Assembly (NCBI GenBank): GCA_964016885.1
Contig: OZ024743.1
Coordinates: 123,566,001 to 123,630,000, forward strand
Source of the DNA: Eledone cirrhosa
Lineage: Eukaryota
Length of the DNA: 64,000 nt
Direction: 5' to 3'
The translations under genes were made by a program, and so were the position numbers. Every line of letters begins with the position of its first letter. Position 1 is the first letter of the stretch. Below the pieces are notes generated by a model, which saw only the letters and a program-made list of their open reading frames with translations, had not been told where the DNA came from and did no database searches. This document shows positions 1 to 64,000 of this stretch, piece after piece.

Positions 1-325
1 GACATAGAGGGAGAATCAAGAATTTTTCAGTTACACACAGGTGACAACAGTTTGGTGTCAGTTGCATGCTTTCTCATTCTAAGCATATCCTGTTTCCTTC
101 TAATATTTTAAGAACCAATGTATTTCAAAAGAGGCCTTGTATTGAACAGAGTAAAATCTAAACGAAGGAGTGTCGTGTGACTTCTAAAATGATTCTCAGT
201 TAACTTGATGTACATCTTTGCGGCACGGTGTGCCAATTCTACATATGTTCTGTTTACAATTTCTTTTTGCGAGTATTTTTTATCTCTAAAGCATAACGTT
301 GTACCTCTACCATTATATGATTATA

Positions 326-435
326 GGTAGACTTTGAGGTTGACTTTGCCTTTCATCCTTACGGGGTCGATAAAATAAAGTACCAGTAATGCACGGGGTT
401 ATTGCTGGCCTTGTGCCAAAAGTAGAAACAATTAT
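326..435 (+). mobile_element. 5'-truncated tRNA-derived SINE (Meta/MESC-like core)
   Basis: Core gaggttgactttgcctttcatccttacggggtcgataaaataaagtaccag...ggccttgtgccaaaagtagaaacaatt, shared with many copies in the window; attatatgattata on both sides as a probable TSD. Confidence 0.8.
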
Positions 436-1599
436 ATGATTATATGATTAACTTCTTTTTACGTCTTTACGGGTTTTCACCCTATTTGATGACCTATTTT
501 ATAGTATGAGCACACCATTCTTTATATATATATATATATCCATGCATACATATATGTGTGTGTGTTTATATATATATGTCCACCAACTTCTCCACGTCTT
601 CCTCTCCTCCAACCGCATATTGAACTACTTCAGCGTTCCCAAATCTGTGCCACTGCCCTCCCGCCGTACAACATTGACTATATCCATTATCTCTTTAATT
701 CCTTCCGTTTCTTTCACACTTACTCTTCTGTCTTCCTTTTCACTTCAGATATTAAGCCTCTCTATATCATCAGCCCTCATAATATTGGTCTTTTAGTGAT
801 GCGACACCTCAACGCGCCGTACCTATATCCTGTCCCGGGCATTCATCTTTCTCTGTTTAGCTGAACTCATCCTTAGCCTTAATTGCTTCTCGTTGGAGGG
901 GGGAGACAGATTTCTGGACTGGCTATGGGAATGAGAATATGCCCCAATTATTCGTACCTCATCATCAGCTATGTTAAACCTAAATCTCCTAGCTGTCATC
1001 CAACTCCATTCCTGGGCTATAAAGGCGTTACATAAACAATTGCATTTGAGCCTCTTCCCTCTCCAGTGAACATCATCTCCTTTGTGAATTATTTTCACTC
1101 TGTCTTAGAATTTACCCCCTTCCATTTCCGATACCTCTGTCCGTCATTATCAAACATCACTTCTTCACCCTTAACACCTCTATCATTTATTAACATACTG
1201 ATACCCACTTTTATATCAACTTTGCAGCCTCATACCCAACCCATACCAAATAACCATCCCTTACTCTCAATTCCTCCGCTTCTGCCGTCTCTATAGCCAG
1301 GTCCATGATTTCGAGACACAATCTCAACATATGGTTTGACGTTTCACTCGATACGAATAGCATCTCCCTTATTCAAATCGCCTTTACTTGCACTCAAAGA
1401 GCTGACTCCACCGGCACATGCTCTCTTCGCATCCGTCAACCATCTACACCTTCCCTCTGATATACCATCATACCACACCAACCAACACGCATTCCACATC
1501 CTCCAATCTAATTACATACATACATCATATATGTTTGTATGTGTGTGCGTAAATGCTATATATAAACACACATATATATATATATATAGAGAGAGAGAG

Positions 1600-2656
1600 A
1601 GGACACCACACCCGAGGCACTAACACTTGCTTCCTGAAGCTCCCACACTTCAGTGATGAAACAACAACAGCCATCCGCAGAGCTATCAGACGAGAGGGAC
1701 TAGATATCCAACTGGCCCACTCAGGACCTTCTCTACGCAGACAGCTAACCAAAAGACACTCCACCAGACATGACAACCGCTGCAGGCTAGCCAACTGCCC
1801 CATCAACGACACAGACCTATGCCACCAGGCTTACGTCGTATACAGACTAGAGTACGACAAATGCAGCAACTTCTACGTAGGTAGCACCACCAGACCACTC
1901 CACATAAGAATAAAAGAACACCTCAATACTAACGCTTCCTCATTTAAGAAACAGCTACTGAAATGCAAAAACACAGTTAGGATAGAAACTAAGGAAAGAA
2001 ACCTCAGCAATCTTAGAATTAAGGAAGCACTAATTATAGACAACACACAACCACCAATCAATAATAGACTAGAACTCAACACCCAATTTATAACTTGATA
2101 GAGCATCTAGCCCTAAACTTACACCCCCTCCTACACACACGCACACATACACGCACGCACACACACACACGCCTACACCTCCACTTATTCTCTCAAAGAC
2201 CAGTTCTAACACGAGAGAACATCTATCCCCCACATTTACGTATAGACATATCTTCTCACACTCACACACACACACATACTTACACATTCACGCATTCTCC
2301 CAACACTTAAACAGACATGTACAAAAAAAAAACCTGTTAAAGGGAGACTACTCTTTATCCACCTAACCTTAACTCTTTCACATTAGATATAGAACAGATA
2401 CTCTATACCATTTCCTGTCAGCATGACTTGGCAAGCTATTTAGAACACTGGTTTAACCGCTTTACTTCCCTCCGAAAAAGAGATATTATCTCAAAAATTA
2501 AGGGCATTTAAATAAATCTAAGGTAAAAGACTAATTGTCAACAATATCTTTTGCATTTGCATTTTTTATTCTATGTCCATACCTGCATTGTTTGGCTTTA
2601 CAAATTCAAACGTTTATACCTCATTACACAATGCTTCAAGTGAACTATAACTTCCT

Positions 2657-2660
<4 letters not shown>
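1600..2660 (+). mobile_element. Penelope-like element 3' fragment: GIY-YIG endonuclease plus 3'UTR, between (TA)n tracts
   Basis: ORF 1553-2098 has CRLANCPI, VVYRLEYDKCSNFYVGSTTRPLHIRIKEH, LRIKEALII and PPINNRLE (PLE GIY-YIG motifs). The ORF start lies in a TA/GA microsatellite and is spurious. Confidence 0.85.
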
Positions 2661-2736
<76 letters not shown>

Positions 2737-2746
2737 CGGCGATGAA

Positions 2747-3048
2747 TTAGTTTTGCGAGGTTTTTTATATGAAATCGTGTGTCGAAACAAATATTGTTAT
2801 ACTTGGGGAGGGTCATATTTGTGTAATAATATTGCCAGAATTAATAACAGAACACACTCACTGTTTGGTTGGTTTTCGCTTCTGTGTCTTTTATATCGGT
2901 TAATTTAATTTATTCGGTCCTCAATGTTACTATTGACTGACCAACAGTCAAAAATACAGATACAATATAGACACAAACACATATATATAGTCTAACAAAG
3001 TTTTTTCGTTGCACATCTGCAACATCGTCAGTGGTGCTATTATGTTTC
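2747..3048 (-). mobile_element. Short PLE-type terminal repeat, HHR-like motif at ~2992-3040
   Basis: Near-identical to 61811-62110. Minus strand reads CTGACGA-t-gttgca gatg tgcaac-GAAA. Confidence 0.6.
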
Positions 3049-3835
3049 CTCAGAATTTGTTGTTCTTGTTCACTGATTAACGTGTTCCCATAAATATTTA
3101 CTGTGTGGGCATTGGTAAATTCTTCCGGTAGTTCTACATCAGTCATACGGTATTGTTGATGTTAGGAGGGTATTTTTGTGAATATTCTATTTTTCTTTCT
3201 TCTAGTTTTTTCTTATTCATCCATTCTAATTTCTCATTGAAATGCCTATTGCATTCGTTTCGGGCGTATTTCGTTTCACGTCGAATGACGCTCATGAGTT
3301 GATCCCTCTCGTTTGGTGTGGTGAGATTTTGAACTTCCTTACCGTTAATGCGTTTCTGTCTGTAAAGTTCGTTAACTTTTGTGTACGTTGTTCTTTTCAT
3401 ATTAGCTGTTATTGTGTGTTTTAGTCATTCAGCTTGTGTTTTGTTTAATAATAAATTATTTACTTATATGTTTGTTGTGTATATTTTGAAGGAAACACAG
3501 TGTTTTAAGAAGCGGATTTGTTCTATTGTTATTGTAGTTTTTATATAAGTTTTTATAAATGTATATACAATGATATTAAATAAATGGAAACTATATTTAT
3601 AAAACCATATTTATTTTATTATATATGTTTCAAGGGCAACCAAGACAACATTGGTACGCTTTCATCAGATAAAATACAAAGTTTGAAATATATATAATAA
3701 AATAAATATGGTTTTATAAATATAGTTTCCATTTATTTAATATCATTGAATATTTACTCCAGTAATCTGTTTAGTGCTCTAAATCAGTTATAAACATTTA
3801 TGTTTGTCGGACTTCCAACAAATTAAATACTTCTA

Positions 3836-3840
<5 letters not shown>
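3048..3840 (-). mobile_element. PLE 5' portion: inverted pLTR + HHR-bearing pLTR + degenerate ORF N-terminus
   Basis: Minus strand IEQIRFLKHCVSFKIY...RHFNEKLEWM...VNIYGNTLISEQEQQILRK resembles the PLE N-terminal region. Inverted arms ~3568-3633 and ~3683-3748. Confidence 0.65.
3612..3676 (-). ncRNA. Minimal type I hammerhead ribozyme candidate (family A)
   Basis: tattttat-CTGATGA-aagcgtaccaa..ttggttgccctt-GAAA-catata-TA-ataaaata; 8-bp stem I. Confidence 0.65.
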
Positions 3841-3917
<77 letters not shown>

Positions 3918-3923
<6 letters not shown>

Positions 3924-4322
3924 TAACAAATGGAAACTATATTTATAAAACCATATTTATTTCATTATACATATTTCAAGGGCCACCAAAGCAAACTATG
4001 GTGCGCTTTCATCAGATAAAATATAATATAGGTTAGTTTTATAAATAAATATTGACATACCCTTAAAAAATGCAACCATTCTGGTTGGAATCTCCTGGAT
4101 AGTGGAGTTATTAGATTTATTGTTGGTTTATTATGCAAATTAGCGCACCATAGTTTGCTTTGGTGGCCCTTGAAATATGTATAATGAAATAAATATGGTT
4201 TTATAAATATAGTTTCCATTTGTTAATATATTGTATATTTACTCCAATAATTTGTTGAGTGCTTTATATCAGTTATAAAAATAATTAGCTTGTTGTATCC
4301 CAACAAATTAAATATAACCTCT

Positions 4323-4330
<8 letters not shown>
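3918..4330 (-). mobile_element. Fold-back PLE terminal fragment (family A), HHR at 3958-4023
   Basis: Inverted arms ~3918-4008 and ~4142-4232. The spacer holds CTGATGA (minus) and a HNKPTINL GIY-YIG-end-like peptide. Flanked by (TA)n. Confidence 0.7.
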
Positions 4331-4401
<71 letters not shown>

Positions 4402-4408
<7 letters not shown>

Positions 4409-4482
4409 GAGAAAAGTCATCACTAGAACAGCCGTTAAAACACCTATTTGGCTGTTCTAGTGATAAGTTTTCTCATTTGTAT
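4402..4482. repeat. Short hairpin abutting (TA)n
   Basis: aaatgagaaaagtcatcactagaacagcc / ggctgttctagtgataagttttctcattt. Confidence 0.75.
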
Positions 4483-5760
4483 ATATATTCAAATACACTC
4501 TCGCTTCGTCTCAATCAGAGATAACATTATTTTTTTTCATATATGTATGTTTATAATTCCAAATAACGGGAAATACATTAGTATAAAGTATACATGATGT
4601 AGTATATGTGGTGTTATATTTTAGCTGTATGGGTATTGTAAATATTAACATGTTTCGCTTCATTTAAGCATTTACGCATCTTCTGTAACCCATCCTATTT
4701 CTCATTTAAGTATGCCTGCCCCTTACGTGACTTACTAGTTAGTCCCTAGTACATTCTCTAATCCTCTTATACAACCTCGTGCCTGTTCTTTTCTCTCAAA
4801 CACCACTGCCCTCACTAAACCTAACCACCTTCCCTTCCATATACTGGCATTTTCATTAGTCTCATCTCCTATCGAAAGTGCTCCCTCTACGACTTTTCCT
4901 TTACCGGACAAACTGACTGTCGCTTGGATGATTGACACCTTCATGACATGTCTCCGAAACGACTCTCCTGTCTCGCCTTATTTTCCCTCGATGGATTATT
5001 CCATTCGGATTCGCGTTTCACAAGGATCCCCAAACTCTGTTTTACTGCAGGAATAAAAACTCATATTATCTTCATAAATATCCACCTATTTAGTCACAAT
5101 TCCCAACTCCATTTGTTTAATTACCTTATCTCTTCACATACTAAGAGATGCATATATACATATATAGATACACGCATATATACACACACACACCAATCTT
5201 AAGCAACCTCCATACTAATAACAGTTAAATATATAGACATCAACTCATATACATTAAGCATCCTGATATACACACATTCACACTATAAAACTACATACAC
5301 AGAAAACACACCATACTCACACCCACGCAAACAATTCAGTTCTACATTTAAGGAGTCACAACCTATGTTCCATTAGCGTACGTATTTACAATAAAGACAC
5401 ACACATGCACACACTGAGTCATGGTTATATTCACATATATCACACACTTCGCGTACACATACCGTCACACAATCACTCAGTTACATACAAACACACACAC
5501 ATGCCTACGCACTTCAACACTAATATAATGAAGAGTAATACATACGCATCAAAATATCTTCACACAGAAACATCTCAGCTCATTAAACAAATTACTTTCA
5601 AACAGTCATACAGCACACACACATTAAAGTCATACCATACATGCACGCAGCCCCTAGATAACTGCGTATTTAGATATATACGTCTATACAACGTACATGT
5701 ATCTATACAATGTACACATAGACTAAATTCACCGTCACACAAATACACAAGCCCACACAT

Positions 5761-6170
5761 AATAATTGTTTCTACTTTTGGCACAAGGCCAGCAATTATC
5801 CCAGTGTATTACTGGTACTTTATTTTATCGACCCCGTAAGGATGAAAGGCAAAGTTAACCTCGGCAGGATTTGAATTCAGATCATAAAGGGCCGTAACTC
5901 TATGCTGCAACATGTAGTGCACACGCATAATAATGATTTCTATTATACGCACAAGACCAATAAAAACATTTTTTGGGGGGGAGGGGGGAGTCGATTAAAT
6001 CAACCCCAGTGTATTACTGGTACTTTATTTTATCGACCCCCGTAAAGATGACAGGCAAAGTTAACCTCGGCGGGTTTTGAACTCAGTCCGTAAAGGGACG
6101 TAACTCTGCGCTGGAAAGCTGGAAAGCATGGCGTCCGACCCTCTACCGATTTTGCCAATCCAACGCCCTA
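5761..6170 (-). mobile_element. Two adjacent SINE copies
   Basis: Reverse complement of the SINE core at ~5761-5910 and ~5930-6170. Confidence 0.85.
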
Positions 6171-6772
6171 TGGACACGTATACCAAGAGAAACAAATAAC
6201 AATGCATACATACACACACACTTACTATTCCGTAAAAAAAGTTATCTCAGCCCACGAAAAATATCCATTTTCAAACACTCATACATCACAACTCATACAC
6301 CAAGACCATAGACATTCATACACACACACAACCTTAAGACTGCTATCAACATATACATACGTTCCAACTATGGAAATATACATATAATGGACACGCACAT
6401 AAACTGATTCATAGTTACTTCCTTTGTCACTCTTACTTTAAAAGAAACTCGTTTTCCCTTTACTCCCACATCCGGTCATTTTTCAATATGACGTGAAATA
6501 TTCTATACGTGTCACTCCACTCGTCTCTTTTAATCTATTTTTCTCTCTTCATTGCTCTCATTATATCTTTCTGGAAAAAAGCTTAAGCTCGCAATTTCCA
6601 GAAATTTTCTGACTATTTACACATATTTATCGTCTCTTTCCTGTTCTTGACCTTCCCTTGTCGTAAAAGTTGTACTTTACATAGGTAAGTATTTGCGTGG
6701 TATTATCCGTCAACGAAATTAATAAACATTCGTTGTACTGCCTCTCTGTTTTGTTCCTGTTCAAATTTTTCC

Positions 6773-6844
<72 letters not shown>

Positions 6845-6949
6845 GTATATATATATATATATACGTATGCGGTTGACAGCTACATGCATGCACACACTCA
6901 CACACACGCATACATTTGAACTGGGAACGTAAAGGGTTGTAACTTCACA

Positions 6950-7063
6950 ATCTGATTTCAAAGTCCTGCTGAGAGTCGGCTTTGCCTTTCGTCCTTGCGG
7001 GGTCGATGGAGTGAAGTTCCGGTGGTGTGCTGAGGTCGATTTGGTCAACTTACCCCTCCCCTG
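6950..7063 (+). mobile_element. Diverged SINE copy
   Basis: ctttgcctttcgtccttgcggggtcgat core. Confidence 0.6.
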
Positions 7064-7081
7064 TAATAATATATATATGAA

Positions 7082-7151
<70 letters not shown>

Positions 7152-7171
7152 TTTATATATATATATATATA

Positions 7172-7241
<70 letters not shown>

Positions 7242-7261
7242 TTTATATATATATATATATA

Positions 7262-7334
<73 letters not shown>

Positions 7335-7397
7335 GGTACGTCAAAGCTATATATATATATATAAATGGGTTACATATATATATATATATATATATAT

Positions 7398-7635
7398 AAA
7401 AGGGTACGTCAAAGCTATTTGTAAAACTGTTATATATTGTATTTTGTCTGATGAAGGCATACCATAATTTAATGTGGTATCCCTGAAATATGTATAATGA
7501 AATAAATATGGTTTTATAAATATAGTTTCCATTTATTAATATCGTATATCTACTCCAAAACTTGTCGAGTGCTTTATATCAGTTATAAAAATATTTACTT
7601 GTTGTATCCCAACAATTTTAAATAGAACTTTTGCA
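7398..7635 (+). mobile_element. PLE terminal repeat (family A), HHR at 7440-7504
   Basis: tattttgt-CTGATGA-aggcataccata/tgtggtatccct-GAAA-tatgta-TA-atgaaata; flanked by (TA)n. Confidence 0.75.
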
Positions 7636-7705
<70 letters not shown>

Positions 7706-7741
7706 ATATAGAAGTAGTTCCACAACAGTTAGTTCGCCATA

Positions 7742-7782
7742 CTGAGAACAAATGTTTCACCTTATGGGGATCCTCAGCTCGG
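7742..7782 (-). ncRNA. Minimal HHR candidate (different family)
   Basis: ccgag-CTGAGGA-tccccataaggt-GAAA-catttg-TT-ctcag; stems are weak. Confidence 0.4.
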
Positions 7783-7900
7783 TTTGACTGAAGTTATACG
7801 GAGAAGGAAAAGCAACCGTACGAATACGCAAGCGCAGAAACAGTCATTTCTTCTGGGCGAGATAAACCCACGATAGATCGGTGTAAAGGAGATAACTGTA

Positions 7901-7937
<37 letters not shown>

Positions 7938-7941
<4 letters not shown>

Positions 7942-8258
7942 GCAAAGTTTTATTTAAATTGTTGGGTTACAACGAGTAAATATTTATAACTGATATAAAA
8001 GCACTCAACAAGTATTTGGAGTATATTTACGATATTAAATAAATGGAAACTATATTTATAAAACCATATTTATTTCATTATATATATTTCAGGGATACCA
8101 CATTAAATTATGGTATGCCTTCATCAGACAAAATACAATATAAACAGTCTTATAAATAGATAGAAGAAGGCATAACATATTTTTAATATGATATCCCTGA
8201 AATATATATAATGAAATAAATATGGTTTTATAAATATAGTTTCCATTTATTTAATATC

Positions 8259-8262
<4 letters not shown>
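7938..8262 (-). mobile_element. Fold-back PLE terminal repeat (family A), HHR at 8071-8135
   Basis: Reverse complement of the 7440-7635 unit plus an inverted arm at ~8194-8260; (TA)n on both sides. Confidence 0.75.
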
Positions 8263-8336
<74 letters not shown>

Positions 8337-8338
<2 letters not shown>

Positions 8339-8763
8339 AAGGCGGGTAAAATTCCCGAGATCCATGGACGAGTTCTCTCCAGCGGTCTCTGTCCCTCATT
8401 ATCGCTGCCATATCCTGCATCTCCAACAGACCAGTGTCTGTCCTTAGGGCATCAACATATGTTAACCTTGGTCTTCCTCTTCCAGTGTGTCCATGTAGGG
8501 GCTCCCAAAGGAACACTGAGTGCAATGTCAACTCTGGATGTCGGTGAGCATGTCCAGCCAACCTCAGTCTCCTCTGTGTCACTTTTGAGCTGACTTTTGG
8601 GATGCTCCCATACAGCTCTGAGTTTTTCATCCTCAGTGTATACTGATTAATGTTCAGAGCCATCCTCAGCATTCTCGTGTAGCACCCATCCACCATCTGA
8701 GTGAGTTTCCTGGTCAGTGTCCAAGTCTCAGACCCGTACAGCAGCACAGACTCCACTACAGCA
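8337..8763 (-). mobile_element. RTE-group LINE, 5'-truncated C-terminal fragment in (TA)n
   Basis: ESVLLYGSETWTLT, RRLRLAGHAHRH, GRGRPRLTYVD, MRDRDRWRELV; the stop codon runs directly into (TA)n. Confidence 0.85.
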
Positions 8764-9309
8764 ATATATATATATATCAATATAGCGTTGATTGCTTGAA
8801 CGTGAACGCAAACAAATCTACACCAGACTAACGCTGTCCACAAATTCATTCAAACGCAATCCAGGAACCAAGTCACCCACCAGGTACATGCCACAAAAGA
8901 CAAAATAAAACCAATCACAAGCAATGAAAAATTATTTCATCTGAGGAGAAAACTGGGTGTATATTCAAGTAGAATCTAGAGGTGAATCCAACATGAAAAT
9001 ACGGAATAGATATCTAACGAAAAAATGACTTGATATTTCGGATACTAGTCCTTCATCTGAAAATGGCTGTGTATACAACACTGAGTGCTTTATCTTTTAT
9101 CCGCCCTTTTCCCGTTTTCCTTTTTACCTTCGTCTATTTTCCTTTATCTTCCTCACTCTTCCGAAAAGCCTTTTTCATCTCCTTTCTATCTTCCAATGAA
9201 GGACAAGCACCCAAAACAAAACGTAAAAACTTTCTTTGAACTAATATACCATTATATTATTGTATTGTTCCTCTGTGTTGTTTTTCTTTGATGAATTTAC
9301 TTACATATG

Positions 9310-9395
9310 CTTATATGTGTGTGTGTTGTGCGTGTATGTGTATGTGCGTGAATGTATGTGTGTGTATGTCTGTGTGTCGACGTATGAGTGTGTGT

Positions 9396-9436
<41 letters not shown>

Positions 9437-9513
9437 TGGGTGTGTGTGTGTGTGTGTATGTGCGTGAATGTATGTGTGTGTATGTCTGTGTGTCGACGTA
9501 TGAGTGTGTGTGT

Positions 9514-9551
<38 letters not shown>

Positions 9552-9581
9552 GCGTATGTGTGTGTGTGTGTGCGTGCGTGC

Positions 9582-9612
<31 letters not shown>

Positions 9613-9637
9613 TGTGTGCGTGCGTGCGTGTGTGTGT

Positions 9638-9686
<49 letters not shown>
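9310..9686. repeat. Compound (GT)n microsatellite with an internal duplicated block
   Basis: tatgtgcgtgaatg...gtcgacgtatgag occurs twice within the GT tract. Confidence 0.9.
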
Positions 9687-9688
<2 letters not shown>

Positions 9689-10167
9689 GGTAGCTTTGGG
9701 TACAATGCAGCAATAGTGCTCTTGCTCTAGCTTAGACATAACACTACTCTGATATACGTTTATAATCAGAGTTAGACGTTTCTGAATATTACTATGCATC
9801 TGGCTCTGTATCTGTTGTTATACTTGCAGATGGTAGCAAAACCCGTCTCCAGTTAGCGTCTGGCTGAAAATTTACATTGATATAAAACAACGATTGTAAC
9901 TCATATGACTGAGTCTAGCTACATAATTATAGACGTAAAGTAGCAGTAAGACCGAGATATCTTTAGTTTTTATTTTCACTTTGAATTTGATATCCATTAT
10001 CAAAAGATATTCTACTTTACTGAGTTTTAAATATGCATGCTGAATTACCGGTTAAACATTATATGTATATATATATATATATATACACATATATGTATGT
10101 GTGTGTCATTGTTTATATATGCATACCCGTTAGCATTCTTGTCTATTCGTTTACATATGTATGTATA

Positions 10168-10250
<83 letters not shown>

Positions 10251-10251
10251 T

Positions 10252-10386
<135 letters not shown>

Positions 10387-10986
10387 GGGGGCTGTAAGTT
10401 GTGTGTATGTATATACCTGATACATACCTCGATGAATCCTTCAGCGAGGGCCCAAGTATTTTATTACTTTTTCACTCCCCATGATAGCACACCCGCTGAC
10501 AGGAGAAACTGGGGACGACAAAAGGCTTAACTATAAATAGAAACACAATATATATACATTACATGCATACAAAGATATTTTAATGTATACGTGGATTACT
10601 GATTATAAACGTCTCTATATCTGCATGAACTTCACACAAAAACGTTTTTCTCTGAAAGTGCTGATATACTTAACCAAAGCATACATAGACCTGCACCCGG
10701 AACATTTCCCCCCAATTCGCAGACTTGGGCAAATATCTATGTTGAATACCACCAGATACCTTTGCAGACCATTCTCTCTTCTATACGCCATCTGTGTTTT
10801 CTGAGGGATAAAGAAAATCTGATTCTGACTTGGTACCAGTAATGTCCACAGGAAACATGACATCAAATTCTCTTATAATTCTTCCAATCCACCGCACGAA
10901 GATATGAAAAGCAATATTGGTTTCGAAAAGATAGAACTCGAAGCATTTAATCCGATCCCAATGACTCTGCCATTCTCCCTGATCAA

Positions 10987-11074
<88 letters not shown>

Positions 11075-11124
11075 TACATATACGTATTTTGCAACGGGTC
11101 ACTTTGTGGCTCAATGAAAAGTTA

Positions 11125-11673
11125 ATATATCATAAAACATGTCTATAGAATCACCAGATAAAATATATACCATTTCCTCTCCCAATTAGCATAATTAACT
11201 ATATAAAACATCGAATAGACCAGGCTATAAGAATAAGGCTTCTATGAAGAAATCTCCAACAAATAACCGAAACTAGCCCTTCGCGTCGGCTGCGACGGAA
11301 TATTTATCGAATATTTCGACAGCGTAATCGTCCAGATATACAGTCAATTAAACAGAATTAGGTGTAAAATAAACTAGGAGAAAAGAGAATACATTTATTT
11401 ACCTCCACCATTCTATTTTCTCCTAGTTTATTTTACACCTAATTCTGTTTAATTGACTGTATCTGGGCGATTACGCTGTCGAAATATTCGATAAATATTC
11501 CGTTGCGGCCGACGCGAAGGGCTAGTTTCGGTTATTTGTTGGAGATTTCTTCATAGAAGCCTTATTCTTATAGCCTGGTCTATTCGATGTTTTATGTAGT
11601 TAATTATGCTAATTGGGAGAGGAAATGGTATATATTTTATCTGGTGGTTCTATAGACATGTTTTATGATATAT
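11125..11673. repeat. Long inverted repeat (~265-bp arms, 19-nt spacer)
   Basis: 11125-11390 is the reverse complement of 11410-11673, with a few substitutions. Confidence 0.9.
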
Positions 11674-11985
11674 ATATATTACCCGCCTTAGAATATATAT
11701 ATATTGTTTTAATATAGATGAGATTCTACAGGACTAGAACTGTTTCATTCTTTAGAAATCATCATATATATATATATATATAACTATGTACACGTACATA
11801 GATATATGTATACAGACGTACAGTAGTATGTATATATATATACATACATGCACACATATATATATGTACGTATGGATTCACCGAACATTTATTATAATAC
11901 TCGGTGTGTTTGTAAACAAACATCCCGTATTAAGCCGTAGTGTCCAGCAACCATCGTTGCTCGTTTGTTCAACACTGACAAAGGA

Positions 11986-12028
11986 ACGCTGTACTAGTTT
12001 CAAGCTTATTAGCTATCGTCAGCAACGT
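11986..12028 (-). ncRNA. Minimal type I hammerhead ribozyme
   Basis: acgttg-CTGACGA-t agct aata agct t-GAAA-ctag-TA-cagcgt; 6-bp stem I, palindromic stem III ACTAGT. Confidence 0.8.
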
Positions 12029-12403
12029 ATACCTTCCTGCCAGATTGTTGAACGTATATACTTACCTTATGCATATTAACGGCTGAGAAGCCCAATTTGC
12101 ATATCGAATGGGTTCATCGGCCGGGTGCACCGAAAACTATAAACGGAAAAAATGAAACGAAATTTCATTTCCCACTCTTAGTACGGCTGTTACTTAAATA
12201 TAAGTATGTACACGTACATACATATATGTATACAGACGTACAGTAGTATGTATATATATACATACATGCACACATATATATATGTACGTATGGATTCACC
12301 GAACATTTATTATAATACTCGGTGTGTTTGTAAACAAACATCCCGTATTAAGCCGTAGTGTCCAGCAACCATCGTTGCTCGTTTGTTCAACACTGACAAA
12401 GGA

Positions 12404-12446
12404 ACGCTGTACTAGTTTCAAGCTTATTAGCTATCGTCAGCAACGT
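12404..12446 (-). ncRNA. Minimal type I hammerhead ribozyme (second unit)
   Basis: Identical to 11986-12028, 418 bp away. Confidence 0.8.
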
Positions 12447-12810
12447 ATACCTTCCTGCCAGATTGTTGAACGTATATACTTACCTTATGCATATTAACGG
12501 CTGAGAAGCCCAATTTGCATATCGAATGGGTTCATCGGCCGGGTGCACCGAAAACTATAAACGGAAAAAATGAAACGAAATTTCATTTCCCACTCTTAGT
12601 ACGGCTGTTACTTAAATATAAGTATGTACACGTACATACATATATGTATACAGACGTACAGTAGTATGTATATATATACATACATGCACACATATATATA
12701 TGTACGTATGGATTCACCGAACATTTATTATAATGCTCGGTGTGTTTGTAAACAAACATCCCGTATTAAGCCGTAGTGTACAGCAACCATCGTTGCTCGT
12801 TTGTTCAAAA

Positions 12811-12892
12811 TGCTTTCTGAAGATCCGAACATTTCCATTGGAATTCCCTAGGATTTCCAATCTTTTGTGACGTGAAACCGTCGGTAAAAGCA
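12811..12892 (+). ncRNA. Type I hammerhead ribozyme with extended helix II
   Basis: tgcttt-CTGAAGA-(long helix II incl. ttggaa..ttccaa)-GAAA-ccgtcgg-TA-aaagca; perfect 6-bp stem I. Confidence 0.7.
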
Positions 12893-12941
12893 AAAGGAAT
12901 AGGTGAACTTTCAGACGTTCAATCATCTGGCAGGAAGGTAT

Positions 12942-12984
12942 ACGTTGCTGACGATAGCTAATAAGCTTGAAACTAGTACAGCAT
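12942..12984 (+). ncRNA. Minimal type I hammerhead ribozyme (inverted copy)
   Basis: acgttg-CTGACGA-tagctaataagctt-GAAA-ctag-TA-cagcat. Confidence 0.75.
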
Positions 12985-13424
12985 TCCTTTGTCAGTGTTG
13001 AACAAATGAGCAACGATGGTTGCTAGACACTGTACGGCTTAATTCGGGATGTTTGTTTACAAACACACCGAGCATTATAATAAATGTTCGGTGAATCCAT
13101 ACGTACATATATATATGTGTGCATGTATGTATATATATATACATACTACTGTACGTCTGTATACATATATGTATGCACGTGTACATACTTATATTTAAGT
13201 AACAGCCGTACTAAGAGTGTGAAATGAAATTTCGTTTCCTTTTTTCCGAATAGGTGAATATTTAAGTTATATTTTTTAATTTATTTTTAAAAATTGTTTG
13301 AATCTTGCTTGCTCCGCTTATCTCAATTATATACACATATATACATATATATATATGTGTGTGTGTGTTAATATACATATATATCAATATATGTATATTA
13401 ACACCGACACATATATATATATAC

Positions 13425-13670
13425 ATTTATTAAAATAACAGATTAAAGTTTAAGCAAAGAATCGCTGCTTTCACCCTTAACGGGATCTTCTGAGACTAAC
13501 AAAGTCAATCTGTAAACGCAGAAGATCCTGTTAAGGGTGAAAGCAGCGATTCTTTGCTAAACTTTAATCTGTTATTTTAATAAATATTTGCTCTACGGTT
13601 CTTATATATTTGATATATATTTATCCTTATCGAACCCTCTTTGGATTTTAGTCTTCAAATTTATTATTAT

Positions 13671-13675
<5 letters not shown>
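13425..13675. mobile_element. Fold-back mini-element with HHR-variant core
   Basis: Arms 13425-13492 and 13519-13585; CAGAAGA-tcctgttaagggt-GAAA. Relatives at ~23880-23970 and ~53138-53181. Confidence 0.65.
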
Positions 13676-13765
<90 letters not shown>

Positions 13766-13793
13766 CGTGTATATATATATATATGTATATATA

Positions 13794-13887
<94 letters not shown>

Positions 13888-13970
13888 GGAGGTGAGTTTT
13901 ATTGTAGTACAATAAAGCAATGCAGATATCGGATAAGAAGCACTCTACAGTTTGTAGGACTGGAGTATAC

Positions 13971-14281
13971 ATAATATAAGATCAAAAGATGGTTAAAGGA
14001 GTTCCATGTATTTTATTATGCGCATTTCAAAAACAAACATCATCATGCAATAATATTTGTGTTTTCATCAGATAAAACAGGAGAACATGATATGAAGGCT
14101 AAAAAACACTTGTGGATAGTGCAGTTGATTTAAAACTGCACTATCCACAAGTGTTTTTTAGCCTTCATATCATGTTCTCCTGTTTTATCTGATGAAAACA
14201 CAAATATTATTGCATGATGATGTTTGTTTTTGAAATGCGCATAATAAAATACATGGAACTCCTTTAACCATCTTTTGATCT

Positions 14282-14289
<8 letters not shown>
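13971..14289. mobile_element. Palindromic mini-element (~156-bp arms), HHR on each strand (14009-14079 minus; 14181-14251 plus)
   Basis: tgttttat-CTGATGA-aaacacaaatattatt gcat gatgatgtttgttttt-GAAA-tgcgca-TA-ataaaata; palindromic stem III ATGCGCAT. Confidence 0.85.
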
Positions 14290-14365
<76 letters not shown>

Positions 14366-14381
14366 GTGTGTGTGTGCGCGT

Positions 14382-14476
14382 ATGAAAGAGTCAGGAGCCT
14401 GACGGTTGAGTTCTTGCCGTTTCGACAGCTGTTGAAACAGGAAGAACTCTGTCGTCAGGGTCTTGACTTTTTCATA
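14382..14476. mobile_element. ~95-bp hairpin MITE-like element
   Basis: atgaaagagtcaggagcctgacg...cgacagctgttg...cgtcagggtcttgactttttcat; relatives at ~43053-43167 and ~52020-52077. Confidence 0.65.
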
Positions 14477-14661
14477 TAACCGTACTTTACTACCTCAAGT
14501 ATCGAGTACTCTGGTGAGTAATGGTCAAACCAGTTTCTTACTGCGTCGATCTTGATTTATATATATATGTATATATGTGTGTGTGTGTGTGAATTTCTGT
14601 ATAATAAATATTCTTATTCTTTGCTAACGTACTGTGTACCTTATTAAACCAGACCACCTCT

Positions 14662-14693
<32 letters not shown>

Positions 14694-14695
<2 letters not shown>

Positions 14696-15340
14696 CGATG
14701 AAATACCAATGATGGTTGGCAAATCACTGACGAGGGACTAATTTTATAATATGTAACCCATGTGCAACCACGCAGTATTCTTATTTCTTCTCATGTTTTT
14801 TATACATATTTACCTCGGCTGTGTTTGTCTGTTTCTCTCTTTCTCTCTTACTGCTCCCCCGTTCTCTCTGTTTCTCTCACCTTCTTTCGCCCCTCTGTCA
14901 GTTACACTTTCTCTCGACTGACCTCTTCCTCGCACTTCCACTCACTCACTCTCTGTTTCTCCCCTTTTCACTTCCTCCCGTTTCGTTGGTAGTGGGGTTC
15001 TTTCTTTCTTTCTCACATCTCACTCACGTCGGACGGTCTGTATTCTGACGCTCATGAAATTCACCCAGATTATGCTGGCCGGATAACCATGTTGCTTGTT
15101 TTTTTTCCTATCTTCGGTTTGCTTTTATCTTTCTATGTTGTTTACTTGTCTCACTCGCTTTACGCGACTCACTTGTCCCAATAGCTTTTTTTAGTTATTG
15201 CTCGCACCAACCTGAGGTACATGATTTTTAATGCGATGAAATACCAATGATGGTTGGCAAATCACTGACGAGGGACTGATTTTATAATATGTAACTCATG
15301 TGCAACCACGCAGTATTCCTATTTCTTCTCATGTTTTATA
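14694..15340 (+). mobile_element. Element with ~115-bp terminal direct repeats and pyrimidine-rich interior, between (TA)n
   Basis: tgcgatgaaataccaatgatggttggc...cttctcatgtttt at ~14694-14800 and ~15232-15337. Confidence 0.7.
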
Positions 15341-15501
15341 TATATATATATATATGGAGTAACAAGTTATCGTTATAGGTTATCCAGTTAGAGGTTGTGA
15401 GTACTCTGCGTCGTGGATAGTTTTAACGTACGGCTTTGTTTGACTCATAGTTCGGCAGCGAGTTAGCGGTAATTCCTATGTAGGTTATACTTGGAGTAAT
15501 A

Positions 15502-15594
15502 ATAGTGAAAGAATGAAGAGTAACATGGTTGGCTGTACAACAACCTGAAATAAAGCCCCTTGTTGTACAGCCAACCATGTTACTCTTCATTCTT

Positions 15595-15601
<7 letters not shown>
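15502..15601. repeat. Perfect 42-bp-arm hairpin abutting (TA)n
   Basis: atagtgaaagaatgaagagtaacatggttggctgtacaacaa and its reverse complement; 16-nt spacer. Confidence 0.85.
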
Positions 15602-15678
<77 letters not shown>

Positions 15679-15933
15679 GCAGTGCCTTTGCTCACTATAA
15701 AAGCTTCACGGCACAGGCATTGCTTTATATCTGGAGATCTCTCTGCACTTGTCGTCACATGGTACCATGGGCCCAGCACTATGTGTCAATAATGGTCAGA
15801 AGTGTAGTGTTTGTACCAGAGTTTTCAAGTCGCTGGCTGGACTAAAGAGTCACACTCGTTCAGCGCATCGGTAGGGGTTCTCCTACATGGATATAAAGTA
15901 GTGGCCGTACTCGAAAACGAGTTGGCAGCCACC

Positions 15934-15992
<59 letters not shown>

Positions 15993-16101
15993 TAAACACA
16001 GAGACAGGAGGTAGAGAAAGAGAGAGTATTAAATACATCGATGTTCATATGGAGTTGCATTTAGGTTTATTTTGATTGCACATCCCTGGTCGTTTAGCAT
16101 C

Positions 16102-16141
<40 letters not shown>

Positions 16142-16351
16142 ACACATATGTATGCAAGTATGCATATATATGTGTATATATGCATACTTGCATACATATA
16201 CATATACATGGGAATGTTTTGGAAGCGTGATGCCTACCCGAGTACTCGGTTGAGCGATGCAACGTAAGTAAGCGAGAGATCTGTAGCTCCGTTTGAATAC
16301 TGTCCGCACCTGTGACGACCCCAGAGCTACTAGAGAAAACATACGGTAAAC

Positions 16352-16448
16352 GATGATGATGATGGTGATGATGGTGATGGTGATGATGGTGATGATGATG
16401 ATGATGATGATGATGGTGATGGTGGTGATGGTGATGGTGATGATGATG

Positions 16449-16480
<32 letters not shown>

Positions 16481-16862
16481 GAGGAATATGATGGTGATGA
16501 TGTTGTTGATGATGAAGTTGATGATAATGGTGAAGATGATGACGACGACGACGATGACGATGATGATGACTGTGACGACGATGATGATGATGATGACGGT
16601 GACGACGATGATGATGATGATGATGATGATGACGACGATGATAATGATGATGATGATGATGACGACGATGATAATTGTTTCTACTTTAGGCACAAGGCCA
16701 GCAAATTACCCCAGTGCATTACTGGTACTTTATTTTATCGACTCCCCATAAGGATGAAAGGCAAAGTCAACCTCGGCGGGATTTGAACTCAGACCGTAAA
16801 GGGACGTAACTATGCTGGAAAGCATGGCGTCCGACCCTCTACCAATACTGCCAATCCACCGT
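16352..16862 (-). mobile_element. SINE (16670-16862) with an expanded (ATC)n-type tail (16352-16670)
   Basis: The SINE 3' end aaacaattatcatc continues into a GAT/GAC/GGT triplet tract. Confidence 0.85.
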
Positions 16863-17218
16863 CCAATGACGACGATGATAATGATGATGATGATGAGGAG
16901 GAGGAGGAAGAGGAAGAGGAAGAGGAAGAGGAGGAGGAGGATGTTATGGATGGCGATGATACTCAACGAAGCTACCACGGGTAATTTGTGTAACAAATTA
17001 GACTATTGAGCTATGTTAGAAATACGCTTTCAATGAGCCGATCCGCGTAGTTGGATGAGGAAATGTATATGTTTGTGTTGGGGCCGTAGTAGTTATATGA
17101 AGGAAAACGAATATCGCATTTTTTTGCCTACGGTTTCGTTTATTCGGCCCTTCAGTCGGCGATACACATATACAGATTGGTAAAAGTTATTTTCAAGGAT
17201 GTAGACTGTGTAAATGAA

Positions 17219-17571
17219 TGTTTCTACTTTAGGCACAAGGCCAACAATTTTGCGGGGAGGGCGAAATTCGATTAAATCGACCCCAGCCTGTTACTGGTAC
17301 TTTATTTTAGCGACCTAGTGAGGATGAAAGGCAAAGCTAACCGCGGAGGGATGTGAACTCAGAACGTAAAGGGCCGTAACTCTATGCTGCGACGCATGTT
17401 GTCCGACACTCTAACGATACTGCCAATCCACCACCCTAGGTAGAGATTATGGTTTCTGATTTAGGCATAAGGCCAACATTTTTGAGGGAGTGGAAAATCG
17501 ATTAACTCGACCTCCAGTGCATTACTGGTACTTTATTATATCGACCCAGTGAGGATGACGATGACGATGAC

Positions 17572-17602
<31 letters not shown>

Positions 17603-17735
17603 AGGAAGAGGAGTGTATGAAAGGCAAAGCTAACCTCGGTGGGATTTTAACTCAGAATATAAAGGGCCGCAAATCTATGCTGCGAAGTATGTTGTGCTGT
17701 CCGACGCTCTACCGATGTTACTAATCCACCACCCT
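17219..17735 (-). mobile_element. Two SINE copies, the second interrupted by (GAT)n
   Basis: Core motifs at ~17219-17436 and ~17447-17735. Confidence 0.8.
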
Positions 17736-18255
17736 GTGTAAATAATGTAAATCACTGAAGCCAATTGTCATCTATTTTACATCAGAAAAAGGTATTGCAC
17801 CAGCGCAACAGCTCAAGCTGTCATCGATGCTAGGGAAACAACAATTCTCTTATATTGGGAAAGCCAGAGACAAAGCAGAACACTACAAACATTTAGAAAC
17901 GGATGAGATGCTACTACCTTTCACACACCATCTCAATACTAAACAAAAGAAACAAATTTCAACCTGCTGATAATGCCTAAATTCCTCATTAATTTTAAAG
18001 AGGACCGCTCCTCCTGATGCGTGATATATGACAACTGACTTCAACTCTTTACATCGTGTGAAGTTAAGCAGAGAAATCTGGTCCCTGTTTATCTTACACA
18101 TAAATAAACAAAGACCACAATTTTAACACACATCTTGCGTTGAATACTTTTATGTATTTGTACCCAAAAATTATGAAGAAACATATACATGTATATATAT
18201 ATACAATGTATATATACAAACATAATCATACGCACATACACAGATATATAAATAC

Positions 18256-18346
<91 letters not shown>

Positions 18347-18441
18347 CACACACAAACACGTACACATATATATATATACACACACACACACAAACATGCA
18401 CAAATGCATATATACATATATATATATATACACACAAACAC

Positions 18442-18580
<139 letters not shown>

Positions 18581-19807
18581 ATGCTTGTTCCGCCTGTACT
18601 TATCTAATTGTATATGCTTATGAATAGAGAAGCATTTGCTGTTATTTTGCACAAATAAGCATATATTGAGAAAAACATGGATAAATACACCAATTTATGT
18701 ATTTATGCACGTGCCTTCTGGATATCTTGCCACTATAATAATTGATCATTAGTCACTGCAGCTTAATTGTTACCAAGCAACCTCTCCACTCCATTGTTTG
18801 GTCAACTACATTATCCTTAGCACGGAATTTTGCTTCGAGACACAACAACTTTCGTTATAATATTTCGTGTTTTCACATTTAATCTTTCACATTTTCCCGA
18901 GGAAATTTTACTTTCAAATGAATAGAAACTGTCGTGGATTATTAGATTTACTCAGAGATCAAAGACTGTATAATGAGATGATTTTGGATGTTAGCATATC
19001 CAATAAAGATTAGCTTATATTCAGAATAGTTTCAATATTTGGATGCCTTTCAGAAGGAAGTTCCTAAAAGTGAGTTATGATTCTTATGACTGCTAACTAG
19101 AAGAAACAATAAAAAAATATCCACACCAACTTACCACTTTTATTTGTTTATTTCGGGGACGGGTATTGACGAGTAATAGTTAAGATTCATGTGAAAAGAT
19201 ACTGTAAACCGTGGTAAACATAATCTATCGTTTCAAAAATCCACCTAGCCTTCGAATGTCTTTAGCTGAATCTACTCTCTTACAAGCGTTCGGACAAAGT
19301 CACCAGTCTGAGGTTAACTTCTCTTTCTTCAAAGGGATCCTTGTATAAGATTTTCTGATAGGACCATTATCAGCAATAGTATTTTAATTTTCAACTGAAG
19401 CTAATTAATTTAACATATGCTCATTACGGTCTTGCTTCACACGTAATCGTCATTTTAGTTTTCGCACTCAAAAGAAACTAGTTTTATAAAGAACAACAAA
19501 CTATGAACTGTAATTTTCCTCATCAGTTATCCCCCATAATTTCGAATAATGATATCTAACATTAACACAATTGGAAGTATAAAGGTTAGAGCTCCTAGAG
19601 AGGATAATGCTGCAACTATTTTCGTGTGTATTTTTATATACCAATTGAAACAGTAATGTTAGTTGTATTCTTAGAATGGGAGAAGTACTGTAGATGTGTT
19701 TCTATAATAATGCAGCGAGTGGAATCTCTGGATTGACGGAGCAGCAAACGATGTTACTCGTAGGGCTAAGTTAAATGGTCGTTGAGTCTTGGGAATTTCT
19801 ATGCGTA

Positions 19808-19945
19808 ACCGGTGAAGTGACAGAATTGTTAGAATGTCTGATAGAATGCTTTGCGGTATTTTTTCCGGCTCCCTGTGCTCTGAATTCAAATCTCGTCGAA
19901 ATCAACTTTGCCTTCCATTCCTCCGAGATCAATAAATAAAGTAGC
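19808..19945 (+). mobile_element. Diverged SINE copy
   Basis: gaattcaaatctcgtcgaaatcaactttgccttccattcc. Confidence 0.6.
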
Positions 19946-19973
19946 GGTTCAAAACTGATATCAAGTAGCCCCA

Positions 19974-20053
<80 letters not shown>

Positions 20054-20149
20054 TCTCTCTCTCTCTCTCACTCCCTCTCTCTCTGGAAGAAATCAGCTAT
20101 ATTCCGACTTATAGAAAAATAAGCTCGTCCAGATTTAAATGTCCAAGAC

Positions 20150-20620
20150 ACTACGACAGTGTCCCTACGACAGGAGTTAATGGCTCGTAGCACGACATTG
20201 AATTTCATGGAATAGGTATTAATGATATAGGTATTGTTTCCATACGTTATTCATTACAAAGCATTTTAGACCTTATTTAGCATGCAGATGCAGTGGTATA
20301 CTCACAAATGCATCTCTGTATGCAAACTTACTCTGTTTCTATATCTCTCCTTCTTTCTCTATAGGGTCACCTCTTGTGCGGTGTTTGTCGTGTCAGTTTA
20401 GCACCCATCGCCCGGCTGTGCCCTAATCAACCAAATGTATGATAAAATCAGTTGCATTTTTCAAATTTCTTTAGTTTTTAAAATTATAGGGGGTGATATG
20501 GGGAAAATTTGGTTGAAATTTTTAGCAATCCAAACTCTCTCATTTTCTCGGTGGTAACATTTTTCTAGCTGGTGTTGTGATATTTTTTCGCTTGGGTTAT
20601 CGTGTGTGATGACAGAGTTA
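20150..20620 (-). pseudogene. Heavily degraded PLE linker/GIY-YIG remnant
   Basis: QIFPISPPIILK resembles the PLE IFPxPPI motif; YHCICM-like stretch downstream. Confidence 0.35.
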
Positions 20621-20938
20621 TTGCTGTTATTTTTTAGACCAATATAGTTATGAGTGAGAAAACCTATGATCAAACACATTTCAGCAATGATCAGTCCTTT
20701 CTTTGAGTATTGATTGTATTTTGGAACTACATTAAGCAATGTTTTATTCTTATATTTGGGGAGGGTCATGTTATCCTTATATTGGCTGGAAAAAAATAGT
20801 AAAACAAACTCACTGTTTGGTTTGGTTTTATTCCCTTCTCAAAACGGTATATATGTATACATACATACATACATACATACATACATACATACATACATAC
20901 ATACATACATACATACATACACACATACATGCATACAT

Positions 20939-21188
20939 GTAAAACATTCCAAAAATTCTGCATCTAATAACTGCATATATACACGTGTACAGATACAAAG
21001 CATATGCAAATTCACACATTCAACTCAAAACAGCTACATCCACACATACAATAACATCCATACCTGCACACACATGCACATACATATCTACCTAGTTGAT
21101 GATTCCAATGAGAGAAGTCTTGTAACTATGTTAGAAACTGACTCTCTCCCTATTGGCAAAAATTTGTGAAATGATAAAACCAGAAGAA
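20939..21188 (+). mobile_element. 3'-end-only copy of the R4/Dong-like LINE between (CATA)n tracts
   Basis: Matches ~22544-22787; (CATA)n at ~20856-20938 and ~21188-21276. Confidence 0.85.
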
Positions 21189-21246
21189 CATACATACATA
21201 CATACATACATACATACATACATACATACATACATACATACATACA

Positions 21247-21276
<30 letters not shown>

Positions 21277-21277
<1 letters not shown>

Positions 21278-22787
21278 CCTATAATGGTATCTGTAATAAA
21301 GAACGCGTAACCAGCGAATACTACACCCGATTAAGCAAGATTTGGTCATCGGAACTCTCTGCATAAAACAGAACAGTGGCTCACAGTGTTTGCTGTGCCT
21401 GTCCTAACACCAACGTTTGGAATACTCAATTGGGTGATAGACGAAATCTGAGCAGTTGATGTTGGAACTCGAAAAATACTAAACAACACCGGAAACTTCC
21501 ACATCAACAGTGACATAGACCGCCTTTACTTGAAACGTAAGCAGAGAGGCAGAGGCCTAACATCAGTCCAGACAGCATTTGAATGTCACATCATATCCCT
21601 CCGACAACATCTACGAACCTCGAAGTGTAGGAGCCCATCTCTCGAACAAGTCTATCTGCATGAAACAGATAAGATCATGAGAGTTGGGAAGGGACTCCTC
21701 GAGAGGTATTCCCTGTGTGATAATCAAAAACTCACACCCAGGGAAGTCTATCAGCAATATCGCAGTGAATCCATGGATGAAAAACTGCATGCTTATCAGC
21801 AAAGATTCATGCATGCATATGTTGCCAGGAAGCTCTAGAGTGAGAGTAATATAGATAAGGAAAGTAATCTTGGATCAACAACCGCTATATTGGCTCCCAC
21901 TTTGAAGGATGTGCTTTTGCAATCCAAGAACAGGAAATTAACACGAAATACCTGATTCACAAAAGAGATAGGGGTGCAGGGAAAACACCTAGATGTGATA
22001 ACAAGTGCAGACTCTGCAGAATTAACATCTAAGATGTCACCCATGTCATCAACAGCTGTCCAAAGATGTCATCGTGGTTGGCCAGAATACTGTACAATGC
22101 AATCCGTAGAAAAGATAGCCCCGATAATAAACACATTAAAAACTACAGCAATGTGGAAGATGTCCATATACATAATATGAAAGAGTACTGGTGGAATGTT
22201 CCAGTAAAAACCCCAATAAAATGCAGGCATAACAGACCAGATATTATGATATGGGACTGGGAAAAGAAAGCATGCACAGTAGTGGAAGTTAGCTGCCCAG
22301 CAGATGGCAATATAATATTAAAGATTAGCGAAAAGGAGAATATTTATGCAGAACTGATGAGAAATCTGCAGATACACCACCCTGATTACACCTTCAGATT
22401 TATGCCTGTGGTTATTGGGGCCCTGGGGTATGTTAGTAACTGCCTCAATACAAATATTGAGAAGCGAGGCTTCACAGGAACAGAAAGAACACAACTAGTT
22501 AGGAAATTACAAGTACAATCCATTAATGGAACAGTAAAAATATGTAAAACATTCCAAAAATGTTGCATCTAATAACTGCATATACACATGTACAGATACA
22601 ACTCAAAACATACACATCCACGCATACAATAACATCCATATCTACACATGCATGCATGCAGGCATGCATACATAATCTACCTAGTTAATGTTGTGTAAAT
22701 TCCAATGAGAGTGTTTTGTGTCTATGTTAGAAACCGATATTCTCTCTCTATTGGTAAAAATTTGTGAAATTATAAAACCAGAAAAAC
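21277..22787 (+). mobile_element. R4/Dong-like RLE LINE, 5'-truncated and disrupted
   Basis: DIDRLYLKRKQRGRGL, AIQEQEI, CRLC...HVINSC zinc knuckle, HNRPDIMIWD...VEVSCP...EKENIY restriction-like endonuclease, MPVVIGALG. Confidence 0.9.
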
Positions 22788-23769
22788 ATATATACATTCA
22801 TGCATATTCAGAAAGAGAACTCAATATTTCATTGTTTAGTTAATTCGTACCAATTCTTCTAAATTTTATATTGACCTTCCCTAATTTCTTTGGATTTAGA
22901 ATTTTCTACTGTCTCTTTAAAAATATAAAGAAATGTGTTTAATGGACGAGAATGAGATTTAGAAAAACTGATGACATATTGTGATTGAGAGAAAAAGATA
23001 GAAGGGGTGATAGATAGACAGAGTACGGTAAGCTATTGACATAGTGAGAGAAAGACATGCACGGGTGAGAAATAGAGAGATGCTGGTGATAAAGAAATAA
23101 AGATGATGGTAGACAGACCTGCTACCTGATAGTTTTCTATTCATTTTGTTTTCTAACACTTTATATTAGCTGCTACTGGGATGAAACATTAAACAAAATG
23201 ACGAAAGACCAATTTTTGACTGTAAAAACCAAAAGTATTATGAAGAAAAAAAATACCAACACCTCGAACTAAGATTCGTGATTTGGAATGGCGTTTGTAT
23301 TTGTCATTGCTGTTACGATGTTCTAGTATGGTGAATGCAATAAGAACTTTAGAGCAGTGACCATACAAAAGTACTTAGTAAAATTCACACAGTGCAATAA
23401 CAATGAATAGCTTGCAGTGCCTTTAGTGTGTTTAACCTCTCAAAATAAGTGGGTTTTAAAGTGCCTGATGACAGATCAACTGAAGAGAAACAGAAGACCA
23501 TACAAACATCTCTTTCACCAACAGGTCACTGTACAAATTGATATTTACTTGATATTTCAGCATAAAATAATGTTTATCCTTTGGGAAAAAGTTTCTAATG
23601 AAAATCAGTTCAACGTCTAATAAACTTATGATATAGTGTGTCACACAAATACCCATGCTATATAATATCAAATACCAACCGTTTAATATTTCGAATATAT
23701 AAACTCATATATACATTGGCACTTAAATGTACATACGCACAGGCATGTGTGTGTGTGTGTATGTATAAT

Positions 23770-23816
<47 letters not shown>

Positions 23817-23976
23817 ACACACGTGCGCACACAAATATATATACATATATATTTATATATATATATATATATATATATTAATAACAGATTAAAGTTTAAG
23901 CAAAGAATCGCTGCTTTCACACTTAACGGGATCTTCTGAAACTCTATTTGCTCTTCGGATTTTAGTCTTCACGCAC

Positions 23977-24033
<57 letters not shown>

Positions 24034-24123
24034 TAGATAAATATATATAGGCAGACAGGCAGATAGATAGATTGATAGTTAGATAGATAAATAGACAGAC
24101 AGACATATATATATATATATTTT

Positions 24124-24213
24124 ATTAATAGTTTTATTTTCATATACCTGTATGTAAACTCCCCATTTGTATTTGTACCCTTCTTTTGTGCCCTTGTGGC
24201 TAATAAAGAAATT

Positions 24214-24300
<87 letters not shown>

Positions 24301-24663
24301 TTCTTTATTAGCCACAAGGGCACAAAAGAAGGGTACAAATACAAATGGGGAGTTTACATACAGGTATATGAAAATAAAACTATTAATACAATAACAAATA
24401 ACAATTGAAATCCCCAATAGGGGGGAGGTGTTACACAGGGGTTGTACACACCCCGAAAAAATATACAACCCTCATCTCCAGGAGCACCAAGAGTGAGTAC
24501 TCCCTTCCTCTCTTCCTCTTTTTCCTCAACTTACAGGCTTATATAGAGAGAAGGCCCAACCACTCGGGCCATCTTTGCCACATTCACCCACCTTTTATAA
24601 AATTTGCTGGGGTACAGCACCCACCTCTCTCTTCATCCTGACACTTCTTCCAAAATGATATTT
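24124..24663 (-). mobile_element. Tx1 3' fragment (24297-24663) with an inverted copy of its last ~90 bp (24124-24214)
   Basis: Minus strand encodes RWVNVAKMARVVGPSLYISL and the 3' end cttgtggctaataaagaaat; the two ends meet across (CT)n(TA)n(AG)n. Confidence 0.85.
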
Positions 24664-25309
24664 ATAGATACCGGTAGAAACGAAAGGTTCCAACGCGTCA
24701 GAAATACATACGTAATTTAATTGCATTGTAAATTGTGTAAATATTCCACACATTTTCTTGTAGTATATTTGAGACCCGTTCTTCCTATTTAATGTACATA
24801 GATAAGCGGTCATAGTTCCGATATCCTTTTAAAGCGTTGTACACTTCGAATCTGTGATTAAATATCACAAGTAGATCAACTAAGATTGTATAGTCTAGGT
24901 GCATATGTCTTCAATGTAACTCTTCGCATGTATTCAAGTGCCGCAATTGTTATATCTTTTCTTTTTTTCACAATCTTTCTGCGACAGGTATTATTTCTTG
25001 TTGATATATAAAGTAACCATTTCGTTCCTTTGTCCATTCCAGATTGATCTCCATACCAAACAGCTGAGGTGTCAATAACTGCCATACTTGTATGGTGAAA
25101 CGAATAATTATCTTTAGTTCAACAGCAGCTGAGGAGGAGAATAAACCCCCCAAACATCTAGCTGAACCACGAGCTACTTGCAATCAATAATGCATATGTC
25201 CTTTGCGTGGTATATCTGAGTTTCATTTTTTCTGGGTTTGTTTAATTATCAAAGGTATAAAGCCATAGCACATTCTTAAATTCTCAATGATTAAATATAT
25301 CGTTTAGAT

Positions 25310-25610
25310 CAGAGGTGTGCAATATATACCGTTGGCGGGCCAATTTTGAACATTGGAACAACTATTAAGGTCATTAATATTTATTAAGCACTATTCCAAA
25401 GATTCACCACAACTTCTTTCCTTAACATGGAACTGGGAAATTATAACACACATAACCTTATCAGTGAAGCTCTTTAGTATAGATCAACTAACAGAAAATT
25501 GTATTACGGTTACGAAAAGAAAATTCTAAATAAGCCTACAAGGTAAAAATTTAAAACGGTAATTGCGGGTACTCCGACTGGTTTGCGGGCGGGATTGTTG
25601 CACGCCCCCG
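25310..25610. mobile_element. Non-autonomous hAT (Charlie-like) MITE
   Basis: Imperfect TIRs cagaggtgtgcaa / ttgcacgcccccg; exact 8-bp TSD gtttagat at 25302-25309 and 25611-25618. Confidence 0.85.
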
Positions 25611-26789
25611 GTTTAGATGAACTTAAATTATACATTGTACTTTTATCTGTATTTATTCTGACTCATATCTGTGTGTGTGTGTGCTTGCGTGCATGTATGT
25701 GTGATGTGTGTGTTTAATATTTTAATATTAGTAAAGTTTCCATAGTTATTCTCCTCGTTTTATGTGGGATTCTATATAGAATAATAGTATTATCAGAAAA
25801 TGTTTTTCTATCTAATTTTGCGGTATGTACTGTATGATAATGTGTTTCAGTGGCTTCCCATTGTAAGTGTATGGGAAACGGATATGAAAAAGCATACATG
25901 TGTGTCTGATTTAACTTTGTGAGTCATGGAGATTCGGTTATCGCATAAATGATATATTTTTTTCCGAATAAAAACTTAAATGTGACCGTCTTTTTGCAAA
26001 CTTAGATATTTGCAGGGGTTGTAACTAATATAAAGCTTCCATGTCCATTTATATACATGTATTTTAAATTTGCTTGAGTTAATCTTATTGAAACAGACCT
26101 TTAACAAATATTCGATCTAACAAATGATCACGGTGTTTATATCATATTATGTGTTTAAAATGTTAAAGATTCTTACATAACATTAGAACATCTTTTATAG
26201 TTTAAGAGCTGGCGACTTAATCAGTTTGATACTGATTTGCAGTAAAGTTTTACAAGAGATGGGGTATTGTTTGGTTATTGATTCATCGAGGGAATGTGTG
26301 AAAAAGGAGATAGAAAAGGAAATAAGGATAGAAGAACACAAGAAAAAAATAAAATGAAGAAAAAAATGAAATAAATCGCGTGAATATGTATGTACAATCT
26401 AAAATAGAAAGAAGTGATGAAAATAGATAAATATGAAAGTTAGTGACGAACAAATGCAAAAGACTGAGATAATAGGTTTGTTGCTTTGAGAAAGAAATGA
26501 GAACGAAAGATAGACAAAAATAGAAAAAAAATAATTGATAGTTATCTAGATATTTTCCTTTCCCTTGGGAGTATACATATTTTTCAATAATGCTTTAAGC
26601 TACATTTTATCATCCAACACGAATATTCAAACTTTTCAGCAATATAATACCCCCTAACCATCTAATATATCTGTTGTAGAGACCATTATCACTTTTCGTA
26701 GTACAACATAATGTTTTATAACTATCTAGCCATATATATATATATATTTATATATATATATATATATATGTTTATATATATATATATAT

Positions 26790-26834
<45 letters not shown>

Positions 26835-26836
26835 TT

Positions 26837-26963
<127 letters not shown>

Positions 26964-28499
26964 ATGGATAAAATATATCGATCGACTTTCGTCAAATCGG
27001 ACCGAGGAAACAATGTTTCTGCTAATACTCTCTATCGGTCGCAACTCCTGGTAGTAAAAGCAATGTGAAATAAAGTGCCTTGCTCAAGGTCATAACGCAT
27101 CGTATGTATGTAGGACAAAACAATAAATTTGGTGGGTGTAGTATAGTTGGTTAAATTGACCTTGTACATATCTTGTGAGAACTTCATTGATCATAAGCAA
27201 ACTCATCTCGAGTAGAATTTGAAATTAGAATAGTGAAAGGAAATCAAATACTCTAAGGCGTCCAACGTTCTACTGTTTTTCGCACTCTGCTGCTCTTCTG
27301 ATACTTAAAATAAAATGATGAAGTTTAGGAATCAGTATGGAAGGCACTCCCACCGCTACCACCATGTAATCACCACCTAAAAAACAAAAACAAAAATAAA
27401 ATAACAGAATCATTTTAAGTTGCTGTTAGGAAATACATTTGATATATAACGCTTATACCAGGAAACGGATGTTTACAGTCTCCCTCCACTTATTTACAGA
27501 TGAATCTTCGGTACTGCTTGGAATGGATGGAAGCCATGCCTGAAGATTTTTTATTTAGGAGAGAGCTATTCATTCACCTACTTGTCTTTACAGTAAAGAC
27601 TTCAAATCGTGTTCAAGTAGACAAAGCTTAAATGATTTAATAAGAAAAGGATTCATGCAAAAGGATGTCTAAATCTACCAGGAAAATTTAGTTTTAAGCG
27701 AGACCAAATATTTGATACTTCTATTAGCACGATTAACGCACTCAGGAAAAACATAAGCCTCACATCTTCATTTTTCATTCTTCCGTTAAAATTTTGTCCT
27801 TTTCTCAGGACGAGGGTAGTGCGCGTGACATGTTTAAACTCTATTGGATTGGTGAGATTAGAGTATTTGATAGTTCAGTTTGAAATTCTATAGAATGATG
27901 TTTATCTGAAAAATGTGAGCCGAGAGTGCAATCCAAATGATTACAGTTCAAAGAAAAAAGTACTATATAGAGTATTTTTAGTGAAGTTTGGGATTAGACA
28001 CAATAGAAATAATGACAAGAAAATAAGAAGCGTGTGCATTTAGTGTTGATATGCAAGAACCATTGTAGTAAAAAAGAGAACACAAAGAGTGATAACAAAT
28101 GTCGTAGCAAAGCGAGGGTTACAAGTCACATTATGCTAGAACGTGAATATTTACCAATATTTTCAATGCTTTTCTTTCTCACAGCTTCCCATCTATGTGT
28201 CTAATTTCAAAACTTCACACTAAATCCTCTGAATTACCCTCTCGACATTCAGTGATGAAGTATTTCCGATCTTCAAGAAAAACTCTAGACTTTTGGGTTC
28301 GATTTTGGCAATATCGTATATGTGTGGTCAACGTGAAAGAACAGCAGGCTTATCATTTTTAGCCAGTTTCAGTTTCGTATGTTCTTCGTTGTCATGTGAC
28401 CCACTTAGAGTTATATAAATGCTACAAAGTGTTAATGTGTCACGTAGGGGTATGTGTTTTGGTGGGGGTTGGGGATTTTAATCATTTTAATATAATCAT

Positions 28500-28915
28500 T
28501 ATTTGAAGTACCTAGGTAATTTGTGAGAGAAAGATTGTCACAGAGTGAAAAGTGGTATCATTTGTGAAAGCGTGTTCTATGAGAGAGACGCTTTGTTAAG
28601 GCAAGGAAGGGATTTTAGTTGATATAACCGAGCGCTATGAGTTGTCACATTAGGGTTGATAGACATTTCGACACACGCTACAATGGATTTGTCTGGTAGA
28701 AAAATCCAGTCTGAGAGATGGGAGATGAATAGCATTTATCTGAAACCCTGGTCAGACGTTCTCATACCTGATACGGTTGGAGGATAAGGTATACCGAGAT
28801 TAACAACTTGGCTTCCGCAGAGTTCCTCTAGAGTAGAGCTAGAGGCAACTGAATTGTAATGTAGTACAATAGATCTTCAGTCGATCTAGTTTGATGAAAA
28901 CAGTATATGGCACTA
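28500..28915 (-). pseudogene. Degraded Jockey/I-like LINE RT remnant
   Basis: YCFHQTRSTEDLL (~QYGFRxxRSTxDLL) and HAFTNDTTFHS (~YADDTTLH). Confidence 0.5.
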
Positions 28916-29454
28916 AGGAGATAAATAGACTCAAGTTGTTACTTATGTGTTGTTGTTTAGACCTAGCTCAGTGGTGATTTAGCAGTCATATTGTCAAATG
29001 CGTTTCACACGAGGTTATCACACATTCCATGCAACCTGAATATATCTACGCCTACATCCTATAATTAGTTACAATTTATAGTATATTAAGGGACCACGTT
29101 GGTTCGATGTGAACAGGAGATGGTTGTTTGAGATTGTTAGCATCACCTTCAAAATGGTGGAAATGAAGATGATAGTTTGGGTCTCGTCAGAATTGGAATA
29201 GTGCCCTTTATTTGACGCATTGTTGTGAATTTCTACAAGTTCATGCAGATATAAAGAAAGAACTATAATGAAAATAGGAAATAGGCGCTTGCACTTCGAG
29301 CATGATAGAATAGTTTAATGGTTAGTTTTTCATTTTATTCGGAAGAAATGACTGGAGGAATTTTTGCAATTGGCAGTTATACGCACGCATAGTGAGACAG
29401 GAAGTAGTGTGGGATGAGTTTTCTTGGTTGCAATAGGGAATCAAAGCAACCCGC

Positions 29455-29518
<64 letters not shown>

Positions 29519-29520
<2 letters not shown>

Positions 29521-29618
29521 GGGTATTCCCAAAAAATATATACACACTTCAACAGTATTCTGATAAATATTGCCTGTACAGGTAATCAAAGTGTGTATAC
29601 ATTTTTGGGGACATCCTG
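29519..29618. mobile_element. Tc1/mariner-type MITE
   Basis: cagggtattcccaaaaaatatatacacactt / aagtgtgtatacatttttggggacatcctg followed by TA; related remnant at ~51938-52001. Confidence 0.7.
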
Positions 29619-30118
29619 TATATGTATATCTGCATCCTTCAGATATTTCAGCACTGATTACAGAACTATCTTGGCTGAGGCGTGACAAGTAGAAACATTC
29701 CTGAAAATTAGTGAACATGCCCGTGTTGCAACTCAAAAGACCGGCTGCAGTTCGGGACGTGAGAGAGATAACAAGTCGTTTGATGCATTAAGGCATCTTT
29801 TGATTTCTTTTTTGTTATCTTGCATTCTCTGAGATGGTGGGTGAATGAATTTCAGTTGAGGGATTTCCTCCAAGTCTGTGATGTTCAATTATATAATAGT
29901 AGCGTATGAACTACTTGAGTTTTGAAGGCTTTGTGGAAGGACCTAGCTAAGAGGAGTCAAAGAGGAATCCTATTTATTTTCAAGAAACGTCGGCAGTGAA
30001 TCTGTGAAACTCAGATCATTTTGCTAATTTGAAGAACAGCGAACTCGAGTGTTTTCTTGATCAGACAGTAATCGCATAATGCACAGCAAATAAGTGAGAT
30101 AGCAGGGTGATGGTTAGA

Positions 30119-30170
<52 letters not shown>

Positions 30171-30429
30171 CATATTTGTATTTATCGTGGTTGTAGTATA
30201 AGTATAGCCACTGCCTTCGGTCGTTTTTCTTGGTGTCACTTTATTAACTTTTGTGTTTTCTCTGGACGATAATTATTAACTCCTCGCGCCATTAACTCAA
30301 TTAAAATCTCCTATATTGCCGCTACAACTTCGATTCGTACTCAATATATGTATATATATATGTGTGTGTGTGTATGTGTGTGTGAATATGTGTACGTGTA
30401 CGTGTGTGTGTTTGTGCATAGAACAATGG

Positions 30430-30747
30430 AAAAAAGACAGAAGTCAGAGGTAGGTAGTTAATTAGTTAATTGTTTTACGATCACTTCAGATGGTCGATTG
30501 ATCATGAAAGATCGATGTATCGACTAGCAGGGTAGTGTTTAGGTTACTACCTATTTCTAGTCTCAAAATTCAGTCTTTCTGCAGAAGACGGTCGATCGAA
30601 CATGAATTTCGAGACTAGAAATAGGTAGCATGCTAACCACTACCATGCTAGTCGATATATCGATCTTTCACGATCAATCGACCCTCTGAAACGATCTGAA
30701 AACAATGAACAAGTTAACTACCTACCTCTGACTTCTGTCTTGTTTTC
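30430..30747. repeat. Diverged inverted repeat (~140-bp arms)
   Basis: ~30430-30572 vs ~30602-30747. Confidence 0.8.
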
Positions 30748-30928
30748 ATGCACAAACCCTTATATGTAAATGACTCTGTAACCTGGGCGGATCTTCGAGG
30801 AAATCTTAAGCGGTGGTCACCTACTACAAAAACTACTGGTCATGCAATCTAATCTCGCCGCAACCATCTTTCCAAGTACACATTGAGTTCTACAAGGTTA
30901 TCAGCCCCACCACAACCAGGTGGAAAAT

Positions 30929-31300
30929 ATTAATTAAACATACAGTATATTATCAAATATACTATACATACATTAATATATATATCGTTATTTCAGAGCA
31001 CCAATACTGATATCTAACTTTTGCTGGACCGGCAACTGCTCTCTTTAATCAGTTCTTAAACATTACTGGAATTTTATAAGAATCCAGCTTCTATAATTCT
31101 CGGCGGAAGCGAAAGGGGTGAGTAATCTTGATAACCGCTAACGAGCGAGAAACTGGACTATCGATTACTCCCCTTTGTCACTACATTAAAATGTATAGCG
31201 AATGATCTTCAAAATGTTTTTAATTAAACATACAATATATTATCAAATATACTATATATACATTCATATATACATTGCTATTTCAGAGCACCAATACTAA
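30929..31300. repeat. ~80-bp direct repeat pair
   Basis: ttaattaaacataca...tttcagagcaccaatact at ~30929-31008 and ~31220-31298. Confidence 0.75.
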
Positions 31301-31421
31301 TATATATATATATGTGTGTGTGTGGGTGTAAGCATGCGAAAGGTAACCGCAAAACAAGAAGGCTAACAATACAGTACAATGCAGATATATATTAGTTTAA
31401 AGCTTGATATATTAAGCAAAT

Positions 31422-31462
31422 GGTCTTAGCATTTCGGAAGCTAGTCCTTCATCAGAAAATAG
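31422..31462 (-). ncRNA. Degenerate minimal HHR-like motif
   Basis: tttt-CTGATGA-agga ctagct tcc-GAAA-tgc-TA-aga; relative at ~9031-9065 (CAGATGA variant). Confidence 0.35.
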
Positions 31463-31984
31463 AATGAGAAATAAAAGACGATAAATAAGACTGAGAAGAG
31501 GAAGAAACATTAAAAAAATTGCGTGTATAATATGCATGTGTATGAGAGAGTTTTTGTGTATGTGTGTGTGTGTGTATAAAGATTATTTTTCAAGGCCAAA
31601 TGTGATTATGTATAGTTGTTAAAATAAAAGCTGATTAGTAACACTTTTTTATTGAGGTCAGAAGGAAAAGCTTTAGATGGAAACTGCACTATATTTTTCG
31701 AGTAGACCCCCTTTCCCCTACTTAATACCTGAATGCATCCCTTGTTACCCCACGTGAAGGACACTACCGTATGATTGCTTTTATTGCATCTGTTCATATT
31801 GCAGTTCTCGGTTGTCTAATTCACGCCAGTCACAAATTTGGTAATTTTCTCAGACTCGCTAAGACTAGGCTTTTTTTAAGCGGCCTGTTTTCGTCTCGTC
31901 GTACATCGCTGGGTTGTGATAGGAGGCATAGGATCGACGTACCAAAGTTGTGTAACCCGATAAGCTAAAGAGGGTCCAGACAGG

Positions 31985-32160
31985 GGCAAATTTTAACAAT
32001 TGGCAACTGGAACATTACAACTCTTACAGGTAAGGAGCAGGAACTAGTAAAAGATGCCAGATGTTACAAGCCAGATATAGACGGGGTTTCCTCAACAAAG
32101 TTCCGTGACTCTAGTACCGTAGACTTGAATGGAGGATGGAAGCTCCATTATTCAGGAATG
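31985..32160 (+). pseudogene. RTE (Rex3/Expander-like) AP endonuclease N-terminal fragment
   Basis: LTIGNWNITTLTGKEQELV...DIDGVSST...GWKLHYSG. Confidence 0.75.
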
Positions 32161-32163
32161 ATG

Positions 32164-32709
32164 TCAGAAATGACTGCATGGGTGGAACATGTTGTAGATA
32201 GTCAATAGCTTCCTAGTCTTCCTATCCATTTCTTTTTGTTCAGCAACATTCCATCTCAGAATTCCCGCACTGTACCTAATAATAGACACAGCTCGGGAAT
32301 TTACTGCGCTTATGGCATTTCTGCTGTTCAGATGTGACTTCAATACGCTCCTTACTCTCCGAATGTATTCAGATCTTATCAATTCCTTCATTTTTTTGTT
32401 CTTGGTGTCATCAGCCTCCAGAACACCCAAATACTTGTATCCTTCTTCAGTATCAATTTCCTTTATCATCTCACCTGTTGGTACCTGGATTCCGTTGCTT
32501 CTGCTCAATTTACCCCTCTTCATCACAAGGACTCCACACTTACTAATACCAAATTGCATACATATATCATTGCTGAAAATACGGACAGTGTCAACAAGCA
32601 CATCCAACTCATTCTCACTCTTCCCGACGAGCTTAAGATCGTCCATGAAGAGGAGATGATTGATGGTAAGCTCTCCCTTTCCCAACTTGTATCCTGCTCT
32701 CACTTTTCG

Positions 32710-32710
<1 letters not shown>
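32164..32710 (-). mobile_element. R4/Dong-like LINE RT fragment starting at an (AAT)n tract
   Basis: INHLLFMDDLKL, MQFGISKC, YKYLGVLE, DRKTRKLLT. Confidence 0.85.
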
Positions 32711-32767
<57 letters not shown>

Positions 32768-32984
32768 GAATGCTATGGTTGACGGAGGCTCGGCTCTGTA
32801 AGGTATTGTAAATTTTGACCGCTATAACAATTGTAAATTGTTTAAAACTTTAACCAACTTGTAGACAAAAACACCCTCCTCCTCGTGAGAGGGGTTTTTC
32901 TGCCCGTTATTTGACCTTTCGGGGTTAAATAACTGCTTATTGGGGTTTTGTGCCCAATATTTATTTTAAACAAAAAAAAACAAC

Positions 32985-34962
32985 ATGGCTACGAAAAAGA
33001 ATTTTCATAGGTCACTCCCACTCATTCCGTCTTCTTCTTCCTCAATTGTCACTACAGCAGAGAGAAGATTGTCTCTCTCCCTCCCTTCTTTAAATGTGTC
33101 TCTCCCCCCCCCCCTTCTCTTTCGCAAGCGACGACAGAAAAGAAAAGTCTCGTGCAAAGCGTGCAAGATTTCTCCACGACGACGACGGCAACAACGAAAC
33201 AGGTGTGCGGGAAATACGAAAACCCATTTCATTCGTCTGACGTCAGGAATAATAGCAGTAGCAGCCGTAATAACAACAGCAACAGTGACAATGAAAACAA
33301 CAGTAGCAGCCGCAACAGCATCAGCAGCAGCATAAACAACAACAGCATTATCAGCAGCAACAACAACAACAACCACAGCAACAGCGGCGGCGGCAGTAGT
33401 CGTAGTACCTGCAGCAACAACAAAAGTAACAGCAGCTCTGACGACAACAACAACAACAACAACAGCAAAGAAAAACCAATCTCGTTTGCAGGTATCGCGA
33501 AGAACCTGGAAACCATCCTCATAACAAATGAGAAATTAGAGGAAGCGAAGAAAATGGTGACAAAAACTGGACACCGAGCAATTTGCAAGGCAGCGGAAAA
33601 TTTTTTCGAAACCCAACAGCACTGTACGGTCACGTACCGTACAGTAAGTACAAAATCCCGTAGGGTTGAAAGAGCGACAGAGGCTCAAATACAAAAAGCC
33701 TTGGGGTCTGTGTGGCAGCGGAAAACGCACATCACCCGAGGCAAGAAATATGCCACCGTAGACGTACTTTTTGCCACACCCCAGGAGGCAAAGGCTCAAT
33801 CCTTAGTGACCCTAAGGAGCGAGGAAATGGTGTTGGTGCCCTCCTACTGCGGGCAAAACATTGTGAGGGTCAAACTGACCCACGCCCCCCCCCCCCCCCC
33901 CCCCCCCCCGGGATGGCCCCTTCTTGGCTGACCGCGTCTGTCCTCGTCGGAATCGAGGACAAAACAACTGTACTGCAAGTACAGAAAAAAGTAAGAGAAG
34001 ATTGGATCGGCACCTCCATTGAGATGTTAATCCAAACCAACCAGGAGTGCATCGAAGCTATTCCGGATGTGATAGACTTCGATAACGGCACTCAACTGCC
34101 CATAAGTATTGAGGGCAAACGCCCGAAATGCTTTTGCTGTGGATCGAAGACTCACCTCAGGGCCTTCTGCAACGAGAAGACCCTGAGAAAGGAGAAAACC
34201 CCCCTCCTTCCGAAACCGGCTCCACGGCTACCAGCAACAGGACAAGCGGCAACCAGGAACGATAGGTCCGTGGCACCCATACCCACGCCACGGAAATCAA
34301 AAACAGCAGCAGCAGTGGAAGTATTAACAACAACAACAGCAATACCAAATGCAGCTGCAACAGAGACTCCAGTGCAAACATCACCAACAACAAGTGAAAG
34401 AGTGGAGCTGGTACCCCTCCCCGACCTCACAGAATCAGACATGGAGTGTGAGGTGGGAGGGGGATGGCAAAAGGTCGTAAGAAGGCACAAACGCAGAAGT
34501 AGCGCATCGTCGCCTTTGAAAAGGGAGGAAAGAAATGAAAAAAGGGTAAAGTCTACTGCAAAGAGACTCACAGCAGCAACACCACCAACACCATCACAAC
34601 CCACACTAGCACCACCATCACCACCGGCGACAACCCCACCGCCAACAATACATTCAACACCACCACCACAAGCACCAACATCGCAAACACAACAACAAAA
34701 CACACACACCCAGCAACAACGACAAGAAAATAGCAGAACCACACGGCACCCCCAGAAAAACAAATGCACGGCAATAAATACACACAAGAAACTAATGACT
34801 TACATAATTGAACACACATACATTTCACAACACGACTACATAATACCAGCAACAATCAAAACGCCAACTAACATAAGACTGCTAAAAATAGCACAGAAAC
34901 AATACACAAACATTAAAACGAAATTCCCCAACGCAGTTGGTGATTTCAGAGACCAAGGGTAA
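32985..34962 (+). CDS. Tx1 ORF1 (gag-like, CCHC zinc knuckle), two frameshifts at C homopolymers
   Basis: Joined from ORFs 32985, 33152 and 33712; CFCCGSKTHLRAFC = CX2CX4HX4C; GGGWQKVVRRHKRR basic motif. Confidence 0.75.
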
Positions 34963-35137
34963 CTATCAACCGAAGAGTATATTCGGACATATTCATAGAA
35001 GAGCCGACGACCAGCCGAAGGGATGATTCAACGGTCCCTTCACCAGACGATCAAGTGAAAAGGGACGGAAAAACCATCCCTCCTCTACGAAAAGTACGGT
35101 AAGTGGTCTTTCCCATCTTTTCCACTCTATTTTAAAC

Positions 35138-38100
35138 ATGACCTCACTCAGAATAGGCAGCATAAATGCGCGTGGCTTGGGGTCGTCATGGAAGCAGGGT
35201 CACCTGCTCAACGCCCTCAGGTCACTAAACATAGATGTAGTGGCCATCAGCGAGACCAGAATCTCCAAAGCACGGGCCTTCGCATCGATCTTTGGCGGCT
35301 ACGATGTGTACGCATCTCCCAGCCGTCCTGGATCGGGGGGAGGAGTTGCTGTGCTTTTTCGGAGAGGTTTGGATCTCGCCATACGGGCCATCTTCCTGGA
35401 CCCAGAGGGTAAGCTGGTGGTGCTGGACGTGACCAGCGGAGACGAGCAAGCTTTCAGGCTAGTGGCCGTCTATGCCCCGACAGGAGCAGGGCGGCCTGAT
35501 TTCTTCCGGCGTCTGGAGACCTTTCTTGGAACGTCCCGCTCTTTAGTGTTAGTGGGCGACTGGAACGGGATCTTAGATGCACGCTGGGACTGTGTGGGAT
35601 TAGCGGATAGGGGTGGAGGGTGCAAGAGCCTCACCAACCTGCTCAGGCGTTTTGAACTGTCTGACAGGTACCGATTGGATTTCCCGAATGTGCCAATGTG
35701 GACTTGGACAAATCGTATAGGGTCATACAGATCATATCTAGATAGAGTATTTTGTAGGGAAATAGATAGGTCTAGCATAGGCTGTCCACAATTCAAGATA
35801 GTCAGCTACACGGACCACAAATTCGTGATCTGTGTGCTTGACTTAGATAGGCTTCATAGACGAGGACCCGGCTACTGGAAGCTAAACGCGTCCTTACCAG
35901 CGCGCAAGGCCTACAGAGACCCGATTAGCGAACTAGTTAAGCGGGCGTTGACGGGGGCCATCGTCAACAACAAGTGGTGGTTTGCTCTGAAAAGAGCGAT
36001 TAGAATAGAATCGATTAGGCTTAGTAAGGCTTTAGCAATAGAGAAAAATAGAGCAGAGGGAGAACTAGTTAGAAAATTAGACGAGGCGCTTAGCAAAGGC
36101 ATTGCGACCGACGTGCTTGCGGCGAAATTGGCCCTTAACCAATTCTTCAATGCAGAGCACGAAGGTTGCGTTGTCAGAGCAAGGGTGCGTGCTCTCAGAC
36201 ACGAGGGGACGAAAGCCGTTCAATGGGCCCGAGTGGCGGAGGCGCGTCGTGGCAACAAAGCCACGATCCGGTCTTTGGTGGACCACGACGGGCGCATGCT
36301 ACTCGATCCCGGGCAAATGTGTGAAGCTTTTCAGCGACACTTCGCTCAACTGTTCGGGGGCAGTGGTGGGCCGGGTCGAGGGATGGACTTTAGTGTCTAC
36401 CTCGACGGACTGCCGCGGCTCTCGGCCACTGAGGCGAGGTGTTGCGAAAAGCCGATAACAGCCGCTGAAGTAAGGGAGGCAATGACTGGCTGCACAAGGG
36501 GTAAATCGCCTGGTTTGGATGGTCTGCCCTATGAACTTTACGTACAGATGCTAGACTTGTTCGGAGGCCTCTTGGCAGACGTCTACTGCAACTGGCAAAA
36601 GAACGGGAGAATTCCCAGTTCTGTGAGCCGAGGAGCGGTGGCACTGCTGAGAAAGGATCCGAACAAGGGGGATAACATAGATAATTTCCGGCCCATAACT
36701 CTGCTAAACACAGAGTTCAAGATTTTGGCCAAGGTGCTAGCAAAGAGGTTGGCGCTTGTCATTGGTGGTCTGGTGGGAGAGGCGCAGACATGCGCCATTC
36801 CCGACAGATCCATCCACGACAACCTCCACCTAATGCGATACATCGTAGACAGGGTAGCTAGGAAACCTGGCACGGGTGGGTCCTTGATCAATTTAGATCA
36901 GTCGAAAGCTTTCGATAGGGTCGACCATCGTTACCTAGCGGCAGTCCTGAGGGCGGCTGGCTTTGGACCCGTCTTCAGAGGCTGGATCGCTGCCATGCAC
37001 AGCGACATCTGCTCTGTGGTGAGAGTGAACGGTCACCTGTCGGAACCGTTCAACATCATGCGCTCGGTCTTCCAAGGATGTTCCCTCTCGTCCCTCTTGT
37101 ACGTATTGACTCTCGAGCCATTACTGCACAAACTGGAGACGTTGAGGGGCGTCCCGCGCGAACTAGGATGCGGAAGATCCGCGTCAGCATATGTGGACGA
37201 TGTCACCGTAGTGGTGTCGAACGCCAAACACATCGAGGCGATCGGCACTACACTAAGAGAATACGAAGCGGTGACAGGAGCAATGATCAACCAGGAAAAG
37301 TCAGTCGGCCTGCAGCTCGGCACCTGGAGAGGCAGGCGATGCCGTCCAACAGCGTCGTCGGACGCTGGACGGACGGACCGGTTAAATTGCTAGGGGTCAG
37401 GTTCGGTCCGGACCTCCAGACGGACAAAAACTGGGACGAGGTGACGAGCAGGGTGGCTTCTCTCACCCAGAAATGGGCGGAGAGGAAGCTATCCCTGAAA
37501 GGTCGAGCGGAGGTGGCTAACGCGTACATCGCGTCTGTCATCTGCTACCGCCTGACCGTCGTACTTTGTCCTAAGCCTCGCCTGACTGCGCTGGAGCGTT
37601 TGCTCTTTCGCTTTTTGTGGAAGGGCCGCGCTCCGATGGTCAGGCGGTCCATCTGTTGTCAACACCCGCTACGTGGGGGGGATGGGCATGCCGTGGCTGA
37701 TGATGCGCAGGCACGCGCTCAGGCTACGACATCTCCACCTCTTCCTCGACGGTGATCAGGTGTGGTCGCCGTTTGCTAGACACGTATTTCCCCAGCTCGT
37801 TTCCTTGACGGAGCTGCAGTCCTGGGTCAAGCGAAGACCGAGAGGGGGCGCCTGGAGACTGGAATGTCTTCAGGCGCTCACAGCCCTCGACCAATCGGGC
37901 AATGTGATCGGTGGAAACTCCACCTCGGCGTTCTATAGAGGATTAGTGGAGGGGAAGAGCGACGACGGACTTGGGGAAACTCTAGGCGTCGACGAAAATC
38001 AACTAGCCAATCTCTACGGAAGAACTTTCGGGCCAGGGCCTATGGACAACTTCCAGAAATCTCTGGCCTGGCAGTGCTACCGAGGAGCCTTGCCAGTTCG

Positions 38101-38557
38101 GGATAAACTCTACAGGCATGGAGGTGCCGTCAACCGGGCATGTCCGAGATGCGCGCAGGGCGACGAAACCGTCCTGCACGCACTTGTCCAGTGTCCGAAA
38201 ATTACTGACTTGTGGGTTTATGTCGAACACCTGCTGTCGCGTGTAGGACGGATCCGGCTATCATCTGAGTCCATCGTGAGGATTGCCCCGCCCTCTTCCT
38301 TTAGCCAGGAAGGGCAGGCAGTTTTTATCTGTCTGGTGGCCATGGCGAAAGAGATAGTATGGTGGACACGTTTGAAAGGACTGAAGACGAGCACTTACCT
38401 CTTCGGTGATGCCCTGATTGACTTTTTCAAATTTCATTTGAAAAGGAAAATCAGAGTAGAGAGGGAAGTGCTCTCTTCCCAGCATTTTGTTGAAAGATGG
38501 GTGAGAGAAGCAAGAATGGCCCGAGTGAATGGGCCTACTCTGTGTATATATCTGTAA
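35138..38557 (+). CDS. Tx1 ORF2 (APE endonuclease + RT + C-terminal zinc finger), two frameshifts
   Basis: SINARGL, SET, VYAP, GDWN, SYLDRVF, TDH; GKSPGLDGLP, NFRPITLLN, DQSKAFDRVDH, QGCSLS, YVDD; CPRC...ETVLHALVQC. Frameshifts near 37335 and 37680. Confidence 0.92.
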
Positions 38558-38850
38558 ATTAAAGGTGGAAAACTGGGAGAGGGCACTTGCCTTGGTGGTC
38601 AGGGTCACTGTGACCTTTTACTGGGCTTTCTCCACAAATGTCCCTCCGAAGTCTCCCCCCTATTGGGGAATTTTTCATTGTTATTTTTTGTTACAGCCTC
38701 TGTTTTTGTTTTTTACACGCAGAAATGCCCATTTGTACCGTCCTGTATTGTCCTGCACTGTCCTTAATGTCTACTTTATGTAAACCCTTGTGGTTAATAA
38801 AGAAATCATTATTATTATTATTATTATTATTATTACTGAGAGGTTCCTCC

Positions 38851-39062
38851 TCAAACACTACTTCCAGCGGGTCCTGTCAGAAGCAACCGTCTCCAACTGA
38901 TCTGGCTGGATCCCCAAACGTGACCAGCCAAGCTCATAGATGATATCCAACCATCTTCCTCGGTGTCTACCCTTCGGTCTCCTGGCGATTGGTTTTGCCC
39001 GTAAAATCCGTCCAGCGGTTCTTTCCTGAAGCATTCTAACCACATGTCCATAGTATATTTGC
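38851..39062 (-). pseudogene. RTE LINE C-terminal fragment
   Basis: YYGHVVRM...RRPKGRHRGRWLD...DRTRWK. Confidence 0.75.
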
Positions 39063-41049
39063 TCATCCGCTAAATATAAAAAGCATTTTCTGGTGTATAT
39101 GATGTGCATCTAGAAAAGCAAGTCAGGAGGAAAAACGAATTTGGTGATGTTTAAACTCGGGAACAGGACGAAACCGAATACAATACTGCATTTAGGTCTA
39201 TATTTTACTGCTTCAGCCACCTCTCCTGCTTTAATGTTATTTATTAAATTTTGACTAGGTAGAGAGATACTCTGCATTTAAAGACAGTATGAAATTAGTG
39301 TGACATTCTTTGTAAAAGTAAAATGAAATTTTATCATAAGAGACAGAGAACGTGTTCGTATGCAGTGTTTATCTTTTGCTCAATTAATTTCATTTTACAT
39401 TTAGCAATAACAATCAAAACGATGGGTTGACCCATATCAACTTATTGACCTTTGCTCTTTAAACTCTGCTGTTAGTGATCGAACTTTGTGGAGAAAAATA
39501 TCTCATGTTGATGCGCAGTCTGCAACTGGCGGAGTTTAGCGTCTGAAAAAAAAATATATATATATAATCTTTCACTGGCTACAAGTTCACTAATTTATAG
39601 AGAATACTATAGTCGGATCTATACAATGGATGACCGACACCTTCAAAATAATGGAAAGCGAAGTCGAACTAGGATTTGAACTCAATGCAATGACATGGGA
39701 ATAAGGAAAATATGCCGTCCAGCATTTTTGCTTTCTATGCGAATTCACGCATGTGAAGAATGGTGAAATACTTGGTAGTAATCTAAAACTTCCTATATTT
39801 GCTTGGTAATGTAAATATTGTCATTGGCTCGTATCCAAAATAAGGAGCGTTTCAAGAGCTAAACGGATATTTACACAATTTCTGAATGAATCTAAGAATT
39901 TTCATCCATCAGAATTATACATTTTTGCATAATGAAGAATAAGGAAATGTCAGATAATTCAAAGAAAATGATAATTATAGCGCACAAAGATACACTGCAA
40001 GTGTTATGAACACAATAATCCTTAAAAAACAGTAAGTAAAACTGGGACTGTGTATAGTTCGATTAGATAATGATTGCTATGTGTAACAGTTAACTGTAAA
40101 ACATTCGAAATAGTATCAATAGCTCACAAACAAAAGCGTGCATACGCGCGAGCACACATTCATCTAGGCACGCACACACACTTGCAGATACATGCGTATA
40201 TATATATATATATGCGTGTGTGTGTGTGTGTGCGTGTGTGTATCTATGTGTGTGAGTGTGTATGCTCATGTGCGGGTGAGTACGCGTGTGTATGCGCGCT
40301 TTTGATACCATTTTGGACGTTTTACAGTTTACACATAGCATATGCTATATTCAATATATATATATATATTTAAGCTGGGATTCAGCTATCTAATTTAAAA
40401 CGGTTAGAGTTTTCACTTTCCCTTAGCTTAAAGCGCCTAACTGGTATCTGAGGGATATCGGTTTCGATTCCTCATAGCGGCCGTATCCAACTTCTATTTC
40501 CGTCCCCACGCTATTTTATAAGCTATTTTATCTCCGTGCACAAACACTCCATTCCTTATACTAATAAAGAATGGTGTGCTCATATAGAAAGAGAAACGGA
40601 CTGTGGCAGAAAATTGGGATGTACGTTTAATAATTTGAAACGTAAATAATTTATACCTATATAACCTTGGCCAAATATAAAGAAATGTCCTTTTTATTTC
40701 TCCTGGGACAGAAAAGGGTGGTGCGTGTACACCGAAGAAGTCTCAACTAGGAATGAAACCAAAGCTGAACAATTTAATGGCGTTATAAAATATATTTGTT
40801 GGTATTTGTCTAAGTATGTTCAAATACCAATACAAGTACTGACTTCTTAGTCAGTACTTGTATTGTACTTGTATTTGTACTGCCTATAAATTCATTTCTT
40901 AACGTATAAATATCGCGAACACACTGTTTAATGCCTCGATATTATGCTTGTATGTGTGGGCATGTATGTGCATGTGTGTACGCGTGGTTAAGGATACAAA
41001 CAGGTTCGATAGAATACAGAATCTACATGTGCAAACAGTTACTTTCTTT

Positions 41050-41252
41050 GCTAATAGAGCCAGGGATAAAATGCCATTGTGGTATTTGTGCTGGCTCTAA
41101 TTTAGGTTTTGAGTTCAAATTCAACCAAGGCCTACATTGCTTTTCCTTCTAAAGTCAATAAAATAAAGTGCCATTCAAATACTGGGGTTGATGTAAAAGA
41201 CTTTCCCCTTCCCAAAAATGTCCTGGCCTTGTGCCTACTTTAGAAATCAATA
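41050..41252 (+). mobile_element. Diverged SINE copy
   Basis: gagttcaaatt B box and ctggccttgtgcctactttagaaatc 3' end. Confidence 0.65.
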
Positions 41253-42230
41253 TTATTGTTATTTCTAATATACATATGCTTTTCTACGTGAAAAATTGCA
41301 TTACGTATTTATATGTATATATGTATACCTGATTAAATTCATGAATAATATGTGAATATTAATGTGTAGGATGGGGAGAAAAATGGAAAATATATTCAAA
41401 ATTTCTGTAGCTATCTTGTTATACATTTTTAATGTCTCTTTTGGTGAGTGGTTCATCTACATAAGTACATGATAAGTACTACGTAGATACTTTGATATTT
41501 CCATTCCTAACACCATGATATAAAATATGAGAAAGAAACATCTTCAAAGATACGAAGCTTTGACAAATTCATCTAAAGACTACCGCTATCCCAGCTCCAC
41601 CCATTCACCTTAAGCGCAAAATTTCCTCCAATCCACCAACTAACTTCATTGACAATCAAAGGAAGATTATTTTTCTCTGAGGCTTGGAGTCAAATTTCCT
41701 GGTGAAGAAACTAGTTATTAATCACAAGAAGACAGAGAAAGCCAAGGGAAAACAAGCAAAGACAGACAGAGTGAGCTAAGGAGAAACAAGCAAAGATAGA
41801 CAAGGAAAGCTAAGGGGAAGGAAGCAGAAAGACAGACAGAGAAAACCACGGGAAAGCAGGCAAAGACAGACAGATAAAACGATGGGAAAGCAGGCAAAGA
41901 CAGACAGAAAGAAATCCGATTACTAAAACAAAATATGCTATGTAATACACACACACCAAAAAACAAAAAAGAGATTTAACAAAACATGGGACAAACTTTG
42001 GTTGGCGATCGAAATAGAGTAGGCTTGGTATACAAAGAGGGATATAATAGTCTTAGAAGACCGATATATTTTGTTCAATAATTTCCACGTTGACTAGAGT
42101 AGCAGATTTATTATCGCGAGATTTTTCTCTACATATACGCACACAGATGTGCGCAGCAACACACACACACACGCGCGCGCGCGAGCGCGCGCGCGCGTAT
42201 GCATGTATATAGATATAATATATATACATC

Positions 42231-43050
<820 letters not shown>

Positions 43051-43387
43051 AATATGAAAAGAATCAGGACCCCGACAGCTGAGCTCTGGCCTTTTCGATA
43101 GCTAGATCCGGACTAGCTGTCGAAACAGCCGGAGCTCAGCCGTGGGGGTTCTCACTCTTTTCCTATATATATATATATATATATGAATATATGTATGAAT
43201 GTATGTATGTATATGTATTGGTGTGTGTGTGTGTGTGTCCACGTGTGTGTGCGCGTTTGTATACAGGTGTATATGTGTGTGTATATGAGTGTTTCCGTGC
43301 GCGAATGATCATGTTCTTTATTCAGATATGCATATTTCTGTTTCTGTCTATATATACATGTGTATAAATTTGCAGAGAAACGTCAAC

Positions 43388-43533
<146 letters not shown>

Positions 43534-44003
43534 ATATATACATGCATACATACATGCATACATACATATATGTAAATATAAGGTTGATTAAAATTCATTG
43601 TTCAATCAACGTTCTAGCTGAAATAGTTCTGTAATTATTTAGATATACATACTTTCCGACGATTTAGAACTGTAAATTCTTATTGTGGATTGATTGCAGC
43701 GTCAACCGGAATATGTTACCTGTGTGATTTTATGATGATAATTAAATATAGAATATTTTATATAATATTGATAGATAGATAGAGGGAGAGAGACAGACTG
43801 GTAGAGAGAGAGAGAGAGATTGCTGGATAGACAGATAAGTAGATCAATAGATAGATAGATAGATAGATAGATAGAGGGAGAGAGAGAGAGAGAGAGAAAG
43901 AGACAGAGAGAGATAGTTAGATAGATAGATAGAGAGATAGAGAGATAGAGTGCGAGAGAGAGAGACATTGCTGGGTAGGTAGACAGACAAGTAGATCAAT
44001 AGT

Positions 44004-44086
<83 letters not shown>

Positions 44087-44088
<2 letters not shown>

Positions 44089-46440
44089 TTCTTTATTAGC
44101 CACAAGGGCGCAACAAGAAAGGGGACAATACAAAGACATGCCGGGGATTTTACATACAGTCGTGTAAAAAATATAAAAACAAACAATTTCAACAATCGAA
44201 ATCCCCAATAGGGGGGAGGCGCCACAAATGGGTTGTTTAATACCCCGTCGATAGAACAACCCTCAACTCAAGGAGCGTGTTGTGCAAGTGCTCCTTTCTT
44301 CCTTTTGCTCTCTTCCTCAACCTACAGGCTTATAAACAGAGAAGGCCCAATCACTCGGGCCATTTTCGCTTCATTCACCCACCTTTCAGTAAATTTACTG
44401 GGGTGCAGTGCCTCTCTCTCCACCCTGATTCTCCTTCTAAAGTGATACTTAAAGAATGGAATCAATTGTTGTCCGGAGAGAAAGGCATCTGTCCTCAGTC
44501 CTCTCAACCTCGTCCACCATATAACTTCTTTCACCATAGCCACCGTACAGAGGAAAACCGCCTCTCTTTCGTTTTTGAAAGAGTCTGGCGGTTTGATCCT
44601 TACTATGGACTCGGCAGTCAACTGTATTTGTCCCATACGCGACAGCAGTTGTTCTGCATAGTTCCACAGGTCGCTTACGCCCGGGCAGTGTACAATTGCG
44701 TGCAGAACTGTTTCAATGTCCTGCGCACATCTTGGACACGTCCTCTTGGAAGGATCCCTGCCAGGGCGTCCGTGCCTGTAGATCTTGTCACGAACCGGTA
44801 GAGCTCCTCGGTAGCACTGCCAGGCCAGGGACCTCTGGAAGTTGTCCATAGGTCCCGGGCGGAAAGTCCTACCAAACATACTGGTGAGCTCATCGTCTTC
44901 GACGCCCAGAGTCTCTCCGAGCACGTCGTCGCCCTTGTAACGTACAATCCCTCTATAGAATGTCGAAGTGGAGTCTCCACTGATTGCTGCGCCCGCTTGC
45001 CAGAGGACTGTGAGCGCCTGAGCGCATTCAATGTGCCAGGCGCCCATCGTTTTCGGTCTTTTCTTCACCCAGGACTGCAGCTCCGTTAGCGAGACGAGCT
45101 GTGGGAAAGCCTGTCTCACAAACGGTGCCCACACCGGTTGGGGGTCGGTGAGGAATACCTGGAGATGCCGCAGCCTCAGCGCATGTTTGCGCATCATCAG
45201 CCACGGCATTCCCAGCCCTCCGTTGGAAGGGTGCTGACAGCAGACGGATCTCCTCACCAGCGGAGCCTGCTTCTTCCACAGAAACTGGAAGAGCATGCGT
45301 TCCATCTTGGCGAGGTGTTCACGGGGACAAGGCACGACAGTCAAGCGGTAGTAGATGACGGACGCTATGAAAGTGTTCGCCACCTCCGCTCGACCTTTCA
45401 AGGACAGTTTGCACTCTGCCCACTTCTGAGTGAGTGCAAACACCTTGGCCGTGACCTCGTTCCAGTTTTTCTCCACCTGGAGGTCTGGACCGAACCAGAC
45501 CCCGAGCAATTTCACCGGTCCGTCCGTCCAGCGTCCAACGACGCTGTCGGATGTCATCGGTTTGCCTCTCCACGTACCGAGTTGCAAACCGACAGACTTG
45601 TCTGGGTTTAGTTTTGCTCCCGTCAGCGTTTCGTATTCTTTCAGTATGTTGCCGATCACCCCGATTTCCGAGGTGCTCGACACCATTACTGTCACGTCGT
45701 CGGCATAAGCCGACGCCGCTTTGCGCAGTCCCGGTTCTAGGGGGATGCCCTGCAACAGCTCCAATTTCCGCAGTAGTGGCTCTAGAGTCAATACATACAG
45801 AATGGAGGAGAGAGGGCATCCCTGTCGAATGGAACGCGTGATTGCGAACGGCTCCGATAGGTAGCCGTTCACCTTGACCCTCGAGCAGATGCTGGTGTGC
45901 ATCGCCTCGATCCATCCTCTGAACACGGGACCGAAACCGGCCGCCTTGAGAACCGCTTCCAAGTATCGATGGTCGACCCTATCGAATGCCTTAGACTGAT
46001 CCAAGTTGATCAGAGCCGGGTTTACTACCGAAGCCGGGTTTACTACCCACCCTCTCTATGATGTATCGCATGAGGTGGAGGTTGTCGTGTATGGACCTGG
46101 TCGGGATTGCACACGTTTGCGCTTTCCCTACCAGGTTCTCGACGACAAGCGCCAACCTCGTCGCGAGCACCTTGGCCAAAATCTTTAACTCTGTGTTGAG
46201 CAGAGTTATGGGCCTGAAGTTGTTAATTTCGTCCCCCTTGTTCTCGTCTTTCCTGATCAGCGTTACTACGCCCTTGCCTGCAGAACTGGGAATTCTCCCG
46301 TTCTGCTGCCAATTGCAGTAGACGGCTTCGAGGACGCCAGAGAACAAGTCCGGCATGCCTATGTAAAATTCGTAGGGTAGACCATCTAGACCGGGTGACT
46401 TGCGTTTCCCGCAGCGGCCCAGAGCGTCCCGTATCTCAGT
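44087..46440 (-). mobile_element. Tx1 LINE copy E1, 5'-truncated, in (GATA)n
   Basis: RT to C-terminus (QGCPLS, YADD, CPRC); a small duplication near 46020 causes a frameshift; (GATA)n on both sides. Confidence 0.93.
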
Positions 46441-46520
<80 letters not shown>

Positions 46521-49347
46521 TGTTTCTTTTATTTGCCACCAGGGCATCAAAAGTGGGACAAGTACAATGGGGGAGATTTACAAAACAAGGCGTCCTCAAT
46601 AAGGGGGAGGCAATAACAATATATAAAAATAAAATAAAATATAACAAAAAATAAAATTTATAACAAAGTCCTCAATAGAGAGGAGGCGCCTTGGGGGGTC
46701 GCGCACACCCCCGAAAAAAGTGTGCAACCCTTCTCCTCAGGAGCACAGAGAAGGGGTGCTCCCTTGGTCTTTGATCTTCCTCACCTATAGTCTGATGTAG
46801 AGTGAAGGCCCATTCACACGGGCCATTCTCGCCACTTTCACCCATCTTTCATAGAAACGGCTGGGGGGCAGCACCTCTCTCTCCATCCTGATCCTTCTTC
46901 CGAAATGATATCGGAAGAAACGGACCAGTTGTTGGCCAGAGAGAAAGGTGTCTGACCTCAGTCCTTTCAGACGCGTCCACCATACAACCTCTTTCGCCAT
47001 GGCTATTACGCACAGAAACACCGCCTCTCCTTCGTTTTTGAAGAGGGGAGGCGGCTTGATCGTTACAATAGACTCGGTGGTCAACCGGATCGGTCCCACC
47101 CTTGACAGCAGTTGTTCGACATAGCCCCACAGATCGGCAATGCCCGAGCAGTGTACCAATGCGTGTGCAACGGTTTCCTCGTCGCACACGCATCTGGGAC
47201 AGACCTTTTTTGATGGCTCCCTACCCGGGCGCCCGTGTCTGTAGAGCCTTTCTCGAACGGGCAGAGCCCTTCTGTAGCATTGCCAGGCCAGGGACCTCTG
47301 GAAGTTATCCATGGGTCCCGGGCTGAATGTCCTACCGAACAGGTTGGCCAGTTCGTCTTCCTCCATGCCTAGGGCTTCTCCGAGGGCGTCGTCGCACCTG
47401 CTAACCACCAGCCCTCTATAGAATGACGAGGTGGATTCTCCACTGACAGCCGGGTCCGCCTGCCAGAGAGCCGTGAGCGCCTGGGCACACTCGGTGTGCC
47501 AGGCGCCCAGTTTTCTCGGTCTTTGCTTGACCCAGGATTGCAGCTCGGTGAGTGAGACGAGTCTGGGAAAGGCTCGCCTCACAAACGGGGCCCACACCGG
47601 TTGACCGGAGAGGAATACCTGAAGGTGCCGTAGCCTTAATGCGTGTTTACGTATCATCAGCCAGGGCATCCCCAGCCCTCCTTTCGAAGGGTGTTGACAG
47701 CAGATGGATCTCCTCACCATAGGAGCCCGCTTCTTCCAAAGGAATTGGAAGAGTGCGCGCTCCATTTTGGTGAGCGTTTCCCTTGGGCAAGGCACCACGG
47801 TCAGGCGGTAGTAGATGACGGACGCTATATAAGTGTTCGCCACCTCCGCCCGACCTTTCAGGGACAGTTTGCACTCGGCCCACTTCTGGGTCAGTGCAAA
47901 CACCCTGCTCGTCACCTCACCCCAGTTCTTCTCCACCTGGAGGTCTGGTCCGAACCAGACCCCGAGCAATTTCACCGGGCCCTCCGTCCAGCGCCCGACG
48001 ACGCCATCGGAGGGCATCGATCTGCCCCTCCACGTGCCGAGTTGCAGACCGATCGACTTGTCCCGGTTCAGCTTAGCCCCTGTAAACCTTTCGTACTCCT
48101 CCAGTAAGGTGCCGATCGCCCCGATTTCCGAGGCCGTCGACACCATTACTGTTACGTCATCGGCGTAGGCTGACACCGCTTTCCGCAATCCCGGTTCCAA
48201 CGGGATGCCCTGCAACAACTCCAATTTCCGCAGCAGTGGCTCTAGAGTCACTACATACAGAAGGGAGGAGAGAGGGCACCCCTGTCGGATGGACCGCGCG
48301 ATTTCGAACGGCTCCGAGAGGTAGCCGTTCACCTTGACCCTAGAGCAGATGCGGCTGCTGTGCATGGCATTGATCCAGCCCCTGAAAACGGGTCCGAAGC
48401 CTGCCGCCGCTAGCACCAGGTAACCATGGTCGACCCTATCGAATGCCTTAGATTGATCCAAGTTGATCAGGGCCCCACCAAAGCTGGGTTCGTTCCCAAC
48501 CCTCTCTATGATGTATCGCATGGGGTAGAGGTTATCGTGGATGGACCTGGACGGGATAGCACATGTCTGCGCATCTCCCACCAGGTTGCCCACGACAAGC
48601 GCCAACCTCTTTGTTAGCACCTTGGCCAAAATCTGTAACTCTGTATTTAGCAGAGTTATGGGCCTGACATTATTTATATCGTCCCCCTTGTTATCGTCCT
48701 TCCTCACTAGCGTGACTACGCCCTTGGTCACAGCACAGGGAATTCTCCCGTTCTGTCGCCAGTTGCAGTAGACCGCCTCGAGGAGTTCGGGGAACAAGTC
48801 CGGCATAGCTAGATATAGTTCGTATGGAAGACCATCGAGACCCGGGGATTTGCGTTTGCCGCATTGGCTCAGAACGTCCTCTATCTCAGCGGCTGAAATC
48901 GGCTCCTCGCAGGACTTCGCCTCCCTGTCCGAGAGACGCGGCAGGCCGTCGAGGTATGGACCGAAGTCCACGTCCCCAACCGGCACCCCGCCCCTTCCGA
49001 ACAATTCGGCAAAGTGCTTTTGAAAAGCCTCGCACATCTGCTTAGGTTCAAGGATCACCCGTCCATCCTGGTCTCGCAAAGACCGGATAGTGGATCTGCT
49101 CCCTCTTTTGGCTTCTGTCACGCGGACCCAGCTAACAGCTTTGGTCCCCTCGTTTCCCAGAGCACGTATTTTGCTTCGGACGATGCAGCCTTCGTGTTTC
49201 GCGTCGAAGAACTGGCCCAGGGCCGTTCTCGACGCTAGCACTCTGGCCACGTCGCCGCTTCTAATTGCCTCTTCTACACTATCTACCAATTCCCTTTCCT
49301 TCCTATTTCTATTGGAGGCTAACTCCTTACTAAATTCTATAGAGACT

Positions 49348-49349
<2 letters not shown>
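46521..49349 (-). mobile_element. Tx1 LINE copy E2, 5'-truncated, in (GATA)n
   Basis: Uninterrupted 834-aa ORF 46785-49289 with complete RT and zinc finger. Confidence 0.93.
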
Positions 49350-49403
<54 letters not shown>

Positions 49404-49404
<1 letters not shown>

Positions 49405-50270
49405 TTTTTTATTTACCATAAAGGCATAAAAAGAAGGGACAAATACAAAGGGGGAGTTTACATACAATCGAGTAAAAAGGGTATAAAATGAAAATAATCG
49501 AAAACAACCTCAAAAGGGAGGGGACGTGATGGGGGTTGCACACACCCCCGAAAAAGTGTGCAATCCTTTGCCCGGGGAGCACATGGAGAAGGTGCTGCCT
49601 TCTCCTTCACTTCTTTACCTACAGGATGGTATACAGAGAAGGCCCATTTACACGAGCCATTCTCGGCACTATCACCCACCTTTCATAAAACTGCCTGTGG
49701 CCAAGCACCTCTCTCTCCATTCTTATCCTTCTTCCGAAGTGATATCGGAAGAAGTAGACCAGACTATGGCCAGAGAGGAAGTTGCCTGACCTCAGACCTT
49801 TCAATCGTGTCCACCAAACAACCTCTTTCAACATGGCTATTACGCACAGAAAAACCGCCTTTGCTTCCTTTGTGAAGAGGGGAGGCGGTTTGATTGTCAT
49901 CACGGACTCGTCGGTCAATTGAATCGGCGCCACCCGCGACAGCAGTCGTTCGGCGTAGCCCCACAGATCAGCCACGCCCGGACATTGCACCAATGCGTGC
50001 GCAACGGTTTCTTCGTGACGCACGCATCTATGGCAAATCTTTTTCGAGGGATCCCTGCCCGGGCGCCCGTGTCTGTAGAGCCTCTCTCGAACGGGTAGAG
50101 CCCCCCGGTAGCACTGCCAGGCTAGTGACTTCTGGAAGTTGTCCATTGGTCCCGGGCCGAAAGTCCTACCGAACAGGCTGGCCAGTTCGTCCTCTTCCAT
50201 GTCCAGCGACTCTCCAAGGGTGTCATCGCCCCTGCTAGCCACCAGCCCTCTATAGAATGATGAGGTGGTT
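49404..50270 (-). mobile_element. Tx1 LINE copy E3, 5'-truncated, in (GATA)n
   Basis: ORF2 C-terminus (MDNFQKSLAWQCYRGALPV, CHRC) plus 3'UTR. Confidence 0.92.
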
Positions 50271-50332
<62 letters not shown>

Positions 50333-50333
50333 T

Positions 50334-50830
50334 ATTTCTTTATTAGCCACAGGGGCACAAAAGAAGGGGACAAATACAAAGGGGGAAGTTTACATACAAT
50401 AAAAACGTGTAAAATGTTATCACAGATGGAATTTAAAAGTTAGTCGATTTTCCCCAATAGAGGGAGACAGTTTATATGGGTAACACAGACCCCCGAAAAA
50501 AATGTGCAACCCTCATCTCCAGGAGTACGAAGAGCTTGTACTCCTTTCCTCTCCTCCTCCTTTTCCTCAACCTACAGGCTGATATAGAGAGAAGGCCCAT
50601 TCACTCGGGCCATTCTCGCCACTTTCACCCACCTTTCATAAAACTTGCTGGGGTACAGCACCTCTCTCTCCATCCTGATTCTTCTTCCAAAGTGGTATTT
50701 GAAAAAAAGAATCAGTTGTTGGCCGGAGAGAAAGGTGTCTGACCTCAGCCCTTTCAACCTTGTCCACCATACAACCTCTTTCGCCATAGCTATCACACAA
50801 AGGAAAACCGCCTCTCCTTGGTTTTTGAAG
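50334..50830 (-). mobile_element. Tx1 LINE copy E4, 5'-truncated, in (GATA)n
   Basis: Last ~85 aa of ORF2 plus 3'UTR; short gatagatagatag at 50831. Confidence 0.9.
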
Positions 50831-51259
50831 GATAGATAGATAGTTGACATACACACATAACCTTCAAATGCCACATTTTACTCATTCAGAAGATAAGAAA
50901 TTTAATACAAAGGTGTTCAATAAATAATTTAACAACGGCTATGTGTAAAGTAGAAGAAAAATTGAAGAAGCATCAATATACGAATTAAAGTTAATATATG
51001 TGTTTTTCCTTTACTCCATTATATATAGTATATTACATTATAATATTAATGGGACAGCCAATAAGGCAATATTTTTGTCAATTGAGCTAGTTATTATTGC
51101 AAAAGCGAACTTCACCGCCCTATTACAAAAGAGTTGTACTCTAACATAATTACGCAATATGGAGCGTTGCAAAATGCACCAAGTAAAAAATTTTAACTCT
51201 AATGGCCGTTTTTATTGTAGTTTGTGTGAATAAATTTCTTTAATATACAGTTAGAAAAT

Positions 51260-51555
51260 GTAATGGACAAAAATAGAGATTTAGTCTCATTCTCACTAAT
51301 TACCCGAACTTGCTCTGTCAGGCTATCAACTTTTTAGATCCTTGCATTTCTTGCGCGAGAAGCAATTCCCGAATTATGAAGAGTTTATAAACAATATAGA
51401 TGTGTTTTTGTCTGGAAACCCAAAGAATCTTTTTCTCCAAGATAGCAAAAACTTACCTAATAGATGGGATTACGTCATCGAAAATGGAGGAAAATATTAC
51501 CATGATTGAATATGTCAACTATTATTAAATAAAATTTACTTTCTTATCCGAATAG
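51260..51555 (+). pseudogene. Mariner transposase C-terminal remnant
   Basis: LPELALSGYQLFRSL (~SPDLAPSDYHLFRSL) and LPNRWDYVIENGGKY. Confidence 0.7.
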
Positions 51556-51871
51556 CGCGCGCACACACACACTTGTACTAATATATTTCCTCAAAATACT
51601 GTGTCGTTTGCTTTGTACTTCTGTTCACTTTTTACACACACATATATTTTTCAATCATATCTTATTTTGTTTGACCCGTTTAGCTTGTTCGCTTTTTTGG
51701 CTCAGGTGGTTAATGGCTTCTTAACCATCGTCTCAGTTTGTATGACCTTTTTAACTTATGTTTATAGCTCTGATATCTTCATATCCATAGAGCGCTTGTC
51801 TACACAATACGGAAGTTGCGTTTAGCTAATTTCTACCCGCCGAAATCCGATTCTCGCTAAATTTATATTTG

Positions 51872-51942
<71 letters not shown>

Positions 51943-52072
51943 CCCAAAAATGTATTTATTAGAATGCTGTTGAATTGTGTATACATTTTTGTGACACCCT
52001 GTATATACATACATATATATGAAATAGCTGTCAGAACGGCTTGAGCTCTATCGTCGGGGTCCTGAACATTTT

Positions 52073-52131
<59 letters not shown>

Positions 52132-52330
52132 CAAATAGTTTTATCGGTCTAAATGGCTGAATACAATAAATGTAATCTGAATTTTCGAATATTAATAATA
52201 ATATTCAATTCGTTTACAATTATGCAAACAGCCTCTTTAAAGCCATGTCAGAAGAATGATTCCATCATTCTCGCTCTTGTGTGGCATGTAAACAGAACTG
52301 CAGACACTAATACTTTTATGTATATATGTG

Positions 52331-52408
<78 letters not shown>

Positions 52409-52411
<3 letters not shown>

Positions 52412-53089
52412 GACGTAAAATAAGAAAATTTAAAAAAATTAAAAAAATTAACTTACTTACTAAAATTTCCACTCCAACTAATTAGTTTCTGCAATGGGAT
52501 AAAGACAGTTACGTAATCTAACTGTCGAGAATTCATTGCGTCATCAGGGAGTCTATTCTCAGCTAAGTCTCCAGGCAATGCGCGGACACTGGGGACTCAT
52601 ATAAAAATAATAATAATTCGGTAGATGGAACAGCTAGCGGGGACTCGATTCCATGCACTGAAAAGCTCGCTGTCTCTGGTCAAATGGCAGATTCTAAAGA
52701 ATCAATCACGTGACACTGAGGCTAGTCGGTAGGAGTGGGATGGTAAGATGACAGAAGCCTACTATCACACCAATAAATTAGTAGTGGTTTTGGCAGGTTT
52801 GCTCGACAAATAAGTAATTTGGAGATAAATATAGAGAATTTAGTATATCTACTAACATATGCGTACAGATGTACGCTAATGCTAGCAAATACACAGGTTA
52901 TGTCATAGTACCTAGGTGGTTCGATGCAGGAGGATGCAGAACAATAATATAAAAGACGTAAATTAAGAAAATTTTAAAAAATTTAAAAAATTAACTTACT
53001 TACTAAAATTTTCACTCCAACTAATTAGTTTCTGCAATGGGATAAAGACAGTTACGTAATCTAATTGTCGAGAATTCATTGCGTCATCA

Positions 53090-53092
<3 letters not shown>
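52409..53092 (-). mobile_element. Non-coding element with ~140-bp terminal direct repeats, each carrying an HHR core (retrozyme-like)
   Basis: Repeats ~52409-52549 and ~52952-53092, period 543 bp; (TA)n on both sides. Confidence 0.8.
52471..52552 (-). ncRNA. Type I hammerhead ribozyme with extended helix II
   Basis: actcc-CTGATGA-c gcaatg..gacagtta/taactgtc..cattgc a-GAAA-ctaattag-TT-ggagt; palindromic stem III ACTAATTAGT. Confidence 0.75.
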
Positions 53093-53134
<42 letters not shown>

Positions 53135-53201
53135 TATAGTAATAATAATAAAATTGAAGACTAAAATCCAAAGAGGGCTCATATATATATATATATATAT
53201 A

Positions 53202-56194
53202 CGAGGGTCGGATGAAAAGTTCCTAGGTTGACCAAGATATTCTCATGGAGGTTTACTTCTCAACATAGTCACCCTTGCGGCCCACACACTTCTTCCATCA
53301 GTGTTGCAGTGCTTAGGTCCAATTGGTGAAGAAGCTTTCATCCTGTTGGTCAAAACGAGTCATCAACAATAAATATGACGTCATCATCACTGCAATACTG
53401 GTTCCAGCCAAGTGTTTTTCATTTTGGGGAACAGATAATAACACTAAGTGTCATTTCCTGGTTTGATATATCCCATTATTATAAAAAAAAACACTATTAT
53501 TCAATCAAAAGTTTTGGTTTGTGGTCAGGAGTTTGATATTTAGAAATTTTCATATTTTTCAAGAAAAAAACACATTTTTTTTTAATTTATCAGTTCATAT
53601 AATTAAATCATCAGAGTATATATTTTTTTTATTACACAAGCTTATCAAAAGCAAACAAGTAAAAACAAATAACACTTTAAAGGCAACTTATACACGTGAA
53701 AAATGACTGGATTTCCTGGATTTGCGGTTGTAGTCCAGGTCGCATTCCGGCACTAGCCCCCAGATATAGTCTACAAAATAATTTTTCATTGCAGTGGCCC
53801 TGGTACCTCCGCTTTATCTCTTTCACATCTTGGTGGAATCGTTCGCCTTGTTCTTCTGAGTAGGCGCCCATATTGTCCTTGAATTTTTCCAGGTGAGCGT
53901 CCAGCATATGGAGTTTAAGCGACATCCTGCATCCATGGCGCCAAAAGCCTTTATCAGATCCTGCACCAGCTACGGGTAGTTTTCAGCTCTGTAGTTGCCC
54001 AGGAATCCCTTAACAACTGCTTTGAAACAGTTCCATGCTGTTCTCTCAATCCTATTGAGCTTATTGGAGAACTCGGTAGACTCAAACACCTTCTTTATCT
54101 GAGGTCCAACAAATATTCCACCTTTGTTTGGCCTCAGATAACTTGGGGAAAATTCAAGAAGTTACTTAAAAGCGGCTGATTCTTGGTTGAGAGCCTTCAC
54201 AAACTGCTTCATCAACCCCAACTTAATGTGCAGTGGCGGCATGAGCACAATCCTGGGATCAACCAGTGGCTCCCACATGACGTTCCGGGTCCCAACTACA
54301 AATTCTGTTCGCTGCTCCCAGTTCTTTCTTTTGTAGTGGTCAGAGGTGGCTCTGCTGTCCCAGAGGCAGAGGAAGCATTGTAATTTGATAAAGGCTCCTT
54401 GGAGTCCAAGCAGGAAAGCCACCATCTTGAAGACTCCAATGATTTCCTAATTATACTGGTTGTATTGCAGAGCTTCCAAGAGGACTTTCACACTGTAGTA
54501 ATCTTCCTTCAGGTAGACTGAATGAGCTAGGGGCAGTGTCGGGAACTTGTTTCCATTGTGGAGGAGGACAGCCTTCAGACTTGTGGTAGAGCTGTCTATA
54601 AATAACCGCCACTCCTTGGGCACAAACGGCACCCCAATAACGTCAAACAGTCCAGACACGTCATGGCAGAAGCAGAGGCCATCTCTAAGAGTGTAAAAGC
54701 CTTAGAAAGGTTCGTGTCGACTACTCTGACTTGTCACCTTCACTTCCTCCTTGACCAAGTTCCACTGCTTCATCCTGGAGACGAATGCTTAAAACACAAC
54801 TTAGCCTTTATTCAGGGTGCGAAAATCCAGTATCAATAAATCTCTTTAAACCACTTTTTAACAATTGTATACTTTATTGCACTTTTATAATTTTCTTTGG
54901 GTATTACTCTTTATTTTATAATTTTAATTTAATCTGAAATATATATTTAAAAAAATCATTTAACATAAGCAAATTAAACTTACATACAACGTAAAATCCA
55001 GCATACAAATAATTCTAGTGAATAGCTTAGAATTTTTACAAACCCAAACTTTTAACTGTTTAATAGCACTTTTTTTATTTATTTCAGACCTAAGCAACAC
55101 AAAAAAGTGATTACAAGCCAGGAACAGAGAAACAATTTTTTTTATTACACGGTGTAATTAGATGGGACCAAATTAGGAAAATAAGAAAGATTATCAACCA
55201 GTTTAAAGCCATTTTCCCGCATAGCAGCCATTGAAACCAATGACTTGTGTGCTGGAACATTGTCCTGGTGGAATTAGACCACTTTTGTCAGTTTTCTTGG
55301 GCATTTGGTATTGATAGCATACCGGAACTGCCCCAGCAAGTTGACACAGTACTCTCCATTCATGGTGTGGCCCTTTTGAAGATAGTCAATAAACACAGTC
55401 CATTTTGACACCAAAACAACTGAGGCCATGATCTTCCCTGCAGATGAAAGGACCTTCGCTTTCTTTGGAGCGGATGAGGAGGAGTATTTCTACTGCATGG
55501 ATTGTCTCTGTTTCTCTGGCTCGAAGTGATGAAGCCACCACTCATCCTGGATTAGGAAACGTTCAAGGAAACCACATAGATCTGGCTCTATCAATATTAG
55601 ATTTTCCCGTGATGTGATCAGTCTGGTGCGTTTTTGATCAGATATTAGAAGATGTGGCAATCACCGGGCAGGCATTTTCGTCATACCAAGTTCATTGGTC
55701 AAAATATTCTCAACTCTCACAAGATATGCTAATAGTATTGACTATTAGATTTATAGTCAATCACCTGTCATCCATCACCATGTGGTGAACACGATCAACG
55801 TTTTCCTTGGAGGTGGGAGTTGCAGGATGTCCAGACCTTAGATCATCTTCAAGACTCTCCATTCCCCTCCTAAATTAAGCTGCCCACTTTTGCACTGATG
55901 ATAAAGCTAGAGTGTCATTCTTAGATGTAGCAACCATCTCAGCATCAATGTCCTTGTTGAAGGCTAAACCCTTTTTCTGCAGGTACTTAATAACACCACG
56001 ATACCACATTTTGTCCATTTTGAAGAGAGGTCGCTACTAGTTACTTTTGAAGTTCCATTTAAACACTCAGATATCATCTTACCAAGAAAGAAACAATACA
56101 GTTAATAACAAGAGTTTTAATTAATGTATGCAAGGTTTCACGGCTCTAGCACCCTCCTTCATAGTCAGCCAATGAACTTTTCAGCCCACCGTTG
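53202..56194 (-). mobile_element. Degenerate mariner transposon, interrupted by a nested insertion
   Basis: TIRs cgagggtcggatgaaaagttc / gaacttttcagcccaccgttg flanked by TA; MDKMWYRGVIKYL...SLEDDLRSGHP HTH region at ~55800-56020. Confidence 0.88.
53442..55154 (-). mobile_element. Chapaev-type (CMC, Chapaev3-like) DNA transposon, degenerate
   Basis: EWRLFIDSS..SLKAVLLHNGN, CFLCLWDSR, PPLHIKLGLMKQFVKAL, SEEQGERFHQD; CAC...GTG termini with TAA on both sides. Confidence 0.8.
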
Positions 56195-57249
56195 TATACA
56201 CACACACACACATATATATATATACTTGGATATATATTAAGAAATTCAACTATAAATATATAATCGTCATATTTTTTTCAATGTGAATGAATAAATTACC
56301 AATATGTGTTACTGTAAATGGTCAGACATGGCTTATCTTCTCTTTGATGTGACGTCACGCGTCACTAGAACCTGAAAACTGCTACAGTCATTTGCAACCA
56401 ACAACTGAAGATAGTGTAACGCCATATTGATCTTTCCATATCAGGGGGCGAACGCCCGCTAACGACACGGTACCACGCCAAATTACGTAATGTATACTAT
56501 CATTACCTAATACTCTGCACATGGTTATTCTTTTTTGGGGAACGCTACCAGCCGGTCGGAACAGCAGAAACTAATGCATCGGTCTGAGTATCTCAATATT
56601 TCTACCCACACGAAGTCTTTTTCCTCACTGAGTAACGTATGTGTGCACTGTAACCAGTAGGGTTGGAATTTTAATAATTGGTTATTGACTGAGTGGGTAA
56701 ACAGCCACGGCTACGTCTACTCTGTTCGACAAGCTTCTTCTAATAATTATATATATATATATATACCTGGATTGTGTATCCTTGAGATATAAATTACACA
56801 TTAAATATCCTAATCAGGAAGCGAAATCAATATATGAAGTCTCACCCTGTCTTTATACTGCCAACATCTGCCAAAATCATTTATTTTCTCTTTATTTCAG
56901 CATTAATGGATGGATTAAATTTTATTAGAATCTATTTTTGACATGAAATAGATGGCGTTTCAGAGCCAGAAAATGAAGCGAATATTTTTCTAAGATTTGT
57001 ACTACTAAAAAAAAAGAAAGAAAAGAAAAAAGGAACCTCAAATGTTACATGAAATAATAAATTGCTGTTAGCTCTCCGCTTTTTCCGATGACCAGTGCTC
57101 CAAATAATTCAATAAATGGAGCTGCCTGTTCGGAAAATTAATGGATAAGTAGTTGACCTGCCATCCTCTAAAAATCCAAATGAGGAGTAACATGAAAAAA
57201 CTACCCAAAATGGGGAGAAATGAGGCAAAATGAGGAGATTTTATATAAT

Positions 57250-57452
57250 TGTTTCTACTTTAGGCAAAAGGCCAGCAATTATTCCAGTGTATTACTGGTA
57301 CTTTATTTTATCGACCCCGTAAAGATGAAAGGCAAAGTTAACCTCGGCGGGATTTGAACTCAGTCCGTAAAGGGACGTAACTGTGCTGCAAAGCATGGCG
57401 TCCGACCCTCTATCGATACTGCCAATCCACCGCCCTTGCCAATCCACCACCC
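57250..57452 (-). mobile_element. Full SINE copy with 18-bp TSD
   Basis: gaggagattttatataat at 57232-57249 and 57453-57470. Confidence 0.9.
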
Positions 57453-57789
57453 GAGGAGATTTTATATAATGAAAGCTATACATATTTTCACAAGATAAGA
57501 CCTCTCTCATCCACCCCAAATTGGGTGGGAGATTTCTCCGTTGTACGGGGAGAGTTGACAGGTCTGCATTCCGCAGACATGTGCATCTAGAGAGATTCGG
57601 CGTGGAAATGCGTGATAAGGCACATTGACAACTCATTTTTGTTCAAAAGCACAGTGCCATAACCACTAAGACTCGCGCATATATGCAAAATATTAAATAA
57701 CAATAAATGTAAGCATACTTTGATATGCAATATATTTCCGTTGTTTATCACACTGTTGCTAAAACCTGCTTCATATCATATACTTTTGT

Positions 57790-58002
57790 CTCGACATTGG
57801 CACAAGTCCAGCAATTTGAAGGGAAAGGAAAAGTCGATTAAATCGAATCCAGTATGTTAGTGGTACTTTATTTTATCAACACCATAAGGATGAAAACCAA
57901 AGCTAACCTCGGTGGGATTTGAACTCATAACGCAAAGGGTCGTAACTATATGCCACAAAGCATTTTATCCGATGCTTTACCAATACTGCCCCTCCATCCC
58001 CT
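57790..58002 (-). mobile_element. SINE copy (older subfamily)
   Basis: Core motifs present. Confidence 0.75.
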
Positions 58003-58639
58003 CAAGTACAAATATCATAATAAAATATATATATGTATAGCTATTTATCAACTTTTCAATAATTTTACTTCTTTAAAGTAGGAGTGCATCGTATATTCCG
58101 TAAAATACGATAGATGTCATTATATGTATAGGTATTCGTACGTCTGCGTTTGTGTATGTATATTTGTGCTACGATATGCATGCATAGGTTTGTGAGTATA
58201 CAGTGGAATTAATTATTGTAATGTTCTGGGGTTATGAAAGAATGTTAAGCTGGCATAATATCGTTGAAGTTGACTTGATATGTGGAATTCCAATATAATG
58301 TAGTTGAGAAGTTTGACGTACTGCCTTTATTATTTTATGATTCACTCAGACGAATATGTTAAGAAATTCAAAGCCGTAACTTTTCCGGCAAATAATTGTT
58401 TGTATTTGTGTTTTGTTGCTCTGTTTTTGTTTTCCTTGTTTTCTTAAATTCCGCAGGGACTTGTATGCGGCACTTCAGCGTTTCAGCCGTTCCACCAAAT
58501 TAACATTTGAAATTAAACTTGAAATTAGTGATTATTATACATTCGATGTAGGTCCAAACACAGAGCTTATGGTTCCTCGTTGTACTTCCGATCATAACAT
58601 TGTTCTATCCATCACCGTAAAAATATTCTCGTCAAACTT

Positions 58640-59247
58640 TTTAATCTCTTCCTCTCTCCAGAGATACACCCTGATCTTCGGAAATATACCACGTGTCCCA
58701 TTCCTAAGAAGGGCAAACACTCTGACACTAACAATTATTATCCTATCACCCTCACTTCCTATATCTCAAAGCCAATGGAGAGAGTCATTAATAATTGTTT
58801 CTACTTTTGGCACAAGGTCAGCAATTATACCAATACATTACTGGTACTTTATTTTATCGACCCCGTAAGGATAAACGGCAAAGTGAACCTCGGCGGGATT
58901 TGAACTCATTAATAATTGTTTCTGCTTTTGGCACAAGGCCAGCAATTAATCAGCGCATTACTGGTACTTTTAATAATTGTTTCTACTTTTTGGCACAAGG
59001 CCAGCAATTACCCAGTGCATTACTGGTACTTTATTTTATCGACCCCGTAAGGATGAAAGGCAAAGTTAACCTCGGCGGGATTTGAACTCAGATCATAAAG
59101 GGACGTAACTCTATGCTTCAAAGCATGGTGTTCGACTCTCTACCGATACTGCCAATCCACTGGTACTTTTAATAATGATGTCCTTCTACACTTTGAATTT
59201 CTCTTTCTTCTCGCTCTCTCTCTATCTCGCTCTCTCTCTCTCTCTCA

Positions 59248-59302
<55 letters not shown>

Positions 59303-59435
59303 CCTCTCCTTTTCCTTCTGTCACTCTCTCTCACTCATCCGCTCACCCTTTCTCTGTGCTCTCAGCCTAAAGAAATTTGGCGAAAACAATGTTGTAATAG
59401 ACATAAACAAAGCTTTAGAACATGTCTGGTATTTC
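58640..59435 (+). pseudogene. Jockey/I-like RT remnants split by SINEs and (CT)n
   Basis: PIPKKGKHSDTNNYYPITLTSYISKPMERVI (~58695-58790) and SLKKFGENNVVIDINKALEHVW (~59363-59432). Confidence 0.6.
58790..59175 (-). mobile_element. Cluster of three tandem SINE 3' ends (one full, two truncated)
   Basis: taataattgtttct restarts at ~58790, ~58910 and ~58971. Confidence 0.85.
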
Positions 59436-59459
59436 TCCTTCAATGTACATTTCCAAACT

Positions 59460-59820
59460 ATGGTGACGGTAAGCTCCCAGGCGTGTTACCTTTTTTCCTG
59501 TTCGAGGAGTGTATGTCTCCGAATCACCACATGCTGCGACACGTTCTCAGGCTCCAACTTTCTCTCTTCGACTACAAACCTGGGCCTACCTCCCGTAATG
59601 CAGGACAGCGGAAGATATCCCAATACAATGATTTGATCGACAGCTTCCTTATCATGCTGGCCGTCGTCGGAAGCTCCAGTGTCTTCGGTCCCCGGACTGC
59701 CATTTTTTACCGCAAAATCGGGATATGTGCATCCTACCTAAGGAAGGAGCCTAATAAGGTAGAATGGCTGATGCTGCAGGTGCCGCTGGCTGTTGTCTCC
59801 GTCGCACTGCTTTTGACACC
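59460..59820 (+). pseudogene. CRE-like RLE LINE C-terminal remnant
   Basis: GDGKLPG (~GDGKRPDG), TCCDTF, RKISQYNDL, SSVFGP, EPNKVEWL..LAVV. Confidence 0.6.
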
Positions 59821-59938
59821 TTGTTCGAGTAGCGCGGCTGAGATATACCGCCTTGCTTGGGTTGCAGAGTTTGTCTCTTCCTTTCCCTCTTCACCATTTT
59901 TCATGAGTTTTTTTTCCGGTTTATTATTGTAAGTCTTT

Positions 59939-60128
59939 GGCGGTGGATTGGCAGTATCGGTAGAGGGTCGGACACTATGCTTTGACGCATAGAGTTACGC
60001 CCCTTGCCATTCTGAGTTCAAATCGCGCCGAGGTTAACTTTGCCTTTCATCCTTACGGGGTCGATAAAATAAAGTACCAGTAATGTACTGGGTAATTGCT
60101 GGCCTTGTGCCAAAAGTAGAAACAATTA
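59939..60128 (+). mobile_element. Full SINE copy with Pol III A and B boxes
   Basis: tggcagtatcgg (A box), gagttcaaatc (B box), core and 3' end; taagtcttt on both flanks. Confidence 0.9.
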
Positions 60129-61741
60129 TTTTAAGTCTTTAGATAAATTAGATGTGTGTGCTCACGCTTCAGTTTCACGGATATGTAACACAAATTTAGC
60201 AGCTTCACAATCTACATAATGAATTTTGTTTGATTTTTGTGTTTTTGTTGTCTAGCCACATATTAAGTAGACATATTGATCAAGGACATTCATGTCAATC
60301 CCTACGTATGGTTTTGTTTCTTTTTTTTTTTTCTTTCTTTGATTTTTCTTTCTTTTTGTTTAAATAGTGTAGCCCTGACTATCCAATGTGCCGCTCGATT
60401 TTTAAAAATAGTAAGGTCTGTTTTAAAAAATATTTGTTTGCTATTTCTCGCAGATCGAACGACCATGTAAAATCTCCCTCGTTGTTTGATTCAAATTTAA
60501 AGGGTGTGAAAATATCGATTTCTTTCGACTTAGTTTATTGTTAGTTGGTTAAAACAATTGACACCAACAACAAACACTTTTTTTATATTCAGGCAAAATT
60601 CACACTTTTTAAGATATTTGGTTTTTAAAGGCAGTGTAATGGTGCCTGGAAGAATTTTTAGATGTTATCTTCATCAGAAGAGTGGCATACGTGTATTCAA
60701 ATATCCTGTCTTAAATGAAGTGACAGTGCTATTAATAACATACTTATATTTTGACTTCAAGAAAAACAAATATGAACTGTTTTCTACAAGGTTTAACAGT
60801 ATAATTGAAGAAAATTGTTTAAACCTGGAAATCAAAACTGGTTTTTTCAGTTGATTAAGATTTATTAATAAGTAGCTCTCCGTAATCGATTTGAATTTTA
60901 TTTATTTAGATATTTATTTCTACTCATTTTATTTATGTATTTTGTTGATTATGTGCCATTTTAAATATAGATGTTATTATTGATATTTGATATAATATAG
61001 AAGATATAATATAGTTGTGGGGTCATACATATCTTACCATAGTATAATTTATGCCTTAAATATTTCAGTTTAAGTAAATATATGTATTATGAAACTTAAT
61101 ATTTACCATATTGTACTGTGAACTCAATTCTCTATGGATGTATAAGATATTTATGCAAGTCGTCACACTTGACTAGCAGTAACACTGATATCCGTTCTTT
61201 TACATTTGGTTTAAAGAACTTATAGCTTAGGTTCACTAAATCACTCAGTTGGTGGTTTCATATTGTGTGTGTGAGTTCTCATGAATGCAGAAAGTTATCC
61301 AGTACATTTACTGCTGTTAAACTTCCTGTATTAGCCTTTCCGGTGACGCTGCAAATTTTAGGATAACCTCTTGACTTTTCAAAGACAACTGATAAAATTT
61401 GAAACATCTGCAAATGCAGTAGTAAAAGTCAATGAATTAATAACCAAACTATATTTTTTGTTGACTAGTACTCCACAATCATATATGCCGTCTCAAGAGT
61501 TCCACTTCCTATTTAACAGATGTTTCTGTTATCGTTGGTGCGATGGTTTTAGACAAAGACCTTAATTAACATGAGTGGCAGCGTATAAAACTTATTTTTA
61601 TTTGGAATTTTTTAGTCAGTGATAGAATTTCAAAGCTTTTATTGAAACAGTTCTATTCTATAATAGTGTAGCTTGAACAATAAATAATATTTATTATTGT
61701 ACTGTATTATTCTCCTATGTTATTTTTCCTTGTTGACTTTT

Positions 61742-61810
<69 letters not shown>

Positions 61811-61813
<3 letters not shown>

Positions 61814-62320
61814 TTTTGCGAGGTTTTTGATATGAAATCGTGTATCGAAACAAATATTGTTATACTTGGGGAGGGTGATATTTGTGTAATAATATTGCCA
61901 GAATTAATAACAGAACACACTCACTGTTTGGTTGGTTTTCGCTTCTGTGTCTTTTATATCGGTTAATTTAATTTATTCGGTCCTCAGTGTTACTATTGAC
62001 TGACCAACGGTCAAAAATACAGATATAATATAGACACAAACACATATATATAGTCTAACAAAGTTCTTTCGTTGCACATCTGCAACATCGTCAGTGGTGC
62101 TATTATGTTTCATCCTGTTGTATTGTATGCCTACGCCATCTTGTTAGACTATATATATGTGTTTGTGTCTATATTATATCTGTATTTTTTACCGTTGGTC
62201 AGTCAACGGTAACATTGATGACCGAATAAATTAAATTAACCGATATAAAAGACACAGAAGCGAAAACCAACCAAATAGTGAGTGTGTTCTGCTATTAATT
62301 TTGGCAATATTATTACACAA
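61811..62320. mobile_element. Fold-back mini-element (180-bp arms), HHR-like core in the spacer, between (TA)n
   Basis: Arms 61882-62061 and 62141-62320; same family as 2747-3048. Confidence 0.8.
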
Positions 62321-62674
62321 TATATATATATATATATATATATATACGTACATATATGTATGTGTGTGTTTGTTTGACACAGGCATCACTGAGTTGTTAA
62401 ACATCACCTTTCACAGTTTGGTTTCACAGTAAAGGAACTGAATATTGCTGTGGAATGTCTGTTGAGACGGCAAGACTGACTGGTGAATTACTGAAGAAAA
62501 TTGAACCTTACTTTCAGATGTATGTGTGGATCTGTCAGTGGCCAGCTTTTGGTACAGTGTGGGAGTTGATTGTCAATTCATGGCAATCCCATATGACGAT
62601 AAAACGATGGATTTCTACGGATTTGAAAATGAAATTCCAAATACTTACTACATAAGTATTTGGAATACTTACTT

Positions 62675-62862
62675 ACAACAATTTGTTGGGTGGGAAAAGT
62701 CGATTACATCGACTCCAGTGATTCGTTATTTATTTTATCGCCCTTTGAAGGATGAAAGGCAAAACTGACCTCGGCAGGATTTGAACTTAGAATGTAAAAA
62801 GCCAGAACCAATACTACGGAGCATTTTGTCCAATGCTCTAATGATTCTGCCCAACCACCACT
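62675..62862 (-). mobile_element. Diverged SINE copy
   Basis: gaaggatgaaaggcaaaactgacctcggcaggatttgaac. Confidence 0.75.
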
Positions 62863-62869
62863 CTTACTA

Positions 62870-63500
62870 CGTAATGAATTGAGTCGAAAGGAATTCGAGA
62901 GATGAGCGAGTGATGTGAGAAGAGGAAAAGTCGAGAGTTAGAGGTATGAATCAATGAGTTTGTATTACGCCGAAATAAAACTGTTGTGGTTATAGTCTTA
63001 GCGGTGTTATGGAATGAGTGAGAGAAGTTGTCGCGGGTGATAGAGTGATTCCAGATCATGGAATGTGCTGACAAAAGACATCCTGACAGTGAGTTCATTT
63101 CTAAAATGTAAATGGTGCTGATGATATAACCCATGAAATGATTAGCTTAACAAGAGCCGATCTTCGTACCTTCGTGGAATGTACCGGAGAAGGTGAAACA
63201 GTTCGAAGTAATGACACATTTCGCAAGATGGTGAAGGGGGTAGTGCAAGATTTAGGTGATGGTTGAAGGTTGAATAAATATTGAAGAACTATGAGTCCGT
63301 CGTAGTCGTGGATGATGGTGTACAGGGATTTCATATTGAGTAGTTAAGCTCATTGCTGGCATCCTTGGTACTGAGAAATTAAAGCAGTTTGCGTGGAGAT
63401 CGATGAGAAGGCTAAAAGCGGAAACGATTGAATGGCCATGATGTTTGGAAAGAAATTAGTGGATTTCAAGGAGGTATATTTGTGATAGAATTAGTAATGT
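62870..63500 (-). pseudogene. Possible highly degraded LINE RT remnant
   Basis: Only faint motif echoes (GTKIG ~ QGTKLG; LLIDL). Confidence 0.3.
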
Positions 63501-64000
63501 ATGGTGGAAAAGGTGATGGAGAAAGACATACGTGACTTAGTGTGTGAATCTTCGGTAGAAGTATTTAATATATTTCGAGCCCTTTTAAAAGAAATCAATT
63601 TTGGTTCTGGTTTCGTAATTGGCAATAGCAGATTTTCCGACATTTTCACACTATATCTTGATAAGATTTTCTTATTGTATGCTGCCATATATGTATTGCT
63701 TATATGCATTTTTACTTCTCACACGTTATGGATACAAAGAATTTGGTTTTTAAAATATAGTCTAAATGTGTTGATATCTTATAATATATTGCAACTTTGT
63801 GTGTGTGTGCCATTCCATCATTGAGGAAGTCTGGCGCCACTTGACTGACTTCACTTAACTGATTGGATTCTATGTCAGGTGTCAAATGATGGCTCCAGGC
63901 TCTTGGCCATTACTACTTAGACTGGTTTGATGCTACAGGCAACATAGTCAAGTATTCTTATAAGTCTTCCTAGTATGTTCTGATATCTTCCCACCCCTTT

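What the first reader, a model, noticed from the sequence alone, without database searches (positions are those of the whole stretch)
32768..38835. Full-length Tx1 in (ATT)n, related to the (GATA)n-associated copies: candidate target switch
Seen: ORF2 is clearly homologous to E1-E4 and shares the terminal cttgtggYtaataaagaaat, but the flanks are (ATT)n on both sides. It is the only copy here that retains the endonuclease. Inference: closely related subfamilies differ in microsatellite specificity, so APE loop or 3' tail comparison could reveal what determines the target.
Basis: partly seen in the sequence, partly recalled or inferred. Interest (0 to 1): 0.7.

Follow-up and report, generated by a model that had tools for sequence, protein, structure and literature searches.

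The report
LINE inserted in ATT microsatellite
This is a full-length but broken jumping gene (a LINE retrotransposon, likely of the Tx1 group and likely from an octopod) sitting inside an ATT repeat while four distant relatives nearby sit in a GATA repeat, which likely reflects sister families preferring different microsatellites, a habit already described in fish and crocodilians and here resting on one ATT copy.

Summary
32768-38807 is a 6,040-bp LINE with ORF1, an APE-RT-zinc-finger ORF2 and (ATT)19 / (ATT)9 flanks. It is the only copy in the window with an endonuclease, but both ORFs are frameshifted. E1-E4 are not its copies, nor one family: they are four 5'-truncated insertions (73-86% nt to each other, 68-75% to it) nested head to tail in one (ATCT)n tract. 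E2-E4 form a separate branch (100/98). Argonauta proteins lie close to each side, so the split looks old. The (ATT)n tract likely predates the insertion: it joins an RTE-like 3' end and an R4/Dong-like fragment, and makes up 0.16% of the window's other DNA. So targeting is likely. But whether motif tracks family could not be tested: there is one ATT copy, no genome was held, and the read tool did not show other copies' flanks. A fifth GATA-branch relative is followed by (TC)n. Microsatellite-targeting Tx1 sisters with different motifs are known (Kibi, Koshi, crocodilian families); ATT and ATCT were not among the Tx1 targets in the passages I read. Verdict: new member of a known kind.

The parts
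32768..38807 (+). Full-length, decayed L1-group (Tx1-type) LINE, 6,040 bp
   Evidence: colinear Logan contigs in other runs
32711..32767 (+). 5' flank, (ATT)19, perfect
38808..38835 (+). 3' flank, (ATT)9.3, perfect; no poly(A) after the AATAAA near the element end
32985..34962 (+). ORF1, broken into at least three frames (one break at the C25 run 33885-33909); N/S-rich stretch, likely RNA-binding region, one CX2CX4HX4C knuckle, P/T/Q-rich tail
   Evidence: Atlas leads to zf-CCHC / ZCCHC3-RBD clusters at 0.82-0.88, lead only; no Pfam hit above cut-off
35138..38557 (+). ORF2, about 1,141 aa read through two frameshifts: APE endonuclease, RT, zf-RVT
   Evidence: Pfam PF03372 E 8.7e-15, PF00078 E 3.1e-26, PF13966 E 1.3e-8
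35138..35860 (+). APE endonuclease domain with residues matching L1 EN N14, E43, Y115, D145, N147, D205, H230 (L1 numbering recalled); hairpin loop TWTNRIGSYRS, same length as L1's
   Evidence: alignment to L1 EN/ORF2p chains in the PDB, E 1.4e-6 to 4e-5
38558..38807 (+). 3' UTR ending GGTTAATAAAGAAATC; 67-75% like the 3' UTRs of E1-E5 over aligned positions
32167..32710 (-). 5'-truncated RT fragment abutting the repeat; R4/Dong-like by recalled motif (INHLLFMDDLKL), not tested against a reference
   Evidence: weak RVT_1 hit, below cut-off
38836..39061 (-). 3' end of a LINE, RTE-like by recalled C-terminal motif (YGHVVRM...RPKGR.RGRW.D), running into (TAA)n: the likely source of the tract
   Evidence: no Pfam hit
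50334..50831 (-). E1, 5'-truncated relative; about 3 ATCT units 5', (ATCT)15 3'
49403..50270 (-). E2, 5'-truncated relative between (ATCT)n tracts
46522..49348 (-). E3, 5'-truncated relative (starts at ORF2 residue ~291, open RT and zf-RVT) between (ATCT)n tracts
44088..46440 (-). E4, 5'-truncated relative; (ATCT)20 5', 260-bp degenerate (ATCT)/(CT) tract 3'
24300..24669 (-). E5, short 3' fragment of the E1-E4 branch followed by (TC)21(TA)14(GA)8, an inverted copy of its own end, then degenerate ATCT

Best explanation
This is a full-length, frameshifted APE-type LINE of the L1 group (likely Tx1 clade, likely in an octopod) that likely inserted by target-primed reverse transcription into an already existing (ATT)n tract, because its family likely prefers that repeat, while a long-separated sister branch (E1-E4) is repeatedly inserted in (ATCT)n. 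Shown: the structure, the flanks, the nest of four different relatives in one (ATCT)n tract in one orientation, and the separate branches. Inferred from L1/Tx1 biochemistry: the APE would nick the strand reading (AAT)n, or (AGAT)n for the sister branch, plausibly at a T-A step as L1 EN does; the freed 3' end would prime on the RNA end just after AAUAAAGAAA, with 1-3 variable junction bases and no poly(A); repeat is left on both sides, hiding any target-site duplication. Inferred and untested: that the motif difference is set by the endonuclease, possibly helped by pairing of the RNA 3' end with the target.
For: Repeat on both sides in one phase. The tract lies between two other LINE ends on the opposite strand, so it has an origin independent of this element. 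AAT-class repeat is 2 tracts, 84 bp, 0.16% of other DNA, against 65 (AT)n tracts, 2,506 bp. All 7 perfect AGAT-class tracts lie in the E1-E4 nest. E1-E4 differ from each other by 14-27% in coding DNA and have different 5' breakpoints, so they are four separate insertions in one tract and one orientation. E2-E4 branch 100/98; the ATT element with P0001, P0002, P0115 branches 98/99. APE catalytic residues intact. P0003 (Argonauta; 79% to E4 versus 68% to the ATT element in the RT N-part) has a different hairpin loop, TWSTKNGKSRS, and 47% identity in the APE C-half, against 73% for P0002. Precedent: Kibi (TC)n, Koshi (TTC)n, crocodilian (TTCC)n/(TTTC)n families are phylogenetic neighbours (PMC4494074, passages and section 15).
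Against: One ATT copy only. No flank of any other copy was seen: no genome held, the read tool skipped the 3' repeat junction, the metagenome scan gave 2 of 2 unrelated chance matches, and four related-loci scans gave none. The four ATCT insertions share one locus. E5 is in the GATA branch (nearest E1) yet is directly followed by (TC)21. The loop also varies inside the ATT-side branch (P0002 has TWANNSGTSRS), P0003's own flank is unknown, and its place with E3/E4 is unresolved in the tree. Grafting the Tx1L loop onto L1 EN did not transfer Tx1L specificity (PMC1950540, passages), so a loop difference need not be the cause. No tree with named Tx1 references could be built.
Confidence: 0.6

Rival explanations
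1. No real switch: both branches share a loose preference for A/T-rich microsatellites (for example a T-A step on the purine-rich strand, common to AAT and AGAT), and which motif a copy sits in depends on what is locally available; the E1-E4 nest simply re-uses one tract.
For: One ATT copy and one ATCT locus; E5 of the GATA branch is followed by (TC)n. The ATT element's last bases read GAAATC, like E4's GAAATCT junction. L1 EN reads DNA structure more than sequence (PMC1950540, passages).
Against: (AT)n, also rich in T-A steps, is about 30 times more abundant than AAT-class repeat here, yet none of the six copies has (AT)n at a junction. Beyond E5's inverted duplicate lies a degenerate ATCT tract (7 ATCT words in 150 nt), and E4's tract also decays into (CT)n, so E5 may have been an ATCT insertion.
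Confidence: 0.25
2. The ATT-side family is not sequence-specific (an L1-like liking for A/T-rich DNA); this copy landed in a tract that is an open, tolerated hot spot already hit by two other LINEs.
For: Single copy. The family is abundant along its whole length in two public runs (55,621 and 60,177 contigs laid), so some copies will fall in repeats. Its hairpin loop has L1's length. Two other LINE ends meet at the tract.
Against: The prior chance of hitting an AAT tract is about 0.16%, and any perfect microsatellite under 10% (4,230 bp in the window). Its closest relatives in the window are plainly repeat-associated.
Confidence: 0.12
3. The (ATT)n and (ATCT)n tracts are tails made by the elements themselves, like the repeat tails of RTE LINEs, not targets.
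For: Some LINE clades end in short repeats (PMC3747384, passages and Table 3). In the nest, each 5' flank could be the upstream neighbour's tail.
Against: The ATT element has 19 units on its 5' side with no Tx1-type neighbour there, and E1, the outermost, has about 3 ATCT units at its truncated 5' end.
Confidence: 0.03

Closest known systems
Kibi (TC)n, Koshi (TTC)n and crocodilian Tx1 families in (TTCC)n/(TTTC)n (PMC4494074, passages and section 15; PMC3812793, passages)
   Same: APE-type LINEs inserted in microsatellites; neighbouring families with different repeat units.
   Different: Motifs here are (ATT)n and (ATCT)n, not in the lists I read; host is likely an octopod; relationship to Kibi/Koshi not tested because no reference sequences were available.
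L1-Tx1 families of Octopus vulgaris (80 families, 56.3 Mb; 13 recently active; PMC13282606, passages and one supplement row)
   Same: Same element class is abundant in octopods; the nearest named proteins are from Argonauta hians.
   Different: The main text has no occurrence of 'target', so no target analysis was seen; whether this family is among the 80 is unknown.
Dong (R4 clade), targeting (TAA)n (PMC3812793, passage)
   Same: Same microsatellite class; a Dong-like fragment abuts this very tract.
   Different: R4-clade elements encode a restriction-like endonuclease (PMC4640811, passage), and the fragment reads TAA in its own sense; this APE element lies in the opposite orientation.
Human L1 ORF2p / L1 EN
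   Same: APE-RT-Cys-rich layout, catalytic residues and hairpin loop length.
   Different: Weak similarity (E about 1e-6); no poly(A) tail here; ORF1 with a CCHC knuckle; repeat-associated insertion.

Membership tests
APE-type non-LTR retrotransposon, L1 group | ORF2 with N-terminal APE, RT and C-terminal cysteine-rich domain | tested here: met
   PF03372, PF00078, PF13966 above cut-off; the best 9 PDB matches are L1 EN/ORF2p or its loop chimeras
APE-type non-LTR retrotransposon, L1 group | 5'-truncated copies sharing one 3' end, no terminal repeats | tested here: met
   E1-E5 share the 3' end with varied 5' breakpoints; self-BLAST of the element shows no LTR pair
Tx1 clade | RT phylogeny groups with Tx1L/Keno/Kibi/Koshi rather than L1 proper | not testable with these tools
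   No named Tx1 reference among the hits or the cluster look-ups
Tx1 clade | ORF1 with RNA-binding region and CCHC knuckle (feature recalled) | tested here: inconclusive
   CX2CX4HX4C motif is in the sequence; Atlas scores 0.82-0.88 are leads only; no Pfam hit above cut-off
Microsatellite-specific Tx1 family (Kibi/Koshi type) | More than 20% of a family's copies flanked by one target type (criterion in PMC4494074, passage) | not testable with these tools
   1 of 1 copy for the ATT family; 4 of 5 fragments (one locus) for the GATA branch; no outside flanks seen
Microsatellite-specific Tx1 family (Kibi/Koshi type) | Same repeat at both junctions, fixed orientation | tested here: met
   ATT element and E1-E4; not met for E5's 3' side
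Microsatellite-specific Tx1 family (Kibi/Koshi type) | Endonuclease nicks the target repeat selectively | not testable with these tools
   Needs a nicking assay
Active element | Intact ORF1 and ORF2 | tested here: not met
   Frameshifts in both; contigs of other copies lack the break near 37337 and differ from this copy at conserved RT motifs

The most novel reading that the evidence does not exclude
Octopod genomes carry two abundant sister LINE branches, split before the Argonauta lineage separated, one strictly targeting (ATT)n and the other (ATCT)n: two targets not listed for Tx1 elements in what I read. Their endonucleases are about 50% identical with different hairpin loops, giving a natural pair in which to map how an APE endonuclease tells one microsatellite from another.
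Probability: 0.4. Interest if true: 0.5.

Novelty: new member of a known kind. Interest (0 to 1): 0.3.

Why it matters
How APE-type LINEs pick microsatellite targets is described as not well understood (PMC3812793, passage). A pair of related, abundant families with different repeat targets would allow endonuclease swaps between near relatives, a cleaner test than the L1/Tx1L loop grafts that failed to transfer specificity (PMC1950540). It would also help explain how octopod microsatellites grow into LINE nests. The phenomenon itself, sister Tx1 families on different microsatellites, is already in print, so the gain is new motifs and a new host group, not a new mechanism.

Tried and rejected
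No whole genome is held. Laying four runs: X14 does not hold the element (11 low-complexity reads); X8, X1 and X11 do, but rows at the 3' repeat junction were skipped, so flanks were not shown. The counts of contigs running over the ends of the stretch (83, 72, 1) cannot be assigned to one end, so I draw nothing from them. Summed depth is no copy number. The terminal-motif scan found 0 viral stretches and 2 metagenome stretches, both without any LINE similarity. Related-loci scans of GTDB genomes and viral contigs found no relative. No named Tx1 protein turned up. The Dong-like fragment had no PDB match and the RTE-like fragment no Pfam match, so both labels are recalled. The ATT element's 3' UTR folds no better than shuffles (z 0.31). 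My first pair count used a mis-set structure string and is void; one search is the valid one. A profile search found no further copy of these branches in the window beyond the six and E5's duplicate. Rejected: that E1-E4 are one family or a tandem duplication (73-86% identity, different breakpoints); that the element is active as it stands. No earlier scan note covers this sequence or genome.

Full report
What is there. The stretch 32768-38807 (+) is a 6,040-bp LINE between perfect (ATT)19 and (ATT)9.3 tracts. It has a 217-nt 5' UTR, an ORF1 from 32985 that falls into at least three frames, and an ORF2 from 35138 to 38557 with APE, RT and zf-RVT domains above Pfam cut-offs. ORF2 reads as about 1,141 aa through two frameshifts. 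The APE aligns with L1 EN structures (E 1.4e-6 to 4e-5) and keeps the catalytic residues; its hairpin loop TWTNRIGSYRS has L1's length (L1 numbering recalled). The 250-nt 3' UTR ends GGTTAATAAAGAAATC with no poly(A). The nearest named proteins are from Argonauta hians (58% and, to E3, 62%), so the host is likely an octopod. Contigs from three public runs cover the element from its 5' end; 55,621 and 60,177 contigs were laid in two of them, and pieces of the third span 32777-38794 with few differences. The family is therefore abundant, and this copy carries lesions that other copies lack.

The relatives. Four 5'-truncated fragments lie head to tail on the minus strand at 50831-44088, each followed by (ATCT)n in element sense, that is (GATA)n on the plus strand. 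They are 73-86% identical to each other in coding DNA and 68-75% to the ATT element; protein identity to it is 64% (86 aa), 61% (212), 68% (846) and 70% (697) for E1-E4. They are thus four separate insertions by different families into one tract, in one orientation, which is good evidence of targeting for that branch, though from a single locus. In a tree of 15 of the 23 proteins I had aligned (E1 dropped by the program as too short), E2-E4 form a branch at 100/98 and the ATT element sits with P0001, P0114, P0116 (77-82% identical) and Argonauta P0115 at weak support (74/94). On residues 291-620 (11 rows) the ATT element, P0001, P0002 and P0115 group at 98/99, while E3, E4 and Argonauta P0003 are unresolved at the base. 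With Argonauta proteins near both sides, the split looks old, and the root does not give a direction. The flanks of all these outside proteins are unknown.

Is the (ATT)n a target? On the minus strand the tract is where the 3' end of an RTE-like fragment (39061-38836) meets the truncated 5' end of an R4/Dong-like RT fragment (32710-32167) (both labels recalled from motifs, unconfirmed). Dong elements target (TAA)n (PMC3812793, passage), and plant RTE families end in short repeats (PMC3747384, passages and Table 3). So the tract likely existed first. Perfect AAT-class repeat is 84 of 51,044 bases outside these LINE bodies (0.16%); both of the window's 2 tracts are this element's flanks, all 7 AGAT-class tracts are in the E1-E4 nest, and the 65 (AT)n tracts (2,506 bp) hold no junction of the six copies. 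This is post hoc and insertion can lengthen tracts, but chance is unlikely.

Against a clean switch. There is one ATT copy. E5 (24669-24300), nearest to E1 (79%), is directly followed by (TC)21; a degenerate ATCT tract lies just beyond an inverted duplicate of its end, so it may be a rearranged ATCT insertion, but as it stands the GATA branch is 4 of 5. All attempts to see other copies' flanks failed: no genome, rows at the 3' repeat skipped, 2 of 2 metagenome matches unrelated, and no relatives in four scans.

Mechanism. From established L1/Tx1 biochemistry, the APE would nick the strand reading (AAT)n or (AGAT)n and the RT would prime on the RNA end after AAUAAAGAAA; the junctions show 1-3 variable bases there. 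Both targets offer a T-A step on a purine-rich strand, which fits an L1-like nick and also leaves room for a shared loose preference. As a proxy for the GATA-branch APE, P0003 (79% to E4, 68% to the ATT element in the RT N-part) is 47% identical to the ATT element over the APE C-half (49 of 105) against 73% (77 of 105) for P0002, and has the loop TWSTKNGKSRS. But P0002's loop also differs (TWANNSGTSRS), and grafting the Tx1L loop onto L1 EN did not transfer its specificity (PMC1950540, passages), so the loop is a lead, not an answer. The 3' UTRs of E1-E5 share three hairpins (92% of cells paired, 7 double-sided changes, 0 of 500 shuffles as high; the structure was derived from the same five sequences); by eye only the last is present in the ATT element, whose UTR folds no better than shuffles. 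These hairpins more likely serve RNA recognition than target choice (inference).

Comparison with what is known. Target-specific LINEs are concentrated in the early-branched, Tx1 and R1 groups (PMC4640811, passages). Kibi inserts in (TC)n, Koshi in (TTC)n, and eight neighbouring crocodilian families in (TTCC)n or (TTTC)n (PMC4494074, passages and section 15; supplements not readable). So motif shifts among related microsatellite-targeting Tx1 families are known. L1-Tx1 is abundant in coleoids (PMC8967140, passages; PMC13282606, passages and one supplement row), with no target analysis seen. Searches (listings only, apart from the papers named) showed no report of ATT- or GATA-targeting Tx1 families in cephalopods; Repbase and Kojima and Fujiwara 2004 were out of reach. 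Tx1 membership rests on architecture and behaviour, not on a tree with named references. An earlier scan note on a (TTTC)n-flanked Tx1-like LINE in another genome reached the same kind of verdict; I did not test it.

Verdict. Observation confirmed; interpretation partly supported and untested at family level. New member of a known kind, with two possibly unlisted targets. Interest 0.3; 0.5 if strict tracking is shown genome-wide.

Noticed in passing
window 24121-24400: E5's 3' end, (TC)21(TA)14(GA)8 and a near-identical inverted copy of its last ~90 nt form a hairpin of about 280 nt; a fold-back rearrangement or an assembly artefact.
   Followed up: partly
window 32167-32710 and 38836-39061: One (ATT)n/(TAA)n tract carries three LINE types: an RTE-like 3' end, an R4/Dong-like truncated fragment, and this element in the opposite orientation (clade labels recalled).
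   Followed up: partly
window 44088-50831 (3' UTRs of E1-E4) and 24300-24530: Three conserved RNA hairpins with double-sided changes in the 3' UTRs of the GATA branch.
   Followed up: partly
protein P0228 (Patella caerulea): A distant relative (33% over the APE) has 11 cluster members at locus tags SNE40_003393-003415 with one contig length, suggesting a tandem and perhaps target-specific array.
   Followed up: no
window 11778-12808 and 42583-43025: A 418-bp unit repeated 2.5 times at 99% match, and a 223-bp unit repeated twice at 81%.
   Followed up: no
window 3588-8242: Short motifs AAACCATATTTATA and ATAAATATAGTTTT recur seven times beside (TA)n tracts, suggesting a small dispersed repeat or an old tandem unit.
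   Followed up: no

Follow-up and report, generated by a model that had tools for sequence, protein, structure and literature searches.

The stack and its surroundings

The stretch of Eledone cirrhosa DNA analysed here (the window, 64 kb) contains a stack of four LINE copies, E1 to E4, which sits at the edge of an older compound microsatellite (Table 1). The first-pass annotation had placed all four on the minus strand with different 5' truncation points, which the coordinates bear out, and a pairwise comparison confirmed that they differ in sequence, being only 70-82% identical to one another at the nucleotide level. The copies were also said to be separated by pure (GATA)n, that is (TATC)n on the strand of the elements; the separation stands but the purity does not, because the array at positions 44006-44085 is composed of 12 GATA units, one AATA and then 7 units. 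All nine runs of at least three GATA units in the window fall within positions 43770-50842 and none occurs on the opposite strand. The (TATC)3 run that bounds the stack on its 5' side has a length that would be consistent with one target-site duplication. An AATAAA is present at the 3' ends of E1-E4, without poly(A). Pfam searches detected RVT_1 and zf-RVT in E1, which carries one frameshift near position 46,030, and in E2, and zf-RVT in E3, while the endonuclease domain is retained in none of the four copies.

Table 1. Repeats and LINE copies located in the window
Feature	Positions	Strand	Description
G	24300..24668	-	short copy; its TATC-type subfamily is a fifth one, older and akin to E4
F	32768..38805	+	near full-length (6.04 kb), between (ATT)19 and (ATT)9
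Compound microsatellite	43770..44005	.	degenerate GATA/GAGA/GACA, older
Target repeat (TATC)n	44006..44085	-	19 units and one interruption, 3' of E1
E1	44088..46440	-	5'-truncated LINE, 2,353 bp, RT to 3' UTR
(TATC)20	46441..46520	-	E2 3' end / E1 5' end
E2	46521..49349	-	5'-truncated LINE, 2,829 bp, 854-aa open frame, RVT_1 and zf-RVT
(TATC)13	49350..49401	-	E3 3' end / E2 5' end
E3	49404..50270	-	5'-truncated LINE, 867 bp, zf-RVT to 3' UTR
(TATC)15	50273..50332	-	E4 3' end / E3 5' end
E4	50333..50830	-	5'-truncated LINE, 498 bp
(TATC)3	50831..50843	-	stack 5' end, adjoins unique DNA

Each copy is nearly identical to a full-length member of its own subfamily found elsewhere in the genome, with 99.2% identity for E1 (5,817 bp), 98.0% for E2 (5,734 bp), 99.0% for E3 (5,837 bp) and 99.8% for E4 (5,843 bp). 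Since these values contrast with the low mutual identity of E1-E4, the stack is the result of four independent insertions by four young subfamilies of one lineage, hereafter the TATC-type lineage. Three public runs, all from one sample that is possibly the source of the assembly itself, each yield one contig of single-copy depth (positions 50802-51500) across the E4 5' junction. When positions 43560-51500 were compared with three contig sets, all from one sample, and with a RAD-seq run, no record crossed the repeats and no empty-site allele was seen.

The short copy G exceptionally adjoins (TC)n and lies within an inverted duplication. A TC-specific subfamily resembling Kibi, which this copy had suggested, was rejected as 27 of its 29 relatives have TATC instead.

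Two sister lineages and their proteins

Full-length E copies measure 5.7-5.8 kb and have two ORFs, with ORF1 reaching 582-638 aa and carrying a CCHC knuckle in the E2, E3 and E4 subfamilies, and ORF2 (ca. 1,145 aa) being intact in all four. The latter combines an N-terminal APE domain, whose motifs are intact in full-length copies, with RT and C-terminal zinc-binding domains (Pfam Exo_endo_phos, RVT_1 and zf-RVT). This is the architecture of APE-type non-LTR elements of the L1 group, and the 5' truncation and target-site duplication that are hallmarks of this group were found as well. The closest solved relative is human L1 ORF2p (E 8e-46); the APE domain by itself retrieved no LINE endonuclease in a structure search, and ESM Atlas matches were confined to unnamed APE-RT clusters. 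In sequence comparisons, E2 ORF2 scored 277-356 bits against vertebrate proteins that include zebrafish pol-like BAC82609.1 and others named YTX2, an automatic source name, and 159 bits against human L1. A FastTree analysis of the RT region (47 rows, with human L1 and curated Tx1, Kibi and Koshi references not among them) joined the octopod clade to these vertebrate proteins at SH 92 only. Together with relatives of 40-45% identity, for which cluster look-ups gave no curated Tx1 name, this clade forms a branch with SH 100, and the vertebrate proteins sampled, which may or may not include Kibi or Koshi, form a separate group with SH 99. Preference for a target sequence, a trait of many members of the Tx1 clade, is present too, but the repeats concerned, TATC and ATT, are not the (TC)n, (TTC)n, (TTCC)n and (TTTC)n of the Kibi/Koshi type. 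Judging from sequence, these are L1-group APE–RT proteins with more resemblance to Tx1-like proteins of vertebrates than to human L1, on a separate branch; the Tx1 label given initially is favoured by score and tree, in a comparison with automatically named proteins only.

The second lineage is represented in the window by F, a frameshifted copy that encodes ORF1 with a CCHC knuckle, APE, RT and zf-RVT. Genome-wide, 9,049 of its 9,671 exact 3' ends (94%) lie at (ATT)n. The endonucleases of E and F are 58-61% identical, and 32 positions separate the two lineages in a column comparison of the APE alignment (four non-APE G frames, also present in that alignment, added gaps and lay outside the comparison). 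Only three of 29 F copies occur in (TTC)n and their 3' junctions read TC-ATT-CTT. An (ATT)n was found at the 5' end of all nine full-length F copies, two of which keep it despite a (TTC)n 3' flank, versus 4 of 17 truncated ones; this distribution suggests that the repeat at the 5' end may travel on the F RNA.

Junctions, target-site duplications and clustering

For the TATC-type lineage, the element ends in AATAAAGAAA plus a dinucleotide typical of the subfamily, with TATC directly after. Genome-wide, 9,183 of 10,527 exact 3' ends (87%) are followed by NN-TATC, when the background frequency of TATC is 0.45% per position. A sample made of the top matches to each 3' UTR, and for that reason biased to young copies, was examined further; it includes a few neighbouring matches that were counted separately (three E4 pairs). 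In this sample TATC occupies +3 to +6 in 132 of 149 copies and another tetramer is found in 17, AATA, TATA and TATT sites being used too (15/149). On the 5' side, where a single natural full-length copy of each subfamily served as the mapping reference for 5' ends, two TATC units occur within about 30 nt of the junction in 76 of 115 truncated copies and are absent in 39, while pairs in reverse orientation were found in none of the 115. The background, obtained from 58 systematically spaced 10-kb blocks, is 0.36% of 33-nt windows for two units in a given orientation. This survey of flanks, called for by the first-pass annotation, shows that 5' flanks and orientation are not random, and the initial proposal from the stack, that several subfamilies inserted repeatedly and strand-specifically into (TATC)n, holds genome-wide. 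The site corresponds to a short consensus, TC|TATC(T), and a long array is not necessary.

Among 141 copies, 50 have non-periodic duplications of at least 10 bp that start exactly at +3, compared with 97 of 2,820 shuffled pairings, and TC is found to the left of the site in 40 of the 50. Their length is about 10-20 bp (median 17 bp) and they start exactly at TATC; the repeat is therefore the target and not a tail. The remaining 91 copies have no resolvable duplication of this kind, many being in pure repeats where none can be resolved. These duplications leave the target on both sides of the element, in agreement with the earlier proposal that each insertion regenerates it. The repeat run on the 3' side is longer than that of the 5' copy in only one of 37 resolvable sites.

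Copies are frequently found side by side, with a relative within 150 bp for 79 of 149; of 99 such contacts, 98 are co-oriented and none involves the ATT lineage. For one contig, the first 100 listed ends give 99 gaps, of which 18 are of 8 kb or less (1.6 expected), and all 18 close pairs are on the same strand versus 42 of 81 distant ones. Three of the 58 random 10-kb blocks contain mixed stacks. Across all blocks, only 4 of 13 arrays of at least four TATC units adjoin an element, and the lineage with its relatives matches ca. 3% of the DNA. Tandem pairs of near-identical copies also exist elsewhere, in the E4 sample.

Placement of the copies and comparison with known systems

We consider it likely (probability of about 0.8) that the four insertions into (TATC)n/(GATA)n owe their position to an APE endonuclease with a preference for TC|TATC(T) on one strand, this preference being the likely reason why thousands of co-directed ends fall at the same base of the repeat. 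The isolated endonuclease of Tx1L is sequence-specific in vitro, according to the part of the report used here (PMC1950540). The enzyme would nick the GATA strand at GATA^GA, and reverse transcription primed at the nick would often halt early, giving 5' truncation. A second nick 10-20 bp away would duplicate the target and slippage could extend the duplicated units, so that each insertion would leave two landing sites for the next copy. Because the repeat is asymmetric, later copies would be co-oriented and would not interrupt one another.

A different and rather unlikely explanation is that pairing of RNA and DNA mainly sets the target, with read-through UAUC or AUU units annealing to a strand that an endonuclease of lower specificity has nicked. 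The position of the polyadenylation-like AATAAA, 4-6 nt before the end of the element, the lack of inserted poly(A), the 5' (ATT)n of full-length F copies and the TC-ATT-CTT junctions all agree with it, and a short RNA extension annealing in the first register only would leave no trace in junction tests. Annealing in variable registers, however, predicts extra 3' units, which were seen in the single site mentioned above (about 22 of the 37 are informative, having short targets); in addition, first-base departures (AATA) occur in 6 of 30 E1 copies, with the base present in the 5' duplicate wherever this was resolved.

It is very improbable that the GATA runs are tails made by the element, as in RTE and CR1 LINEs, with stacks arising by landing in or beside old tails or by passive retention. 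Microsatellite 3' ends are indeed common in RTE LINEs, octopus included, in the portion of PMC9115989 considered, and within stacks the TATC run 5' of a copy is in many cases the 3' flank of its predecessor. Yet tails are largely refuted by the target-site duplications: where at most one TATC unit precedes unique DNA, that unique string is repeated at the 5' junction (sites L007, L044, L124, L184 and L210), and therefore no tail was added. Passive retention is opposed by the lack of opposite-orientation 5' flanks (0/115) and by the occurrence of the TATC and ATT lineages in separate stacks. Tandem duplication and divergence of one element, segmental duplication or an assembly artefact, to which head-to-tail co-orientation and the near-identical E4 pairs might point, can practically be dismissed given the identities reported above, an E2 5' junction motif that occurs once in the 3.0-Gb genome and the mixed stacks in random blocks.

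The two sister lineages share one genome and have ca. 10,000 exact 3' ends each, several intact or nearly intact ORF2s and different repeats; given these different targets and the 32 endonuclease differences, the determinant is directly testable. The lineage accounts for part of the microsatellite-linked repeat architecture in octopod genomes, and caution is advisable with octopod GATA markers, which are often at LINE junctions. With odds slightly short of even, we propose that microsatellite targeting arose in a cephalopod Tx1-like lineage independently of the fish and crocodilian families and was split into orthogonal (GATA)n and (ATT)n systems by changes in endonucleases ca. 60% identical. 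Each system would seed its own landing pads, so that at least five co-active subfamilies would share and multiply one repeat in non-nested, co-oriented arrays amounting to a few percent of the genome; the 5' ends would be fused to the repeat and may be co-transcribed from it. On this view GATA would be a new target of APE retrotransposons, and comparing E with F would amount to a natural swap experiment on the way in which APE domains read microsatellites.

Tx1 families that choose a microsatellite have been known since 2004, and our finding therefore extends a known kind. Among other microsatellite-specific non-LTR elements, Waldo and Mino belong to the R1 clade and Dong to R4. No GATA-specific Tx1 was found in the literature searched, mainly openly readable papers, Repbase and Dfam being outside this comparison. 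Microsatellite targeting by APE-type retrotransposons is described as poorly understood in its mechanism in the relevant part of a review (PMC3812793). In the sections of that review concerned, the targets are (ACAY)n for Waldo, (AC)n for Mino and (TAA)n for Dong, none being GATA and the last sharing the ATT/TAA repeat with F; Togen, related to NeSL, uses (TG)n and not GATA in the extract of PMC4640811 consulted. Octopus LINEs of the L1-Tx1 type are likewise abundant and recently active in Octopus vulgaris, where 80 families cover 56 Mb and 13 were recently active; this set may include the E. cirrhosa families, and neither target sites nor GATA are mentioned in the main text and one supplement (PMC13282606).

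The closest parallels are Kibi in (TC)n and Koshi in (TTC)n of teleosts and crocodilian Tx1 in (TTCC)n/(TTTC)n, which are also Tx1-type APE LINEs in a specific microsatellite and whose related families also differ in repeat target; neither (TATC)n nor (ATT)n, both used here, is listed in the passages dealing with them (PMC4494074, PMC3812793). Here the host is an octopod, copy numbers exceed 10,000, and ORF2 is only ca. 29% identical to the sampled fish proteins and forms its own fully supported branch. Non-nested linear arrays of different elements, formed as a regenerated target is hit repeatedly, have likewise been described, in the parts of the sources used, for tandem SINEU-3 copies (PMC4494074) and for SaTar non-autonomous MULEs of guayule and rice (PMC5907723); SaTars, however, are DNA transposons, whereas the octopod stacks consist of autonomous LINE subfamilies in strict co-orientation.

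The stack and its full-length relatives

Four 5'-truncated LINE copies, E1 to E4, follow one another on the minus strand of the window, and had been taken in the first-pass annotation, from the sequence alone, as co-oriented Tx1 insertions each delimited by pure (GATA)n. Sequence and scan bear out this arrangement, and all nine runs of at least three GATA units found in the window scan lie inside 43770-50842. The runs between E1/E2, E2/E3 and E3/E4 (20, 13 and 15 units, respectively) are indeed pure but the one beyond E1 has one interruption in 19 units; three units lie beyond E4. RVT_1 and zf-RVT domains occur in E1 and E2, and zf-RVT in E3. The four 3' termini contain AATAAA, have no poly(A) and are directly followed in element orientation, where GATA reads TATC, by two bases and TATC.

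Features located in the window
Feature	Positions	Strand	Details
Tandem repeat	11778-12808		418-bp unit, 2.5 copies, 99%
F, near full-length relative	32768-38805	plus	between (ATT)19 and (ATT)9
Tandem repeat	42583-43025		223-bp unit, 2 copies, 81%
E1 LINE fragment	44088-46440	minus	sequence and scan
E2 LINE fragment	46521-49349	minus	sequence and scan
E3 LINE fragment	49404-50270	minus	sequence and scan
E4 LINE fragment	50333-50830	minus	sequence and scan

When the genome (3.0 Gb, 1,796 contigs) was searched with the 3' UTRs, each subfamily had 512-1,479 candidates at first look; 40 of these were then scored and 30 retrieved. Longer stretches retrieved around 82 copies yielded full-length elements of 5,817, 5,734, 5,837 and 5,843 bp for E1, E2, E3 and E4, all having ORF1 and an intact ORF2 of ca. 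1,145 aa. Each window copy closely matches its own full-length relative (99.2, 98.0, 99.0 and 99.8% identity for E1 to E4), versus 70-82% in pairwise comparison among the four, and the motif at the 5' junction of E2 occurs only once in the genome; the stack is therefore neither a diverged tandem duplication nor a duplicated block.

Elsewhere in the window, at 24120-24390, the terminal ~90 bp of a LINE copy form an inverted duplication with (TC)n(TA)n(AG)n at its centre; the result is an almost perfect palindrome, for which a repair event or the assembly may be responsible. Between 3500 and 8400, a short repeat with 14-mer ends flagged by TRF occurs at least seven times beside (TA)n runs, in both orientations, and is possibly a (TA)n-associated small element.

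The TATC target and stacking genome-wide

The sample of 3' junctions comprises 149 copies from five subfamilies of the TATC type (E1, 30; E2, 32; E3, 28; E4, 30; and G, an older one, 29); it keeps three adjacent E4 pairs and leaves out one segmental duplicate and the copies in the window itself. Register and orientation are fixed: past the terminal dinucleotide, which is typical of the subfamily (TC in 30/30 E1, CA in 31/32 E2 and TA in 29/30 E4), the next tetramer is TATC in 132 copies, TATA in 8, AATA in 6 and another in 3. An exact 20-nt 3' end, common to E1, E4, G and related forms and absent from E2 and E3, occurs 10,527 times genome-wide and is followed by NN-TATC in 9,183 cases (87%), against a background of 0.45% per position for TATC across 58 evenly spaced 10-kb blocks; in these blocks NN-TATC follows all nine TATC-type 3' ends. 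At the other end, two TATC units lie within ~30 nt of the 5' junction in 76 of 115 truncated copies and GATA in none (background for the two-unit flank, 0.36% per orientation), and the two-unit TATC flank is present in 24 of 26 full-length copies. The repeated, strand-specific targeting by several subfamilies first proposed for the window alone thus holds across the genome. Among E2 copies, L036 (and the 5' flank of L038) shows insertion at a TATC unit inside long (TACC)n arrays.

Of 141 copies whose 5' end is closed, 50 have a non-periodic duplication of 10 bp or more that begins precisely at TATC, versus 97 of 2,820 shuffled pairings; the median length of 17 bp is slightly inflated by an overlap of up to 6 nt with the element, and 40 of the 50 have TC left of the site. 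At several sites a single TATC unit at most precedes unique DNA, so insertion does not add a repeat tail. Against the repeat being a target, it is missing 5' of 39 of the 115 truncated copies, and 91 of the 141 copies have no resolvable duplication, some lying in pure repeats and others being apparently blunt or rearranged.

A relative lies within 150 bp of 79 of the 149 copies, and 98 of 99 contacts are co-oriented, with subfamilies mixed freely. For one contig (C1), the first 100 listed ends give 99 gaps, 18 of which are 8 kb or less (1.6 expected), and same-strand pairs make up 18/18 close versus 42/81 distant pairs. Stacks of two or three copies occur in 3 of the 58 random blocks (580 kb), and 3.2% of this DNA matches members of the lineage or remoter relatives; the target is unsaturated, since just 4 of 13 arrays of at least four TATC units there adjoin an element. 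Three adjacent E4 pairs (L146/L147, L154/L155 and L164/L165) have identical 5' truncation points and represent tandem duplicates of one insertion, possibly through recombination between flanking repeats.

A sister lineage at ATT repeats and the choice of target

The sister lineage F has another target. None of 29 sampled copies has TATC repeats on either side, 26 have ATTA or ATTC at the third base past the 3' end, and NN-ATT follows 9,049 of 9,671 exact F ends genome-wide. All eight F contacts are with F, some being internal rearrangements, and none of the 99 contacts places F next to a TATC-type copy. An apparent strand bias (39 of 41 top matches on the minus strand) was a ranking artefact, exact ends being balanced (4,969 forward, 4,702 reverse). 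Four F copies (L218, L222, L226 and L268) have a common internal break ~3.7 kb from the 3' end, which suggests a rearranged variant that has itself spread. In the 3' flanks of L221, L082, L095 and L228, a recurrent GC-rich sequence starting near the F 3' end resembles the start of a tRNA-type SINE that inserted into the ATT run or next to it.

We consider it likely (probability about 0.8) that the stack reflects independent insertions of four Tx1-like subfamilies into (TATC)n/(GATA)n, placed by the preference of their endonuclease. Under target-primed reverse transcription, the established mechanism, a nick would fall on the GATA strand at GATA^GA, reverse transcription would be primed there at the RNA 3' end, and a second nick 10-20 bp away, with duplication and slippage, would regenerate the site on both sides.

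It is possible that an RNA guide sets the target instead. AATAAA lies 4-6 nt from the element end, and all nine full-length F copies start with (ATT)n, two of them in (TTC)n sites, versus 4 of 17 truncated ones, which suggests that the RNA brings repeat sequence with it at its 5' end. Full-length E3 copies have no such 5' repeat beyond the duplication. At the 3' end, comparison of the repeat runs lends a guide little support: of 37 sites at which both runs could be followed to their first departure from the repeat, the 3' run is the longer at only one, and because excess 3' units are lacking, any such guide would span no more than a few bases, in the first register.

As to the favoured endonuclease, identity is 64-80% within E1-E4 and 58-61% between these and F, versus 84-90% and 73-76% for the RT. 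Thirty-two endonuclease positions are common to E1-E4 and different in F, one of them lying in the stretch directly preceding the catalytic YLDR motif, a stretch that we take by homology to be the betaB6-betaB5 loop. According to the accessible part of PMC1950540, where this loop was studied, the isolated Tx1L endonuclease is sequence-specific and grafting the loop alters L1 specificity only in part, so that it need not be the specificity determinant.

Relationships and known microsatellite targets

Among named proteins, the closest comes from Argonauta hians (66% identity), which points to an octopod host. Vertebrate proteins, among them zebrafish BAC82609.1 and some named YTX2, match E2 ORF2 at 277-356 bits, compared with 159 bits for human L1 ORF2p. 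In a FastTree phylogeny of the RT region (47 rows), the five TATC-type subfamilies form one clade (SH 100) nested in a clade of octopod sequences that also includes F and Argonauta (SH 100), which joins relatives at 40-45% identity (SH 100) and, loosely, a vertebrate group (SH 92). Judged from these scores and from a tree built without curated reference rows, the lineage is Tx1-like and may belong to Tx1 as initially labelled.

L1-Tx1 elements are described as abundant and active in octopus (PMC13282606, PMC8967140, PMC9115989), with no mention of their target sites in the accessible parts of these papers, including one supplement of the first. No GATA-specific Tx1 family was found in the openly accessible literature, a scope outside which Repbase, Dfam and subscription papers fall. 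As far as the accessible text of each source goes, Waldo, Mino and Dong target ACAY, AC and TAA, respectively (PMC3812793), and Togen (TG)n (PMC4640811). Microsatellite targeting is known behaviour, and what is new in this real and well-supported finding is the target and the host: the Tx1 families covered in the accessible part of PMC4494074 insert into (TC)n, (TTC)n, (TTCC)n and (TTTC)n, whereas the E1-E4 lineage uses (TATC)n and F uses (ATT)n.
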